Source: an uncultured bacterium
Lineage (GTDB): Bacteria; Krumholzibacteriota; Krumholzibacteriia; JACNKJ01
Direction of reading: 5' to 3'
Assembly: GCA_963695095.1 (NCBI GenBank)
Contig: CAVOFT010000001.1
Location: 2,624,001 to 2,688,000 of the forward strand
Length of the DNA stretch: 64,000 bases
Below are positions 1-64,000 of this stretch, in pieces. The position numbers and the translations under genes are program-made. Below the pieces are notes generated by a model that did no database searches, was not told the origin of the DNA, and saw only the letters and a list, made by a program, of their open reading frames with translations. The first letter of the stretch is position 1, and each line of letters starts with the position of its first letter.

Positions 1-232
1 CGATGTAGAGCTGCTTGCCCTTCTTGCAGTAGCGCGACAGGGTCTCCGCCGTCTTGCCGAAGAAGACCAGCCGGTGCCACTCGGTGTGATCGCCCCAGTT
101 GCCATCGCGGTCCTTGCGCCGCTCGCTGGTGGCCAGGGTCGCCGTCGCGATCGCCGTGCCGCTCTGCGCGTAGCGCAGCTCGGGGTCGCGCCCCAGATGC
201 CCCACCAGAATCACCTTGTTGACGCCTGCCAT
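1..232 (-). CDS. ssb: Single-stranded DNA-binding protein (5' part; runs off the window)
   Basis: Manual translation from ATG at 232: MAGVNKVILVGHLGRDPELRY...TEWHRLVFFGKTAE...KKGKQLYI, typical SSB OB-fold; AAGGAG RBS upstream. Missing from the ORF track. Confidence 0.96.
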   Translation of the reverse strand, partial: MAGVNKVILVGHLGRDPELRYAQSGTAIATATLATSERRKDRDGNWGDHTEWHRLVFFGKTAETLSRYCKKGKQLYI

Positions 233-415
233 GCTCTCTCCTTTCGGCCCGCCAGGGGCGTGGTCCCCTACCTCAAGCAGGGGCGGTGCCGCCGCACGCA
301 GTTCCCGAGGCCCTCGCTGCGCAAGCACTTGCCTCGGGACGCCTGCCGCCGGCCTCCGCGGCCGACAGCGGCGGTTGACGAAAACGGGGCCAGGCGCAAC
401 CGCCGGCCCCGCTCA

Positions 416-491
416 GGGGTGGAAGACGGGGCTCGAACCCGCGACCACTGGATCCACAATCCAGTGCTCTGCCAACTGAGCTACTCCCACC
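416..491 (-). tRNA. tRNA-His (GTG)
   Basis: GGTGGGAGTAGCTCAGTTGGCAGAGCACTGGATTGTGGATCCAGTGGTCGCGGGTTCGAGCCCCGTCTTCCACCCC; cloverleaf, anticodon GTG, encoded G-1. Confidence 0.96.
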
Positions 492-520
492 ATGCATGCC
501 TCACCGGAGCGAGGCGACTC

Positions 521-549
521 AAGCTAGCGCCGCCGCCGGGGCCTGTCAA
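521..549 (-). promoter_or_regulatory. Sigma70-type promoter of tRNA-His
   Basis: TTGACA-17 bp-TAGCTT about 30 bp upstream of the tRNA. Confidence 0.7.
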
Positions 550-614
550 GACGGCTGGCGCTCCGCGGAGACAGCCGCGCGGACGGCCGTCGCGCGACCC
601 CTGGGGAACTGCGA

Positions 615-748
615 GAAAGCGATCGCTTACCGCGCGCCCCCAGGCGGCTTGCTTCCTTTCGCAATTGATGCGAATTCTCGGATCCAACAACGCAATACCA
701 GCGGTTGTATCACTTAGAAAACGCCCCACCCTGCAAACGATCGCTCAC
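615..748. promoter_or_regulatory. Pair of 16-bp pseudo-palindromic operator-like sites
   Basis: GAAAGCGATCGCTTAC (615-630) and GCAAACGATCGCTCAC (733-748), 13/16 identical, in the AT-richer region upstream of the redox operon. Confidence 0.45.
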
Positions 749-930
749 CCCATCGCTCTCCTTGGCCCTATTATCTAAGGATAGATGGCAACCATGCCGG
801 ATTGCACTTGCGCAATCGGAGCTTAGGATTTTCTTTGTCAATTGCTTTCAATACAGGTTCCTCCAGTAGTTGTCGAGCTGACGGACCCCAGGGCGAAGAC
901 GGCTGGGGCCCAGAACCGGGACCGAGGACG

Positions 931-1887
931 ATGATGAACTGCGACCGACGCGACTTCCTGAGGACGATGGCTCTGGGCAGCGGCGGGGCGCTCGCCGCGC
1001 CGGCAGCGCTGGCCTCCGCACCTGTCCCCACCGACGGCTACGGCGTCCTCGTCGACCTCACCAAGTGCAACGGCTGCCGCCGCTGCGAGGCCGCCTGCCG
1101 GGAGGCCAACGGCAATCCGCTCCTGGAAGCCGCCGCTCTCGACGATCCCGCCGCCTTCGCCACCCGCCGGCGGCCGGACACCGATGATTTCACCGTCGTC
1201 AACCGCTTCGCGGACGAGCACGCAGGCGGCGGTGACCTACCCGTCTTCGTCAAATCCAACTGCCTGCACTGCCTGGATCCGGCCTGCGTCTCGGCCTGCC
1301 TGGTGGGCGCGCTCACGCGGCAGCCCGATGGAGCCGTCACCTATGACGCCGCCAAGTGCATCGGCTGTCGCTACTGCATGGTGGCCTGTCCCTTCGAAGT
1401 GCCGGCCTACGAGTACGCCAGCGTGATGACGCCGCGCGTCCGCAAGTGCGAGTTCTGCGCGAGCCTTCGCGCCGCCGACCCCACCGATGCCCCGGCCTGC
1501 GTCCGCGCCTGCCCACGCGAGGCGCTCACCTTTGCCCGGCGCTCGGATCTGATCGCGCATGCCCACGCCAAGATCGCCGCTCGGCCTCACCACTACATCG
1601 ACCATGTCTACGGCGAACACGAAGCCGGCGGCACGGCCTGGCTCTACCTCTCGGCGGTGCCCTTCGCCGCCCTGGGCTTCCCCGCTTTGAGCGGCGCGGC
1701 GCCCCCCCGCCTCAGCGAGGCCATCCAGCACGGCGTCTTCGCGCGCTTCGTGCCGCCCTTGGCCTGGCTCGGCATTCTCAGCCTGACGATGTGGCTCACG
1801 CGCCCGCAGCCGCCGCGAATGGCGCAGATCGCCGGCGGCGCTCGGCCCGCCGCGCCGGAAGATACGGCTCGCGGAGAGGTGGCCTGA
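931..1887 (+). CDS. Tat-exported 4Fe-4S ferredoxin-type subunit (HybA/HmcB/NrfC family)
   Basis: Twin-arginine DRRDFL signal; CNGCRRCEAAC, CLHCLDPACVSAC, CIGCRYCMVACP, KCEFC...PACVRACP; HVYGEHEAGGT and a C-terminal TM helix as in HybA. Confidence 0.9.
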   Translation: MMNCDRRDFLRTMALGSGGALAAPAALASAPVPTDGYGVLVDLTKCNGCRRCEAACREANGNPLLEAAALDDPAAFATRRRPDTDDFTVVNRFADEHAGGGDLPVFVKSNCLHCLDPACVSACLVGALTRQPDGAVTYDAAKCIGCRYCMVACPFEVPAYEYASVMTPRVRKCEFCASLRAADPTDAPACVRACPREALTFARRSDLIAHAHAKIAARPHHYIDHVYGEHEAGGTAWLYLSAVPFAALGFPALSGAAPPRLSEAIQHGVFARFVPPLAWLGILSLTMWLTRPQPPRMAQIAGGARPAAPEDTARGEVA

Positions 1888-1888
1888 G

Positions 1889-3088
1889 ATGAGCACCACC
1901 CAACTCCCCACTCCCCTTCGGGTCCCCTTCTTTTCGCGCAGCACCTGGCCGCTGATGGTCCTGGCCGCGATCGGCTTCATCGCCGGCGCCTATCGCTTCG
2001 GCTTCGGCCTGCAGGCGAGCACCAACCTGAACCACTTCTACCCTTGGGGCCTGTGGATCATCGCCGACGTTTCGCTGATCGCCCTCGCGGCCGGCGGCTT
2101 CGTCACCGCCTTCCTCGTCCACGTGATCCATCGCGAGGACTACCACTTCCTATCCCGGCCGGCGCTGCTGACGGCCTTGCTCGGCTACACCTTCGCCTTC
2201 TTCCTCCTCGCCGCGGACCTGGGCCGCTACTGGGCGGTCTGGCATCCGCTGCTGCCGAGCATGTGGCAGGGCAACTCGGCGCTCTTCGAGGTGGGCCTGT
2301 GCGTCATGGCCTACCTGATGGTGCTCTACACCGAGTTCGTCCCCGTCGTCTGCGAGCGCTTCGCGGGCGACCGCCGCCGGCCGCGCCTCGCCGGCTTCTG
2401 CCGCGGCCTGGGCGCCCTCCTGGCCCGCGTGATGCCCCTGTTCCTGGCCCTGGGCGTCGCCATCTCCTGCCTGCACCAGTCCTCGCTGGGGCACATCTTC
2501 GTGCTCACGCCCACCAAGCTCCATCCGCTCTGGTGGTCGCCCGCCCTGGCCCTGCTCTTCCTGCTCTCGGCCATCGTCACCGGCCTGCCCACGGTCATCT
2601 TCGTCTACCTCTGGGCCGCCAAGCTGGCCAAGGCGAGGCCGCCGATGGCCGCCCTCGCCCGCCTGGCCACATTCATCCCCATCTCCTTGGCCTTCTACCT
2701 GGCCGCCAAGCTGGCCGACCTCGTGATTCGGCGCAGCTACGTCTACTTGCTCGAGCCCAACCTGCAGACCGCGGCCTGGCTTTGCGAGGTGGTCCTGGGC
2801 GTCGTCGTGCCGCTCACATTGCTGCTTCCGGCGCGCCTGCGCGAGTCCCCGCGCGGGCTGATGGCGGCCACGGGGCTGGTCATGCTCGGCATCGTCCTCA
2901 ACCGGACGAACGTCTACTGGATCGGCTTTCAGCCCGCCGGCGCCCCGCAGATGTATCGGCCTTCGCTCGCCGAGTGGCTCTTCACTCTCGGCATCCTGGC
3001 GATGATCGTCCTCGCCTGGCGCTTTCTCGCCATCCACCTGCCCGTCCTGACCCCATTGGCGACGCGGAGGTCGAAATGCGAAGCGTGA
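1889..3088 (+). CDS. NrfD/PsrC-family membrane subunit (HybB/HmcC-like)
   Basis: YPWGLWI, ALAAGGF, DLGRYW, SALFEV, LHQSSLG, KLHPLW motifs; about 10 hydrophobic segments. Confidence 0.9.
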   Translation: MSTTQLPTPLRVPFFSRSTWPLMVLAAIGFIAGAYRFGFGLQASTNLNHFYPWGLWIIADVSLIALAAGGFVTAFLVHVIHREDYHFLSRPALLTALLGYTFAFFLLAADLGRYWAVWHPLLPSMWQGNSALFEVGLCVMAYLMVLYTEFVPVVCERFAGDRRRPRLAGFCRGLGALLARVMPLFLALGVAISCLHQSSLGHIFVLTPTKLHPLWWSPALALLFLLSAIVTGLPTVIFVYLWAAKLAKARPPMAALARLATFIPISLAFYLAAKLADLVIRRSYVYLLEPNLQTAAWLCEVVLGVVVPLTLLLPARLRESPRGLMAATGLVMLGIVLNRTNVYWIGFQPAGAPQMYRPSLAEWLFTLGILAMIVLAWRFLAIHLPVLTPLATRRSKCEA

Positions 3089-4329
3089 ACTGGCGCTGGA
3101 CCGCAGTCGGCCTCCGGCCGGCTTGGTTCCGGCCGCTCTCCATCGCGGCGGCGTTCGTGCTCGGAGCCGCTCCCGCCCTCGCCCAGCGCGGGCAGACCGC
3201 CGGAGCGGCCCGGAGCGACCTGGCGGCCGATCGCGATTGCGGCCTCTGCCATCTCTGCGCCCAGCCCAGTCCTCACGACCCCTGCCTGCGCAAGCCCTGC
3301 ACGCGGGGTGCCCTGAGCCGGACCACGAGCGGCGCCGGACCCGATGCCGGCCACGGCGCCGTACCGGACTCCATGCTCCTGGACGCGCTTGCCAAGGACT
3401 ACGAGCCCGTGCCCTTTAGCCACAAGGCCCACGCCGACATGGCCAGCATGGCCCTGGGCTGTGCGACCTGCCACCACCACAGCGAGCCCGGCGCGCCACC
3501 GCCGGCCTGCATCACCTGTCACGATCCGGCGGTAGCGGGCACGGACCCGCGCATGCCAGGCCTCAAGGGTGCCTATCACCAGCAGTGCCTGAACTGCCAT
3601 CGCGAGTGGATGGACGGAAGCGCCTGCACCGTCTGCCACCTGCCGCGCCCGCGCGGCGGTGATGGGAGTGCGGCCACCCATCAGCCCACTTCGGACGACA
3701 TCCTCGGCCGCATGCATCCGCCGATTCCAGCGCCCGCGGGCGACTACTACAGCCGCCGCGGCGCCGCGGGCGACCTTGTGCTCTTCCGCCACAGCGACCA
3801 CGTAGATCGCTTCGGGTTGGCTTGCGTCGACTGCCACCACGAGCCGAGCTGCGCACGCTGCCACGCCGAGGCCAACCCGGCCCGCGTCACGCGCACGGTG
3901 CATGAGCATCACCGTCCCTGCCTCAGTTGCCACGCCAAGGAGATGGAGCTGAACGGCCGCAGCAAGCACAAGGGCGACTGCGCGCGCTGCCATCTGGGTA
4001 AGAGCGGCCGCGCGCCGGCCCGCTTCCGGCACGAGGGCGTGGGCTGGCCGCTCGCGAGCTACCACCGCCGCGCGGCCTGCCGCGACTGCCATGTCGAGTT
4101 GCCCTACACCCGGCTGGACACCGGCTGCACCAGCTGTCACTCGGGATGGGAATCGGGGCGCTTCGACCACCGCGTCACCGGGCAGAGCATGGACGAGAAT
4201 CACGCGGATCTGGTCTGCGGGGACTGCCACAAGGAGGCGCGCTACGAGTTGCCGCCCGTCTGCACGGACTGCCACGATCCGGCGGACGTGGCCTTCCCGG
4301 CCCAGCGCCCCGGACCGCTGGCGCCCTGA
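3076..4329 (+). CDS. Multiheme cytochrome c, 13 CxxCH motifs (cytochrome c3/HmcA-like)
   Basis: ATG at 3076 after GGAGG; signal peptide ending ALA; 13 CxxCH counted; PVPFSHKAH, LKGAYHQQCLNCH and FRHSDH are class III cytochrome motifs. Confidence 0.9.
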   Translation: MRSVNWRWTAVGLRPAWFRPLSIAAAFVLGAAPALAQRGQTAGAARSDLAADRDCGLCHLCAQPSPHDPCLRKPCTRGALSRTTSGAGPDAGHGAVPDSMLLDALAKDYEPVPFSHKAHADMASMALGCATCHHHSEPGAPPPACITCHDPAVAGTDPRMPGLKGAYHQQCLNCHREWMDGSACTVCHLPRPRGGDGSAATHQPTSDDILGRMHPPIPAPAGDYYSRRGAAGDLVLFRHSDHVDRFGLACVDCHHEPSCARCHAEANPARVTRTVHEHHRPCLSCHAKEMELNGRSKHKGDCARCHLGKSGRAPARFRHEGVGWPLASYHRRAACRDCHVELPYTRLDTGCTSCHSGWESGRFDHRVTGQSMDENHADLVCGDCHKEARYELPPVCTDCHDPADVAFPAQRPGPLAP

Positions 4330-4549
4330 GGACGGGGGCTGCGCGCTGCCCTAGCGGCTTTGCCCTTTTGTGCGCTCGAACTGGTCCTTGCTGAAGACGA
4401 GGAACTGCCCGGATCGGTACTCGAAAGCCGACAGGAGGGCTAGACTCCTGCTCACGAAGGAGCTACCTCCCCACTTCAGCAGACCATGCTCGCGAGGTAA
4501 CTCGTCCCGATTCCGTAGACTGCGGGCCCAATCGGGCACAGAAACAGGG

Positions 4550-4623
4550 CGACCCCGGTAGGGCTCGAACCTACAACTTCCGGCTTAGAAGGCCGGTGCT
4601 CTATCCGGTTGAGCTACGGGGTC
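4550..4623 (-). tRNA. tRNA-Arg (TCT)
   Basis: GACCCCGTAGCTCAACCGGATAGAGCACCGGCCTTCTAAGCCGGAAGTTGTAGGTTCGAGCCCTACCGGGGTCG; anticodon TCT. Confidence 0.95.
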
Positions 4624-4628
4624 GAAAA

Positions 4629-4702
4629 TCGGGGCGGCCGGATTCGAACCGGCGACCACCGGCACCCAAAGCCGATGCGCTACCGGACTGCGCTACGCCC
4701 CG
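4629..4702 (-). tRNA. tRNA-Pro (TGG)
   Basis: CGGGGCGTAGCGCAGTCCGGTAGCGCATCGGCTTTGGGTGCCGGTGGTCGCCGGTTCGAATCCGGCCGCCCCGA; anticodon TGG. Confidence 0.96.
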
Positions 4703-4709
4703 CGCGGCC

Positions 4710-4738
4710 AGCATAGGCAAGGCCCGCGGGGCTGTCAA
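4710..4738 (-). promoter_or_regulatory. Sigma70-type promoter of the tRNA-Pro/tRNA-Arg pair
   Basis: TTGACA-17 bp-TATGCT immediately upstream of tRNA-Pro. Confidence 0.75.
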
Positions 4739-4811
4739 CGCGGCAACCGGCGGTCCCCCGCCGCCGCGGCAGGCGCCCAAAGGCAGGCGCCCGGCGGCAG
4801 GCCAGGCCCCA

Positions 4812-4836
4812 TAAAAAAGCCCCGCGAAGCGGGGCT
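4812..4836 (-). terminator. Intrinsic terminator after the RRM gene
   Basis: AGCCCCGC-TTC-GCGGGGCT hairpin followed by a T run on the minus strand. Confidence 0.85.
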
Positions 4837-4890
4837 CGTAGGCTCTGGCCGGTCCGGCAAGCGCCGGCCGGCCTCGATTCGACGCTGGAC

Positions 4891-5175
4891 TTACCAGCGG
4901 CCACCGCCGCCGCCACCGCCGCCGCCGCCGGAAGAGCGCTTCTCCTCGGCATCGTTGACGCGCAGGGCGCGGCCGTCCATCTCGTGACCGTCCAGGTGCT
5001 GCTTGGCAGCCGACGTGTCCTCCATCTCCACGAAGCCGAAGCCCCGGGGCTGGCCCGTGCTGCGGTCCGTGATGAGATTCACCGAGACGATGGTGCCGTG
5101 CTGTGCGAACAGCGTGCGGATCTCCTGCTCGGTAGCGGTGAACGGTAGATTGCCGACGTAGAGTTTCTTGGCCAT
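4891..5175 (-). CDS. RRM (RNP-1) RNA-binding protein with Gly-rich tail
   Basis: MAKKLYVGNLPF (RNP2), PRGFGFVEM (RNP1), GGGGGGGGGGRW tail; AAGGAG RBS. Confidence 0.95.
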   Translation of the reverse strand: MAKKLYVGNLPFTATEQEIRTLFAQHGTIVSVNLITDRSTGQPRGFGFVEMEDTSAAKQHLDGHEMDGRALRVNDAEEKRSSGGGGGGGGGGRW

Positions 5176-5367
5176 CGAAGGCTCCTTCATATCGCCCACG
5201 GATAAAATGACACCGGAAGGCCGGCCGCGATCACTTCGCGGCTGGGGCCTTCCCGTTTCTCATGGCCGGAGCTTGCGATGAATGTCGCGCGGTTCGCGCG
5301 GAGGCAGGCATCGATCAACGGACTTCGAATCGACGAGGGCGATACGGCGAATCGAACCAGAATGAGA

Positions 5368-5402
5368 AGTCACCATTGGGGGCCAATGTAGTCAACATTG
5401 GG
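5368..5402. repeat. 13-bp direct repeat with 22-bp period and overlapping inverted repeat, upstream of the RRM gene
   Basis: AGTCACCATTGGG (5368-5380) and AGTCAACATTGGG (5390-5402); CCAATG-N7-CATTGG at 5383-5401. Confidence 0.55.
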
Positions 5403-5421
5403 AGAAAGCGCAAAGGTTCTT

Positions 5422-6009
5422 TCAGCGCGCCAGCCGCCGGCCCAGATCGGCCAGGGCGCGCTGGCGATGGCTGAGGGCGTTCTTCTCGGCTTCGGGCAGC
5501 TCCGCCAGCGTGCAACTCCGCTCCGGCAGCCAGAATACGGGATCGTAGCCGAAGCCGCCGCCCCCGCTGGACGCCTCCGCGATGAGCCCCTCCACGCGCC
5601 CCTCGCCCAGCAGCGGCTCGCCGCGGGGATCGACCACCAGGGCCATCACGCAGCGGAAGCGCGCCGTCCGCCGCGCTGCCGGCACGCCCGCCAGGGCCGC
5701 CAGCAGCTTGGCCACGTTCTTGACCGCATCGCACTCGGGGCCCGCGTAGCGCGCGGCGTGGTGCCCGGGGGCGCCGCCCAGGGCATCCACTTCCAGGCCC
5801 GTGTCGTCGGCCAGGGCCGGCAGGCCCAGCGCCAGCGCCACCGTGCGCGCCTTCTTGACGGCGTTGGCCGCGAGCGTGTCGCCGTCCTCCTCCACCTCCG
5901 GCAGCGGCACGCCGGGATCCACCAGCTCCAGCGGCAGGCCGAGCGCGGCGACGATGGCCCCGATCTCCCGCCGCTTGTGCGCGTTGCCCGTGGCGAGGAC
6001 GAGCTTCAC
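5422..6009 (-). CDS. rdgB: Non-canonical purine NTP pyrophosphatase (RdgB/HAM1)
   Basis: LATGNAHK, ADDTGLEVDALGGAPG, GFGYDPVF, KNALSHR motifs; follows rph. Confidence 0.96.
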   Translation of the reverse strand: MKLVLATGNAHKRREIGAIVAALGLPLELVDPGVPLPEVEEDGDTLAANAVKKARTVALALGLPALADDTGLEVDALGGAPGHHAARYAGPECDAVKNVAKLLAALAGVPAARRTARFRCVMALVVDPRGEPLLGEGRVEGLIAEASSGGGGFGYDPVFWLPERSCTLAELPEAEKNALSHRQRALADLGRRLAR

Positions 6010-6713
6010 AGGCCCAGGGCCTCCCGCTGCAGCGCCGTGAACTCCGCGCAGCCCTTGGCGCCGAGGGCGAGCAGCTGATCCAGCTCCTCGCGGCTGAAGG
6101 TGCCGCCTTCGGCCGTGCCCTGCACCTCGACGAAGCGCCCGCGCTCGTCGATGACCAGGTTCATGTCCACGTCCGCGCCGCTGTCCTCGCGGTAGTCGAG
6201 GTCCAGCACCGGATGGCCGTCGACGATGCCCACGCTCACCGCGCTCAGCAGGCGCCGCATCGGCTGCTCGGCCAGGCGCAGCCGCTCGCAGGCCCGCCAG
6301 AGCGCCACCGCCGCGCCGGTGATCGCCGCCGTGCGGGTGCCGCCGTCGGCGTCGATGACGTCGCAGTCCACGGTGAGCGTGCGATCGCCGAGCAGCTCCC
6401 GCCGCGTCACCGCGCGCAGGCTGCGGCCGATGAGCCGCTGGATCTCCTGGCTGCGGCCGCCGGCGCCGTCCCGCTCGCGGCGCACGCGCTCGGCGCCCGC
6501 GCCGGGCAGCATGGCGTACTCGGCCGTCACCCAGCCGCCGCCGCCGGGGCGGATCCAGGGCGGCAGGCGCTCCTCCACGCTCACGGCGCAGAGCACGCGC
6601 GTCCCGCCCAGGCTGACCAGCACCGAGGCCAGGCTCGCGCGCTGGAAGTCGAGCTCGAAGCTGAGCGGGCGATGCCTGTCGTGCATCCGTCCGTCGCGGC
6701 GGGTGATGGCCAT
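6006..6713 (-). CDS. rph: Ribonuclease PH
   Basis: GWVTAEYAMLP, GRSQEIQRLIGRSLRA, DCDVIDADGGTRTAAITG, EVQGTAEG. Confidence 0.97.
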   Translation of the reverse strand: MAITRRDGRMHDRHRPLSFELDFQRASLASVLVSLGGTRVLCAVSVEERLPPWIRPGGGGWVTAEYAMLPGAGAERVRRERDGAGGRSQEIQRLIGRSLRAVTRRELLGDRTLTVDCDVIDADGGTRTAAITGAAVALWRACERLRLAEQPMRRLLSAVSVGIVDGHPVLDLDYREDSGADVDMNLVIDERGRFVEVQGTAEGGTFSREELDQLLALGAKGCAEFTALQREALGL

Positions 6714-6722
6714 GCTTCCTCC

Positions 6723-7532
6723 CTAGACGCCGAAGTCCACGAGCTCGATCGATTCGATCTTGCGGCCGAGGAAGAGCTCGCCCACCTGCCGAAAGCGCAG
6801 GGGCAGATCCGAGACGTAGCAGGCCAGCGAGCCCGGCCCGTCCTGTGGCGCGAGCAGCTCCCGCGCGCGAAGCAGCTCGGCCACGGCCCGCGCGGTCTCC
6901 TCGGCCGAGTCCACCAGGCGCACGCCCTCGCCCATCAGCTCGGCGAGCAGGGGCCTGAGCAGCGGATAGTGCGTGCAGCCGAGCACGAGCGTGTCCACGC
7001 CGGCGGCCTTGAGCGGCGCCAGGTACTCGGCCGCCACCAGGCGCGTGGCGGCGTGGTCGAGCCAGCCCTCCTCCACCAGCGGCACGAAGAGCGGACAGGC
7101 GCGGCTCTCGATCGAGAGTCCGCCCCGCTTCGCCTGCAGGGCCGCCGGGTAGGCGCCGCTGGTGACCGTGGCCGGGGTGCCGATCACGCCCACGATGCCC
7201 GAGCGCGTGGCCGCCGCGGCGGCCTGCGCGCCCGGCTCGATCACGCCGATCACGGGCACGGGCAGCTCGGCCGCCAGCACGTCCAGGGCCAGGGCCGTCG
7301 CCGTGTTGCAGGCCACCACCATCAGCTTGACGCCCTGATCGAGCAGGAAGCGCGAGTTCTGGCGCGCGAAGCGGCGCACCGTCTCGGCGCCCTTCGTGCC
7401 GTAGGGGACCCGCGCCGTGTCGCCGAAGTAGAGCAGCCGTTCGCCGGGCAGCCGCTCGCTCACCGCCCGCACGACGGTGAGGCCGCCGAGGCCGGAGTCC
7501 CAGATGCCCAGGGGCCGTGCGTCCATGCTCAC
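6723..7532 (-). CDS. murI: Glutamate racemase
   Basis: DSGLGGLTV, DTARVPYG, VVACNTA, LGCTHYP catalytic motifs. Confidence 0.97.
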   Translation of the reverse strand: MSMDARPLGIWDSGLGGLTVVRAVSERLPGERLLYFGDTARVPYGTKGAETVRRFARQNSRFLLDQGVKLMVVACNTATALALDVLAAELPVPVIGVIEPGAQAAAAATRSGIVGVIGTPATVTSGAYPAALQAKRGGLSIESRACPLFVPLVEEGWLDHAATRLVAAEYLAPLKAAGVDTLVLGCTHYPLLRPLLAELMGEGVRLVDSAEETARAVAELLRARELLAPQDGPGSLACYVSDLPLRFRQVGELFLGRKIESIELVDFGV

Positions 7533-8140
7533 TCCTCGTCGCGATCGGGGTCGGGCGCGGGCGCTGGAGCGCTAGGGGGCGCCGCCAGGCCGGGCACCGT
7601 CTCGTCCAGGCGCAGGGGCTCGCTGAGGCTGAGGTGCCCGCCCAGGCTCTCGGTCGCTTCGCCGCCGACGAGGACGCGCAGGCGCCGCACGGCGGGGAAG
7701 TTCACGCGCAGGCAGCGGCGCAGGGCCTCCAGGGCGATGCGCTCCTCCAGGCTCCCGGCCCGCGTGAGCAGCGCGGCGCTGGCCACGCTGAAGTTCAGGG
7801 TCAGCATTCCCTGCCGCTCTTCGAGGAAGACATGTTCCAGTTCCATCCCGGGCGGGAAGGCGCGTCCCGCGCCCTCCTCGGGTCCCCGCAGCAGTTCGAC
7901 CAGGGTCCGCTCGATGCGGTCGACGGGATCGTCCTTCAGCTCGACCGCGCGCAGCTCCTCCCGCCAGATGGGATCGAGCCCGCCCGTGGCGAAGAAGAGC
8001 ACGGCGGTCTGCGAGCCGTAGCCCTCCCAGGTTTCCGCCGACTCGACGGGCGGCGGCGCCGGCCCCTCGCTGCGATCGCAGGCGCCGCTGGCGAGCGCGA
8101 GGCCGAGCCCGAGCAGGACGAGCAGCGGGCGGCGGCTCAT
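7529..8140 (-). CDS. GerMN-domain lipoprotein
   Basis: ATG at 8140 (MSRRPLLVLLGLGLALASGAC lipobox); ELLRGP, LTLNFS, VNFPAVRRLRVLVGG...GHLSLSEP resemble GerMN; usual position between amidase and murI. Confidence 0.8.
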   Translation of the reverse strand: MSRRPLLVLLGLGLALASGACDRSEGPAPPPVESAETWEGYGSQTAVLFFATGGLDPIWREELRAVELKDDPVDRIERTLVELLRGPEEGAGRAFPPGMELEHVFLEERQGMLTLNFSVASAALLTRAGSLEERIALEALRRCLRVNFPAVRRLRVLVGGEATESLGGHLSLSEPLRLDETVPGLAAPPSAPAPAPDPDRDEE

Positions 8141-9633
8141 CGGCTCCCCTCCTGCCAGCGCCGCGCGCGATGCGCCAGCGCCCGCGCCAGCACGCTGAGC
8201 CGCTGGTCCCGCCGTGGACGGATCCTCCCAGTCGGCGCGCTCGCCGGCGCTGTCCAGATTGCCGATCTCGAGCATCAGCGCCGGCATGTCCAGTCCTTCC
8301 AGGATGGCCGTGCGCTCGCGCCGGATGCCGAGCTGGGGCCAGTCCGTGAGGACGCTGAAGGCCTGCTCGAGCCCGGTGGCCAGCTCCAGGCTGCTCTCGC
8401 TGTGGGCCGCCTGCACGGAGGCCCAGGGCCTGAGGCGCCTCGGCAGTCGGCGGCGGGTCCGCCGGCGCCTCGAGGATCATCTCCAGGCCGTCTTCGCCGC
8501 TCGCGCCGCGCCGCGTGAAGTGCAGGGAGAGGTAGAGATCCCCGCCCCCCACGTTGGCCGTCTGCACGCGGGCGCTGGGCGCGCGCTCGCGGTCGTCGCG
8601 CCGCGTCCAGAGGATCTCGAAGCCCTCGCGGCGCAGGTGAGGCTCCAGCCAGCCCGCCAGGCGCAGCGTCCAGTCCTTCTCGATCTGGCTGCCGCTCACC
8701 GCTCCCGTGTCCGGTCCGCCATGGCCGGGGTCCAGGATGATGCGCTCCAGGCGCTGCGCGCCGAGGGCCGAGCCGCGCCGCTCGGGCAGGGCGCCCGCAA
8801 AATCGGGCGCGATGAGTCCCGGCGCCAGCGGGGCATCCGCCGTCATCGCCCAGGTGAGGGCCACCGGGTCGCCGGCGCTGCGCAGCTCGCTCACCGGCCG
8901 GCGAAAGTAGAGCGTCAGGGTGGCGCCCTCGTCTCCCTCCTCGAGGCGGAGAGAATCCACCGGCGCCCGCGTCGGCAGGCGCTGCCAGTCGAAGGGCGCC
9001 AGGCGCCCGCCCGGGAAGCGCAGACGCAGGACGCTGTCCCCCGCGCGCTCGAGGCGGGGACTCAGGGGCTCCGAGAACTGGAAGACGCCGCGCAGGCGCT
9101 CCCCGCTGTAGACCCACTCGACGCTGAGCATGTTGACGTTGCGCAGGCCGCCGATCAGGCGCAGGGCCTGCTCGTCGCGGCGCAGGGGCAGATCGGGCAG
9201 CTCCTCGAGCAGGAGCGGCCAGAAGCTCAGCGGCAAGTAGAAGTGGCCGGCCGCGATCCGGCAGGGCGCGCCCAAGCGGCGCGGGCGGCTGTCCACGAAG
9301 ACCCAGGCCGAGCCGTCGGTGAGCTTGACGCGGTGGCCCGCCACGGCGAGCGAGACCTTGCGCGTCACGGGATCGAAGTAGCGATTGGCCTGCAGGATCT
9401 GCGTCGCATCCCAGAGATCGAGGTAGGCCTCCGCCTCGCCGGGCAGGCTGTAGAGCAGGAAGCTGCGGGCAGCGCGGCCCTGGCCGGGCAGGAACTCCAG
9501 GGTCTCGACGCTGAGAGCCGGGCGCCGCGTCGGGGGCCCCACCGCCGCGTCCTCGGCGAGCGCCGGGGCAGCCGCCAGCCAGCCGGCAAGCGCGAAGGCC
9601 GCAGGCGCGCAACCACCGAGTCCGCCCGCCCAT
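8137..9633 (-). CDS. N-acetylmuramoyl-L-alanine amidase (Amidase_3), split by apparent frameshifts
   Basis: IILDPGHGG, EKD, TRRDD, DLYLSLH in one frame, then PALMLEIGNL in another; frame changes near 9600, 8430 and 8200. Confidence 0.8.
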
Positions 9634-10094
9634 CACTCGCGCTCCCCCCGCCGCGCGCGGGCCAGCGAGCGCTCGGCGTCGCGCGTGGCGATGGTCTCGC
9701 GCTTGTCGTGCTTGCGCTTGCCGCGGGCCAGGGCCAGCTCCACCTTGGCCCAGCCGCCCTTGAAGTAGAGGCGCGTGGGAATCAGGGTGAGGCCCTTCTC
9801 CTGGATCTTGACCAGCAGCCGGCGGCGCTCCTTGGCATTCATCAGCAGCTTGCGCCGCCGCTCGGGCTCGTGCGCGGCCGTGCTCCCCTGCGCGTAGGGA
9901 CTGATGTGCAGGCCGATCAGCCAGAGCTCGCCCTCCTCGATGCCGGCATAGGCGTCCTTGATGGTCGCCTTGCCCGCGCGCAGGCTCTTCACCTCCGTGC
10001 CGACCAGGACCATGCCGGCCTCGAAGGTCTCGAGCAGCTCGTAGTCGAAGCGAGCCTTGCGGTTGACCGCGATGATTTTGATGTTTTCGCTCAT
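9633..10094 (-). CDS. smpB: SsrA-binding protein
   Basis: NRKARFDY, EAGMVLVGTEVKSLR, RRRKLL, LARGKRKHDKRE. Confidence 0.98.
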   Translation of the reverse strand: MSENIKIIAVNRKARFDYELLETFEAGMVLVGTEVKSLRAGKATIKDAYAGIEEGELWLIGLHISPYAQGSTAAHEPERRRKLLMNAKERRRLLVKIQEKGLTLIPTRLYFKGGWAKVELALARGKRKHDKRETIATRDAERSLARARRGERE

Positions 10095-10196
10095 GGGTGG
10101 GATCTCGATCGTGCACCGGGGCGCACCGGGACCGGCAGGCTAGCACTGCCCCTCGGGAGGCGCAAGGAAAAGGGCTGCGCGCGCGACCGCGGGCCC

Positions 10197-10225
10197 TTGA
10201 CAGGGCGCGGGCGCGGACCTAATCT
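10197..10225 (+). promoter_or_regulatory. Sigma70-type promoter of tRNA-Leu
   Basis: TTGACA-17 bp-TAATCT, 11 bp before the tRNA. Confidence 0.8.
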
Positions 10226-10236
10226 GCTTGCCGAGC

Positions 10237-10320
10237 GCCGAAGTGGTGGAATTGGTAGACGCGCTACGTTCAGGTCGTAGTGGGGGCAACCTCATGGGAG
10301 TTCGAGTCTCCCCTTCGGCA
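10237..10320 (+). tRNA. tRNA-Leu (CAG)
   Basis: GCCGAAGTGGTGGAATTGGTAGACGCGCTACGTTCAGGTCGTAGTGGGGGCAACCTCATGGGAGTTCGAGTCTCCCCTTCGGCA; anticodon CAG, long variable arm. Confidence 0.96.
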
Positions 10321-10421
10321 CCGTCCAGGGCGGCTTCTCCGGGCAGAGAGGCCGCCTTCTTCATTGCCGCGAGCCGACGCCGGCTCGCCCGCCGGCCCGC
10401 CCAGCTCGGAGCGATGCCCTG

Positions 10422-11267
10422 ATGGCCCTCAGCCAGGTTCTCCCCTTCGCCCTTCCCGGCGCCGACGGCTTCCCGCTGCGCGGCGACCTCCACTTGCCGG
10501 CCGGGCCCGCCGGGCCGCCCCTGCTCATCGTCCATGGCTTCAAGGGCTTCAAGGACTGGGGCTTCATGCCCCTGCTCGCGGCGCGCCTGGCCGAGGCGGG
10601 CTTTCCCGCCTGTCGCTTCAATCTCTCGGGCAGCGGGCTGGGCGAGGATCCCGAGCGCTTCAGCGAGCCGGTGCGCTTCGAGCGCAACACCTACAGCCAG
10701 GAGCAGCGGGATATCGCCCGTCTGCTGGACGCGCTGGCGGCGGGCGAGCTGGCCGGTCTCGCCGGCCCGGCGCCGCGCCTGGGACTCCTCGGCCACAGCC
10801 GGGGCGGCGGCGGCGCCATCCTCGCCGCGGCCCGCGACCCGCGCGTGGCCGCCCTGGTCACCTGGGCGGCCATCGCCCACGTGGATCGCTACGACGTGGC
10901 CACGGTCGCCGCCTGGCGCCGCCGCGGCTCCCTGCGCGTGGAGAATGCCCGCACCGGGGACGTCTTCGCGCTCAGCACGGACTTGCTGGATGACATCCTC
11001 GCCAACGCGGCGGCCCTGGACATCCTCGCCGCCGCCGGCCGGCTGGCCATCCCCACCCTCGTCGTGCATGGCGAGGAGGACGAGTCCGTGCCCGTCGCCG
11101 AAGGCGAGGCGCTCGCCGCGGCGCTGGGCGCGCGCGGCCGCTTCCTGCGCGTGGCGGGGACCGGACATACCTTCGGGGCCGTGCATCCGCCGCAGCCGCA
11201 GCCGCCCGCGGCCCTGGCGACCGTGCTCGAGGCCACCGTCGCCCACTTCGCATCAGCGCTGGCCTGA
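10422..11267 (+). CDS. Alpha/beta-fold hydrolase
   Basis: HGFKGFKDWG, GHSRGG nucleophile elbow, VHGEEDESVP, GHTFG. Confidence 0.9.
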   Translation: MALSQVLPFALPGADGFPLRGDLHLPAGPAGPPLLIVHGFKGFKDWGFMPLLAARLAEAGFPACRFNLSGSGLGEDPERFSEPVRFERNTYSQEQRDIARLLDALAAGELAGLAGPAPRLGLLGHSRGGGGAILAAARDPRVAALVTWAAIAHVDRYDVATVAAWRRRGSLRVENARTGDVFALSTDLLDDILANAAALDILAAAGRLAIPTLVVHGEEDESVPVAEGEALAAALGARGRFLRVAGTGHTFGAVHPPQPQPPAALATVLEATVAHFASALA

Positions 11268-11285
11268 GACTCCGCCCCGCGGCCT

Positions 11286-12260
11286 CTAGGCCTGGGGCTC
11301 GCGGTTGGCGAGCGCTGCGCGCGCATTGCGGGCGAGCCGCGTTTCGCCGGCGCGCATGAGGGCCGTCCCCGCGAAGCGGGCGAGGAAGGCGGCGCGGTCC
11401 AGGCTCAGCAGCTCGGCGAGCAGGGGCCGCTGCAGGCCCGGGCGCGGAGCGAAGTCGGCCTCGCGCGTCGGCGGGGCCTCGCGATTCCAGGGGCAGACCT
11501 CCTGGCAGATGTCGCAGCCGAAGACATGCTCGCCCAGCAGCGCCGCCTCGCCGGGGGCGAACTCCCCCTTCGTCTCGATCGTGAGCGTGCTGATGCAGAG
11601 CCTCGCGTCCAGCCAGCCCGGGCGCTCGGGCGCGAGCGCGCCCGTGGGGCAGGCCTCCAGGCAGGCCGTGCAGCGGCCGCAGCGCTCGGCGACGGGACCG
11701 TCCGGCGGCAGCGCGAGGTCGGTGATCAGCGCGCCCAGGAAGGTGTAGGAGCCCAGGCGCTCGTCGATGAGCAGGGTGTTCTTGCCGATCCAGCCCAGGC
11801 CCGCCCCCGCCGCCAGCGAGCGCTCGAGCAGGGGCGCCGAGTCGACGCAGACGCGGCTGCGCTGCGCCCCCCAGTCCCGCGCCAGCAGGGCGGCCGCTTG
11901 CTTCAGCTTGCCCCGCAGCACCTTGTGGTAGTCCCGGCCCCAGGCATAGCGGCTCACCCAGCCGCGGCCCGCCTCGCGCGGGGCCAGGCTGCCGGGATCC
12001 GGCACGTGGTAGTTCAGCGAGACGAGAACGAGGCTGCGCGCTTCCGGGAGCAAGGCGGCCGGATCGCGCCTCGCCTCGCGCTGCCGCTCGAGGTAGGCCA
12101 TGGGCCCGGCATGGCCGCGCGCCAGCCACTCGTCGTAGCGGGCGTGGTCGGCGACGGGACCGGCGCGGGCAAAGCCCACGCGCTCGAAGCCGAGGGCGAG
12201 CAGGGCGCTCCTCAGGCGCGCTGCGGCCTGGGGATCGAGAGCGGCGGCTTCAGCGGCCAT
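11286..12260 (-). CDS. queG: tRNA epoxyqueuosine(34) reductase
   Basis: SRYAWGRDYH, VDSAPLLER, GWIGKN, CGRCTACLEACPTGA, FGCDICQEVCPWN. Confidence 0.95.
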   Translation of the reverse strand: MAAEAAALDPQAAARLRSALLALGFERVGFARAGPVADHARYDEWLARGHAGPMAYLERQREARRDPAALLPEARSLVLVSLNYHVPDPGSLAPREAGRGWVSRYAWGRDYHKVLRGKLKQAAALLARDWGAQRSRVCVDSAPLLERSLAAGAGLGWIGKNTLLIDERLGSYTFLGALITDLALPPDGPVAERCGRCTACLEACPTGALAPERPGWLDARLCISTLTIETKGEFAPGEAALLGEHVFGCDICQEVCPWNREAPPTREADFAPRPGLQRPLLAELLSLDRAAFLARFAGTALMRAGETRLARNARAALANREPQA

Positions 12261-12298
12261 GGAGGCTCCAGGGCGCCGGACCGGCGCCGCCCCGCCAG

Positions 12299-13141
12299 CT
12301 AGAGGCGGAGGGCGAGGCCGGCCTCCGGCACGAGGGCGCGATAGAGCGCCTTGATGTCGTCTCGCGGCAGCCGCAGCGTGATCACCGTCTCGTGCGGGGG
12401 CAGCTCGCGCTGCACGAGAGCCGTGAAGGCCGCCCAGGCCTCGTCCTTGCGCGCCTGCCGGCGCTGGTCCTGCTCGGCCTTCAGGGCCGCCGGCGCCGGC
12501 GTTTCGAGCTGGCGCAGGTCCAGGGTCAGCCCGCCGTCGATGCGCAGGACATAGTGCAGGTCCGGCTCCTCGGGCTCGAGCTTGCGCGGCCCCGCCTGCT
12601 GCGCTTCGAGCGTGTCTTTGGGCGCGATCTCGATGCGGATCGGCTCCTTCGGCAGGGTGGCCACTTCGCCGAGGATGCCGAAGGGGCGCGCCAGCCGCTC
12701 GCGGAACTCGCGCCGCTGGAGCCGCCGGCCGACGAGAGCGCCGCGCTCGATGCCCGCCAGCTTGCAGCGCCTGACGGCGACGCCGCGAATCTCGAGGATG
12801 GCCAGGCTGTCCACCAGGTCCACGGCCAGACAGGGCACGCCCCGTCCGGACAGCTCCACGCGGGCCTTCCAGAAGGCCTCGTCGAGGATCAGCCGCAGGG
12901 CTTCGCCGCGGGGGGCGGCGGCGTCGGGCGCTTCCGGGCTCCCGGCCGCCAGGATGGCCGCCACGGGCTTGCGCACGGCGAGCAGGTAGGCCGCCGCCGT
13001 CGGGATGGCTGCGATGAGGAGCATCAGGAGCAGCGCGGCCAGCCAGCGCCAGCGGCGCCGCGGCCGCCGCGGCGGGGCAGCGCCACCGCCTCTCGGCTCG
13101 GCCATCGGGCGGGTCGCCTTGTGCACGCGCTCGTCCCCCAT
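12299..13141 (-). CDS. Membrane-anchored protein, probable catalytically inactive YkuD-like paralogue
   Basis: ATG overlaps the upstream stop (TGATG); N-terminal TM helix; C-terminus aligns by eye with the neighbouring L,D-transpeptidase but has no HGC motif. Confidence 0.65.
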   Translation of the reverse strand: MGDERVHKATRPMAEPRGGGAAPPRRPRRRWRWLAALLLMLLIAAIPTAAAYLLAVRKPVAAILAAGSPEAPDAAAPRGEALRLILDEAFWKARVELSGRGVPCLAVDLVDSLAILEIRGVAVRRCKLAGIERGALVGRRLQRREFRERLARPFGILGEVATLPKEPIRIEIAPKDTLEAQQAGPRKLEPEEPDLHYVLRIDGGLTLDLRQLETPAPAALKAEQDQRRQARKDEAWAAFTALVQRELPPHETVITLRLPRDDIKALYRALVPEAGLALRL

Positions 13142-13803
13142 CAGTAGATGTAGACCGGCGAGCCCACGGCGAGGCTCTCGTAGATGACTTCCAGGTCGGC
13201 GTCGCCCAGGCGGATGCAGCCGTGGGTAACCGGCTGGCCGAGCAGGCGCTGGTAGAGCGTGCCGTGAATGAGATAGCCGTCGCCGATGCTCATGGCGTAG
13301 TCGCCCAGCACGTTGGGCTCGTAGCGCTCGCGCGCCCCGGGCCCGGGCACCGGCAGGCCCTCCTCGATGAAGGCCCAGTCGGGCTTGACCCACACGGGGC
13401 TGGTCTTCTTCAACTGGATGAAGTAGCGACCGCGCGGCGTGCGGAAGATCCACTGCCGATCGTCCTTGGCCTTGAGCATCACGTAGCTGCCCGTCGAGCA
13501 GACGCCGTCGCGCAGGACCCGCGTGCCCGTCATCAGGGCGAAGCGATTGCCCGGCGTGTCGATGACGAGGTAGTTGCGCCGCGGCGTGAGCGCGGCGTGC
13601 CGGCGCTCGAGGTCGCGGATGCGCGCGGCGCGTTGCTTCAATTCGGATGCCCTGGCTTCCTGCGCCGGCACCTCGCTGCGGGCGACGCCCCGCGCCAGCA
13701 GCCGCTCGCGAAGGGAGGGCGCCCAGAGCAGGATGGCGGCGGCGGCGGCGAGGCCGAGCAGGGCCGCGATGAGCACGGTGAAGGTTCTAAGACCAGGCCC
13801 CAT
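13141..13803 (-). CDS. L,D-transpeptidase (YkuD family)
   Basis: ATG at 13803; N-terminal TM; TPRG, PVWVKPDW, YLIHGT...THGCIRL catalytic motif. Confidence 0.92.
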   Translation of the reverse strand: MGPGLRTFTVLIAALLGLAAAAAILLWAPSLRERLLARGVARSEVPAQEARASELKQRAARIRDLERRHAALTPRRNYLVIDTPGNRFALMTGTRVLRDGVCSTGSYVMLKAKDDRQWIFRTPRGRYFIQLKKTSPVWVKPDWAFIEEGLPVPGPGARERYEPNVLGDYAMSIGDGYLIHGTLYQRLLGQPVTHGCIRLGDADLEVIYESLAVGSPVYIY

Positions 13804-13814
13804 GTGCGCCGTCC

Positions 13815-15011
13815 TCAGCGGGAGGCGGAGCTGCGGGCCTTCGCCGCGCGGGACTCCGCCCCGTTGGCGGGGGGCGCCAGGGCGCCGACGATGAGCACGG
13901 GCGTGCCCACCTGGGCGAGGGCGAACACCTTGTCCATGTGCTCGTTGCGCAGGGCAACGCAGCCCTCGGTCCAATCGGCGCCGCGGCCGCCGTGCCCGTG
14001 GATTTCGATGAGACTGCCGGGAGAGGCCCCGGCGGGAATCTCGCCGCGCTTCTTGGCGGCCCGCAAGCGCGCCAGGTCCGCCTCGTTCGGGTAGTCGATG
14101 TCCAGCGCCTTGTAGTACTTCGTGCTGCCGGGGCCGCGCTTGCGCTTGACCTTGTAGCGGCCCTCGGGCGTCGCCTTGTCGCCCCGCATGCGCTTGGTGC
14201 CGACCCAGTTGGTGCTCAGCTCCACGGGATAGCTGGCCGCCAGCCGGCCGCCCTGGTAGACGCGGCAGGAGCGGCCGAGCTTGTCGACGATGATGGCCGT
14301 GGCCTGGCTGCGCTTGGACCAGGCGATGGTCTCGGCGGCCTCGGCCTGCCAGCGGGGCAGCGCGTCGAGGTAGCCACCGAACTCCCGATGCGCCGACTTG
14401 GCGGCCCCGCCGATCGAGGCCTCCGCCTCGGCACCCAGCTTGGCGGCCTCGGCGAGATCGCCGCGCTCGAGCGCGCGCTGGCTGCGGCCGAGGAGCACGC
14501 GGCCCTCGGCGGCGCGCCGGCGCAGGGAACTGCGCAGGGGCAGCTCTCCGAACTCGGCCTGATAACCTCCCAGCAGCTCCTGGCTCCTCGCGATGCGCCG
14601 GTCGGCCAGGGCGCGCAGGGAGTCCTGCACAGCGAGCGAGTGCGTGCTGGCCTGGCCGGCCAGCCGCAAGGCGTCGAGGGCGTTCGTACGCGCGGCCTCG
14701 AAGTCCCGCAGGGGACGCCAGCGAGTGTTCTCCATTTGCCAGGAGATCTTGGCCGTGGCGAGGGCCGATTCGGCGCTGGCCAGGGGCACCGGCGCGTAGC
14801 GCTCCGCGCGGTCCTCGTGCGCCTGCCCCACCGCCTGCGCCGCCCGCTCCACGAGGGCAAGGGGCGGACGCTCGGCGGTGAAGTAGGCCACGCAAACGAC
14901 AATGGCCCCGAGGACGCCGAAGATGGCGGCGACGAGGCCAAGAAGTCGCCCGACGCGGCGATGTCCGCCCCCGGCCTTGCGGCCGGGGGTTCGATCACCG
15001 CGACCAATCAA
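13815..15011 (-). CDS. L,D-transpeptidase-family protein (YafK/DpaA-like domain) with helical N-terminal stalk
   Basis: IIVDK, KRMRGDKATPEGRY, YYKALDIDYPN, IEIHGHG...WTEGCVAL; TTG start overlapping the upstream stop (start uncertain). Confidence 0.88.
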   Translation of the reverse strand: MIGRGDRTPGRKAGGGHRRVGRLLGLVAAIFGVLGAIVVCVAYFTAERPPLALVERAAQAVGQAHEDRAERYAPVPLASAESALATAKISWQMENTRWRPLRDFEAARTNALDALRLAGQASTHSLAVQDSLRALADRRIARSQELLGGYQAEFGELPLRSSLRRRAAEGRVLLGRSQRALERGDLAEAAKLGAEAEASIGGAAKSAHREFGGYLDALPRWQAEAAETIAWSKRSQATAIIVDKLGRSCRVYQGGRLAASYPVELSTNWVGTKRMRGDKATPEGRYKVKRKRGPGSTKYYKALDIDYPNEADLARLRAAKKRGEIPAGASPGSLIEIHGHGGRGADWTEGCVALRNEHMDKVFALAQVGTPVLIVGALAPPANGAESRAAKARSSASR

Positions 15012-15616
15012 CGCTTGCCCATCGTCTTCTTTTCGATGGCCGCGGTCAGCTCGGCGCTGATGGCCTTGACCGTCTCGGTGGCCGCCCGCGCGGTGTCCCG
15101 AGCGCCGAAGTAATCAGCCGCGGCCCGCGAGGCCTGCGCCGTCACCAGCGCCTGCTCCACGGCCGCGATCTCGCCCTTCATCGCCTCGAGGACGGCAGCG
15201 CCATCCTTGCCGCGGGGGGCCTTCTCGATCAGGGCCTTCGCCTCGGCGATGGCCGCTTCGAGCATGGTGATCGACTCGGCGGACTCCGCCATCACGCGCG
15301 CCTTGTTCTCGGCCGCCATGCGCACCGAGGACTCGGCCATGCCGCGCGCGCTGATCAGCCGCTGCTCGGCGAGATCGTACTTGCGCGTGAACATGTTCTT
15401 GGAATTCTGCTTCTCGATCTCGGTCATCGCGGCCTCGAGCGAATCGCTGGCAGCGCGGAACTGCTCGGGCGCATACAGAGGCGCCTCGGCCACGCGTGCC
15501 GAATCAACGGCAGAGCGCGCGGCAGTGACTGCCTCCTGGGGAACCTTGGCGCAGCCAAGGGCCAGCAGGCCCAGCGCCATGCTCAGGCCCCAGACGCGCA
15601 GTAGGTTCTTGGACAT
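15008..15616 (-). CDS. Ala-rich helical lipoprotein (DUF4398-like)
   Basis: GGAGG RBS, ATG at 15616, lipobox LALGC, EAPLYAPEQF motif, coiled-coil-like composition. Confidence 0.8.
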   Translation of the reverse strand: MSKNLLRVWGLSMALGLLALGCAKVPQEAVTAARSAVDSARVAEAPLYAPEQFRAASDSLEAAMTEIEKQNSKNMFTRKYDLAEQRLISARGMAESSVRMAAENKARVMAESAESITMLEAAIAEAKALIEKAPRGKDGAAVLEAMKGEIAAVEQALVTAQASRAAADYFGARDTARAATETVKAISAELTAAIEKKTMGKR

Positions 15617-16131
15617 CTGCACACCTCCCTGGACCCGGGTTCTGAGGTGCCCGGGCCAAAAAAAAAGCACAGCCGCAGTGGCTACGCCTGAGAATTATGC
15701 CTCCCGCCGGAAGCGGCGGCGTTTGAATGGTGGGCATGGTATAGCGGATTCCCAGAAATGCAAGATGTTCCTTTTCGCCTTCCGCCAGAGACCCACCGTC
15801 GACGATCCATCACGAGGGACATCCTAGCGGGGATCCGCAGCTTCGACCAGAAGAAATGCTCAGGCCGAGAAGCGCTGAGGGGAGCGCTGGGAAGCGTCGA
15901 CCCGACGCCGGGAAGAGCGGCGCCTGGAACCTCGATTCCTATATATCATGCGTGTATCAATCATGGCGGACAGCCGCAACTCGCAGCCACGCCAGCCCTT
16001 CGCCGCCCAGCACCGAGTTGAAGGTGACTGCGTGGCTGTGCCCGGTGCCGTCGGGCTGCAGGTGGCGAGGAGCCCCGCCTTGGCCAGGAATCCACATCTG
16101 TCCAAGCTCGCCTCCCGCCGGACTCGCCCGG

Positions 16132-19100
16132 CTAGCTGGCGCTGGGGCGGCCGCCGGGCAGGGCCAGCGCCTGCTCCCCGCCCGCTGCCGCCAGGGATGC
16201 CGGCGCCGCCGGCTTCTCCTCGATGCCGATCGCCTCGGCCCGCGTGAAGCGCGCGAGCAGGCTGTAGACCACCGGCACCACGACCAGCGTGAGGAAGGTC
16301 GAGAAGAGGATGCCGCCGACGATGGCGATGCCCAGCGGCTGGCGCGATTCGGCGCCTGCGCCCAGGCCCAGCGCGATGGGCAGGATGCCGAAGACGGTCG
16401 ACAGGCTGGTCATCAGGATCGGGCGCAGGCGGATCCGCGCCGCCTCCTGCACCGCCGCGAGGATCGACTCCCCCCGCCCGCGCAGCTGGTTGCTGAACTC
16501 GACGATGAGGATGGCGTTCTTCGTCACCAGGCCGATCAGCATGACGAGACCGATCTGCGAGAAGATGTTCAGGCTCTGGCGCAGCACGAAGAGCGAGACG
16601 ACGGCGCCGACCAGGGCCAGCGGCACGGAGAGCAGGATCGTGAAGGGGTGCACGAAGCTCTCGAACTGCGCCGCGAGGACGAGGAAGATGAAGACGAGCG
16701 CCAGCAGGAACATGAAGGCGAGACTGCCGCTGCTCTCGCGGTACTCGCGCGACTGCCCGGCCAGCTCGGTGCGGATTCCGGCCGGCAGCTCCGTGCGCGC
16801 GATCTCGTCGAGCGCGCCCAGGGCGCTGCCGAGATCGACGCCGGGGGCGAGGTTGGCGGTGATCGTCGCCGAGCGCTCGCGGTTGTAGTGGTTGAGCGAC
16901 TTGGGCGCCGGCGTCTCCTCCACGCTGACCAGGTTCGCCAGCGGAATCAGCTCGCCGCCGGCCGCGCGCAGGTGGATCTCGCGGATGACATCCGGAGTTG
17001 CGCGCTGACTCGCGCGCAGCTGGGCGATGACGTCGTACTGCTCGGTGCCCTGCTTGAAGTCGCCGATCACCCGGCCGCCGAGGAAGGTCTCCAGGGTGCC
17101 GCCGATGTCGGCGACGGAGACGCCGAGGGCCGCCGCCCGCTCGCGCTCGATGTTGATCTCCAGCTGGGGCTTGTTCAGGCGCAGGTCGCTGTCCAGGTTG
17201 ACGAGGTAGCCGAGCCCCTGGGCCTTGGCCATGAAGCTCTGCACCGCGGTGTTCAGCTCATCGTAGCTGTCCGCCTTGAGCACGTAGCTGATGGCCGAGG
17301 AGCTGCCGCGCCCGGCGAGGCTCGGCGGATTGACGACGAAGGCCAGCACGCCGGGGATGCCCATCAGGCGCGGAAAGAGCGAGGCGACGATCTCCTGCTG
17401 CGAGCGCTCGCGCTCCGCGCGCGGCTTGAGCGAGAGGAAGAGGAAGCCGTTCGTCACGCTGCCCGGCCCGCCGAAGCCCAGGCCCGTGGCGCTGAAGAGG
17501 CCGCGGCGTTCGGGCAGATCCAGGAGCACCGCTTCGATCTGGCGCATGTTGCGGTCCGAGTACTCGAGCGTGGCGCCTTCCGGCGCGATGACGATGCCGA
17601 AGCCGACGCCGCGATCCTCGACGGGCACCAGCTCGCGGGGCAGCCGCTGCCAGAGCCAGCCGGTGCCGGCGAGCAGGAGCAGCGCCAGGGCGAGCACCAG
17701 CGGCCGGTGCGCCAGCGCGAAGCGCAGCGTCGCGGCGTAGGCCCCGTCCAGCCAGCGGAAGAAGGCCTCGAAGGAGCGGTCGCTCCACTTGCGGCGCCCG
17801 TCGCGCTCGGCGCGACGGAGCATCACCGAGCAGAGCATCGGCGTCAGGGTCAGCGCCACGAAGGTGGAAATGGCCACGGCGACGGCCAGGGTAAGGCCGA
17901 ACTCGCGGAAGAGGCGGCCCACCGAGCCGGTCAGGAAGGCCACCGGGATGAAGACGGCGACGAGCACCACCGAGGTGGCGATGACGGCGAAGACGATCTC
18001 GTCCATCGCATCGCGCGCAGCCACGCGCCGCGGCTTGCCCATCTCGAGGTGGCGGAAGCTGTTCTCGAGCACGACGATGGCGTCGTCGACCACCAGGCCG
18101 ATCGCCAGCACCAGCGCGAGCAGGGTGATGATGTTGATCGAGAAGCCGAGGGCGAAGGCCACCGTGAAGGCGCCGATGATGGCGATCGGGATGGCCACGA
18201 TCGGGATCAGCGTCGCGCGCAGGCTCTTGAGGAAGAGCAGCACGATGAGCACCACGAGGCCCGTGGCCAGCAGCAGCGTGCTGCCGATCTCGTTGATCGA
18301 CTCCTCGATGAAGGTGGCGGAGTTGTAGGCCGTCTCCAGCTGCATCCCCGCCGGCAGGCTCGCCTGCAGCTCGGGCAGCGCTGACTGCACGGCCTTGCCG
18401 ACGGCGACCGTGCTCGCCTCCTTCTGCTTGACGATGCCCAGGCCGACGGCGGGCTGCCCGTTGAAGCGCGTGATCGTGCGCTCGTCCTCGGGGCCGATCT
18501 CGATCTCGGCCACGTCGCCCAGGCGGACGAGATTGTCGCCTTGCTGGCGGACGATGATCGCCGCGAATTCCTCGGGGCTGTGCAGCTCGCCGCGCGTGCG
18601 CAGGGGGAACTCCCGGCCTGTGCCCTCGATGCGGCCGGCCGGCGTCTCGATGTTCTCGGTGCGGATCGCGCGCTCCACGTCCTGGCTGGTGAGCCCGCGC
18701 GCCATCATGCGCTGCGGATCCAGCCAGATGCGCATCGCGTAGCGCCGCTCGCCGCCGATGAACACGGTGCCGACGCCCGGCACCCGCTGCAGGCGCTCCT
18801 TGAGCACGCGATCGGCCACTTCCGAGAGCTCGAGCGTGGAATGGCGGTCGCTGAGGAAGGCCAGCCAGATGATGGGCTGCGCGTCGACGTCCACCTTGGC
18901 GACGACGGGGTCGTCCGCCTCGCGCGGCAGGCGGCCGCTCGCGCGCGAAACGCGGTCGCGCACGTCGTTGGCGGCCACGTCGACATCGCGATTCAGCTCG
19001 AACTCGATCGTGATGCGCGAGCCCTGCTCGAGGCTGGAGCTGGTCAGGCTCTTGACGCCCTCGATCGTGGAGAACTGCTCCTCGAGGACGTTCGTGATCT

Positions 19101-19284
19101 CCGTCTCGACGACGCTCGGGCTGGCGCCGCGGTAGAGCGTGGTGACGGAGACGACCGGCGGCTCGATGTCCGGATACTCGCGCACCGGCAAGCGCAGGAA
19201 GGCGATCACGCCGAGCAGCGTGATCGTCAGGCTCATGACGACCGCGAGCACCGGCCGCCGGATGCTGAGCTCGCTGAGCTTCAT
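16132..19284 (-). CDS. RND efflux permease (AcrB/MdtB family)
   Basis: MKLSELSIRRPV, LPVREYPDI, AIGLVVDDAIVVLEN, GLVTKNAILIVEF, RLRPILMT. Confidence 0.96.
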   Translation of the reverse strand: MKLSELSIRRPVLAVVMSLTITLLGVIAFLRLPVREYPDIEPPVVSVTTLYRGASPSVVETEITNVLEEQFSTIEGVKSLTSSSLEQGSRITIEFELNRDVDVAANDVRDRVSRASGRLPREADDPVVAKVDVDAQPIIWLAFLSDRHSTLELSEVADRVLKERLQRVPGVGTVFIGGERRYAMRIWLDPQRMMARGLTSQDVERAIRTENIETPAGRIEGTGREFPLRTRGELHSPEEFAAIIVRQQGDNLVRLGDVAEIEIGPEDERTITRFNGQPAVGLGIVKQKEASTVAVGKAVQSALPELQASLPAGMQLETAYNSATFIEESINEIGSTLLLATGLVVLIVLLFLKSLRATLIPIVAIPIAIIGAFTVAFALGFSINIITLLALVLAIGLVVDDAIVVLENSFRHLEMGKPRRVAARDAMDEIVFAVIATSVVLVAVFIPVAFLTGSVGRLFREFGLTLAVAVAISTFVALTLTPMLCSVMLRRAERDGRRKWSDRSFEAFFRWLDGAYAATLRFALAHRPLVLALALLLLAGTGWLWQRLPRELVPVEDRGVGFGIVIAPEGATLEYSDRNMRQIEAVLLDLPERRGLFSATGLGFGGPGSVTNGFLFLSLKPRAERERSQQEIVASLFPRLMGIPGVLAFVVNPPSLAGRGSSSAISYVLKADSYDELNTAVQSFMAKAQGLGYLVNLDSDLRLNKPQLEINIERERAAALGVSVADIGGTLETFLGGRVIGDFKQGTEQYDVIAQLRASQRATPDVIREIHLRAAGGELIPLANLVSVEETPAPKSLNHYNRERSATITANLAPGVDLGSALGALDEIARTELPAGIRTELAGQSREYRESSGSLAFMFLLALVFIFLVLAAQFESFVHPFTILLSVPLALVGAVVSLFVLRQSLNIFSQIGLVMLIGLVTKNAILIVEFSNQLRGRGESILAAVQEAARIRLRPILMTSLSTVFGILPIALGLGAGAESRQPLGIAIVGGILFSTFLTLVVVPVVYSLLARFTRAEAIGIEEKPAAPASLAAAGGEQALALPGGRPSAS

Positions 19285-20409
19285 GCGCCGCCTCCCGGCC
19301 CGGCGGCCGCGGCCGGCGGGCCGCCCGGCGCGCCGGCGGCGATCGGCAGCACCTTCGCGCCGGGAAAGACCTTCTGGTGGCCCGCGCGCACGACCTGCTC
19401 CCCGGCCGCCAGGCCGCTGAGGATCTCCACGGTCTCCGCCTGGCGCAGGCCGAGGGTCACCGGGCGCGGGCTGATCGTGCTGTCCGCACCGATCACGTAG
19501 ACCATCATCTGACCGCCCTGGATGAAGACGGCTTCGCTGGGCAGGGTGAGGGCGTCCTCGCGGCTGTCCAGCACCACGGACACCGCGGCCGACATGCCGG
19601 GCCTGAGCAGGCGGTCGGGATTGGCGAGGCGGGCGATGACGCGCGCGCTGCGCGTGGCGGCATCGAGCTCCGGTTCGATGATGTCCACCGTGCCGGTCAG
19701 CGCGCTGTCCGGATAGGCGATCGTCGTCACGGCGACCGCGGCGCCGCGCGCGAGCTGGCCGAGCAGGCGCTCGGGCGCGCTGAAGTTGACGCGCAGCTCG
19801 TCGTAACGCGAGAGCTCGGTGATGGCCGTGCCCGCGCGCAGATAGGCGCCCGGGCTCACCCGCCGGGCGCCGAGAACGCCGGCGAAGGGGGCCGTGATGC
19901 GCGCCTTGGCCAGGCGGGTCTCGGCCAGCGCGAGCTCGGCCTCGGCCACCTTGAGGGCCGCCGCCGCGTCGTCGAGATCCTGGGCCGAGCCCGCCCCGGC
20001 CGCCACCACCGCCGCGATGCGGACGTGGCTCGCCTGCCGCTGATCGCGCAGGGCGGCGGCCCGCGCGGCCTGGGCGCGCAGCTCCGCGTCGTCGAGCTGG
20101 GCGATGAGAGCGCCCGCCGCGATCGGCTGGCCCTCCCGGAAGGGCAGGGCGACGACGGCGGCGTCGATCTCGCTGACGACGGTGATCGCCTCGCTGGCCG
20201 CCAGCGTGCCGACGACCGTGAAGCGGTCGATCAGGGTGCCGGCCGTGGCCGCCGCGGTCTCGACCGGCAGGGGCGGCATGCTGAAGCCGCCGCCGCCGGC
20301 TTCGCTGCTTGCCGCCGCAGCCGGCGATCAGGGCGAGCGCCGGCAGCGCGAGTCCGAACAGGGCGCCGGCCAGCGGCCACCGGCGGGACAGGGCAGAGGA
20401 CGGGTTCAC
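19281..20409 (-). CDS. RND membrane fusion protein (one apparent frameshift near 20305)
   Basis: GTG start with lipobox IAGC, frame change to GGGGFSMPPLPV; ITAPFAG, LLRPGM, GLAAGEQVV. Confidence 0.9.
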
Positions 20410-22038
20410 GGTGTGCTCTCCTGGGTGGCGGTGGATGCGGTGACCGGGCCGGGGTAGGCGCCGCCGGTGAGGCGACGCAGCTCGGCCGCGGCCCGGGCCC
20501 TGCGGTAGAGCGCCGCCGAGTAGCGGCGCTGGGCGTCGGCGAGATCGGCGCCCAGGCGAACGAGTTCGAAGGCCGTGCTGCGCCCGCTGCTGAACTCGGC
20601 CAGCCCGATGCGCAGCTGCTCGAAGGAGGCGGCGACGCCGACGCCGGCCAGGGTCTGCCGCGTTTCGCTGCGGACGAGCTCGCGATGCTGCGCGCGCACG
20701 GCCTCGCCGAGGGCGCGCTGCGCGGCGGTGAACTGCGCCTCGGCCCGCGCGAGCTCGGCGCGCAGGCGGTCCCGCTCGCCGCGGTCCCTGCCGCCCAGGG
20801 GCAGGCTCAGGCGCAGGCCCCAGCGCCAGGTCGGATAATCCCTGCCCGTCACCTGATCGAAGGTGTCGCCGAAGCCGGTGTCCAGTGCGCTGCGCAGGGT
20901 GTCGGGCCCGCTGCCGAAATCGACGATGACCTCCCGGCCGGCGCCGCCCAGGCCACGCCCCCCCAGCGCTCCGAAGAGATCCAGCTGCGGCAGGGCGTCC
21001 CAGCTCGCCGCGCGGCTGCGGGCGCGCGCGGCGGCGACTGCCTTCGTCTCCGCGGCCAGGGCGAGATTGCGCTCGCCGGCCAAGGCCACCAGCTCCTCCT
21101 CGTCGATGGCGGGGAAGGCGGCCGGCGGCTGGCCGACCGCGCGAAAGCGCGCCGTGGCCTGGGGACGGCGCCCGATGAGCGTGGCCAGCCGGTCGGAGAC
21201 GCGATCGAGCTGCTCCTCGCCGTCGAGCACGGCCTGGGCCTGCTGGGCGAGGAAGGCGCGGGCGCTGGCAGGCGCCCCGGGTCCGACGAGCCCGGCCTCG
21301 GCGCGGAGCTCGGCTTCGCTGAGAAAGACGCGGGCCTGCTCCTCGACGAGGAGTTGCACCGCGTAGTCCCGCTCGGCCGCGTAGAGCGCCCAGTAGGTGG
21401 ACTCCAGTTCGGCGATCACCGCCAGGCGCGCATCGGCGTAGAGCGCTTCCGCCTGCGCCTGCTGTTCGCCGCTGGCGTCCAGCGCTCCCCGCGCGGCCGG
21501 ACCGAAACCCCTTGAGCAGGGGCTGGGTGAGCGCCAGCTCGCCGAAGCTGTCGATCTGGGGGGAGAGCAGCGCGAAGCTCGAGTTGCTGCTCGAGCGGAC
21601 GGTGTTGAGGCTGGCCGAGAGCTCGGTGCCCGTGGGCAGGCGCAGGCGGGCGCCGCCGCTCAGCTGCCGGCTCTCGCTCTCGAGCACGTCGGCGCCGGCG
21701 AAGAAGGAAGCCGTCGGCTGCTCGTCGCCGGCCCAGCTCGCCTCGCCGAAGAGCTCGGGCCAGAAGGCGCCGCGCTCGCGGCGGGCCGCGCCGGCCGCTG
21801 CGGCGCGCTGGGCCGCGGCGATGCGAATCGCGCTGCCCTGGTCGAGCGCCTCGGCCAGGGCTTGCTCCAGCTCGAGCGGCTCGCCGGCCAGGCCGGCCAG
21901 GGTCAGGGCCAGGGCGCTGTCCGGACTGGCGCCGAGTCCGCGCGCGGAGGCCGCGCTCGGCGCCGGCGGATCGAAGGCGATCAGCAGGCCGCTGAGGGCG
22001 ATGAGAACGGGTAGACGAGGACGCAGGGTTCTGCGCAT
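20406..22038 (-). CDS. TolC-family outer membrane efflux protein (one apparent frameshift near 21510)
   Basis: Signal peptide MRRTLRPRLPVLIAL; LTQPLLKG continues as GFGPAARG...VIAELESTYWAL if one G of a GGGG run is removed; LPQLDL, GRSTAFEL. Confidence 0.88.
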
Positions 22039-22154
22039 TCCACACCAACTCCCGGTGATCATGAACAGCGCGCGGAGACGCGCGAAGGGCGGGTGAGCGA
22101 TCCTTGTCACCCGCGGACAAGCTAACATGCGCAGGGCTTCGCGTCACCCCGAAT

Positions 22155-22171
22155 TCGGCATCGCGCTTGCG
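22155..22171 (+). promoter_or_regulatory. Candidate sigma54 -24/-12 promoter of the sensor kinase
   Basis: TCGGCATCGCGCTTGCG: GG(22157-58)-N10-GC(22169-70), matching YGGCAY-N5-TTGC. Confidence 0.55.
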
Positions 22172-22193
22172 CCAGCCAAGGCCCAGAATCCAC

Positions 22194-22220
22194 TCAAAGC
22201 CGACCAAGAGCTGCCGATAA
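22194..22220 (+). promoter_or_regulatory. Sigma28 (FliA)-type promoter of the sensor kinase
   Basis: TCAA-N15-GCCGATAA, perfect -10 element, about 50 bp before the ATG. Confidence 0.7.
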
Positions 22221-22271
22221 TCCCATACAGGAGCTGCCGCCCTTCCCGGCGGGAGCCAGAGGAAATTGCCG

Positions 22272-24359
22272 ATGGAAGGCCCCGCAAGCCGCGGCTCGTC
22301 GAACTCCGCCCTGGCGATCCTCCATGTCGAGGACTGCCGGATCCAGCGGCATCTCATCTCGCGCCTGGCAGCGGCCCTCGATGCGGATATCACGCTCCAG
22401 ACTGCGGGGAATCTGGCGGACGCGCTGGTCCTCTGCGCCGAAGGCAGTTTCGACGCGGTGCTGCTGGACCTGATGCTGCCCGACTCCAGCGGCGTGGAGA
22501 CCCTGCGGCGCCTGCACGACGCGCTGCCCCGGGTGCCCATCATCGTGCTCACCGCAACCGATGACCGCGCGCTGGCCCTGGAGCTCCTCGCCCGCGGCGC
22601 CCAGGACTACCTGCTCAAGAACCAGGTGGACGGCAGCAGCCTGCTGAGGTCGATCCGCTACGCCATCGAGCGCCAGCGGACGGCCCTCCAGCTCGAGCAG
22701 GAGACGGCGCGCCTGCGCGAGAGCGAGGCGCGCCTGAGCTGGCTCTTCGAGCACTCGCCCGTCCCCCTCATCGAACTCGACATCGGCCCGGGCCTCTCCT
22801 TCCTGTCGGTGACCGCCGAGGGCATCAGCGCAGCCGCAGCGCAGGCGTTCCTCGCCGCAATCCGCCTCGCCGCCGCCAACCGGGCCGCCCTGGGCCTCGT
22901 CGGCGCCGACTCGATGGCGGATCTGACCTGCGTCGGCGATCTGGTGCCCGCCGCGTCGCTGCCCGCCTTCGGCCGCGCGCTCGCCCAGCTCGGCCGCGGC
23001 GACACGCCGGCCGAGCACGAGGCGCTCATCCGCCGGCTGGACGGAGATGACCGCAGCGTGCGCCTGGGCTACGCCCTGACCGCCGACCCCGGCGCACGGG
23101 GCATCCGGGTGATGGTCTCCGCCATGGACCTCACCGCGGCCAGGAAGGCCGAGCTGCAGATCCGGCTGCAGGCCGTCGCGCTCGAGGCCACGTCCTATGC
23201 GGTGGTGATCACCGATGTCGAGGGCTGCATCCTCTGGGTGAACCCCGCCTTCACGGACCTCACCGGCTATGCGCGCGAGGAGGCGATCGGCGCCAACCCG
23301 CGCATCCTCAAGTCGGGCACTCACGATCCCGCCTTCTACCGGAGCATGTGGCAGGACCTGCGGGCGGGGCGGCTGTGGGAGGGCGAGGTCGTCAACCGGC
23401 GCAAGGACGGCTCGTTCTACTCCGAGCACATGACGATCACGCCCGTGCGCGCCGACGGCGGCGAGATCACCCACTACATCGCGATCAAGTTCGACATCAG
23501 CGAGCGCAAGGCGCTCGAGGCCAAGCTGATGCAGTCGCAGAAGCTGGAGTCCATCGGCCAACTTGCAGCGGGAGTGGCCCATGAAATCAACACGCCCATC
23601 CAGTTCATCGGCGACAACCTGCGCTTCGTCAAGGACGCCTTCGCAGAGCTCCTGCCACCCCTGGCGAAGCTGGCGCATGACGCGCACATCGCCGCGGCGG
23701 CGCGGCAGGACGCGGAAGCGCCGCTCGGCGATCTGGATCTGAACTACTTCCGCGACGAGGTGCCGCGCGCCATCGCGGATTCGCTCGAGGGCGTGGAGCA
23801 CGTGGCCAAGATCGTCCGCTCGATGAAGGCCTTCGCCCATCCCGGCGTGAACGAGATGACGAGCGTCGACATCAACGGCATCGTCGAAAACGCCGTGACG
23901 ATCTCGCGCAACGAGTGGAAGTACATCGCCGAACTCGAGCTGCAGCTGGCGGCGAACCTGCCGCCCGTGCCCTGCCTGCCCGGCGAGCTGGGCCAGGTGC
24001 TGCTCAACATGATCGTCAATGCCACCCACGCGATCGAGACGGCGCTGGGCAAGGACCCGCCGGTGAAGGGCAGCATCACGATCAGCACCCTGCTCAGGGA
24101 GAGCAGCATCGAGATCCGCATCGCCGACAGCGGCTGCGGCATCCCGCCCGAGCATCGCGCAAAGGTCTTCGACCTCTTCTTCACGACCAAGGACGTGGGC
24201 AAGGGCTCGGGCCAGGGACTGGCCATCGCCTATTCGGTCGTCACCGAGCAGCATGGCGGCTCGCTCAGCTTCGAATCGGAAGCTGGGCAAGGGAACGACC
24301 TTCATCGTCAAGTCTGCCCCTGGTCCGCCAGACGGCAAGTGTGGAGGCGGATCCGCTGA
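22272..24359 (+). CDS. REC-PAS-PAS sensor histidine kinase (C-terminus apparently frameshifted)
   Basis: ILHVED...LLDLMLPD...GAQDYLLK; PAS WVNPAFTDLTGY; AGVAHEINTP; FFTTKDVGKGSGQGL; the expected GKGTTFIV lies in another frame near 24285. Confidence 0.92.
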   Translation: MEGPASRGSSNSALAILHVEDCRIQRHLISRLAAALDADITLQTAGNLADALVLCAEGSFDAVLLDLMLPDSSGVETLRRLHDALPRVPIIVLTATDDRALALELLARGAQDYLLKNQVDGSSLLRSIRYAIERQRTALQLEQETARLRESEARLSWLFEHSPVPLIELDIGPGLSFLSVTAEGISAAAAQAFLAAIRLAAANRAALGLVGADSMADLTCVGDLVPAASLPAFGRALAQLGRGDTPAEHEALIRRLDGDDRSVRLGYALTADPGARGIRVMVSAMDLTAARKAELQIRLQAVALEATSYAVVITDVEGCILWVNPAFTDLTGYAREEAIGANPRILKSGTHDPAFYRSMWQDLRAGRLWEGEVVNRRKDGSFYSEHMTITPVRADGGEITHYIAIKFDISERKALEAKLMQSQKLESIGQLAAGVAHEINTPIQFIGDNLRFVKDAFAELLPPLAKLAHDAHIAAAARQDAEAPLGDLDLNYFRDEVPRAIADSLEGVEHVAKIVRSMKAFAHPGVNEMTSVDINGIVENAVTISRNEWKYIAELELQLAANLPPVPCLPGELGQVLLNMIVNATHAIETALGKDPPVKGSITISTLLRESSIEIRIADSGCGIPPEHRAKVFDLFFTTKDVGKGSGQGLAIAYSVVTEQHGGSLSFESEAGQGNDLHRQVCPWSARRQVWRRIR

Positions 24360-24382
24360 CGGTGGCCTGAGCCCGAGCGCCC

Positions 24383-25588
24383 CTAGGGCGCGGGCTGGAG
24401 TTCGCCGGGGAGCAACGCCTCGGCGGCGGCCTTGGGCGGCAGGAGCACCCGCACGGGCTCGCGGACGCCGCGGTTCTTGCCGAAGTTCTGCAGACGCTCG
24501 ACCAGGGCCAGGGTCACCCGGCTGCCCTTGGCGACGATCAGCAGCCCGCTGGTGGCCACCACGTCCTCGACGAAGGTCATGCCCGGCCGCAGGTCCGCCA
24601 GGCGCAGCTCGCGAACCTCGCGCACCCGCTGCTCCTCGCAGACGATGCGCCCGAAGAGGGCAAGCAGTTCCTCGTCGTAGGCGCCGTGGCGGCCGATCAG
24701 GGAGCCGACGGCGAGCTCGGCCGTGAGGCCCTGCACCTCGAGCACGTGGAAGTCCACGGCGATCTTGATCAGGCGGGCGCCCAGCGGCAGCTCGGCGCCG
24801 CGGGGGCTCTCGGCCGCTTGGCCACCGCCGTCGAAGCGCCTGCCCTGGTAGCGCAGCACCTCGCGCACCGGCTCCAGGCGCGGAATGCTGGCGAGCAGCC
24901 GCTCCACCACCGCGGGCATCCGATCGACCATCGCCTGATCGCCGGCGTCGAGCGCTTGGCCACGGTAGACCTGCTCGGCCACCTCGGCGGGCAAGATGAC
25001 GGAGCCGATCTGGGAGAGCATCGCCGCGACTTCGATGTGCCAGCGCTCCGTGACGGACAGGGCGTCCAGCACCTGGGCAATCAGGTCCTTGGCGCGGCTG
25101 GCCCGGCTGAAGGCGGCCGGATTGGCCAGCGCGAGGATCTCCGTCAGCGCCTTGATGCTGCCGTGGAGGGTTTCGCTGAGCAGCACGCGCTCGGCGCCGA
25201 TCAGCTCGTACTGCCGCACGCCGTCCTTGAGCGCGGCCAGCAGGTCCTCCGCCGGACAGGGCTTCTGCAGGAAGCGGAAGATGCCGCCCTTGTTGACGGC
25301 GGTGGCGGCATCGTTGAGGTCGGCCTGACCGGTGAGCAGGATGCGCACGGTGTCCGGCGCCTGCTGACGCGCCGCGGCGAGGAAGGCAGCGCCGTCCATG
25401 ATGGGCATGCGCATGTCCGAGATGAGAACGGTGAAGGGCTCCTCGGCGGCCAGGCGCTCCAGACCAGCGGCGCCGCTCTCGGCCGTCACCACGGTGAAGG
25501 ACTGATGGAGCTGCCGGGCGAGGGCCGCCAGCACGCGCGGCTCGTCGTCGACGCAAAGGATGCGCGGGCGCGGCGGCGCGGTCCCCAT
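24383..25588 (-). CDS. Response regulator with degenerate HD-GYP-like (HD_5) domain
   Basis: ILCVDDE, ISDMRMP, FLQKP receiver; AAMLSQIG, RFDGGG, ELPLGARLIKIAVDF. Confidence 0.88.
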   Translation of the reverse strand: MGTAPPRPRILCVDDEPRVLAALARQLHQSFTVVTAESGAAGLERLAAEEPFTVLISDMRMPIMDGAAFLAAARQQAPDTVRILLTGQADLNDAATAVNKGGIFRFLQKPCPAEDLLAALKDGVRQYELIGAERVLLSETLHGSIKALTEILALANPAAFSRASRAKDLIAQVLDALSVTERWHIEVAAMLSQIGSVILPAEVAEQVYRGQALDAGDQAMVDRMPAVVERLLASIPRLEPVREVLRYQGRRFDGGGQAAESPRGAELPLGARLIKIAVDFHVLEVQGLTAELAVGSLIGRHGAYDEELLALFGRIVCEEQRVREVRELRLADLRPGMTFVEDVVATSGLLIVAKGSRVTLALVERLQNFGKNRGVREPVRVLLPPKAAAEALLPGELQPAP

Positions 25589-26803
25589 CAGGTCTGGGCC
25601 TCCGCGAGGTCCCCCGCCAGCTCGGCCGCCAGCGCGCGCCAGCCCGGCAGCCGCGCGGCGAGCTCGAACTGCTCGCCGTAGCCGCCGGGGGCCAGCGCCG
25701 CCGTCAGGGCGGAGCTCGGCCTGCCATCGCTCAGCTCATGGTCGAGCTGATCCGCGACGAAGACGGCGGCGATGAGGCCGAACTGCGTCTGGGGCACGCT
25801 CTCCGGCCGGTGGTGATTGGCCACCGCTTCCATCACGGGGTAGGCCACGCCCCAGAGACCGAGCAGGTAGGCGCCGATCTCGGCGTGGCCGACGCCGAGC
25901 AGCTCGCGCTCCAGCTCGTGACCGGGCCGCCCCTGCCGCGCGGCCTCGCTCCTGGATCCTCGCGTACTCCGCGGGCTCCTCGAGCATCAGCAGCAGCTTG
26001 CCGAAATCGTGGAGCAGGCCGGCGATGTAGGCCTTGTCGGCCTGCTCGCCCGGCGCGCACATCTTGGCGGCGAGCGCGGCCACGCGGAGGGCGTGGCGCT
26101 GCTCCGTCGCCAGAGCCTCGGGCGAGATGCCCTGCTTGCCCTGGAAGCCGCCGTAGACCTCCATGGCCAGCACGAGGTTCTTGACCATCTGCATGCCGAG
26201 GTAGCTCACGGCATCCTGCGTGCTGGCGATCTGCCGGCGCAGGCTGAAGAAGCCCGAGTTGACGACCTGCAGCAGGCGGGTGGTCACGCCGAGATCCTCC
26301 TCGACGATGGCCGCCACCTTGGCCACGTCCACCTCGGGATCGGCCAGGGCCTTGAGGAGCTGCCCGTGCACCTTCGGCATCGCGGGCAGGGTCTTGAACT
26401 TGCCCACCAGGCGCCGCGTAGCCTCGATGCTGAGCAGGTCCTGCAGGCTGCAGGCGCGCTCGACCACTTCCTTGATCGTGTCGGCGTCGCAGGGCTTGCT
26501 CAGGAACTGGTGGGAGATCGGAATCGCCTGCAGGGCCGCCTCCATGTCCGCGTGCCCGGACAGCACGATGCGCACCGTCTGCGGGTGGCGCTCCTGCACG
26601 CGCGCGAGCAGCGTCGCCCCGTCCATGCCCGGCATGCGCATGTCGGTGATGACGACGTCGAAGGCCTGCTCGGCCATCAGGGCCAGGGCCTCTTCACCGC
26701 CCCCGGCGAAAGCGAGCTGCCAGCCCTGGGTCTTGCTGTGCAGCATGCGGCGCAGGCCGTCCAGGATGCGCTGCTCGTCGTCCACGAAGAGAATGTGCTT
26801 CAT
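25588..26803 (-). CDS. REC-HDOD response regulator (apparent frameshift near 25930)
   Basis: MKHILFVDDE...TDMRMP; LPAMP, LLQVVNSGFF, AGLLHDFGKL; continues in another frame as GHAEIGAYLLGLWG...AVANHHRP. Confidence 0.88.
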
Positions 26804-26874
26804 GACTCTCCTTGCTCGGGACCGCAGGCAGCCGTCGGCCGCGCGGGCGCCGCCTGGCGAGCGCCGTTCATGGA

Positions 26875-26902
26875 CTATCGGCAGGCAATGCATCAGACTT
26901 GA
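26875..26902 (-). promoter_or_regulatory. Sigma28 (FliA)-type promoter of the HDOD/HD operon
   Basis: TCAAG-N15-GCCGATAG on the minus strand, about 70 bp upstream of the ATG at 26803. Confidence 0.6.
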
Positions 26903-26931
26903 AAAGATTTGTGGCGCCAGGGAGTGGGTTT

Positions 26932-27480
26932 TCAGCGGGCGCGCCGGAGCCGGCGCAGGCCCAGGCCGAGCAGGAGCAGCACCAGGAGCCCGGCCAGGAG
27001 GGGCAGCAGCACCGCGAGCACACCGAGCAGGGCCGCGCCGCCGGATTCGCCCGCGGCCAGCACGGGATTGCCGAGGCCGCCGGTGCCGGCCGTGGAGGCG
27101 AGGCGCAGCCCCACCGTGCCCGCCTGCACCAGCCCGGCGGCGCCCCCACCGGCGACGAGGGCCAGGGCCCAGCGCCAGGCCGGCGGCAGCTCCAGCAGGA
27201 AGGCGGCCATGAGCAGGGTGCCGGCCACGACGGCCAGGGGCGTGGCCACCGTGTCGAGCAGGTGATCCAGCCAGGGGATCTGGTAGGCGAGCACTTCGAT
27301 CAGCGTGGCGAGACCGAGTCCCAGCAGCACCGGCGTCGCGCTCAGCCAGGCGAAGCTCTCGATCAGCTCGACGTGGCCGAAGCGGGCGGCGAGGCCGGCG
27401 ATGAGCAGGGGAACGAAGACGCGCAGGCCGGCCGCCGCCGCGAGGCCGAGGCCGAGCAGGAAGCCGAGCAGCAGATCCAT
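26932..27480 (-). CDS. DUF4126-family membrane protein
   Basis: GLGLAAAAGLRVFVPL, EVLAYQIPWLDHLLD, STAGTGGLGNPV. Confidence 0.85.
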   Translation of the reverse strand: MDLLLGFLLGLGLAAAAGLRVFVPLLIAGLAARFGHVELIESFAWLSATPVLLGLGLATLIEVLAYQIPWLDHLLDTVATPLAVVAGTLLMAAFLLELPPAWRWALALVAGGGAAGLVQAGTVGLRLASTAGTGGLGNPVLAAGESGGAALLGVLAVLLPLLAGLLVLLLLGLGLRRLRRAR

Positions 27481-27498
27481 GGTCGCCCCCAGCCCGGG

Positions 27499-28557
27499 CT
27501 AGAGAACCGACAGCACCTCGTAGCGCTGATTGCGCAGGACGGGCGTGAAGCCGGCGTCGCGGATGAGCCGCTCGATCTCGCTGCGCTCCATGAGGAAGCT
27601 GGCGCCGGCCTGGCTGACCACGTTCTCCTCCAGCATCAGGCTGCCGAAGTCGTTGGCGCCGAAGCGCATGGCGATCTGGCCGATCTTGGCGCCCATCGTG
27701 ACGTAGCTGAGCTGCAGGTTCTCGAAGTTGTCCAGGTAGAGCCGGCTCAGGGCGAGCACGCGCAGGTACTCCACGGCCGTGGCCCGCGGCGTGTGCAGGT
27801 GCGTGTTGTCGGGCTGGAAGGTCCAGGGGATGAAGGCCGTGAAGCCGCCGGTGTCGTCCTGCAGCCGGCGCAGGCGCTCGAGGTGCTCGACGATCTCGGC
27901 CGGCGTCTCGACGTGGCCGAACATCATCGTCGCCGTGGTGCGCAGGCCGAGGCCGTGGGCGATCGCCATCACCTCGAGCCACTCGCTCGCGCTGTCCTTG
28001 AGCGGCGAGATCCGCTGGCGCACCCGGTCGACGAGGATCTCCGCCCCGCCGCCGGGGATGGAGTCCAGGCCCGCGAGGGCGAGGCGGCGAAGGGTGGGCT
28101 CCAGACCCAGGCCCGAGAACTCGGCGATGCGGCGGATCTCGATCGGGCTGAAGCCGTGCACGTGGATGCGGTAGCTGGCCTTGATCCAGGCGAGCAGCTC
28201 CTCGTACCAGTCGATCTTGAGGTCGGGATGCACGCCGCCCTGCATGAGGATCTGCGTGCCCCCCACGGCGAGGGTCTCCTCGATCTTCCGGGCCAGCTCC
28301 TCGCGCGTGAGCACGTAGCCGTCCGGCTTGCCCGGCGCGCGGTAGAAGGCGCAGAACTTGCAGTACACGTTGCAGACGTTCGTGTAGTTGATGTTGCGAT
28401 CGAGGATGAAGGTAACCTGCCGCTCGGGATGGAGCGCCTGGCGGCGCCGATCTGCCGCGGCGCCGAGCTCGAGCAGGTCGGCCTCTTCGAAGAGCTTGAG
28501 GCCCTCGGCGGGGCTGAGGCGACCGCCGGCCGCGGCGCGCGCGAGCAGGGCCGCCAC
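27499..28557 (-). CDS. mqnC: Cyclic dehypoxanthinyl futalosine synthase (radical SAM)
   Basis: DRNINYTNVCNVYCKFCAF, ILMQGG, SIPGGGAEIL, FIPWTFQPDNT, GANDFGSLMLEENVVSQAG. Confidence 0.93.
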   Translation of the reverse strand: MAALLARAAAGGRLSPAEGLKLFEEADLLELGAAADRRRQALHPERQVTFILDRNINYTNVCNVYCKFCAFYRAPGKPDGYVLTREELARKIEETLAVGGTQILMQGGVHPDLKIDWYEELLAWIKASYRIHVHGFSPIEIRRIAEFSGLGLEPTLRRLALAGLDSIPGGGAEILVDRVRQRISPLKDSASEWLEVMAIAHGLGLRTTATMMFGHVETPAEIVEHLERLRRLQDDTGGFTAFIPWTFQPDNTHLHTPRATAVEYLRVLALSRLYLDNFENLQLSYVTMGAKIGQIAMRFGANDFGSLMLEENVVSQAGASFLMERSEIERLIRDAGFTPVLRNQRYEVLSVL

Positions 28558-28575
28558 CGGACTCCTGCGCCTGGC

Positions 28576-29658
28576 TCACTGCCATGCCCGGATCTCCTCG
28601 TAGGTGGTGCTGCGCTCGATCGGAGTGCGCCCTGCCTTGCTGATGAGGCGCACCAGCTCGTCCTGGGGAATGTGCTCGGGCGTGGCGCCGCCGGCGTCGT
28701 GCGTGATGCGCTCGCGCACCACCGTGCCGTCGATGTCGTTGGCGCCGAAGCAGAGGCCGAGCTGCGAGAGCTTCTCGCTGACCATGATCCAGTAGGTCTT
28801 GATGTTCGCGAAGTTGTCGAGGAAGAGCCGCGCCACGGCGAGCGTGCGCAGGTCGTCCAGGCCCGTGGTGAAGCTGTCAACTGGCAGGGGATTGTTCTCT
28901 GGGTGATACGCGAGCGGGATGAAGGCCATGAAGCCGCCGGTGCGGTCTTGCAGATCGCGCAGGCGGGCCATGTGGTCCACGCGGTCGGCCAGCGACTCGA
29001 TGTGCCCGTAGAGCATGGTGGCGTTGGAGCGCAGGCCGAGGCCGTGGGCGGTCTCGTGGACCTCGAGCCAGCGGCCCGTCCAGGACTTGCGGCCGCAGAG
29101 CTCCTCGCGGATCTCCTCCTGGAAGATCTCGGCGCCGCCGCCGGGCAGGCTGCCGAGGCCGGCGGCACGCATGTCCTCGAGCACCTCGGTCACGCTCCAG
29201 CCCGTGAGCTTCGTGAAGTGGTCGATCTCGACGGCGGTCCAGGCCTTCAGGTGCACGGCCGGGTGCGCCGCGTGCAGGGTGGCGATGATGCCGCGGTACC
29301 AGTCGTACTTCAGGTGCGGGTGGATGCCGCCCACGATGTGGATCTCGGTGGCGCCCTGGGCCTCCATGCCGGCCACGGCCGCCAGCATCTCCTCCGTGCT
29401 CATCGTGTAGCCGCGCGGGTCCTTCGCCGTGGCGGCGAAGGAGCAGAACTTGCAGTTCATCGCGTAGATGCAGAGGTTGGTCGGGTTGAGGTGCCGGTTG
29501 ATGTTGAAGTAGACCTTGTCGCCGTTCCGCGCGCGGTTCGCCCGGTCGGCGAGACGCCCGAGGGCGAACAGATCCTCGCTGGCATAGAGCGCCAGCGCGT
29601 CGTCGCGCGTGAGGCGCTCGCCGGCCTCGAGCTTGGCTTGGATGGCAGCTAGCGACAT
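28576..29658 (-). CDS. mqnE: Aminofutalosine synthase (radical SAM)
   Basis: VYFNINRHLNPTNLC...CKFCSF, HIVGG, KAWTAVEI, LPGGGAEIF, SNATMLYGHIE, DIDGTVVRERITHDAG. Confidence 0.93.
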   Translation of the reverse strand: MSLAAIQAKLEAGERLTRDDALALYASEDLFALGRLADRANRARNGDKVYFNINRHLNPTNLCIYAMNCKFCSFAATAKDPRGYTMSTEEMLAAVAGMEAQGATEIHIVGGIHPHLKYDWYRGIIATLHAAHPAVHLKAWTAVEIDHFTKLTGWSVTEVLEDMRAAGLGSLPGGGAEIFQEEIREELCGRKSWTGRWLEVHETAHGLGLRSNATMLYGHIESLADRVDHMARLRDLQDRTGGFMAFIPLAYHPENNPLPVDSFTTGLDDLRTLAVARLFLDNFANIKTYWIMVSEKLSQLGLCFGANDIDGTVVRERITHDAGGATPEHIPQDELVRLISKAGRTPIERSTTYEEIRAWQ

Positions 29659-29803
29659 CGCTTCCCCCCGGCAGGTCCGCCGAATATAGACGGGCCGGCG
29701 GCGCGCGACAAGCCTCAGTGCGGCATTGCGCTTGGGGATATCGGAGCCGTTACTCCGCGAAGCCGCGCTTGACCGCGTCGCTGCGCGGCACTAGCCTGCC
29801 GGC

Positions 29804-30760
29804 ATGCGCAGCTCACTCGCTCTCTTCGCGCTCATTCTTCTTGTCGCCTGCGCCGGCGGCTGCGCCTCCGATGCCGCGGGTGTTGGGACGGGCGAGGCCC
29901 AGGTGGGCCATGTCGCCGCGGGCGAGGCCGGGCCGGGCGAAGCCGGGCCGCGCGGCAAGCCGGCGCCCGTGCCGCTGCCCGCGGCGCTGCTCGCGCGCAA
30001 TGCACCCGGGGCGCTCTTCGCGCCCGCGGCCCTGGACTCCATCCTCGCCGCCGAGCAGGGCCTGCCCACGGCGCTTCGCATCGGGCGCTGGGCGCGGCGC
30101 TTCCTCGCCGACCCGGCCAGCGAGTACCGCTTCGGCCTCCTCGCGGGCGGCTACGTGGCGGAGGGACTGCTGGTCAGCGACCATCGCCAGGACTGCGTGA
30201 GTTTGCTCTATCGCGCGACCGAGCTGGCGCGGGCCCGGGACCACGAGGATGCCCTGCGCGTGGCCCTGGCCACGCGCTTCACCAATGCGCCCTGGGATTC
30301 GCTCGTCGATGCCGCCGGCGGCGTGGACTACGAGCGCCCCGAGCACCTCGACTACAGCCTCGACATGGTGCGCAGCGGCCACTGGGGCGAGGACATCACG
30401 GCGCGGCTGACGGGCGCGCGGCCGGATCCCATTGGCTCGAGCCGCTACGCGGCGGGCAGCTTCGTCGTCGTGCCCGAGTCGGCCCTGGTCGTGGGCGAAC
30501 TCGCCGAGGGCGACCTCGTCTGGTTCGTGCTGGACCCGGCCAATGCCGGCGCGCGCAAGCTGCGCGAGGAGCATGGCCTCGTGATCGGGCACATCGGGAT
30601 CATCGTTGTGGAGAATGGCGAGCGGAGGCTGATCCACGCCGCGAGCAGCCCGCTGCCGGGCGAGTACGCCGGCGGGCGGGTGGTCTCCGTGCCCTTGGCA
30701 ACTTACCTGGCTCGGGTCGAGCGCTACGGGGCGGTGGTTGTTACTCGGTTCGCGGACTAG
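29804..30760 (+). CDS. Exported NlpC/P60-type amidase-like protein (DUF1460-like)
   Basis: Lipoprotein-like signal; DCVSLL (Cys), IGHIGII (His), LIHAASS, YLARVERYGAVVVTR. Confidence 0.75.
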   Translation: MRSSLALFALILLVACAGGCASDAAGVGTGEAQVGHVAAGEAGPGEAGPRGKPAPVPLPAALLARNAPGALFAPAALDSILAAEQGLPTALRIGRWARRFLADPASEYRFGLLAGGYVAEGLLVSDHRQDCVSLLYRATELARARDHEDALRVALATRFTNAPWDSLVDAAGGVDYERPEHLDYSLDMVRSGHWGEDITARLTGARPDPIGSSRYAAGSFVVVPESALVVGELAEGDLVWFVLDPANAGARKLREEHGLVIGHIGIIVVENGERRLIHAASSPLPGEYAGGRVVSVPLATYLARVERYGAVVVTRFAD

Positions 30761-31454
30761 GCGCGATTCGGGTCGGCGCCTGGCCTGTCCCCGCTGCCAC
30801 CCAGGCCCGCCCCGCCGGCGAGGCGAACCACCTCTCGATCTCGGCGAAGCTCGAGAAGGGCCGATGCGCGATGCCTCGCACCTCCAACCACTCGGCGAGG
30901 GCTCCCTTCGCGAAGACGAGATCCGCCCGCCCGGCCGGGCAACGGTCCGTGGTGCCGTCGCCGATGTAGACCGTGCGCGTCCCGATCGCCGCAATCTGTG
31001 CCAGGTGCCAGCTCTTGCAGTGATTGCAGAGCGCGTTGATGCGCGGCGTGGTCGCGGGCACGACGCGCCAGCGGCCGTCCGCCTCGAAGGCGAGACCGTT
31101 GGCCGCGAAGGGCAGATCGGCCAGGCCCTCCCGCTCGAGCACGGCCTGGATCAAAGGCGCGAGCCCCCCCGAGAGGATGGTCAGCGGCCAGCCGCGCTCC
31201 CGGCAGAAGGCCACGAAGCCTGCGAAGCCGGGATCCACGGGCACGGCCGCCAGCACCTGCCCCAGCGCCTCCGCCCAGGGCGCGCGGAGCAGGGCTACCT
31301 CATCGCGCAAACCCTGCTCTTCGCTGAGCGTGCCCGCCTCCACCCGGCGCTCGATCTCGAGCCACGACGAGCCCGCGTAGTGATCGAGCAGGTGGACGAG
31401 CGTGTCCTCGGCCGTGATCGTGCCGTCGAAATCCGTGAAGACGTTGACCTTCAT
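30741..31454 (-). CDS. HAD-IB phosphatase (MtnX-like)
   Basis: FTDFDGTITAED, ILSGG, CNHCK, YIGDGTTDRCPA, VFAK. Confidence 0.88.
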   Translation of the reverse strand: MKVNVFTDFDGTITAEDTLVHLLDHYAGSSWLEIERRVEAGTLSEEQGLRDEVALLRAPWAEALGQVLAAVPVDPGFAGFVAFCRERGWPLTILSGGLAPLIQAVLEREGLADLPFAANGLAFEADGRWRVVPATTPRINALCNHCKSWHLAQIAAIGTRTVYIGDGTTDRCPAGRADLVFAKGALAEWLEVRGIAHRPFSSFAEIERWFASPAGRAWVAAGTGQAPTRIAPSPRTE

Positions 31455-31623
31455 TTATTCCTGCTCGCTCGTGCCGTGGCCGTGGGCCGGGGCCAGCCGC
31501 GGCCGGTCAGGCGCTTGCGCCGCCTCTCCGGCCGCGCTAGACTTGCCGGTTCCGGCCTCGCACCTGGCGTGGAGGCCTATCCATAGCCCAGCCGATTCGC
31601 CGTGGCAAGCCCAGGAGTCCAGC

Positions 31624-34290
31624 ATGGCCGACGCCAAGCCCCAGCCCAAGTACCTCAAGGACTATCGTCCCAGCGCCTGGCTCATCGACACCGCCGAGCT
31701 GCGGGTCGAACTCGGTGAGGAGGGCACGCTCGTCCACGCCAGGCTCGCCCTGCGGCCCAATCCCGACCCGAAGGCCGAGCGCGGTCCGCTGGTGCTCCAC
31801 GGCCGCGAGCTGGAACCCGTGTCGCTGGCCCTGAACGGCAAGGCGCTCGCGCCCGCCGACTACCGCATCGAGGACGGCCGCCTCCACCTGCCCAGCGCCA
31901 AGGGCGACTGCGTCCTCGAGAGCACGGTGCGCATCCACCCCGAGACGAACACCAGCCTCGAGGGCATCTATCGCTCCGGCGGCAACTTCTGCAGCCAGTG
32001 CGAGGCCGAGGGCTTCCGCAAGATCACCTGGTTCCTGGACCGCCCCGACGTCATGGCCCGCTACACCGTGCGCATCGAGGGCGACAAGCAGCGCTACCCG
32101 GTGCTGCTGTCCAACGGCAACCTCATCGAAAGCGGCGCGCTGGCCGGCGGCGGCCACTTCGCCGTCTGGCAGGACCCCTTCCCCAAGCCCTGCTACCTGT
32201 TCGCCCTCGTGGCCGGCGACCTCGTGCACCTGGAGGACCGCTTCCGCACGCGCTCGGGCCGCGAGGTCACCCTGCGCATCTACGTGCGAGGCGGCGACCT
32301 CGAGAAGACCCCCCACGCCATGCGCTCGCTGAAGAAGTCCATGCAGTGGGACGAGGACACCTACGGCCTCGAGTACGACCTGGACGTGTTCAACATCGTC
32401 GCCGTCAGCGACTTCAACATGGGCGCCATGGAGAACAAGTCGCTGAACATCTTCAACTCGAAGTACGTGCTGGCCAGCGAGGAGACGGCCACCGACGCCG
32501 ACTACGTGAACGTCGAGGGCGTCATCGCCCACGAGTACTTCCACAACTGGACGGGCAACCGCGTCACGCTGAGCAGCTGGTTCCACCTGAGCCTGAAAGA
32601 GGGGCTCACCGTGTTCCGCGACCAGCAGTTCACCGCCGACATGAACTCGGCCGCCGTCAAGCGCATCGACGACGTGCGCACCCTGCGCGCCAGCCAGTTC
32701 CCCGAGGACGCGGGGCCGATGGCCCACCCGATCCGCCCGCCCAGCTACATCGAGATGAACAACTTCTACACCACCACGGTCTACGAGAAGGGCGCCGAGG
32801 TGATCGGCATGATCCACACCCTCCTGGGCGCCGAGGGCTTCCGCAAGGGGATGGACCTCTACTTCCAGCGCCACGACGGCCAGGCGGTGACCACCGACGA
32901 CTTCGTCGCCGCCATGGCCGATGCCACGGGCGTCGACCTCACCCAGTTCAAGCTCTGGTACGATCAGGCCGGCACGCCCACGCTGAAGGTGAGCCGCAGC
33001 TACGACGCCGCGGCCAGGCGCTTCACGCTCACGGTGAAGCAGAGCATCCCCGACACGCCCGGCCAGTCGCACAAGAAGCCCATGCACATTCCCTTCGCCA
33101 TGGGCCTCCTCGACGGCGCCGGCCGCGAGATCCCGCTGCGCCTGGACGGCGAGGCCAAGGCCGGCCCCGGCCACCGCGTGCTCGACCTGCGCGAGGGCGA
33201 GCAGCGCTTCCGCTTCCTCGACGTGCCCGAGGCCCCCGTGCCTTCGCTGCTCCGCGGCTTCTCGGCGCCGGCCTACCTGGAGACGGACCTCTCCCACGCG
33301 GAGCTGAGCTTCCTGATGGGCCACGACCCGGACAGCTTCAACCGCTGGGAGGCGGGGCAGCAGCTGGCTACGAGCCTGCTCCTGGACCTCATCGCCGACC
33401 AGGCCGCCGGCCGCCCGCTCGCGGCCGACCCCGTGCTCATCGAGGCCTTTCGCGCCGTGCTCGAGGACCGCCGGCTCGACCCGGCGCTCGCGGCGATGAC
33501 GCTCACCCTGCCCGACACCAAGACCCTGGCCGAGCGCGTGGCCGTCATCGACCCCGAGGCCATCCACGGCGCCCGCAAGTTTCTGCGCAAGAGCATCGGC
33601 GCCGCCCTGCGCGAGCAGTTCGCGGCCGTCTACGCGGCGAACCAGGACCAGGGGCCCTATCGCCTGGAGCCCGCGGCGATGGGCCGGCGCAGCCTCAAGA
33701 ACTGCGCCCTCGCCTACCTGGTCAGCCAGGAGGACGCCGCCGGCCGCGCGCTCGCGCTCGCGCAGTTCAAGGCCGCCGACAACATGACCGACAGCTTCGC
33801 CGCCCTGGCCGTGCTCAGCGATCAGGCCGGCCCCGAGCGCGAGGAGGCCCTGGCCGCCTTCGACGCCCGCTGGCGCGCGGACGAGCTGGTGATGGACAAG
33901 TGGTTCAGCGTGCAGGCCATGTCCAGCCTGCCCGATACGCTCGCGCAGGTCGAAGCGCTGATGCGCCACGCGGCCTTCGACATCAAGAACCCGAACAAGG
34001 TGCGCGCCCTGATCAGCAGCTTCGCCCACGGCAACCTGCTGCGCTTCAACGCCGCCGACGGCGCCGGCTACCGCTTCATCGCCGAGCGCGTGCTCGAACT
34101 CGACGCGCTGAACCCGCAGGTGGCCGCCCGCCTCGTCGCCTGCTTCAACCGCTGGACGAAGTTCGACGCCGCCCGCCAGCAGATCATGCGCGGCGAGCTG
34201 GAGCGCATCGAGGCCAAGAGCGGCCTCTCGCGCAATGTCTACGAGATCGTCTCCAAGGCCCTGGCGATGGCGCGGGCGGCCACGAGCTAG
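31624..34290 (+). CDS. pepN: Aminopeptidase N (M1)
   Basis: AGGAG RBS, ATG at 31624; QCEAEGFRKIT, GAMENK, HEYFHNWTGNRVT, KEGLTVFRDQ, NPNKVRAL. Confidence 0.97.
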   Translation: MADAKPQPKYLKDYRPSAWLIDTAELRVELGEEGTLVHARLALRPNPDPKAERGPLVLHGRELEPVSLALNGKALAPADYRIEDGRLHLPSAKGDCVLESTVRIHPETNTSLEGIYRSGGNFCSQCEAEGFRKITWFLDRPDVMARYTVRIEGDKQRYPVLLSNGNLIESGALAGGGHFAVWQDPFPKPCYLFALVAGDLVHLEDRFRTRSGREVTLRIYVRGGDLEKTPHAMRSLKKSMQWDEDTYGLEYDLDVFNIVAVSDFNMGAMENKSLNIFNSKYVLASEETATDADYVNVEGVIAHEYFHNWTGNRVTLSSWFHLSLKEGLTVFRDQQFTADMNSAAVKRIDDVRTLRASQFPEDAGPMAHPIRPPSYIEMNNFYTTTVYEKGAEVIGMIHTLLGAEGFRKGMDLYFQRHDGQAVTTDDFVAAMADATGVDLTQFKLWYDQAGTPTLKVSRSYDAAARRFTLTVKQSIPDTPGQSHKKPMHIPFAMGLLDGAGREIPLRLDGEAKAGPGHRVLDLREGEQRFRFLDVPEAPVPSLLRGFSAPAYLETDLSHAELSFLMGHDPDSFNRWEAGQQLATSLLLDLIADQAAGRPLAADPVLIEAFRAVLEDRRLDPALAAMTLTLPDTKTLAERVAVIDPEAIHGARKFLRKSIGAALREQFAAVYAANQDQGPYRLEPAAMGRRSLKNCALAYLVSQEDAAGRALALAQFKAADNMTDSFAALAVLSDQAGPEREEALAAFDARWRADELVMDKWFSVQAMSSLPDTLAQVEALMRHAAFDIKNPNKVRALISSFAHGNLLRFNAADGAGYRFIAERVLELDALNPQVAARLVACFNRWTKFDAARQQIMRGELERIEAKSGLSRNVYEIVSKALAMARAATS

Positions 34291-35069
34291 GGCAGGGCGA
34301 GCAGGCGCTCGACGAGGGCCAGGCTGGGCGGGGCCAGCTGCATCCGATGGGCCGCGCACCAGGCGGCCAGGGCCGCCGGCGCCGCCGCGGGAAAGTGCAG
34401 CCGGGCGGCCTCATGGGCATCGCTGGCCCGCGCCGCGCGCGCAGCCAGACCGGCGGCATCCAGGCCGACGCGGAAGCGCCAGATGAGCTCGGGCTTCCCC
34501 GCCGCGCTCTCGATGAGCCCAAGCAGGCGGCCGTCTTCCAGCTCCTGGGCACCGAGGCCGAACTCCTCGGCCAGCTCCGTCTCCATGGCAAGCAGGGGAT
34601 CCGGCGCGCCCGCGCGCCAGTGCCGTTCGGGCTCCACGTGCCCCCCGCACACGTGCAGGAGGCCCGCGCCTTCGGCGAGCCGCGCCCCGCGCTCGGCGAC
34701 GGCGAGGCGGCCGTCGGCCGTGAGGACGCCGGCGCAGACGGCCAGGGGCCTCGCCACCGCCTCCTCGCCGAAGCGCATCACCAGCGGCGCGCGCCGGCCC
34801 TGGGCGTGCAGCCAGAGGCGGTAGTCGGTGCGGCCGAGCGCGAGCTGGAGGCGGCCGGCGGCGAAGCGCGCGGCGAGGAGCTGGGCGAGCGGCCCGGGGA
34901 AGCGAAAGACGGCGGGGGACTCGCGCTCGAGAGCCGCCCAGTGCATCTCGGCCTCGGCGACGAGGGCGGCGGGCGCGGGCGGCAGCTCCCGCCAGGCGAC
35001 GGCCAGGGCCGCCGCCGCGGGCAGCTCGCCCTGCCAGAGCCAGCGGTAGGGTGCCGCCCCCGCGTTCAA
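34287..35069 (-). CDS. NUDIX-like hydrolase
   Basis: TTG start overlapping the upstream stop; LGRTDYR, VLTADG, GGHVEP...METELAEEFGL variant Nudix box. Confidence 0.7.
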   Translation of the reverse strand: MNAGAAPYRWLWQGELPAAAALAVAWRELPPAPAALVAEAEMHWAALERESPAVFRFPGPLAQLLAARFAAGRLQLALGRTDYRLWLHAQGRRAPLVMRFGEEAVARPLAVCAGVLTADGRLAVAERGARLAEGAGLLHVCGGHVEPERHWRAGAPDPLLAMETELAEEFGLGAQELEDGRLLGLIESAAGKPELIWRFRVGLDAAGLAARAARASDAHEAARLHFPAAAPAALAAWCAAHRMQLAPPSLALVERLLALP

Positions 35070-36031
35070 AGCAGCACCTCGTCGCCGGTCTCGGCGGCCC
35101 GCCGGCAGGCCGCGCAGATGCGCAGGGCCGCCAGCCCCTCGGCGGCGGGAATGGGGTTCGGCCCCGCCCCGCGCAGGTGGCGCTCCCAGTCGGCGAGAAG
35201 CGGCGGCAGGGTGGGCCCCGGCGCCGCCACGGGCAAGGCCTCGGCGCGCGCCCCCACCACGAAGGCCAGCCTGCCGTGGATCTGATCGCCCTGGAGCTGG
35301 CCCGCCTCGCCGACGAATTCGTAGCGACCGCAGCGGGCGGGACCCACCTTGCTCACGTCCACGTTGCCGAGCAGATCCCCTTCCAGGCGCAGCGTGGCGA
35401 GCACCTGATCCTCGAGCTGCGGGTTGAAGCGCCGGCGGCTCTCGGCGCGGACGGCCTGCACCTCGCGCCCGGTGATGAAGCGCAGGGCGTCGAAGAGGTG
35501 CACGGCCGTGTGCAGGATGACGCCGCCGCCGGCCACCGCCGGCTCCGTCAGCCAGGGGTGGCTGGAGCGCTCCAGGCGCTGGTTGGCGCTGAAGCCGCAG
35601 AGGCGCCCGGCGCGGCCCAGCTCGGCGCGCAGGGCGAGGATCACGCTGTTGTAGCGCAGCGTCTGGGCCACGGTGAAGGGCGCTCCCGCCGCCGCCATCG
35701 CGGCCAGCATGGCCTCCCCGGCCGCGGGATCCACGGCGAGCGGCTTCTCGATCAGCAGGGGCTTGCCGGCAGCGGCGCAGGCGGCGGCGATGGCCGGGTT
35801 CAGGTCCGGCGTGGCGGCGGCGATCACGGCGTGCACCGCAGCGTCGGCGACCAGATCCCGCCAGTCGGGATGCCAGCGACAGCTCCAGGCGCGCGCCTGC
35901 TCGGCGCCTGCCCCGCTGCGGCGGCTGATGGCGACCAGGCGCAGCCCGCCCGCTCGCTCGCCGAGGTGCTGCGCGTAGCGGGCGCCGTGAACGCCGCTGC
36001 CGATGAGCCCGACGCCGAGGGCGGCGGCCAC
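35066..36031 (-). CDS. Gfo/Idh/MocA-family oxidoreductase
   Basis: VGLIGSG, LIEKPLA, GGGVILHTAVHLFD. Confidence 0.88.
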   Translation of the reverse strand: MAAALGVGLIGSGVHGARYAQHLGERAGGLRLVAISRRSGAGAEQARAWSCRWHPDWRDLVADAAVHAVIAAATPDLNPAIAAACAAAGKPLLIEKPLAVDPAAGEAMLAAMAAAGAPFTVAQTLRYNSVILALRAELGRAGRLCGFSANQRLERSSHPWLTEPAVAGGGVILHTAVHLFDALRFITGREVQAVRAESRRRFNPQLEDQVLATLRLEGDLLGNVDVSKVGPARCGRYEFVGEAGQLQGDQIHGRLAFVVGARAEALPVAAPGPTLPPLLADWERHLRGAGPNPIPAAEGLAALRICAACRRAAETGDEVLL

Positions 36032-36036
36032 GGCGC

Positions 36037-37197
36037 TCAGTAGAGGAACATCGGCATGCCGAGCACGCCGGCCACCTTGGCCCGGTACTTCTCGCTGTCG
36101 TAGAAGCGCTCGACATTCACCCGCTTCTTGCCCTGCACCGTCTCGCGCAGGGCGACATGGTCGTAGCGGCCCTCCCTCAGACAGACCATGTGGCCGGTCT
36201 GGCCCTTGAGCAGCAGGTCCATGGCCAGGTTGCCGAAGTTGCGCGCCACCATGCGGTCCAGGGAGTCGGGCTTGCCGCTGCGCATCAGGTAGGCCAGCTG
36301 CTGGTAGATGATGTGGCTGCCCGTGTGCCGCTTGATGTACTCGGCCGTGGCGCGGCCGATGCCGCCCAGCTTCTTGTGGCCGTAGGCGTCGGGTTCGCCC
36401 GCCTCCATGATCTCGCCGCCCTCCATCGTGGCGCCCTCGCTGATCGTCACCACGGCGTAGCCGCTCGGGTTGGCCGCCTTGTCGCGGGCGAGCATCTCGC
36501 TCAGGCGGGCGGGATCGAAGGGCACCTCGCTGATCAAGGTGCGGTCCACGTCCGCCAGCCAGCTTGTGATGAGGGCCGTCTCGCCGCTGTTGCGGCCGAA
36601 GAGCTCCACGACGAGGATGCGCTCGTGGCTGCCGGCCGGCGTGCGCAGGTCGTTGATCATGTCCACGCTGCGCGTGACGGCGGTGCTGAAGCCCAGGCAG
36701 TAGTCGGTGCCGAAGACGTCGTTGTCCATCGTCTTGGGAATGGCCACCACCTTGACGCCTTCGCGGTCCAGGCGCTCGGAGTAGCTGAGCGTGTCGTCGC
36801 CGCCGATGGTGACCAGGGCATCCAGGCCCAGGGCGGCGATGTTGGCGAGCACTGCCGGCGTCGCGTCCAGCTTGCCGTCGCGCTCCGCGAGGCTGCTGCC
36901 GGCTAGCGCGGCAGGCAGATCGCCCGGCTTGACGGCGCTGGGCTGCACGCGGCTGGTATGCAGGAAGGTGCCCCCCGCGCGGCTGACCGTGCGCACGGTG
37001 CCCTTGTCCAGGGATTGCAGGTGCTCGGCCCGCGAGGCGGGGTCATCCGGCAGCAGACGGAGCAGGCCCGCCCAGCCGCGGCGGATGCCGATCACCTCGA
37101 TGTCTTCGTCCACCGCGCGCTCGACCACGGCCCGGATGCAGGGGTTGAGACCGGGCACGTCGCCGCCGCCCGTCAAGATGCCGATCCGCTTGGCCAC
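36037..37197 (-). CDS. pfkA: 6-phosphofructokinase (PfkA family, PPi-type signature)
   Basis: GGAGG RBS, GTG at 37197; [43 protein letters not shown]. Confidence 0.93.
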
Positions 37198-37340
37198 CGT
37201 GAGACCTCCCGCTATACTCCCGCTGATGTTTCGCCGCTCGCGCCGCCTCCGCAGGCGCGGCGGCCGGAGAGTGTAGCGGCTGTTCGTCCCTGCTGCAAGC
37301 AAGCCGCAGGGCCGGCGGCGGCCAGGCCAGGAGGTGGAGT

Positions 37341-37742
37341 GTGCGAACAGGTCGCGGGATCGACGCGGGGCCGCTGGCCTTGCTCGCTCTCGGCGTGGGC
37401 TTGGCGGCCGGCGGCTGCACTGGCTTCGCCGCGAGCAACGTCGGCGACCCCACCCTGCAGACGCGCCTGGACTTCCAGGCGCGCTTGGACTTGGTGCATC
37501 CCGGCATGCCGGCCGATTCGCTGGAACTGCTCTTCGTCCCGGCTGCCCAGCCGGGCGAGGCGGGCATCCTGCGCCGGACGCGCATCGTCACTGCCGAGGG
37601 CGAGAACGCCACGGTGTCCCTGGGCTGGCGCTCCGATCCCCGCCATCAGCTGGGCCGCAAGACCAGCCGGGAGGTCGAGGTCGAGCGCGCCCTCGTCGTC
37701 ATCGCCGGAGCGCGCGTGGTCAGCATCGAGCGGCGGGACTGA
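37341..37742 (+). CDS. Hypothetical lipoprotein
   Basis: AGGAGG RBS, hydrophobic signal ending AGGC; fills the gap between pfkA and nrdJ. Confidence 0.65.
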
Positions 37743-37793
37743 GGCAGTCCCGCCTGGCTGCCCCCTCGGGAGCAGACCCCCAGGCGCGGCCCG

Positions 37794-40673
<2,880 letters not shown>

Positions 40674-40884
40674 GGCGCTCTCCTATGGATAATTCGTCGC
40701 CAAGTGTCGCTCTCTGGTAAAGGGCGGGACTAGACCAAATATAACAGCTTCGCGGGAGGGCGAAGGGGCGGCGGTCGCCCGCACTCGGCACGGGCTGACT
40801 GCGCGCTGCCGGCCAGGCCGAGAGTCCTCTGGCCGCGGCGCCAATCCCTTGATTGCAAAGAGTTTGGCGCCATTGGAGCCCCTT

Positions 40885-40931
40885 ACACAATATGTAGGGG
40901 TACCCAGCTATGTAGCTACGACATGCAGGAG
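40885..40931. promoter_or_regulatory. Tandem NrdR boxes upstream of nrdJ
   Basis: ACACAATATGTAGGGG (40885-40900) fits acaCwAtATaTwGtgt; weaker CTACGACATGCAGGAG 31 bp away; minus-strand TTGACA at 40933-40938. Confidence 0.7.
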
Positions 40932-41132
40932 GTGTCAATCGGATTCGCTGGCGACCGGCGAGAAAAGCGGAGAGGGCTGCTGCCAAGAAAAACCCCGAAG
41001 CCATAACGGATTCGGGGCCTTGCGGTTGTCCAGCTGCAGAGACGGATGGAGCGGACTCCAGCCCTTCGCTAGGACTCGCCGAGTATACCATTCCTCCGCC
41101 AGCGGGGTCAACCAGCCTACCCCTGCCTCTCG

Positions 41133-41555
41133 CTAGCCGCCCAGGTGAGCGGCGATGCGCTCGGCGAGCTGCGCGAGCTCCGCGGCAGGGGCCGTCCCCG
41201 GCTGCCAGGGGCCCTTGAGGTCATCCCCACGCCAGCGGGGCAGGATGTGGAGATGAAAATGAGGCACGACCTGACCCGCTGCGCCACCATTGGATTGGTG
41301 CAGGTTGAAGCCCTCGGCGCCCGTGGCGGCGACGAGCGCCTTCGCCACGCGCTGGGCGGCGGCGAAGACCGCGTCGCGGTCGGCTGGCGGCAGCTCCAGA
41401 AAAGTCTCGGCATGGGCCTTGGGAATGACGAGGCTGTGCCCCGGTGTCCCCGGCTGGATGTCCAGAAAGGCGAGGACGCGCTCGTCCGCGAAGAGTCGAT
41501 ACGCTGGCAGCGCGCCGGCGGCAATCCGACAGAAAACGCAATCCACGGCGACCAC
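41133..41555 (-). CDS. HIT-family hydrolase
   Basis: DCVFCRI, AFLDIQP, GHSLVIPKAH, GQVVPHFHLHILPR histidine triad. Confidence 0.95.
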   Translation of the reverse strand: MVAVDCVFCRIAAGALPAYRLFADERVLAFLDIQPGTPGHSLVIPKAHAETFLELPPADRDAVFAAAQRVAKALVAATGAEGFNLHQSNGGAAGQVVPHFHLHILPRWRGDDLKGPWQPGTAPAAELAQLAERIAAHLGG

Positions 41556-41652
41556 CTCCGCCAGGCATTGTGCCCTCCGCCCGGGAGCCTGTAAAGGTGC
41601 ACTTGCCTGCTGCCGAAAAGGCCGCTATCGTCCAGCCGGCGGAGGAATCCCG

Positions 41653-42405
41653 ATGTGCAACCCTGCCCTGGTTCTGGCGGCGACTGCCCGCCGCGCCGCT
41701 GGCGCGCTGCTTGTCGTAGCGCTCGGCGCAGGCGGCGCCAGCGGCCTGTCGCCGACTCACGTCGAGACTTCCCTGCGCTTCCTCGAGTACGATGCCCCTG
41801 CTGGGCTGCTGGCCTACGAGGTCACGCTGCGCAATCTCTCCAACCTGCCCGTTTCGTCCCTGCTCCTGACGGCGGAGCCTGTCTGCGTCGAGGGCCCTTT
41901 CGCGGTCGTCGAACTGGCGCGGGAGCAGCAGGCCAGCCGCCGCTTCACCTTCCCGATGCCGGCGGACAGCCAGGTCCTGCAGCCGCGCTTCGACCTCGAG
42001 TACACGAATTTCGAGGGTGAGCGGATCCGCGTGCCGGCCTCGCGCCCGCCTTTGCTGACCAACGTGGACTTCGCGGCAGTGGATCTGGAGACGGGGCGCG
42101 TTTCGCTGCGGGTCGACTTGCAGAACCCCGGCGCGGAGGGCCTGCTCTTCGTCGAACTCTGGGTGGAGAACCCGGGCCTGGCCGAAGGAACGCTACGGCT
42201 CGGCGATCTTTCCCCCGGCCAGCGGTTGAGCCTGGAACTGCCCTTGGCGCTGCCGCCGGGGGAGCTCTTCTTCAACCCCACGCTTCACTTCAGCTACCAC
42301 GCCTTCAGGGCCGAGGGGACGCGGCTGCACCGCAGCTTCCTGACCCTCCTGCAGCCGCGCCTCGATCGCGTGGCGGCCTCGCTCGCCGGCCAGTCCAGGC
42401 CCTGA
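41653..42405 (+). CDS. Exported hypothetical protein with two Ig-like beta-sandwich repeats
   Basis: GGAGG RBS, ATG at 41653, signal-like N-terminus; repeated pattern VTLRN...ELAREQQ...F...PRFDLEY / VDLQN...DLSPGQR...L...PTLHFSY. Confidence 0.7.
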   Translation: MCNPALVLAATARRAAGALLVVALGAGGASGLSPTHVETSLRFLEYDAPAGLLAYEVTLRNLSNLPVSSLLLTAEPVCVEGPFAVVELAREQQASRRFTFPMPADSQVLQPRFDLEYTNFEGERIRVPASRPPLLTNVDFAAVDLETGRVSLRVDLQNPGAEGLLFVELWVENPGLAEGTLRLGDLSPGQRLSLELPLALPPGELFFNPTLHFSYHAFRAEGTRLHRSFLTLLQPRLDRVAASLAGQSRP

Positions 42406-42424
42406 GGCGGGGCCACTTCCTAGC

Positions 42425-42460
42425 ACGAAAACGGCCCTCTTATCAGAGATAAGAGGGCCG
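42425..42460 (-). terminator. Intrinsic terminator (13-bp perfect stem)
   Basis: CGGCCCTCTTATC-TCT-GATAAGAGGGCCG followed by TTTT on the minus strand. Confidence 0.85.
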
Positions 42461-42575
42461 CGCCACCACTCCTCTTGACTCCAGACTCGGCGAACCGAGT
42501 CCTTTGCGGGAAGGCGGAGTCCCCATGACGCTCCCCCTCCCCTTGGCCCTTTGGAATGATACCGGATACTCGGGC
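42427..42575 (-). ncRNA. Candidate sigma54-dependent small RNA (~150 nt)
   Basis: Bounded by a sigma54 promoter (42588-42603) and a terminator (42425-42460); internal stems 42508-42542 and 42484-42501; six GGA triplets. Not matched to any known family. Confidence 0.6.
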
Positions 42576-42586
42576 AGTCATGCTTT

Positions 42587-42603
42587 GGCAGGATGCGTGC
42601 CAA
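42587..42603 (-). promoter_or_regulatory. Sigma54 -24/-12 promoter
   Basis: TTGGCACGCATCCTGCC: perfect TGGCACG -24 box, GG(42601-42600)-N10-GC(42589-42588). Confidence 0.75.
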
Positions 42604-42715
42604 TCACCTCTCCGGGCAAGGCCGCCACCAATCCGTAACCAGCTGTATTCAATCAAGTTGCTGGACCTCCCCCAGATCGCTGGCGGAACTCGAAGCCTTC
42701 AGCACGAGGAATAGT

Positions 42716-42754
42716 AAAAAAAAGAGGTGGCGTAAAGGATCTTTACGCCACCTC
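42716..42754 (-). terminator. Intrinsic terminator after the small secreted protein gene
   Basis: GAGGTGGCGTAAAG-ATC-CTTTACGCCACCTC 14-bp stem followed by T8 on the minus strand. Confidence 0.9.
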
Positions 42755-42775
42755 GATTCCCAAGGGAGCCCGGCC

Positions 42776-43141
42776 CTACTCCAGCTTCTCGTTGTGCCCC
42801 GTGACATTGTCGCTGTTGAAGCGCCAGCGGCGGCCGCTCAGCACCCCATCGTGCAGGGTGATCGGATCGTTGCCCGCGCTCGTCCAGATGAACTTCACCT
42901 GCTCGATGCTGTAGCCATCCAGCGGCTGCAGATAGCCCCAGACCCGAGCCGGCGTGATCCCCTCGAAGCTGATCTCGAGCCGCTGGGTCGTGACGACGGT
43001 GAAGTCCTCGCCGGCGAATGAAAAGTGCGTCATGCCCGGATCGACGACGATGGTGTACAGAGGGCCCTCGGCTGGCGCGAGCGCGCTCGTCGCGATCAGG
43101 CAGAACAGGGCCAGCGATGCGATCTTGAGCAGGTTCTTCAT
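42776..43141 (-). CDS. Small secreted hypothetical protein (121 aa)
   Basis: GAGGAGG RBS; signal peptide MKNLLKIASLALFCLIATSALA; beta-rich mature part; terminator downstream. Confidence 0.85.
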   Translation of the reverse strand: MKNLLKIASLALFCLIATSALAPAEGPLYTIVVDPGMTHFSFAGEDFTVVTTQRLEISFEGITPARVWGYLQPLDGYSIEQVKFIWTSAGNDPITLHDGVLSGRRWRFNSDNVTGHNEKLE

Positions 43142-43207
43142 GGGCGAGCCTCCTCAGGGCCAGTTGTTGAGGGCTTGGCGGCGCTGCCTATACCCCTTCG
43201 CTTGCGC

Positions 43208-46200
43208 TCAGGGCGCCGTCTCTCCGTCTCCACGCAGTCTAGCATAGATGCGCAGTCTGCGATAGAGGGTAGGCTTGCTGATCCCGAGCAGGCGAGCCGC
43301 CCGCGTCTTGCTCCCGACCGCCCGCACCAGATGGTGAGCGAGGGCCGCCTGCAGCGGCAGCTCCAGCGGCTGCTCCTCGGAGAATTCCGCGGACGCGACG
43401 AGGAGGGCCGCCAGGGCGTCCAGGCTCTGAGCAGCCCCCAGCTCCCGCCGCGTCTCCAGGAAGTCCTCGGGCAGATCCTCGGGTTGGATGAGCTGTCCCC
43501 GCGAGAGCACGACACTGGAATAGATGACATTCTTGAGCTGCCGGATATTGCCCGGCCAGGGGTGCGTCTGGAAGAGATCGCTCACCTCGGGCGCGAGGCG
43601 CTTGATCCCCCCGGGCAGACCGGCGCAGGCCTGGGCCAGGAAGTGCTCGATGAGCAGCGGGATATCCTCCCGCTTCTCGCGCAGCGGCGAGAGCTGGAAG
43701 CGCAGGACGTTGATCCGGTAGAAGAGGTCCTCGCGGAAGCGACCGCTGCGCACGTCGGCCTCCAGCTGCCGGTTGGTGGCCGCCAGGACGCGGACGTCGG
43801 CCCGCAGCACCTGCGTGCCGCCCACGCGATTGAACTCCTTGTTCTGCAGCACCCGCAGCAGCTTCGCCTGCATGTCGGCGCTCATCTCGCCGATCTCGTC
43901 CAGCAGAACCGTGCCCCCCGCCGCCTCCTCGAAGACGCCGATGTGGCGGCTCACCGCGCTCGTGAAGGCGCCGCGTTCGTGACCGAAGAGAGTGCTCTCC
44001 AGCAGCGGGGCCGGAATCGAGGCGCAGTTCACGGGCAGGAAGGGGCGTCCCCGTCGGGCGCCGCTGTAGTGGATCGCCCGGGCCACCTCCTCCTTGCCGG
44101 TGCCGGACTCCCCCGTGATGAGCACGGTGCTGTCCACGTCGAGCACGCGCTCGATGAGCTGCTTGAGGCGCTGCATGTCGCGCCCCCTGCCGACCAGATG
44201 CGGGAGTTCCCCTGCCGCCACCCGGGCAGGCGGCGTCGCGGCCCCCGCCGCGCTGCGGCCCTGCTCGCGGCGCAGGCCGAGGCGCAGCAGCCGGGCAATC
44301 CCCGCGAGGAAGTCGCGCTCCGCCGCCGTACTCGGCTCTCCGCCGCGCTCGAGGACGAGCACCCCCTCCGCGGCGTCGGCACCCTCCGGTCGTAGGGGTT
44401 GCAGCAGCAGGCGACTCCCCCCAGCGGTGGCCGGCGCCAGCTCCTCCTGATTGGCGGATGACCAGAGCTGCGGGCCAAGCTTCTCCTCCGCGCCGCGCAC
44501 CTCGTCGCCGAGCCAGATCGGCGCACCGGCCGCCGATTCGGGCGCGAGGCCCAGCCGCACTCGACGGTAGCCGAAGGAATCGCGCAGCAGGTCGAGCACG
44601 CGCTCCAGACCCTCGCGCGGGTCGCCGGCGCCCTCCAGAAGTGCCAGGCCCTGGTAGAGCCCGGCCAGGCGCAGCCGGCCGTCGCCTTCGATGCGCTCGA
44701 CGAAGCGGCCCAGCCGCTGCTGGAGGCGCAGCTGCAGTGTGTCCCATTCGGCGACGAGGGCACTCACCTTGCGCCGCTCGATGATGTCCGTCGCCAAGTG
44801 CAGGCACTCCCGGGCGCGCGGCTCGTCGCCGTCTTCCAGGCGCAGGAGACCGATCCGGCTGTACATGCGCGCCAGCATTTCATAGCGGTCCAGGCTGGCG
44901 TAGAGATCGGCGGCCTTCTCGAGCGCGGTCAAGGCCTGCGCGCGCGCTCCGCCCGCCAAGTGCACGTCGACAGCGGCGGCCTGGATGCGGGCCTCTTCCA
45001 GGCGATTGTTGATGCGCCAGACCGAGACCAGGCCCTCCTCGATCGTCGCTCGCGCTCCCTGCAAATCGCCGAGGGCGAGCTGCACCGGAATCAGCCGCCG
45101 GAACATGGTGGCCAGCTCCGTATGCGCCTCGATGGCGCGGCAGGTGGCGATGGCCGAGCGCAGGTGGGCCAGCGCCGCCTCCGGGTGCCCCTCGACCTGT
45201 TCGATCTCGCCGAGCAAACCCTCCACCTCGGCGCCCAGCTGGATGTTGCCGACCACGCGGTTCAGCTCGAGGCACTCCTGGCACTGGGCGCGGGCGGTTG
45301 TCAGGTCGTTCAGCTCGAAATTGATCAGGGCCACGTTGTAGAGGCTGATCAGGTAGCCGGGGAAGTTCTTGAGCCGCTTCTTGATCGCCATGCTGCGGTT
45401 GAAGTAGTCGATGGCGAGGGCGAAGCGCTCGGTGAGGCGGTACAGATTGCCCAGGTTGTTGAGGCTGGCCGCCACGCGGTTCTCGTCGCCGGCGCGCTCG
45501 CGCAGGGCGAGGGCGCGCTTGTAGTAGGCCTCGGCCTCTTGCCACCGATTGAGCGCCCACTGGGCGGCACCCAGGGTGTTGTAGGTCTGTCCCAGCTCCA
45601 CTTGATGGGCGGTGGGCTCGAACAGGCGCAGGGCGACCTCACAGCGCTCCACCGCCCGCTCGTGCTCCCCCTTGCGGTAGTGCAACCAGGCCAGCTCGTT
45701 GAGCAGCAAGCCCCGCTCGTAGCCGGACAGCGCCTCGCTGTAGACATCCAGCAGGCGGCCGAGGATGCCGATCGCCCAGGCGAACTCGCCGCGCGTCTCA
45801 CCGATCTCCGCGAGCTGGCGCAGGAGGACGCTGACGGCCGGCAGCAGCTCGGGGACCGACGCACTCGGCAGCGCGACGGCCGCGCCGCCGGTCGCCTGGA
45901 GGCGATCCAGGAAATCCTCGCTGCCGGTGAGGGCGCGCAGGCCGGCCTGGTAGGCCTCGGCGGCGGCATCGAGGTCCCCGCGCTGGAGGAGGCTGCCGCC
46001 CAGCAGCAAGTAGACGCGGCGCAGGCCCTCGACGCCGAGCTGCCGCTCCACGCGGGGATCGCGCATCAGATCCACCAGATGGGCCAGCAGGAGCGGATAC
46101 CCCTCGCGCTCCGCCCAGCGGAACAGCGCCAGGCTCTCTCGGGCCAGGCTCGTCCAGTCCTCGGCGCCGCGCAGGTGCTGCAGGCGCAAGAGCGCAGCCC

Positions 46201-47722
46201 TGGCGGCGGCCGGCTTGCCGATGCCCGCGCGCTCGGGCGCTGGGAAGAGGCCGGCGCACAGGCGCTGCAACTCTTGACGCCGGACCGGCGCCAGGCCCTC
46301 GCGCAGACTGCGCCGGAGCCCCACATCCGCCAGCTCGATGCGCAGTCCCCAGCGGCCGCTGGCCGCATCCAGGCCGGGCCGCCAGGCCAGGAGCCCGCGC
46401 CGATCCAGCGCGGAAACCCGGCTGAAGCAGGCCGCCTCACCCTCATCGAAGAGCCGGGTCAGCAAGCCGAGCGACAGCGCCTCATTCTGCAAGGCCAGGA
46501 GTTCGAGCAGGGGCCGACTGTCCGCGGGCTCGGCAGTAGCCTGCCGGGGAGCCGCAGGCGCGACGGACGGCTTCGGCGCGGACGGCGAGGCGAGGCGCTG
46601 CCGCTTCAGTCGCGGCCATTCGGCCAGCAATTGCTCCGCGCAGGCCGCCAGCTCGCCATGGCCGCGATCCTGGTCCGGACCCGCGAGCACGAGCAGGCGC
46701 GCCGCGCCTGGATTCGTCCAGAGGCGATCCAGAAGCAAGGAGGGCGTTTCGAGGCCGTCCACCCAGCGCAGGGCGCCGGCGGCCTCGCGGCTGCCCTCGC
46801 CACTGCGCACCCAGGGCTGCTCGGCTGCTTCGCCCCGCTCCTCGCCGCTGCGCGCGAACTGCAGGGCGAGCGCCCGCTGCAGCTGTCGGGCTTCCGGACC
46901 GCCCACCTCGAGCCAGAGGTCCTCGCCGCTGCGAAATGCCCGCAACAAGGACTCGGCGCGGGCTGCCAGCGCCGGGTCCGGCCCGGTCGCCAGCGCGTCG
47001 GCGGCAGCGGCCAGCTCCGCCAGGGCGGCATCGCCGGCCAGAGGGGAGGCCGCCAGCAGCGCGCTGGCCGTGGGGCGGGCCGTGGGGTCGGCGGCCAGGA
47101 GTCGCGGCAGCTCCCGGGCGCGGAAGTCCGCCCAGGCCGGGCACTCGGCAGCCCAGCGCGCAACGATGTGGCCGAAGCCGTGGAGGTCGGCCCCCTGATC
47201 CAGGTCCAGGCCCGCGCGCAGGGCAGGCGAGGGGTCGAGGCCCGGCGCTCCGGCCTCGAGGAAGCCCGGGAAGTGCAGGATCATCGGCGGCAGGTAGAGC
47301 AGGCCGCCCCGGCCATCGCTCCAGATCAGCTCGGGCGCGAGCTGCGTGAAGGGCAGGCCCTCGACGCGCCCCAGCAGCAGATCGCCCAGGAGCACGGCGA
47401 GCAGGCCCGTCGCGGCCTCCGGCGACGGCGCCGGCAAGGGCCCTGCCTCCGCCGGCAGCTCGAGCAGGGCGTAGGTGGCGCCATCCCGCTGTCCCAGTCG
47501 ACAGGCCATGGCGCGCTCGCCGCAAAGCTCGCGCGCGCGGAATTGCCGGTAGGCGAGACTGGCCAGATCCAGGGGCGCCCGCTCGGCCTGCTGGTAGAGG
47601 TAGAGCAGGGCGCGCTGGCCGCCCAGGACATCGCGCAGGAGGAAGCTGTGGAGCAGCTCGCTCTCATCGAGGGCGCGCTCCACGCGATAGCGGGCGAGAA
47701 AGAGGCTGCCGACAGCGAGCAT
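43208..47722 (-). CDS. Giant sigma54 enhancer-binding protein: pseudokinase, degenerate STAND-like region, TPR, GAF-like, AAA+, Fis HTH
   Basis: VLITGESGTGKEEVARAIH, VNCA, LFGHERGAFTSA, LLDEIGEM, QAKLLRVLQ, FREDLFYRIN, WPGNIRQL, AARLLGISKPTLYRRL; TPR repeats (LNNLGNLY); start at 47722 inferred. Confidence 0.92.
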   Translation of the reverse strand: MLAVGSLFLARYRVERALDESELLHSFLLRDVLGGQRALLYLYQQAERAPLDLASLAYRQFRARELCGERAMACRLGQRDGATYALLELPAEAGPLPAPSPEAATGLLAVLLGDLLLGRVEGLPFTQLAPELIWSDGRGGLLYLPPMILHFPGFLEAGAPGLDPSPALRAGLDLDQGADLHGFGHIVARWAAECPAWADFRARELPRLLAADPTARPTASALLAASPLAGDAALAELAAAADALATGPDPALAARAESLLRAFRSGEDLWLEVGGPEARQLQRALALQFARSGEERGEAAEQPWVRSGEGSREAAGALRWVDGLETPSLLLDRLWTNPGAARLLVLAGPDQDRGHGELAACAEQLLAEWPRLKRQRLASPSAPKPSVAPAAPRQATAEPADSRPLLELLALQNEALSLGLLTRLFDEGEAACFSRVSALDRRGLLAWRPGLDAASGRWGLRIELADVGLRRSLREGLAPVRRQELQRLCAGLFPAPERAGIGKPAAARAALLRLQHLRGAEDWTSLARESLALFRWAEREGYPLLLAHLVDLMRDPRVERQLGVEGLRRVYLLLGGSLLQRGDLDAAAEAYQAGLRALTGSEDFLDRLQATGGAAVALPSASVPELLPAVSVLLRQLAEIGETRGEFAWAIGILGRLLDVYSEALSGYERGLLLNELAWLHYRKGEHERAVERCEVALRLFEPTAHQVELGQTYNTLGAAQWALNRWQEAEAYYKRALALRERAGDENRVAASLNNLGNLYRLTERFALAIDYFNRSMAIKKRLKNFPGYLISLYNVALINFELNDLTTARAQCQECLELNRVVGNIQLGAEVEGLLGEIEQVEGHPEAALAHLRSAIATCRAIEAHTELATMFRRLIPVQLALGDLQGARATIEEGLVSVWRINNRLEEARIQAAAVDVHLAGGARAQALTALEKAADLYASLDRYEMLARMYSRIGLLRLEDGDEPRARECLHLATDIIERRKVSALVAEWDTLQLRLQQRLGRFVERIEGDGRLRLAGLYQGLALLEGAGDPREGLERVLDLLRDSFGYRRVRLGLAPESAAGAPIWLGDEVRGAEEKLGPQLWSSANQEELAPATAGGSRLLLQPLRPEGADAAEGVLVLERGGEPSTAAERDFLAGIARLLRLGLRREQGRSAAGAATPPARVAAGELPHLVGRGRDMQRLKQLIERVLDVDSTVLITGESGTGKEEVARAIHYSGARRGRPFLPVNCASIPAPLLESTLFGHERGAFTSAVSRHIGVFEEAAGGTVLLDEIGEMSADMQAKLLRVLQNKEFNRVGGTQVLRADVRVLAATNRQLEADVRSGRFREDLFYRINVLRFQLSPLREKREDIPLLIEHFLAQACAGLPGGIKRLAPEVSDLFQTHPWPGNIRQLKNVIYSSVVLSRGQLIQPEDLPEDFLETRRELGAAQSLDALAALLVASAEFSEEQPLELPLQAALAHHLVRAVGSKTRAARLLGISKPTLYRRLRIYARLRGDGETAP

Positions 47723-47870
47723 GGCTGGCACCGCGTTAAGATTCTTGACCGCTCTCGATTTTACACCAGGCGAGGCCCCGCGAACAGGCCTGAGCGGAGA
47801 AAGCCGGGCTGGTGCCGGAGCCCGTAAGTCACTATGATTCCCGCTGATCACAACATCCGGGAGACCCGCC

Positions 47871-48670
47871 ATGAAGCCTGCGAATGCGCGGCCTGCGAAG
47901 CGCCTGCTGCCCTTGCTCCTGCTCGGCTTGCTGCCCGCCTGCGCCGAGAAGGAGACGGTGTTCCCGCGGGACACCAATCTGAACGTGCCCGAGGACTACG
48001 CCAGCCCCCAGCTGGCCGCGGCCGCGGCTCGCGCCGGCGACCAGATCATCGTGAGCTATCGGGCGGCAGCCTACGTGGGCGATCTCGACTTGCCCACGGG
48101 CGTCTCGATGATCGGTCACGTGGAGAATCCCCTGCTGCCCCGGATCACCGGCCAGGTCACGGTGAACGGCGGCGATGACCGGGTGAAGATCGCGCGCCTG
48201 GGCATCGACAATCCGGCCGGCAGCGGGCTGCACCTCGTCGGCAGCGCCTGCAAGATCGAGGAGCTCTGGATTCACGACTGCGATGGCCCCGGCATCGAGC
48301 TCATCGGCGATGCGCCTGCCTACATCCTCGCCTGCGACATCCAGCGCTGCGGGCCGGGCATCCTCATCCGCGACACCACCCAGGGCGGCAACTACGGCGA
48401 TGTCGAGCACCCCGCCGCCCGCATCACCGACTGCAACTTCCTCGAGAACGGTCCGGCGGGCGATCTCGACAACCTCGTCTTCGCGAACATCCCCGTGCTG
48501 TACACGGTCTACGTGGAGTCAGAATCACTGGGGAGAGGACGTCGATCGGCGTGCCGGCCATCGACGCCACGATCTACGACAACAAGGACGATGCCAGTCA
48601 TCCGCGGGCTCGCTGACACCAGCGGCCAGGACTTCAGCTCCTGGCCCAGTCCGATCGACCACTGGTGGCG
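47871..48670 (+). CDS. Lipoprotein with parallel beta-helix (pectin-lyase-like) repeats; 3' end frameshifted and approximate
   Basis: Lipobox LLPAC; NVPEDYASPQLAAAAARAGDQIIV entry motif; repeats GSGLHL, GPGIEL, GPGILI, ITDCNFLEN. Confidence 0.7.
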
Positions 48671-49717
48671 GACGAGAATCGAGGGCGACCGGCCCTCGCC
48701 TTGCTCGTCGCCCTCGCCGCCGGCTGCGCCCGCGAGGCGCCGCCGCGGCGCTTCGAGTTCCCCAGCATGGGCACGGCGGCTGCCCTGGAGCTGCGCGGTG
48801 CCGAGAGCGCTCGCGACAGCCTCGCGCTCGCCCGGGTGCAGGCGCGCTTCGCCGCCGTCGAGGCCGCCATGAGCACCTGGGACCGGGACTCCGAGCTCTC
48901 CCGGGCGAACCGCGCGCCCGTCGACTCCGCCTTCTCGCTGTCCCCGCTCGCCGGCGACTGCCTGGCCCTCGCCCTCGAGTTGCGCGCCGCCAGCGGCGGC
49001 GCCTTCGAGCCCGGCGCCGGGCCACTGATGCGGCTCTGGGGATTCACCCGCCGCGAGGGCCGCCTGCCCGATCCCGACAGCCTCGCTGCGCTGCTGCCCG
49101 CCCTCGGCGCCTACAGCTACGAGCCGCCCGCCCGGCGCCTGACGCGGCGCCACCCGGCCGTGGCCCTGGACCTGGGCGGCATCGCCAAGGGCTACGCCCT
49201 CGACCTGGCGGCGGCGGACCTGCGCGCCCTGGGCCTGCGCGCGGCCTTGATCGACCTGGGCGGCAACCTCTACTGCCTCGGCGAGGCCGCGCCGGGCGAG
49301 GCCTGGCAGGTGGGCATCCGCGATCCCCTGGATCGCGAGCGCATGTTCGCCGCCCTGGCCCTGCGCGATGAGGCCGTGGCCACCAGCGGCTCCTACGAGC
49401 GCTTCGTCGACGATCGCGGGCCGCCGCTACGGGCACATCATGAATCCCGCCACGGGCCGGCCCGCCGAGGGTCTGCTCAGCGCCACCGTGGTCTGCGCCG
49501 AAGCGGGGCTCGGCGACGGGCTCTCCACGGCGCTCTTCGTCCTCGGCCCCGGCGCGGCCGAGGCCCTGCTGCGCGGCCGCCTACCCCGAGGCGCTGGCGG
49601 TGCTGGTGTCGGCGGAGGACGGGGATCGCCTGCTGCGTGCGCGCGAGCGCCGGCCTCAGGGGCCGCCTGCGCATCCTGCCCGCGGACGCGGCGCGCTGCC
49701 GGATCGAGTTCTTCTAG
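48665..49717 (+). CDS. apbE: FAD:protein FMN transferase (apparent frameshifts after 49410)
   Basis: Lipobox [53 protein letters not shown] and GLSTALFV in a shifted frame; adjacent to rnf. Confidence 0.9.
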
Positions 49718-50407
49718 GCCCGCTTGGCCGCCGGCTCCTCGTTCAGGTGGCAGAGCACGCAGTTGCCGCAGTCCATCTCCCGCGGCGGCTCGTAGGTCTC
49801 GCCGGCCCGCAGGGCGCGGCGCTCCTCGAGCCGGTTCATCCCGGCCAGCAGCAGGCCCAGGGTGAGGAAGGCGCCCGGCGGCAGGATCATCACCAGCACC
49901 GGCGGGAAGCTCGGCGCCGAAGAGCGAGAGGCCGAGCAGGCTGCCGTTGCCGAGCAGCTCCCGCAGGATCGCCCAGCGACATCAGGGCGAGGGTGAAGCC
50001 GAGGCCCATGCCCAGGCCGTCGGCCAGGGAGGCGCGAACGCCGTTGCGGCTGGCGAAGGCCTCGGCGCGGCCCAGGATGATGCAGTTGACCACGATCAGC
50101 GGGATGAAGAGGCCCAGGCTCCGGTGCAGCGCGAGGCAAGTAGGCGTGCATCACCAGGTCGACGATGGTCACGAAGCAGGCGATGACCACGATGTAGGCC
50201 GGGATGCGCACCTTGCGCGGGATGAAGCCGCGCAGCATGGCGATGATCAGATTGCTGCAGACGAGCACGAAGGTGGCCGCCAGGCCCATGCCGAGCGCCG
50301 TTCTCCACCGAGGTGGTGACGGCCAGCGTGGGACACAAGCCCAGCATGAGGCGGAAGATGGGATTCTCGTTCCAGAGCCCGCGCGTGAAGGTGCTGGTCA
50401 AGCTCAT
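49714..50407 (-). CDS. rnfE: Rnf complex subunit E (several apparent frameshifts)
   Basis: [58 protein letters not shown] pieces spread over three frames. Confidence 0.88.
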
Positions 50408-51025
50408 GGCGCGACCTCCGTCGTGCTGCTGTCGCAGCGGCCGCCCGGGGCGCGGCGTCCACCTGCGGGCGATCGGCGGCGTAGCGGGCGAGGGCCTCGC
50501 CGATGGCGCCGGCCAGGGCCCGCCCCGTCACCGTGGCGCCGGTGACCGCGTCGAGATCGCCGCCGTCGGCCTTCACCCGCCAGTCCGTGTCCGCCAGCGC
50601 ATGGCCGGCGTAGAAGCGCGCGAGCAGTGCGGGATCGGCGTACTTGGCGCCCAGGCCCGGCGTCTCGGCGTGGCGCAGGATGCGCAGGCCACTGACACTG
50701 CCCTGGGCATCCACGCCGAGCATGACGCTCGATCTCGCCGGAGTAGCCCGTCTTGCTGAGGGCCTTGAAGGCCGCCCCGACGGGCGCCTCGCCCTGGTAG
50801 CCGCGCCAGTAGCTGCGCTCGCCGCCGCCGTCGGCCAGGTCCACGCGGTCGGCGTCGGGGGCGTTGTCGAAGGGCGGCATCACCGCGGCCACGGCCTCCA
50901 TGCGCTCGCGCAGCATGGCCTGGCGGATGGGCTCGCGGGTCGTGGCGTCCACCTGGCTCAGCAGGAGGGCGGCGATGCCGCAGATCAGGGCCAGGCGCAG
51001 GCCACAGGTTCAGGGTCTCCTTCAT
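50404..51025 (-). CDS. rnfG: Rnf complex subunit G (apparent frameshifts)
   Basis: MKETL + [43 protein letters not shown]-binding motif. Confidence 0.88.
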
Positions 51026-52097
51026 GCCGCCTTCCTCTCCTCGAAGAGCTTGCGGCCGCTGCCGAAGACCCGCGGCCGCGTGGCGCGGTCGATCAGCGGC
51101 GTGGCCGCGTTCATGAGCAGGATGGCGAAGCTGACGCCCTCGGGATAGCCGCCCCAGAGGCGGATCAGCGCGGTGAGCAGGCCGCAGCCGAGCGCCGAAG
51201 ATCAGCATGCCCCGGCGCGTGACGGGGCTGGTGACCATGTCGGTGGCCATGAAGAAGGCGCCGAGCATGAGCCCGCCCGAGAGCAGGTGGAAGAGCGGCG
51301 AGGCGTAGCGCGCGCGGTCCACCAGCCAGGGGATGCCGCGTCACCAGGGCCAGCGCAGCCAGGAAGCCGACCGGGATCTGCCAGCGGATGTGTCCGCGCC
51401 AGAGCAGGTAGAGGCCGCCCAGCAGCAGCGCGAGCACGCTCACCTCGCCGAGGCTGCCGCCGCGCAGGCCGACGAGCAGCTTCCAGGCGGGAGCCAGGGC
51501 CAGCTCGTCGGCAGCGCCTTGCCCAGCGCCAGGCCCTCGCGCAGAACGCCCAGCGGCGTGGCGCCGGTGGCCGCGTCCAGGCGCAGGGGGCCGGCCGGCA
51601 GGGCCCAGGTGGTCATCTGCACCGGGAAGGAGATGAGCAGGCAGCACGCGGGCCACGAGGGCGGGATTGAAGGGATTGTAGCCGAGCCCGCCGTAGATCT
51701 GCTTGGCGATGACGATGGCGACGAAGGCGCCGATGAGCGACCATCCACCAGGGACTCGTCGAGGGCAGGTTCATGGCGAGGAGCACGCCCGTGACCGCCG
51801 CGCTGAGGTCGTGCAGGCGACCGGGCCGGTGGAGGATGCGCAACATCGCCCACTCGAAGAGGAGGCAGCCCCGCACCGCGACCAGGAGCACGCGCAGGGC
51901 GGGCAGGCCGAAGAACCAGAGCCCCACGAGCAGGGCGGGAGTCAGCGCGATGAGCACGTCGCGCATGATGCGCGGAATCTCGCGATCGCCGTGCACGTGC
52001 GGCGAGCTGCTCATCACGAGCAGGGCGGCGGCGGCGCGGCCTTGCTCGGCGTCGCCGGGTCCGCGCCCCGGCCGCTGTCGATCTGCTCGTCGCTCAT
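51022..52097 (-). CDS. rnfD: Rnf complex subunit D (multiple apparent frameshifts)
   Basis: SSSPHVH...[32 protein letters not shown] (FMN site), [20 protein letters not shown] fragments. Confidence 0.88.
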
Positions 52098-52120
52098 CGC
52101 TCTTCGCCCCTCCCCGCGGC

Positions 52121-53443
52121 CTAGGCCGCGCCCCGTTTGCTCTGCTCGGCCTTGAGTTCCGCCTTGCCCCGCCGGAACAGCTGCACCAGCGGTCGGAAGG
52201 ACGGACAGACGTAGGCGCAGCTGCCGCACTCGATGCAATCGCCCACCCGGTAGTCGGCGAGGTCCGCGAAGCGGTTCCGCTCGGCGAGCACGCCCATCGC
52301 GCTGGGCACCAGGCCCATCGGGCAGGCGTCGACGCAGGCGCCGCAGCGGATGCAGGGATCGGCCAGGAACTGGCTCAGGCGCTCGGCGGGCAGGCAGAGG
52401 ATGCCGCTGGTGCCCTTGATCACCGGCACCTCGAGGTTGAACTGGCCCATGCCCATCATCGGCCCGCCGAAGATGACCTTGCGCGATCTGTCGGCTTCAG
52501 GCCGCCGCAGTGGTCGATGACGTCGGCGAGCAGGCGTGCCCACGCGCAGGCGCAGATTCGCCGGGCGGGCGATGCCCTCGCCGGTGACCGTCGTCACCCG
52601 CTCGATGAGCGGCAGACCCGCTTGCACGGCCGCCCAGGCCGCCACCGCCGTGCCGACGTTCTGGACCAGGCAGCCCACGTCCATGGGCAGGCCGCCGGCC
52701 GGCACGCTGCGCCCGGTGAGCGCATAGATGAGGTGCTTCTCCGAGCCCTGCGGATACTTCGCCTCCAGCAGCACGAACTCGGCCGCCACATCCGCCGGAC
52801 AGGCGCCGCGCAGGGCGGCCAGGGCGTCGGGCTTGTTGGCCTCGACGCCGACGACGACGCGCTTCACGCCGAGCACGCGCGCCATCAGGCCGACACCCTC
52901 CATCACGGCCGCGGCCTGCTCGAGCATGACCCGGTGGTCGCTGGTGAGGTAGGGCTCGCACTCGGCGCCGTTGAGGATGAAGGTGTCGATGGGCTTGTCC
53001 GCCGGCGGGCTCAGCTTGACGTGCGTGGGGAAGGTGGCCCCCCCCATGCCGACCAGGCCGCCGTTCTTCAGCGCCTCGCGCAGCGCCGCCGCTTCGAGCC
53101 GGCGCCAGTCGCCCAGGGGCGCGAGGCCTTCCCAGAGGCGATCCTCGCCGTCGGCCTCGATCTCGACGGCGGGCAGGTTGCGCCCCAGAGGATGCGGCCA
53201 GTCCTTCACTGCCTTCACGGTGCCGCTGGTGGGCGCGTGCACGGGCACGGAGACGAATCCCTGCGGCGTCGAGAGCGGCTCGCCCTTGGCGACTTTCTGC
53301 CCCTTGGCCACGATCGGCGTGCCGGGCGCTCCCAGGTGCTGGGCGAGGGGGACGGCATAGCGCACCGCCAGCGGCAGCGTCTCCACGGCCAGGGTGGCCG
53401 TTTCCTTGTGGTAGTCGGGGTGGACCCCGCCCTTGAAGCGCAT
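52121..53443 (-). CDS. rnfC: Rnf complex subunit C
   Basis: FKGGVHP, QHLGAP, VHAPTSG, GMGGATFPTHVKL, NGAECEPYLTSD, KYPQGSEK, GGPMMG, CIRCGACVDACP, CIECGSCAYVCP; short compensated frameshift near 52485-52535. Confidence 0.95.
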   Translation of the reverse strand: MRFKGGVHPDYHKETATLAVETLPLAVRYAVPLAQHLGAPGTPIVAKGQKVAKGEPLSTPQGFVSVPVHAPTSGTVKAVKDWPHPLGRNLPAVEIEADGEDRLWEGLAPLGDWRRLEAAALREALKNGGLVGMGGATFPTHVKLSPPADKPIDTFILNGAECEPYLTSDHRVMLEQAAAVMEGVGLMARVLGVKRVVVGVEANKPDALAALRGACPADVAAEFVLLEAKYPQGSEKHLIYALTGRSVPAGGLPMDVGCLVQNVGTAVAAWAAVQAGLPLIERVTTVTGEGIARPANLRLRVGTPARRRHRPLRRPEADRSRKVIFGGPMMGMGQFNLEVPVIKGTSGILCLPAERLSQFLADPCIRCGACVDACPMGLVPSAMGVLAERNRFADLADYRVGDCIECGSCAYVCPSFRPLVQLFRRGKAELKAEQSKRGAA

Positions 53444-53463
53444 GCCGCCTTCGCTTTCCGGCC

Positions 53464-54264
53464 CTAGTGGCGCGCCGCGCCCAGCTCGATGACACGGATC
53501 GAGCCGTTGGGGCACAGGTCGATGAGGGTTTCGTCCGCGGGAGCCTGCGCGTAGTCGACGCGGGCCAGCCAGTCCGTGACGAGGATGCCGCCGGCGGCCG
53601 CCTTCTCGCACTTCTTGCAGCCGATGCAGGCCACCTGGCAGGCCTTGCGCGCCAAGGGCCCCTTGTCGGTGTTGCTGCAGAGCACGTGGATGCGCGCGCT
53701 CTCGGGCACGAGCTCGATGATGCCCTTCGGGCAGGCCGCCACGCAATGCCCGCAGGCCGTGCAGCGCTCGGGGATGATGCGGGCGATCCCGCTCTCGAGG
53801 ATCTCGATGGCGCCGAAGGAGCAGGCCTCCTGGCAATCGCCGAGGCCGAGGCAGCCCTGCAGGCAGAGCTTGTCGCCGCCGCCGAGCTGGGCGGCGCTGG
53901 CGCAGCTGGCCATGCCGTTGTAGAGAAAGCGCCGCGGCGCGAGGTCGCTGCCGCCCTGGCAGTGCACCAGGGCCACCCGCCGCTCCTTGAGCTCGACGCT
54001 GAGCCCCATCAGGGCGGCCACGGCCTGCGCCGTGGCGGCACCCCCCACCGGACAGCCATCCGGAGGCGCCTTGCCGCCCACCACGGCGCCGGCGAAGTCA
54101 TTGCATCCGGCAAAGCCGCAGCCGCCGCAGTTGGCGCCGGGCAGCAGATCCAGGAGCGCTTCCTGTCGGGGATCGATCTCCACGGCGAAGAAGCGCGCGG
54201 CCCAGCCGAGCCCCAGACCGGAGATGAGCCCGAGGCCGGCGAGCACTGTGGTGGCGATGAGCAT
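53464..54264 (-). CDS. rnfB: Rnf complex subunit B
   Basis: N-terminal TM, LPGANCGGCGFAGC, CPVGG, CLGLGDCQEAC, CTACGHCVAACP, CIGCKKC. Confidence 0.95.
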   Translation of the reverse strand: MLIATTVLAGLGLISGLGLGWAARFFAVEIDPRQEALLDLLPGANCGGCGFAGCNDFAGAVVGGKAPPDGCPVGGAATAQAVAALMGLSVELKERRVALVHCQGGSDLAPRRFLYNGMASCASAAQLGGGDKLCLQGCLGLGDCQEACSFGAIEILESGIARIIPERCTACGHCVAACPKGIIELVPESARIHVLCSNTDKGPLARKACQVACIGCKKCEKAAAGGILVTDWLARVDYAQAPADETLIDLCPNGSIRVIELGAARH

Positions 54265-54284
54265 CGATGCCCTCCTGCGTCGGC

Positions 54285-54875
54285 TCAGACGAGCCCGGCA
54301 AAGCCCATGAATGCCAGCGAGAGGATGCCGGCCGTGATGAGCGCGATGGCGGTGCCCTTGAAGGCCCGCGGGGTGTCGGCCAGATCCAGCACCTCGCGGA
54401 TCCCCGAAAAGAGAAGAATGGCCAGGCCGAAGCCGACGGCGCCGGCGAAGCCGAAGAGGGCGGTCTGGAGCAGGTTGTGCTCGTTCTGGATGTTCAGCAC
54501 CGCGACGCCCAGCACCGCGCAGTTGGTGGTGATCAGCGGCAGGAAGATGCCCAGGGACCGGTAGAGCGGCGGGCTCAGCTTCTGCAGCGCGAGCTCCACC
54601 AGCTGGACCATGGCGGCGATGATGAGGATGAAGGCGAGGATCTGCAGGAAGCGCAGGTCCTGCGGCACCAGGGTGGCGCCCGGCTTCAGCACGCCGTGAT
54701 AGACGAGCCAGCTCACCACGCTGGCCAGGGTCATCACGAAGATGACGGCGCCGGTCATGCCCAGCGCCGTGCCGAGCTTCTTGGAGACGCCCAGGAACGG
54801 GCAGATGCCGAGGAAGCGGCTGAGGACGAAGTTGTTGACCAAGACGGCGCTGATCGCCAGGAGCAGCAGGTCCAC
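54285..54875 (-). CDS. rnfA: Rnf complex subunit A
   Basis: [46 protein letters not shown]. Confidence 0.96.
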
Positions 54876-54947
54876 GGCAGCCTCCTCGGGGCCTAACCCC
54901 GCTGATGCGGCATAATTAAGACCAGCGACCCGCCTCGCTCAAGGGAC

Positions 54948-54965
54948 TTGTGAAAAATGGTACAT
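54948..54965. promoter_or_regulatory. Possible Rex-type operator upstream of rnfA
   Basis: TTGTGAA-AAAT-GGTACAT versus TTGTGAA-N4-TTCACAA: one perfect and one degenerate half-site. Confidence 0.35.
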
Positions 54966-55003
54966 GTCGCAAGCTATCGTCGATGGCGGCGGCCGGGGCG
55001 CCT

Positions 55004-55525
55004 TCAGGCCCGGCCGCGGACGCCATCGCCCAGCTCCTGCTCGCGCTCCAGGGCCGGCCGCTTGTACTGCTCGTAGTCGCTGAGCAGCTTGGCCTTGTCG
55101 AAAACCAGCTCCTCGCGGCTGTGGCTGGCCACCTCGTAGAGGTCGCTCATCACGATGGCCTCCTTGGGGCAGGCCTCCTCGCAGTAGCCGCAGTTGATGC
55201 AGCGGCCCATGTCGATGTCGAACTCCTCGGGCACCCGCTCGCGCATCTCCTGATCGCGAAATTCGCCGATCTTGATGGTGATCGCCCGCGGTGGGCAGAC
55301 GACTTCGCAGAGCTTGCAGGCCACGCACTTCTCGATGCCGTCGGCGCCCATCACGAGGCGCGGCATGCCGCGGAAGCCCGGCGGCGTCGGCCAGCGCTGC
55401 TCGGGGTAGGCCTGCACCACCGAGCGGTGGAACATGTTGCGGAAGGTGATGCCCAGCCCCCCCACGATCGCAGGCAGGTAGAGCCGCTCGAACCAGCCTT
55501 GCTTGATCTGGCGCTTAACCTTCAT
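55004..55525 (-). CDS. nuoI: NADH-quinone oxidoreductase subunit I
   Basis: ATG at 55525; YPEQR...FRG, CVACKLCEVVCP, FDIDMGRCINCGYCEEACP. Confidence 0.93.
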   Translation of the reverse strand: MKVKRQIKQGWFERLYLPAIVGGLGITFRNMFHRSVVQAYPEQRWPTPPGFRGMPRLVMGADGIEKCVACKLCEVVCPPRAITIKIGEFRDQEMRERVPEEFDIDMGRCINCGYCEEACPKEAIVMSDLYEVASHSREELVFDKAKLLSDYEQYKRPALEREQELGDGVRGRA

Positions 55526-57359
55526 GCCGACCTGCGACCTCCAGGCTGCTCGCCGCGGCCGCGGCGAGCAGGGGCGCGAACCAATCCGTGTCCAGCGGCC
55601 GGCGCCCGGCCACCGGGGTCCAGCTCTGCAGCCGTCGCGCGAGACCCCAGCTGTTCGTGAGCGTGCCGACCAGGTCGATGGGCGCCCGCCGGGCGAGCAC
55701 CACCGCTGCCGTGGCGCGCGCCGCGGCCAGGCCGCCGCTCTGCACGATGAGGGCGCCGCCGGCCAGGTCCAGGGCTTGCTCCCAGCGGGCGGGATCCGCG
55801 AAATCCGCAGCCGGATCGAGGCCGAAGGCATAGACGAGGTCCGCTTCGCCGCCCTCGAGTAGCCCGAGCGGATCCGGCCCCGGAGCCGTGGCCGCGGCCG
55901 CCAGCAGGCCGCGGCGATTCATCCCCTCGAGCAGCCAGAGCAGGCGGGTTTCGCCCCCGCGCGCCGCCAGCGTCGCCAGGAAGCGTGCGTCGATGGCCCC
56001 GCTGGTCACCAGCCGATTGCTGAGGGCCACCAGCAGTCCGCCGGGCTCGGCGAGGAACTGCGCGCCTTCGCCGGCCAGCCAGGTGGCCGGCGACGCGCTG
56101 ATGCGCTGCCACCGGTGATTGCCTTCGCCGAGCGGAGCCCAGGCGCCTTCCTGGACGAGGGTGACCGCGCCGGCCGTCTCGCCGGCCGCCCCGCCGAGCA
56201 GGCGCAAGGCCAGCAGCGGATGGGCCAGCTCCGGATCCTCCCCCAGCACGAGCACGCGCTGGAAGCGGCCGAGGCCGGCGAGCGTGTCGAGTTCCAGGCC
56301 CGAGCGCGTCAGGGCGGCGAGAAAATCCAGCTCGGCGGCGAGGGCCGGATAGGGGCGGGCCGCGGTGCCCAGGGCCAGCGCGAGGGCGCCCAGGGCCGCC
56401 AGTTCCTCATCGGTGGCGCGACTGCCGACGACCAGCAGCGGCTGCTTCGCGGCGGCAAGCAGCTCCCGCGCCCGCGCGGCGGCCTCCTCGGTATCGACGG
56501 GCACCTGCACGCCCTGCCGGCGCACGAGGCTCTCGGCCAGGCCGGCCTCCAGGGGATAGTCGAAGCGGCCGCGATCGCAGAGCCACCAGGCGTTGACCTC
56601 GTGGTCGACATCCGCCGTCACCCGCTGCAGCGCGGGGCCTTTCCACCAGCTCGTGAGCGAGCAGCCGAGCGAGCAGCCGCCGCAGCTGCTGGCCACGGCG
56701 CGCATTTCCCAGGGTCGCGCCTGGAAGCGGAATTCCCGCGTCGTCAGGGCGCCGACCGGGCAGATGTCGGCGAGGTTGCCGGTGAAGCCGCTGGTCAGCG
56801 GCTGGCCCTCGAAGATGTCCACGCTGACGTGGTCGCCGCGCAGGCGCAGGAAGAGCTCCTCGCGGCCCACGATGTCGCGCTGGTAGCGCACGCAGCGGCT
56901 GCAGAGGATGCAGCGCTCGGCGTCGAAGATGATGTGCTCGCCGATCACGCGGTGCTTGACAGCGGTGTTCTTGGCGTCCGCCATGCGACTGTGGCCGGGT
57001 CCGTGCCGGCGCGTGGTCTCCTGCAGGGGGCACTCGCCGCCCTTGTCGCAGATCGGGCAGTCCAGGGGATGGTTGATGAGGATGAACTCGAGCACGCCCT
57101 GCCGAGCCTTGTGCACCTTCTCCGAGTTCGTCGTGATCTCCATCCCGGCGGCGGCGCTCAGCGTGCAGCCGGGCACGAGCTTGGGCGCGCCTTTCATTTC
57201 CACCAGGCACATGCGGCAATTGCCGTCCACGCCGATGCCGGGGTGATAGCAGAAGTGCGGGATCTCGTCGCCCAGCTCGGTGGAGAGCTCGATGAGCGGC
57301 TTGCCGGCCTCGGTCTCGATCTCGCGGCCGTTGTAGATCATCGTCACCTTGTCGGGCAT
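55515..57359 (-). CDS. nuoG: NADH-quinone oxidoreductase subunit G-like protein
   Basis: HFCYHP...NCRMCLVE, NHPLDCPICDKGGECPLQ, RCILCSRCVR, DICPVGAL, CGGCSLGC...CDRGRF; divergent C-terminal half. Confidence 0.9.
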   Translation of the reverse strand: MPDKVTMIYNGREIETEAGKPLIELSTELGDEIPHFCYHPGIGVDGNCRMCLVEMKGAPKLVPGCTLSAAAGMEITTNSEKVHKARQGVLEFILINHPLDCPICDKGGECPLQETTRRHGPGHSRMADAKNTAVKHRVIGEHIIFDAERCILCSRCVRYQRDIVGREELFLRLRGDHVSVDIFEGQPLTSGFTGNLADICPVGALTTREFRFQARPWEMRAVASSCGGCSLGCSLTSWWKGPALQRVTADVDHEVNAWWLCDRGRFDYPLEAGLAESLVRRQGVQVPVDTEEAAARARELLAAAKQPLLVVGSRATDEELAALGALALALGTAARPYPALAAELDFLAALTRSGLELDTLAGLGRFQRVLVLGEDPELAHPLLALRLLGGAAGETAGAVTLVQEGAWAPLGEGNHRWQRISASPATWLAGEGAQFLAEPGGLLVALSNRLVTSGAIDARFLATLAARGGETRLLWLLEGMNRRGLLAAAATAPGPDPLGLLEGGEADLVYAFGLDPAADFADPARWEQALDLAGGALIVQSGGLAAARATAAVVLARRAPIDLVGTLTNSWGLARRLQSWTPVAGRRPLDTDWFAPLLAAAAASSLEVAGRHEG

Positions 57360-59080
57360 CAGCGGTCACACTCCCCCATGACGGGATCCAGACTGGCGAT
57401 GATGGCCACGGCATCGGCGATCATCGCCCCCTCGAGCATCGTGCGCAGGATCTGCAGGTTGTTGAAGGACGGACTGCGAATCTTGCAGCGATAGGGGTGG
57501 GCACTGCCGTCGCTGACGAGGTAGAAGCCCAGCTCGCCCTTGGGCGCTTCGATCGCCGTGTAGACCTGGCCCAGCGGCGGCCGGATGCCCTCGGAGATGA
57601 GCTTGAAGTGGTGGATCAACTCCTCCATCGAGTCCAGAACCCGCTCCCGGGCGGGCAGCACGTAGTCGCGGTTGTCCGAACTCACCGGGCCGTCCGGCAG
57701 CTCGGCGATGGCCTGGCGCACGATCTTGGCGCTCTGGCGCATCTCCTCGATGCGGACGAGGTAGCGGTCCATGCAGTCGCCGCGCTCGCCGGTCACCGAC
57801 TCGAAGTCGAACAGCTCGTAGTCGAGATAGGGCGCCGCCTTGCGGATGTCGAAATCGACGCCCGCGGCGCGCAGGATGGGACCCGTGAGCCCGTAGCCGA
57901 TCGCCTGCTCGGCGCTGATGATGCCCACGTCCACGTTGCGGTCCAGCCAGATGCGGTTCTTGTTGAGCAGGCCCTCCACCTCGCCGAGGGTCTTCTCGCA
58001 CTCGTCGAGGAAGGCGAGCACCTTGTCCGTCCAGCCGGCGGGCAGGTCGCGGGCCACGCCGCCGATGCGCGTGTAGCTGGTGGTCAGGCGCGTGCCCGTG
58101 AGCTCCTCGAACAGGTTGTAGAGCAGTTCGCGCATCTGGAAGGTGTAGAAGAAGACCGTCCCCGCGCCGAGATCGAGGGCGTAGGTGCCCACCGAGAGCA
58201 GATGGGCGCTGATGCGCGCCAGCTCGGCGGCGATCACCCGGATGCGCTTGGCGCGCACGGGAATGTCCAGGCCGATCAGGTTCTCGACGGCGAGCGCGTA
58301 GGCCACGTTGTTGGACAGCGGGCTCATGTAGTCGAGGCGGTCCGTGTAGGGCAGGTAGTTGTGGTAGGTCTTCTCCTCGGCGATCTTCTCGTAGCCCCGG
58401 TGCAGGTAGCCCACGTGCGGCTGGCAGCGGACGATGATCTCGCCGTCCAGCTCCAGCACCAGGCGCAGGACCCCGTGCGTCGCCGGATGCTGGGGTCCCA
58501 TGTTGAGGATCATCGTGCCGTCGCGGCTGGGCTCCAGGCGGGTCTCGATGCCGGGCATGGGAATCTTGGGCGCATAGTGCTCGCGCGGCGCGTCCTTGAA
58601 GCTCTCGCGATCGACCACCCCACGCTGCATCTTGAGCAGGGCATCGAGCAGGGCATCCGGGCGCGGCGGGCAGCCGGGCAGGTAGACGTCCACCGGGATC
58701 ACCCGGTCCAGCCCCTGCACCACCGAGTAGCTGTCGAACATGCCGCCCGTGCACAGGCAGGTGCCCATGGCGATCACGTACTTGGGCTCGAGCATCTGGT
58801 CGTAGATGCGCCGCACCACGGGGGCCATCTTGTTGGTGAGCGTGCCGGCGACGATCATCAGGTCGCTCTGGCGGGGCGAGAAGCGCATCGCCTCGGCGCC
58901 GAAGCGGGCCATGTCGTAGCGGCTGGCCACGGTGGCCATCATCTCGATCGCGCAGCAGGAGATGCCCATCGGCATCGGCCAGAGCGAGTTCTTGCGCGCC
59001 CAGTTGCTCGCCTTGTCGACCGTCGTCGTGAGGACGTCGACGCCGAAACCCTGGGACTGCGGATCGGGCTTGCTGCTCAT
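57359..59080 (-). CDS. Fused NADH-quinone oxidoreductase subunits B and D (no NuoC domain)
   Basis: ATG at 59080; Nuo[28 protein letters not shown]; ~30-aa linker; Nuo[47 protein letters not shown]. Confidence 0.93.
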
Positions 59081-59130
59081 CCTGCCTCCGCGCGTGGGAA
59101 ACCGTGGGTCTCCAAGATACTCAGCCCGGC

Positions 59131-59159
59131 AGCATAATTCCACGCGGGACTAGCGTCAA
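59131..59159 (-). promoter_or_regulatory. Sigma70-type promoter of the nuoBD-G-I unit
   Basis: TTGACG-17 bp-TATGCT, 50 bp upstream of the ATG. Confidence 0.7.
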
Positions 59160-59174
59160 TCAGACAGGCCGGTC

Positions 59175-60530
59175 TCAATCGGCCTCGGCGTCCGTGGACG
59201 CGCGCGGCAGCGGCCAGGTCAGGGCCAGCAGCGAATCGGGCAGGCTGTAAAGCGTGGGATAGTCCAGGCGGCGCAGGGCCCGGCGACCCTGGCGACCGGG
59301 GCCGATCTCGAAGCCCAGTTCGCTGCCGTCTCTGAAGTGCAGCGTGAAGCGCTGGGCCTCGCTCGCCAGCCCCCAGTCGGCGAGCTGATCGTCGCGCGGC
59401 AGCAAGGCCTCCACGCGTTCGGTGGACAGCCGCAAGAGGCTGCCCAGGAAGGCGGCGACGGCCGGTCCGTCGAGCGCGCCGCCCGCGTCGCTCTTCCAGC
59501 GCCAGTCGTCGCCGGGCTCGCGCAGGGCCCGCTGGCCCGCGGGGCCAGCGATCGTCTCCACCTGGCCGGGCATGAAAACGAGCAGCACCGGCGAGAGGAA
59601 AGCGCTGAAGGACTCGAGCAGAGGAGCGCAGGTCACCGAGTCGAGCAGGAAGGCGTGCTGGCGATCGCGATTGCGGGCGTAGCTGAGCTCGAAATGCGGC
59701 CGGCCCAGCTCGAGCAGTCCGCCCTGTTTGCCGCCCCGCAGCAGGACCGTGAGCCGGGATCTCGGCGCAGCGAAGCCGAGCCCGGTGTCGGCGTCCTCCT
59801 CGACGCCGGCGAAGCCGATGATGCTCTCGCCCCAGAGCCGCTCGATCAACCGGCCCACGGCGAGGTAGTCGGCCGGATAGGCCTCGGGTCGCTGGATCTC
59901 CCAGCCTCGCTCCCCTCGCGCCAGCACGAAGCGCCCGCGCGCGTTTTCGAATTCGAGTCGCTCCACCTCGTCCAGCGGGATGCCGCCCAGCGGCCGCTTG
60001 TCGGCCAGCTCGTAGCGGCCCTTGAGCGCATGCGTGCGCAGCAGGCTGGAGACGAGGGCCAGCGAGTCGCGCCAGCTCACCGCCACCCAGAGCCGTTTCT
60101 CGACAGGATTGAGATCGCCGAAGCGCAGCGTGTCGACGGTGCCGCCCCGCCCCAGGCGCAGGGTCAGGCGCGGGGAGACGAGGCCGAAGGCCGCCAGCTC
60201 CGCCGGCGTCGCCGGCGGCAACCAGCGCTCCACCTTCTGGCCGGCGAGCGTGGCCAGCAGGCGCTCGATCACCACGCTGTCGCCGGCATCCGTCACGGGT
60301 GCCGTGAGCCGCCAGGGCGCCGCCGCGTCCGCGCGCTCCACGCGCAGCGTCTTCTCGGGATAGGCCAGCTCGAACCAGCGCAACTCGTCGACGGCGCGCG
60401 GGTAGAGGTAGCCCGCGGCGAGACGCTGGGCGACGAGGGCCTCGTCGCCGCGATCGCGAAGCAGGACGAGCAGGGCAGCCAGCAGCACGAGGGCCAGCGC
60501 GGCCAGGGTGAGTCGCCACCTGAGGATCAC
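59175..60530 (-). CDS. DUF4340-like membrane-anchored periplasmic protein
   Basis: GTG start overlapping upstream stop; N-terminal TM; three repeats of W(R/E)xxxP...AD...LL..L...GL..P...L..G. Confidence 0.75.
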   Translation of the reverse strand: MILRWRLTLAALALVLLAALLVLLRDRGDEALVAQRLAAGYLYPRAVDELRWFELAYPEKTLRVERADAAAPWRLTAPVTDAGDSVVIERLLATLAGQKVERWLPPATPAELAAFGLVSPRLTLRLGRGGTVDTLRFGDLNPVEKRLWVAVSWRDSLALVSSLLRTHALKGRYELADKRPLGGIPLDEVERLEFENARGRFVLARGERGWEIQRPEAYPADYLAVGRLIERLWGESIIGFAGVEEDADTGLGFAAPRSRLTVLLRGGKQGGLLELGRPHFELSYARNRDRQHAFLLDSVTCAPLLESFSAFLSPVLLVFMPGQVETIAGPAGQRALREPGDDWRWKSDAGGALDGPAVAAFLGSLLRLSTERVEALLPRDDQLADWGLASEAQRFTLHFRDGSELGFEIGPGRQGRRALRRLDYPTLYSLPDSLLALTWPLPRASTDAEAD

Positions 60531-61951
60531 GGCTGTCCTCCTTCGCCGAGGCCGCGACGGCGGGACCACCAGAGCCGCAGCGGCCAGGCCGAGAGCACGA
60601 TCAAGGGCAGGGCGACCAGGGACAGCAGCAGGTAAAGCCGCCGCCCCGACGGCGTGATCGGCAGCAAGCGCGCCGGCGGCAGCGCGGCACCGGGGGCCAC
60701 GCGCTCCTGCGCCAGCCAGCCCAATCCCCCCAGCAGCAGGCGGCCGTTGCCATACCAATCCAGGTGCGCGGCGCTGATGAAGTGGCTGTCGCCCACCACG
60801 AGCAGCGGCCCGCCGCCCTGGGCGCTGCTGTCCGAGGCGGCCGCCAGCACGAAGGGCCCGCGGCGATCGGTCGCCTCGTCGAGGTGGGCGCTGCCGTCGA
60901 AGGGCCCGCGCTCCTCGAAGCTGCGCTCGCCGCTGATGAGCAGGGGGCCGGGCGCGCCGGGCCCCTCACCGCTGAGGTCGAGGGCTCGAGCGAGAGGAAA
61001 GCAGGACGGCTCGGGCCGGGTGAGGAAGCCGCGCGTGGCGGGGTGCGCGGCATAGCGCGTGGCCACCGGAATCTCGAAGCCGCGATCCAGGGCGATGTTC
61101 TCCTCGCTGAAGTCGACGATGAAGCCCTCGCCCAGCGCGATGCCGCGCGTGGCGAGCAGCGGACCCAGGCCCGCGTCGCGCGAGGAGTCGGCCATCTCGG
61201 CCGCGGGATCGATGAGCAGGCAGAGCGCGCCGCCCGCGGCGAGGTAGCGCTCGAGGGCGGCGAGCACGCTGGCCGGCAGGCGCTGGTGCGGACCGGGAAC
61301 AAGCAGCACCCCGGCGCCGGGTGCGGGCGCGGGCTCGCTGAGCGCCCACCAGGGAAGCACCTGCCAGCCCTCGGCGCCGAGCAGGGTCGCCAGGGCGCTC
61401 AGGCTCTCGGGCCCGGCATCCTGGCCGGCCAGGCCCAGAGGCCGCAGCCCCGGCGCCTGGGCGACGGCAAGGCGCCGTCCCCCCTCCTCGCCGCGGCCCA
61501 GGGCGATGAAGGCGCGCGCCAGAGCGCGCTCGTCGAGGGAGTAGTCGCCGGTCGCGCTGCGCTCGGCCAGCAGGCGCTCGCTGGCGCCATCCAGCTCGAT
61601 GAGCAGTTCGCCGGGCTCCTGGACGCCGGCCGCCATGGCGCGCGCCGGCTCGCGCCCGGGGTCGATGAAGCGCCAGCTCAGATCCGGCCGCAGCGCCTGG
61701 CAGGCCCCCAGCAGCGCGGCGGCGCGGCTGCGCTCCGGCTCCCGGTCGGGGAGAAAGAGCGTGATGCGCGGCGCGCCCGGGAGCGCCGCCAGGCTCTCGG
61801 CCGTGCGCGCCTCGAGGCTGTGGCGCGAGCCCGCGCTCAGATCCAGCCGCCAGCGCTGCCGGCCGCCGAGAGTGAGCAGCAGCGCGGCGGCCAGCAGCAG
61901 GGTCAAGCTGCGCACCCAGATCTGGGCGCGCGCGCTCGCGGCGGTGCTCAT
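60527..61951 (-). CDS. GldG-like ABC transporter auxiliary component
   Basis: RLDLSAGSRHSL..RT...L, FIDP, YLAAGG, VVGDSHF, YGNGRLL, C-terminal TM. Confidence 0.8.
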   Translation of the reverse strand: MSTAASARAQIWVRSLTLLLAAALLLTLGGRQRWRLDLSAGSRHSLEARTAESLAALPGAPRITLFLPDREPERSRAAALLGACQALRPDLSWRFIDPGREPARAMAAGVQEPGELLIELDGASERLLAERSATGDYSLDERALARAFIALGRGEEGGRRLAVAQAPGLRPLGLAGQDAGPESLSALATLLGAEGWQVLPWWALSEPAPAPGAGVLLVPGPHQRLPASVLAALERYLAAGGALCLLIDPAAEMADSSRDAGLGPLLATRGIALGEGFIVDFSEENIALDRGFEIPVATRYAAHPATRGFLTRPEPSCFPLARALDLSGEGPGAPGPLLISGERSFEERGPFDGSAHLDEATDRRGPFVLAAASDSSAQGGGPLLVVGDSHFISAAHLDWYGNGRLLLGGLGWLAQERVAPGAALPPARLLPITPSGRRLYLLLSLVALPLIVLSAWPLRLWWSRRRGLGEGGQP

Positions 61952-62732
61952 CGGCCGCCTCCCCGCAGGGCCTGCAGACGGCGGCGCGCGAGCTCCAGCC
62001 CCAGCGCCGTGAGGACGAGGAAGTAGAGCAGGTCCGCCGTGTCGAGCAGCCCCGCGAGCAGGGGTGCCAGATGGCCGAGCGCGGACAGGCTGACCAGCGC
62101 GCCGCCTGGAAAGCCCGTCGCGCCGGGACGCGCGAAGCCGCCCAGGATCCACAGCAGGATCAGCAGCGCAAAGCCGCCGATCGCAGCCAGCAGCGGACTG
62201 CGCGTCAGACTGCTCACGAAGAGCGACAGGGCGAGGAAGGCCGCCGCGAGCAGCCCGATGCCGGCCAGCCCCAGCAGGAAACTCGGCCAGTGCAGGCTGC
62301 CGTAGCCGGTCAGGACGAGCTTGGGCAGGCAGGCCAAGACGAGCAGGGCCAGGAAGTAGAGCCAGGCGGCCAGCCACTTGCCCAGGACGAGCCGGCCCTC
62401 GCCCACGGGACTCGTCATCAAGAGCTCGAGGGTGCCGCTCTTGCGCTCCTCGGCGATGAGGTTCATCGCGAGCAGGGGCAGGAGCAGCAGGCTGAGCAGG
62501 GCGAGGGCGCCGAGATCCTGGCGCAGCAGGCTCTCGTTGAAGTCGAGGAAGGCGGGCGCCAGTCCCTGGCTGCGCATGCGCAGGCCGATCTCGGCGTTCG
62601 CCCGCAGGTAGCCCTGGAGATTGAGGATGCTGAGCGCGCCCGCGAGCAGCAGGAAGACCCCGCCCAGGAGCCCGGCCAAGGGCGAGTTGAACAGGGCGCG
62701 CCACTCCCGGCGCAAGATTGCCGCCAGCACTC

Positions 62733-62736
<4 letters not shown>
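61948..62736 (-). CDS. GldF-like ABC-2 permease
   Basis: ILRREWRALFNSPLA, AEERKSGTLELLMTSPV, VLGKWLA, GLLDTADLLYF. Confidence 0.9.
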
Positions 62737-63662
<926 letters not shown>

Positions 63663-63693
63663 CCCTGCGAGTTAGTCCTTCGCGGCCGGCCTG

Positions 63694-64000
63694 TCAACCG
63701 CGATCGCCGGCCGGCTCCCCGGCGCCGGCCAGCCCCGCCGCCGCGAGCAGAGCGGCCAGGCCCGCCGGGCTGCTCTCGGCAGTGGCCAGCCGGCGGGCGA
63801 AGGGCAGGGTCCAGCCCCAGACGCCGTTGCACAGCAGGGCCGGGGCCGCGCCGCGGGCGGCGCGCTGGGCCAGCTCGGCCTGCCGCGCGGGCGCGGGCGG
63901 CGTCCGCCCGAGATAGAGGTAGACCGGCGCGGTCGACGCCTCGTCCGCGCCCAGCCGCCGCGGAGCCGTGCCCATCGCGCGAGCATGGGCTCCCAGGTAG
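63694..64000 (-). CDS. 3' end of a hypothetical protein entering from beyond the window
   Basis: Open frame ...APVYLYLGRT...LLCNGVWGWTLPF...GDRG*; function not recognisable. Confidence 0.45.
   Translation of the reverse strand, partial: YLGAHARAMGTAPRRLGADEASTAPVYLYLGRTPPAPARQAELAQRAARGAAPALLCNGVWGWTLPFARRLATAESSPAGLAALLAAAGLAGAGEPAGDRG

Follow-up and report, generated by a model that had tools for sequence, protein, structure and literature searches.

GlmY of the Enterobacteria is a small RNA whose sigma54- and IHF-dependent gene adjoins the GlrK-QseG-GlrR operon, which encodes the activator together with a small extracytoplasmic protein. GlrR binds three TGTC-N10-GACA sites and GlmY acts by protein mimicry on RapZ. 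In Vibrio one of the 4-5 copies of qrr lies beside luxO, and the Qrr RNAs, which require Hfq, carry a single-stranded segment that is identical across homologues and end at a Rho-independent terminator. Two papers on the LuxO-Qrr system describe a small RNA under the control of a sigma54 promoter and an NtrC-type activator (PMC4878744, PMC11407668). The Pseudomonas CrcZ gene is located directly downstream of cbrB and is reported to need both RpoN and CbrB, with read-through from the activator gene able to add to its expression (PMC5113210). In Myxococcus the gene for the NtrC-like PxrR directly precedes that of Pxr, a sigma54 promoter is predicted with an enhancer region ahead of it, and the RNA has three stem-loops, two conserved and a variable one 3' to these (PMC5684412).

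Here we analysed a locus within a 64-kb stretch of DNA (the whole stretch that was analysed, referred to as the window) which likely holds an uncatalogued stand-alone non-coding RNA gene of ~149 nt, driven by sigma54 and the activator encoded beside it and acting in trans, most likely through pairing without Hfq. The window comes from an uncultured bacterium (genome G000) of the Krumholzibacteriota, an uncultured phylum known from metagenomes, and the RNA gene is on the minus strand. Titles and abstracts from part of the literature on this phylum mention no regulatory RNA.

Searches with tblastn recovered the same fixed order at every locus with enough flanking sequence: activator gene, 121-aa protein gene, RNA, convergent gene and, further on, a class II ribonucleotide reductase gene (Table 1). 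The activator is a giant enhancer-binding protein with the Pfam domains Sigma54_activat (5.6e-65), TPR_12, AAA_lid_14 and a Fis-type HTH_8. A Pfam search with its N-terminal ~670 residues (45698-47722, minus strand) returned no family. Language-model features placed this part close to protein-kinase/AAA_16/TPR proteins of the bacterial Ser/Thr-kinase type (score 0.86, a lead only) and it may be a degenerate kinase-like sensor. The 121-aa protein matched no known family in Pfam and an Atlas look-up gave no usable match. Its gene is probably co-transcribed with that of the activator, as the two are on the same strand, 66 nt apart, and a terminator scan called no terminator-like site between them.

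The convergent gene was kept in all loci with enough flank. Its 250-aa product had no Pfam match and its family is unassigned; it starts with a signal-peptide-like segment and contains a conserved VETxxRFLEYD segment, and a promoter-like TTGCCT-17-TATCGT is present upstream of the gene. Beyond it are a HIT-domain gene (41133-41555, minus strand) and the class II (B12-dependent) ribonucleotide reductase gene (37794-40673, minus strand). A strong sigma70-like site, TTGACC-18-TATACT (41111-41082), lies ~400 nt upstream of the reductase start, giving a long unexplained leader.

Table 1. Features of the RNA locus, with positions numbered along the window
Feature	Position	Strand	Remarks
Convergent gene, 250-aa secreted protein	41653..42405	+	called by codon-position GC; ends 22 nt from the RNA terminator
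Small RNA, ~149 nt	42428..42576	-	predicted +1 to terminator T-tract
Rho-independent terminator of the RNA	42428..42460	-	13 bp, 3-nt loop, then UUUU
Conserved AGGAGUGGU	42465..42473	-	one-position G to A in G006 and L128
Hairpin P2, GACUCGG-UUCG-CCGAGUC	42484..42501	-	sequence and length vary between homologues
Hairpin P1, GGGGAGGGGGAG/CTCCGCCTTCCC	42508..42542	-	12-bp G-rich/C-rich stem (11/12 pairs in the window), 11-nt loop
Invariant 5' 18-mer UGCCCGAGUAUCCGGUAU, candidate seed	42559..42576	-	identical in 17/17
Sigma54 promoter TGGCACGCATCCTGC	42588..42602	-	GG at -24, GC at -12
IHF-like region	42636..42663	.	ATACAGCTGGTTA (42648-42636, -) and AATCAAGTTGCTG (42651-42663, +)
Operon intrinsic terminator	42714..42754	-	14-pair stem 42754-42724, then T-run
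Palindrome GTAAAGATCCTTTAC, putative enhancer (UAS)	42732-42746	-	upper stem of the operon terminator
121-aa protein gene	42776..43141	-	N-terminal signal-peptide-like segment; 66 nt downstream of the activator gene
Giant sigma54 activator (EBP) gene	43208..47722	-	ORF open from 47977, probable ATG 47722, ~1500 aa
Palindrome GTCAAGAATCTTAAC, putative operator	47735..47749	read on -	13 nt upstream of ATG 47722

The predicted RNA gene, its promoter and its conservation

The initial annotation, made from the window sequence, had proposed an undescribed small RNA gene behind a strong terminator of the upstream operon and ~110 bp of AT-richer DNA, with a sigma54 promoter, two stems and a perfect 13-bp terminator followed by a T-tract. 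Each of these elements was recovered: the 14-pair operon terminator, ~110 nt of less GC-rich DNA between it and the promoter box, the box itself, both stems within the predicted fold, and 13 bp running into TTTT. The GG and GC doublets are exactly 10 nt apart in TGGCAC-N5-TTGC, and TGGCACGCATCCTGC was the sole match to TGGCACG-N4-YTGC in the window. The box is weak by itself, as 20 of 100 shuffles also yielded at least one such match. TGGCA and TGC were invariant in the 11 promoters that were aligned and present in all 17 copies, in each of which an identical 18-mer followed ~12 nt after TGGCA...TGC. The sequence preceding the box differed among copies, and so did the 11-12 nt from the -12 element to +1. 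The genome also encodes RpoN, with a Sigma54_DBD match of 217 bits at C1:2454036-2454509.

The IHF-like site that had been proposed for this promoter stood in part. The plus-strand AATCAAGTTGCTG is one mismatch from WATCAANNNNTTR; the position that is conserved among the copies, however, is the adjacent one, whose first base on the RNA strand precedes TGGCA by 45-47 nt. A site with at most 2 mismatches was found there in 9/17 promoters, and the window's own ATACAGCTGGTTA has 3. Five genes of the HU/IHF family are present in the genome.

The predicted 5' end falls 12 nt after the GC of the -12 element and coincides with the first base of the invariant 18-mer in 17/17 copies, in agreement with the start near 42575 suggested earlier. 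The region 42427-42580 folded with an MFE of -74.6 kcal/mol (z = -3.67) and only 1 of 200 shuffles folded as well. Among the conserved elements the P1 loop AUGGGGA (42520-42526), which is invariant, was the most accessible, with a mean unpaired probability of 0.75. The mean predicted value for the 5' 18-mer was 0.41, with clade 1 at ~0.5 and clade 2, where the segment is predicted to be mostly paired, at 0.2-0.4. The conserved AGGAGUGGU forms the loop of a small ACCA/UGGU hairpin in clade 2. A long-range helix between UAUCAUUCC and GGAGUGGUG in the MFE fold was rejected as unsupported; C19A in clade 2 and the G-to-A change in G006 and L128 hit the same pair without compensation.

As the initial annotation had held, no annotated gene accounts for this promoter-terminator pair. 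The overlapping 78-aa ORF (42420-42656) had a GC3 of 0.61 compared to 0.88-0.93 in the neighbouring genes and carried no coding signature. The RNA has its own promoter and its own Rho-independent terminator, is intergenic and is followed by no gene on the same strand. A role as leader or attenuator of a downstream gene was ruled out because the next gene is convergent, judged by codon-position GC.

Homologues were collected in several searches. When the DNA of 40 relatives was searched together with G000 (41 genomes), 11/41 matched, among them 9 of the 11 further members of the same family, and identity in these matches began at TGGCAC. A 16-mer scan of genome contigs returned 110 stretches, of which seven loci (8 copies) held the whole RNA and the rest were chance. 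A 21-mer scan of metagenome contigs yielded 10 loci, of which 2 were chance and 8 true; two of the latter duplicate known sequences. This resulted in 17 distinct RNA sequences in two clades, from 10 genomes of one family and 6 metagenome contigs. A covariance model was built from 10 clade-1 sequences and all 17 were realigned to it. In the resulting alignment 98.4% of cells were paired and 18/22 pairs changed on both sides. P1 contributed 9/12 such pairs, with 97.5% of its cells paired, and the terminator 9/10 of its modelled pairs; P2 was present in all copies and could not be aligned. The observed covariation score was reached by none of 500 shuffles, a statistic that overstates independence, since the rows are related sequences; the alignment, in addition, is fitted to the model. 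Sliding the partners by 1-3 columns lowered pairing to 54-62%, and an alignment of clade 1 made with MAFFT only had the same compensatory pattern. Rfam returned nothing real in the window region up to E = 10, with Qrr, Pxr, CrcZ, GlmY/GlmZ and CsrB/RsmZ all absent from the matches, and nothing at the gathering score in nine homologous loci, in keeping with an undescribed RNA.

Judged from the genomes available, the RNA is so far confined to one family of the Krumholzibacteriota. A covariance model scan of 151 genomes of the class matched 11, 10 of them in this family. A weak match in G129 (28.8 bits) was rejected, as it had no sigma54 box and a coding-like context. The 121-aa gene was found in exactly the same 10 family genomes as the RNA, and the cassette as a whole was present in 10/12 family genomes, fragmentary in one and not found in one. 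The last of these, G002, belongs to the same genus (98% complete, 8 contigs), and neither the RNA, the 121-aa gene nor the activator N-terminus was found in it. In G011 (77% complete) activator fragments were located at contig ends and the locus is probably unassembled. One genome, G003, carries two diverged RNA copies (L006/L067, C253:451918-452245) that are convergent, their terminators back to back; both come with a sigma54 box and a palindrome of their own, and the second copy does not follow a 121-aa gene.

Palindromes upstream of the RNA promoter and the activator gene

The upper stem of the operon terminator follows the consensus (C/T)GTAAA-N5-TTTAC(G/A) and the lower stem varies freely. 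In 17/17 copies (16 placed by script, L128 from a separate read) the centre of this palindrome preceded the T of TGGCA by 135.5-140.5 nt, and the DNA between palindrome and box could not be aligned among copies. In the second G003 copy, which has no preceding 121-aa gene, TAAAGATTCTTT stands at the same distance. The 3.64-Mb genome holds a single exact copy of the palindrome. Across the family it occurred 1-4 times per genome in 9/12 genomes and was absent from G002, G010 and G011, counts that were no higher than those of a reversed control. Genome-wide there were 28 degenerate palindromes, and only the one in the terminator had a good sigma54 box downstream at the spacing of an enhancer. As this is the palindrome's only coupling to a good sigma54 box in the genome, the RNA looks like the dedicated output of the activator and its only evident sigma54 target.

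A related palindrome, GTCAAGAATCTTAAC, stands just after a TAAAAT -10-like hexamer in front of the activator gene. The window holds only 2 matches to GTAAANNNNNTTTAC at <=2 mismatches, of which this is one, with 0.44 expected per 64 kb, and in 10/10 genomes an equivalent palindrome (<=2 mismatches) precedes the probable activator start by 13-45 nt. The position of the palindromes suggests that the activator HTH may bind them and that the activator may repress its own promoter through the upstream one. The earlier proposal that the RNA is the output of the adjacent activator gained support from synteny, co-occurrence and the palindrome present upstream of both the RNA promoter and the activator gene.

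A further TTTAC (42714-42718) was observed after the T-run of the operon terminator. The T-run is followed by AC(G/A) in most copies, giving a third TTTAC half-site 18 nt past the right arm of the palindrome (window 42714-42723).

Mode of action and alternative explanations

To look for pairing partners, the conserved segments were compared with the genomes of the family. A 9-mer-seeded duplex scan of the whole genome left targets at background, and the complement of the 18-mer at <=3 mismatches was about as frequent in the 12 family genomes as a reversed-pattern control. Across 2635 predicted start regions the best and tenth-best energies of the three conserved segments were no better than those of 10 shuffled segments. 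The start regions of neighbouring genes held only generic Shine-Dalgarno matches to the RNA, and at the Walker-A codons of sigma54 activators the activator's own gene scored -14.1 kcal/mol compared to a background of -13.0 +/- 3.2. The one recurrent site with 2 mismatches was discarded. It is an 18-mer that could form 17 consecutive pairs with the 5' end of the RNA, found within the coding region, near the 3' end, of a ~490-aa gene in four genomes of genus g3 (L151, L164, L165, L166); as the gene has no orthologue in the window's genome, we judged the site to be chance together with coding conservation.

Two genes showed 12-nt complementarity to the P1 loop, an ABC exporter and an M28-like secreted peptidase. 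The exporter was dropped, its start region being unconserved. The peptidase start AAGGAGUCCCCAUG (G000:C1:2884863-2884890, L211/L213) has 12 nt complementary to the P1 loop and arm. Its start region reads GGAG(A)UCCCCAUG, and orthologues in 10 other family genomes keep UCCCCAUG or a near match to it; one of the 10 is G002, which is without the RNA. TCCCC before the start was found in 15/1781 well-scored predicted genes. The peptidase is the one weak lead to a target, and none of the searches rose above background.

A Pfam search for Hfq gave no match in this genome, which is 93.5% complete, and csrA was found here and in 12/12 family genomes, with or without the RNA. These were the two genes that the initial annotation had singled out for checking, and it had offered a CsrA sponge as one function for an RNA with six GGA triplets. 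A direct read of the RNA sequence confirmed all six. In this option, which the analysis weakened, the P1-loop GGA and the AGGAGUGGU GGA would bind one CsrA dimer, relieving CsrA-repressed mRNAs when the activator fires. The presence of csrA speaks for it, one of these two invariant triplets is in the accessible P1 loop and the other in the small clade-2 hairpin loop, and a failed search for base-pairing targets fits a protein partner. However, only these 2/6 are conserved and unpaired, the others being paired in P1 or unconserved, and known CsrA sponges carry five or more GGA motifs. The two motifs are GGGGA and GAGGA rather than ANGGA, and a decoy of this kind gives no role to the invariant 18-nt 5' end. 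The genomic setting of csrA also speaks against it. At G000:C1:1850642-1853797 (L135) a flagellin C-terminal-domain gene (FlgL-like) is followed by fliW, csrA and a flagellin gene, a cluster with the FliW partner-switch arrangement, in which CsrA is antagonised by FliW and not by an RNA. The occurrence of csrA in the RNA-less G002 was a neutral result. We regard the CsrA decoy as unlikely, and as the main rival to base-pairing through the invariant segments, which is favoured.

Two other explanations concern whether there is a non-coding RNA at all. The conserved block could be a DNA-level regulatory element or a read-through 3' tail, comparable to the processed CrcZ*, with a box that is silent or fortuitous. 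Parts of the stretch were found in four metatranscriptome runs from 3 studies, as read-length contigs of depth 2-5 with no strand or end information. One contig of 151 nt covers 42428-42564 with one mismatch, in a run that covers the neighbouring genes at a depth of ~2, and RNA-library contigs of relatives reach from the last part of the 121-aa gene through the terminator and the promoter into the 5' part of the RNA. Such contigs could be DNA carry-over or read-through. Those of the relatives, with the insignificance of the box within a single window, are what this explanation has in its favour. It is nevertheless very unlikely given that the box is kept in every copy when the flanking spacer varies, that conservation starts at +1, that two helices covary, something a DNA site would not need, and that a strong terminator precedes the promoter. 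The second G003 copy, which keeps box and palindrome without the upstream activator operon, argues in the same direction. The block could also be a small mRNA or dual-function RNA in which the G-rich arm of P1 serves as Shine-Dalgarno sequence, the loop AUG starts a micropeptide (MGT-L/P-P...) and P1 gates translation. GGAG(G) does lie 4-11 nt upstream of the invariant AUG in 16/17 copies, with an earlier ATGGGGA taken by the script in L125, and codons one to three are conserved. The frame, however, stops after 7, 8, 9, 12, 14, 27, 29, 69 or 84 codons across copies and runs through the terminator in one of them, changes past the third codon are the compensatory changes of the stem and not codon-wise, and the GC3 of the window's frame is not coding-like. 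A micropeptide is therefore highly improbable, and a non-coding RNA that pairs with mRNAs is the reading we carry forward.

Proposed circuit and its relation to described systems

For a non-coding RNA acting by pairing, the arrangement of the sites suggests the following circuit. Sigma54 RNA polymerase would bind the -24/-12 box, and the activator, encoded ~0.6 kb upstream, would bind GTAAA-N5-TTTAC ~163 nt upstream of the RNA start, a palindrome that is part of the terminator hairpin of the activator's own operon. A bend at the IHF-like site at about -70 would bring the activator to the polymerase, with transcription starting from 42576. Bound to the same palindrome downstream of its own -10 element, the activator would limit its own synthesis. 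The RNA would end at its strong intrinsic terminator and act in trans, with the 5' 18-mer, the P1 loop AUGGGGA and AGGAGUGGU as putative recognition surfaces and mRNA pairing without Hfq as the most likely mode.

A more specific joint reading ties these points together and is, taken whole, rather doubtful. Here the cassette would be gained and lost as a unit, and the activator would be a giant TPR protein, its N-terminal part possibly pseudokinase-like, with the non-coding RNA as its single sigma54 target. The palindrome would have three roles, as operon terminator hairpin, as enhancer of the RNA promoter and as operator at the activator promoter. The invariant loop AUGGGGAC would be the antisense of the start-codon region GUCCCCAU, so that the RNA would silence a small set of mRNAs without Hfq by covering the spacer and AUG, with the M28-like GGAG(A)UCCCCAUG as first candidate.

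The locus offers a fully specified, testable circuit of sensor-activator, enhancer, IHF-like site, sigma54 box and RNA, whose parts could be transferred to a laboratory host. In addition, it appears to be an example of a terminator hairpin that acts as an enhancer. If the activator truly has a single target, all signalling by this 1500-residue protein would run through a 149-nt RNA, and the RNA would be a handle for finding what the system controls.

Compared with described systems, the locus shares with LuxO-Qrr a sigma54 promoter, an NtrC-type activator, a small RNA as that activator's apparent principal output, an invariant segment and a terminator. It differs in that the activator is without a receiver domain and has ~670 unassigned residues and TPR repeats instead, that there is one RNA copy (two in G003), that Hfq was not found, and that there is no sequence or Rfam match to Qrr. 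CrcZ, at ~400 nt, titrates Hfq/Crc through A-rich motifs, whereas the RNA here is 149 nt, G/C-rich and without such repeats, has no Rfam match, and is separated from the activator gene by the 121-aa gene and a strong terminator. CsrB/RsmZ resemble it in having GGA motifs in hairpin loops in a genome with csrA; here only two GGA are conserved, the promoter is of the sigma54 type and not GacA-dependent, csrA is linked to fliW, and again Rfam gives no match. With GlmY it has in common a small RNA gene adjoining an operon of an activator and a small extracytoplasmic protein, without an Rfam match. The likeness to Pxr extends to an NtrC-like activator gene upstream, a sigma54 promoter with a putative enhancer region, and three stem-loops with the variable one 3' of the conserved ones. 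Pxr belongs to another phylum and has no sequence or Rfam match here, the activator here is not a response regulator, and the putative palindromic enhancer doubles as the operon terminator.

The resemblance to Qrr1 and Pxr that the initial annotation had pointed out is borne out at the level of design. What is new is the RNA family and the architecture of a palindrome embedded in a terminator; the kind of regulation is already known. The locus extends the design of an activator gene followed by its sigma54-dependent small RNA beyond the Proteobacteria and Myxococcota, and to an activator outside the response regulators. By analogy, its logic is that of LuxO-Qrr, CbrB-CrcZ and PxrR-Pxr.
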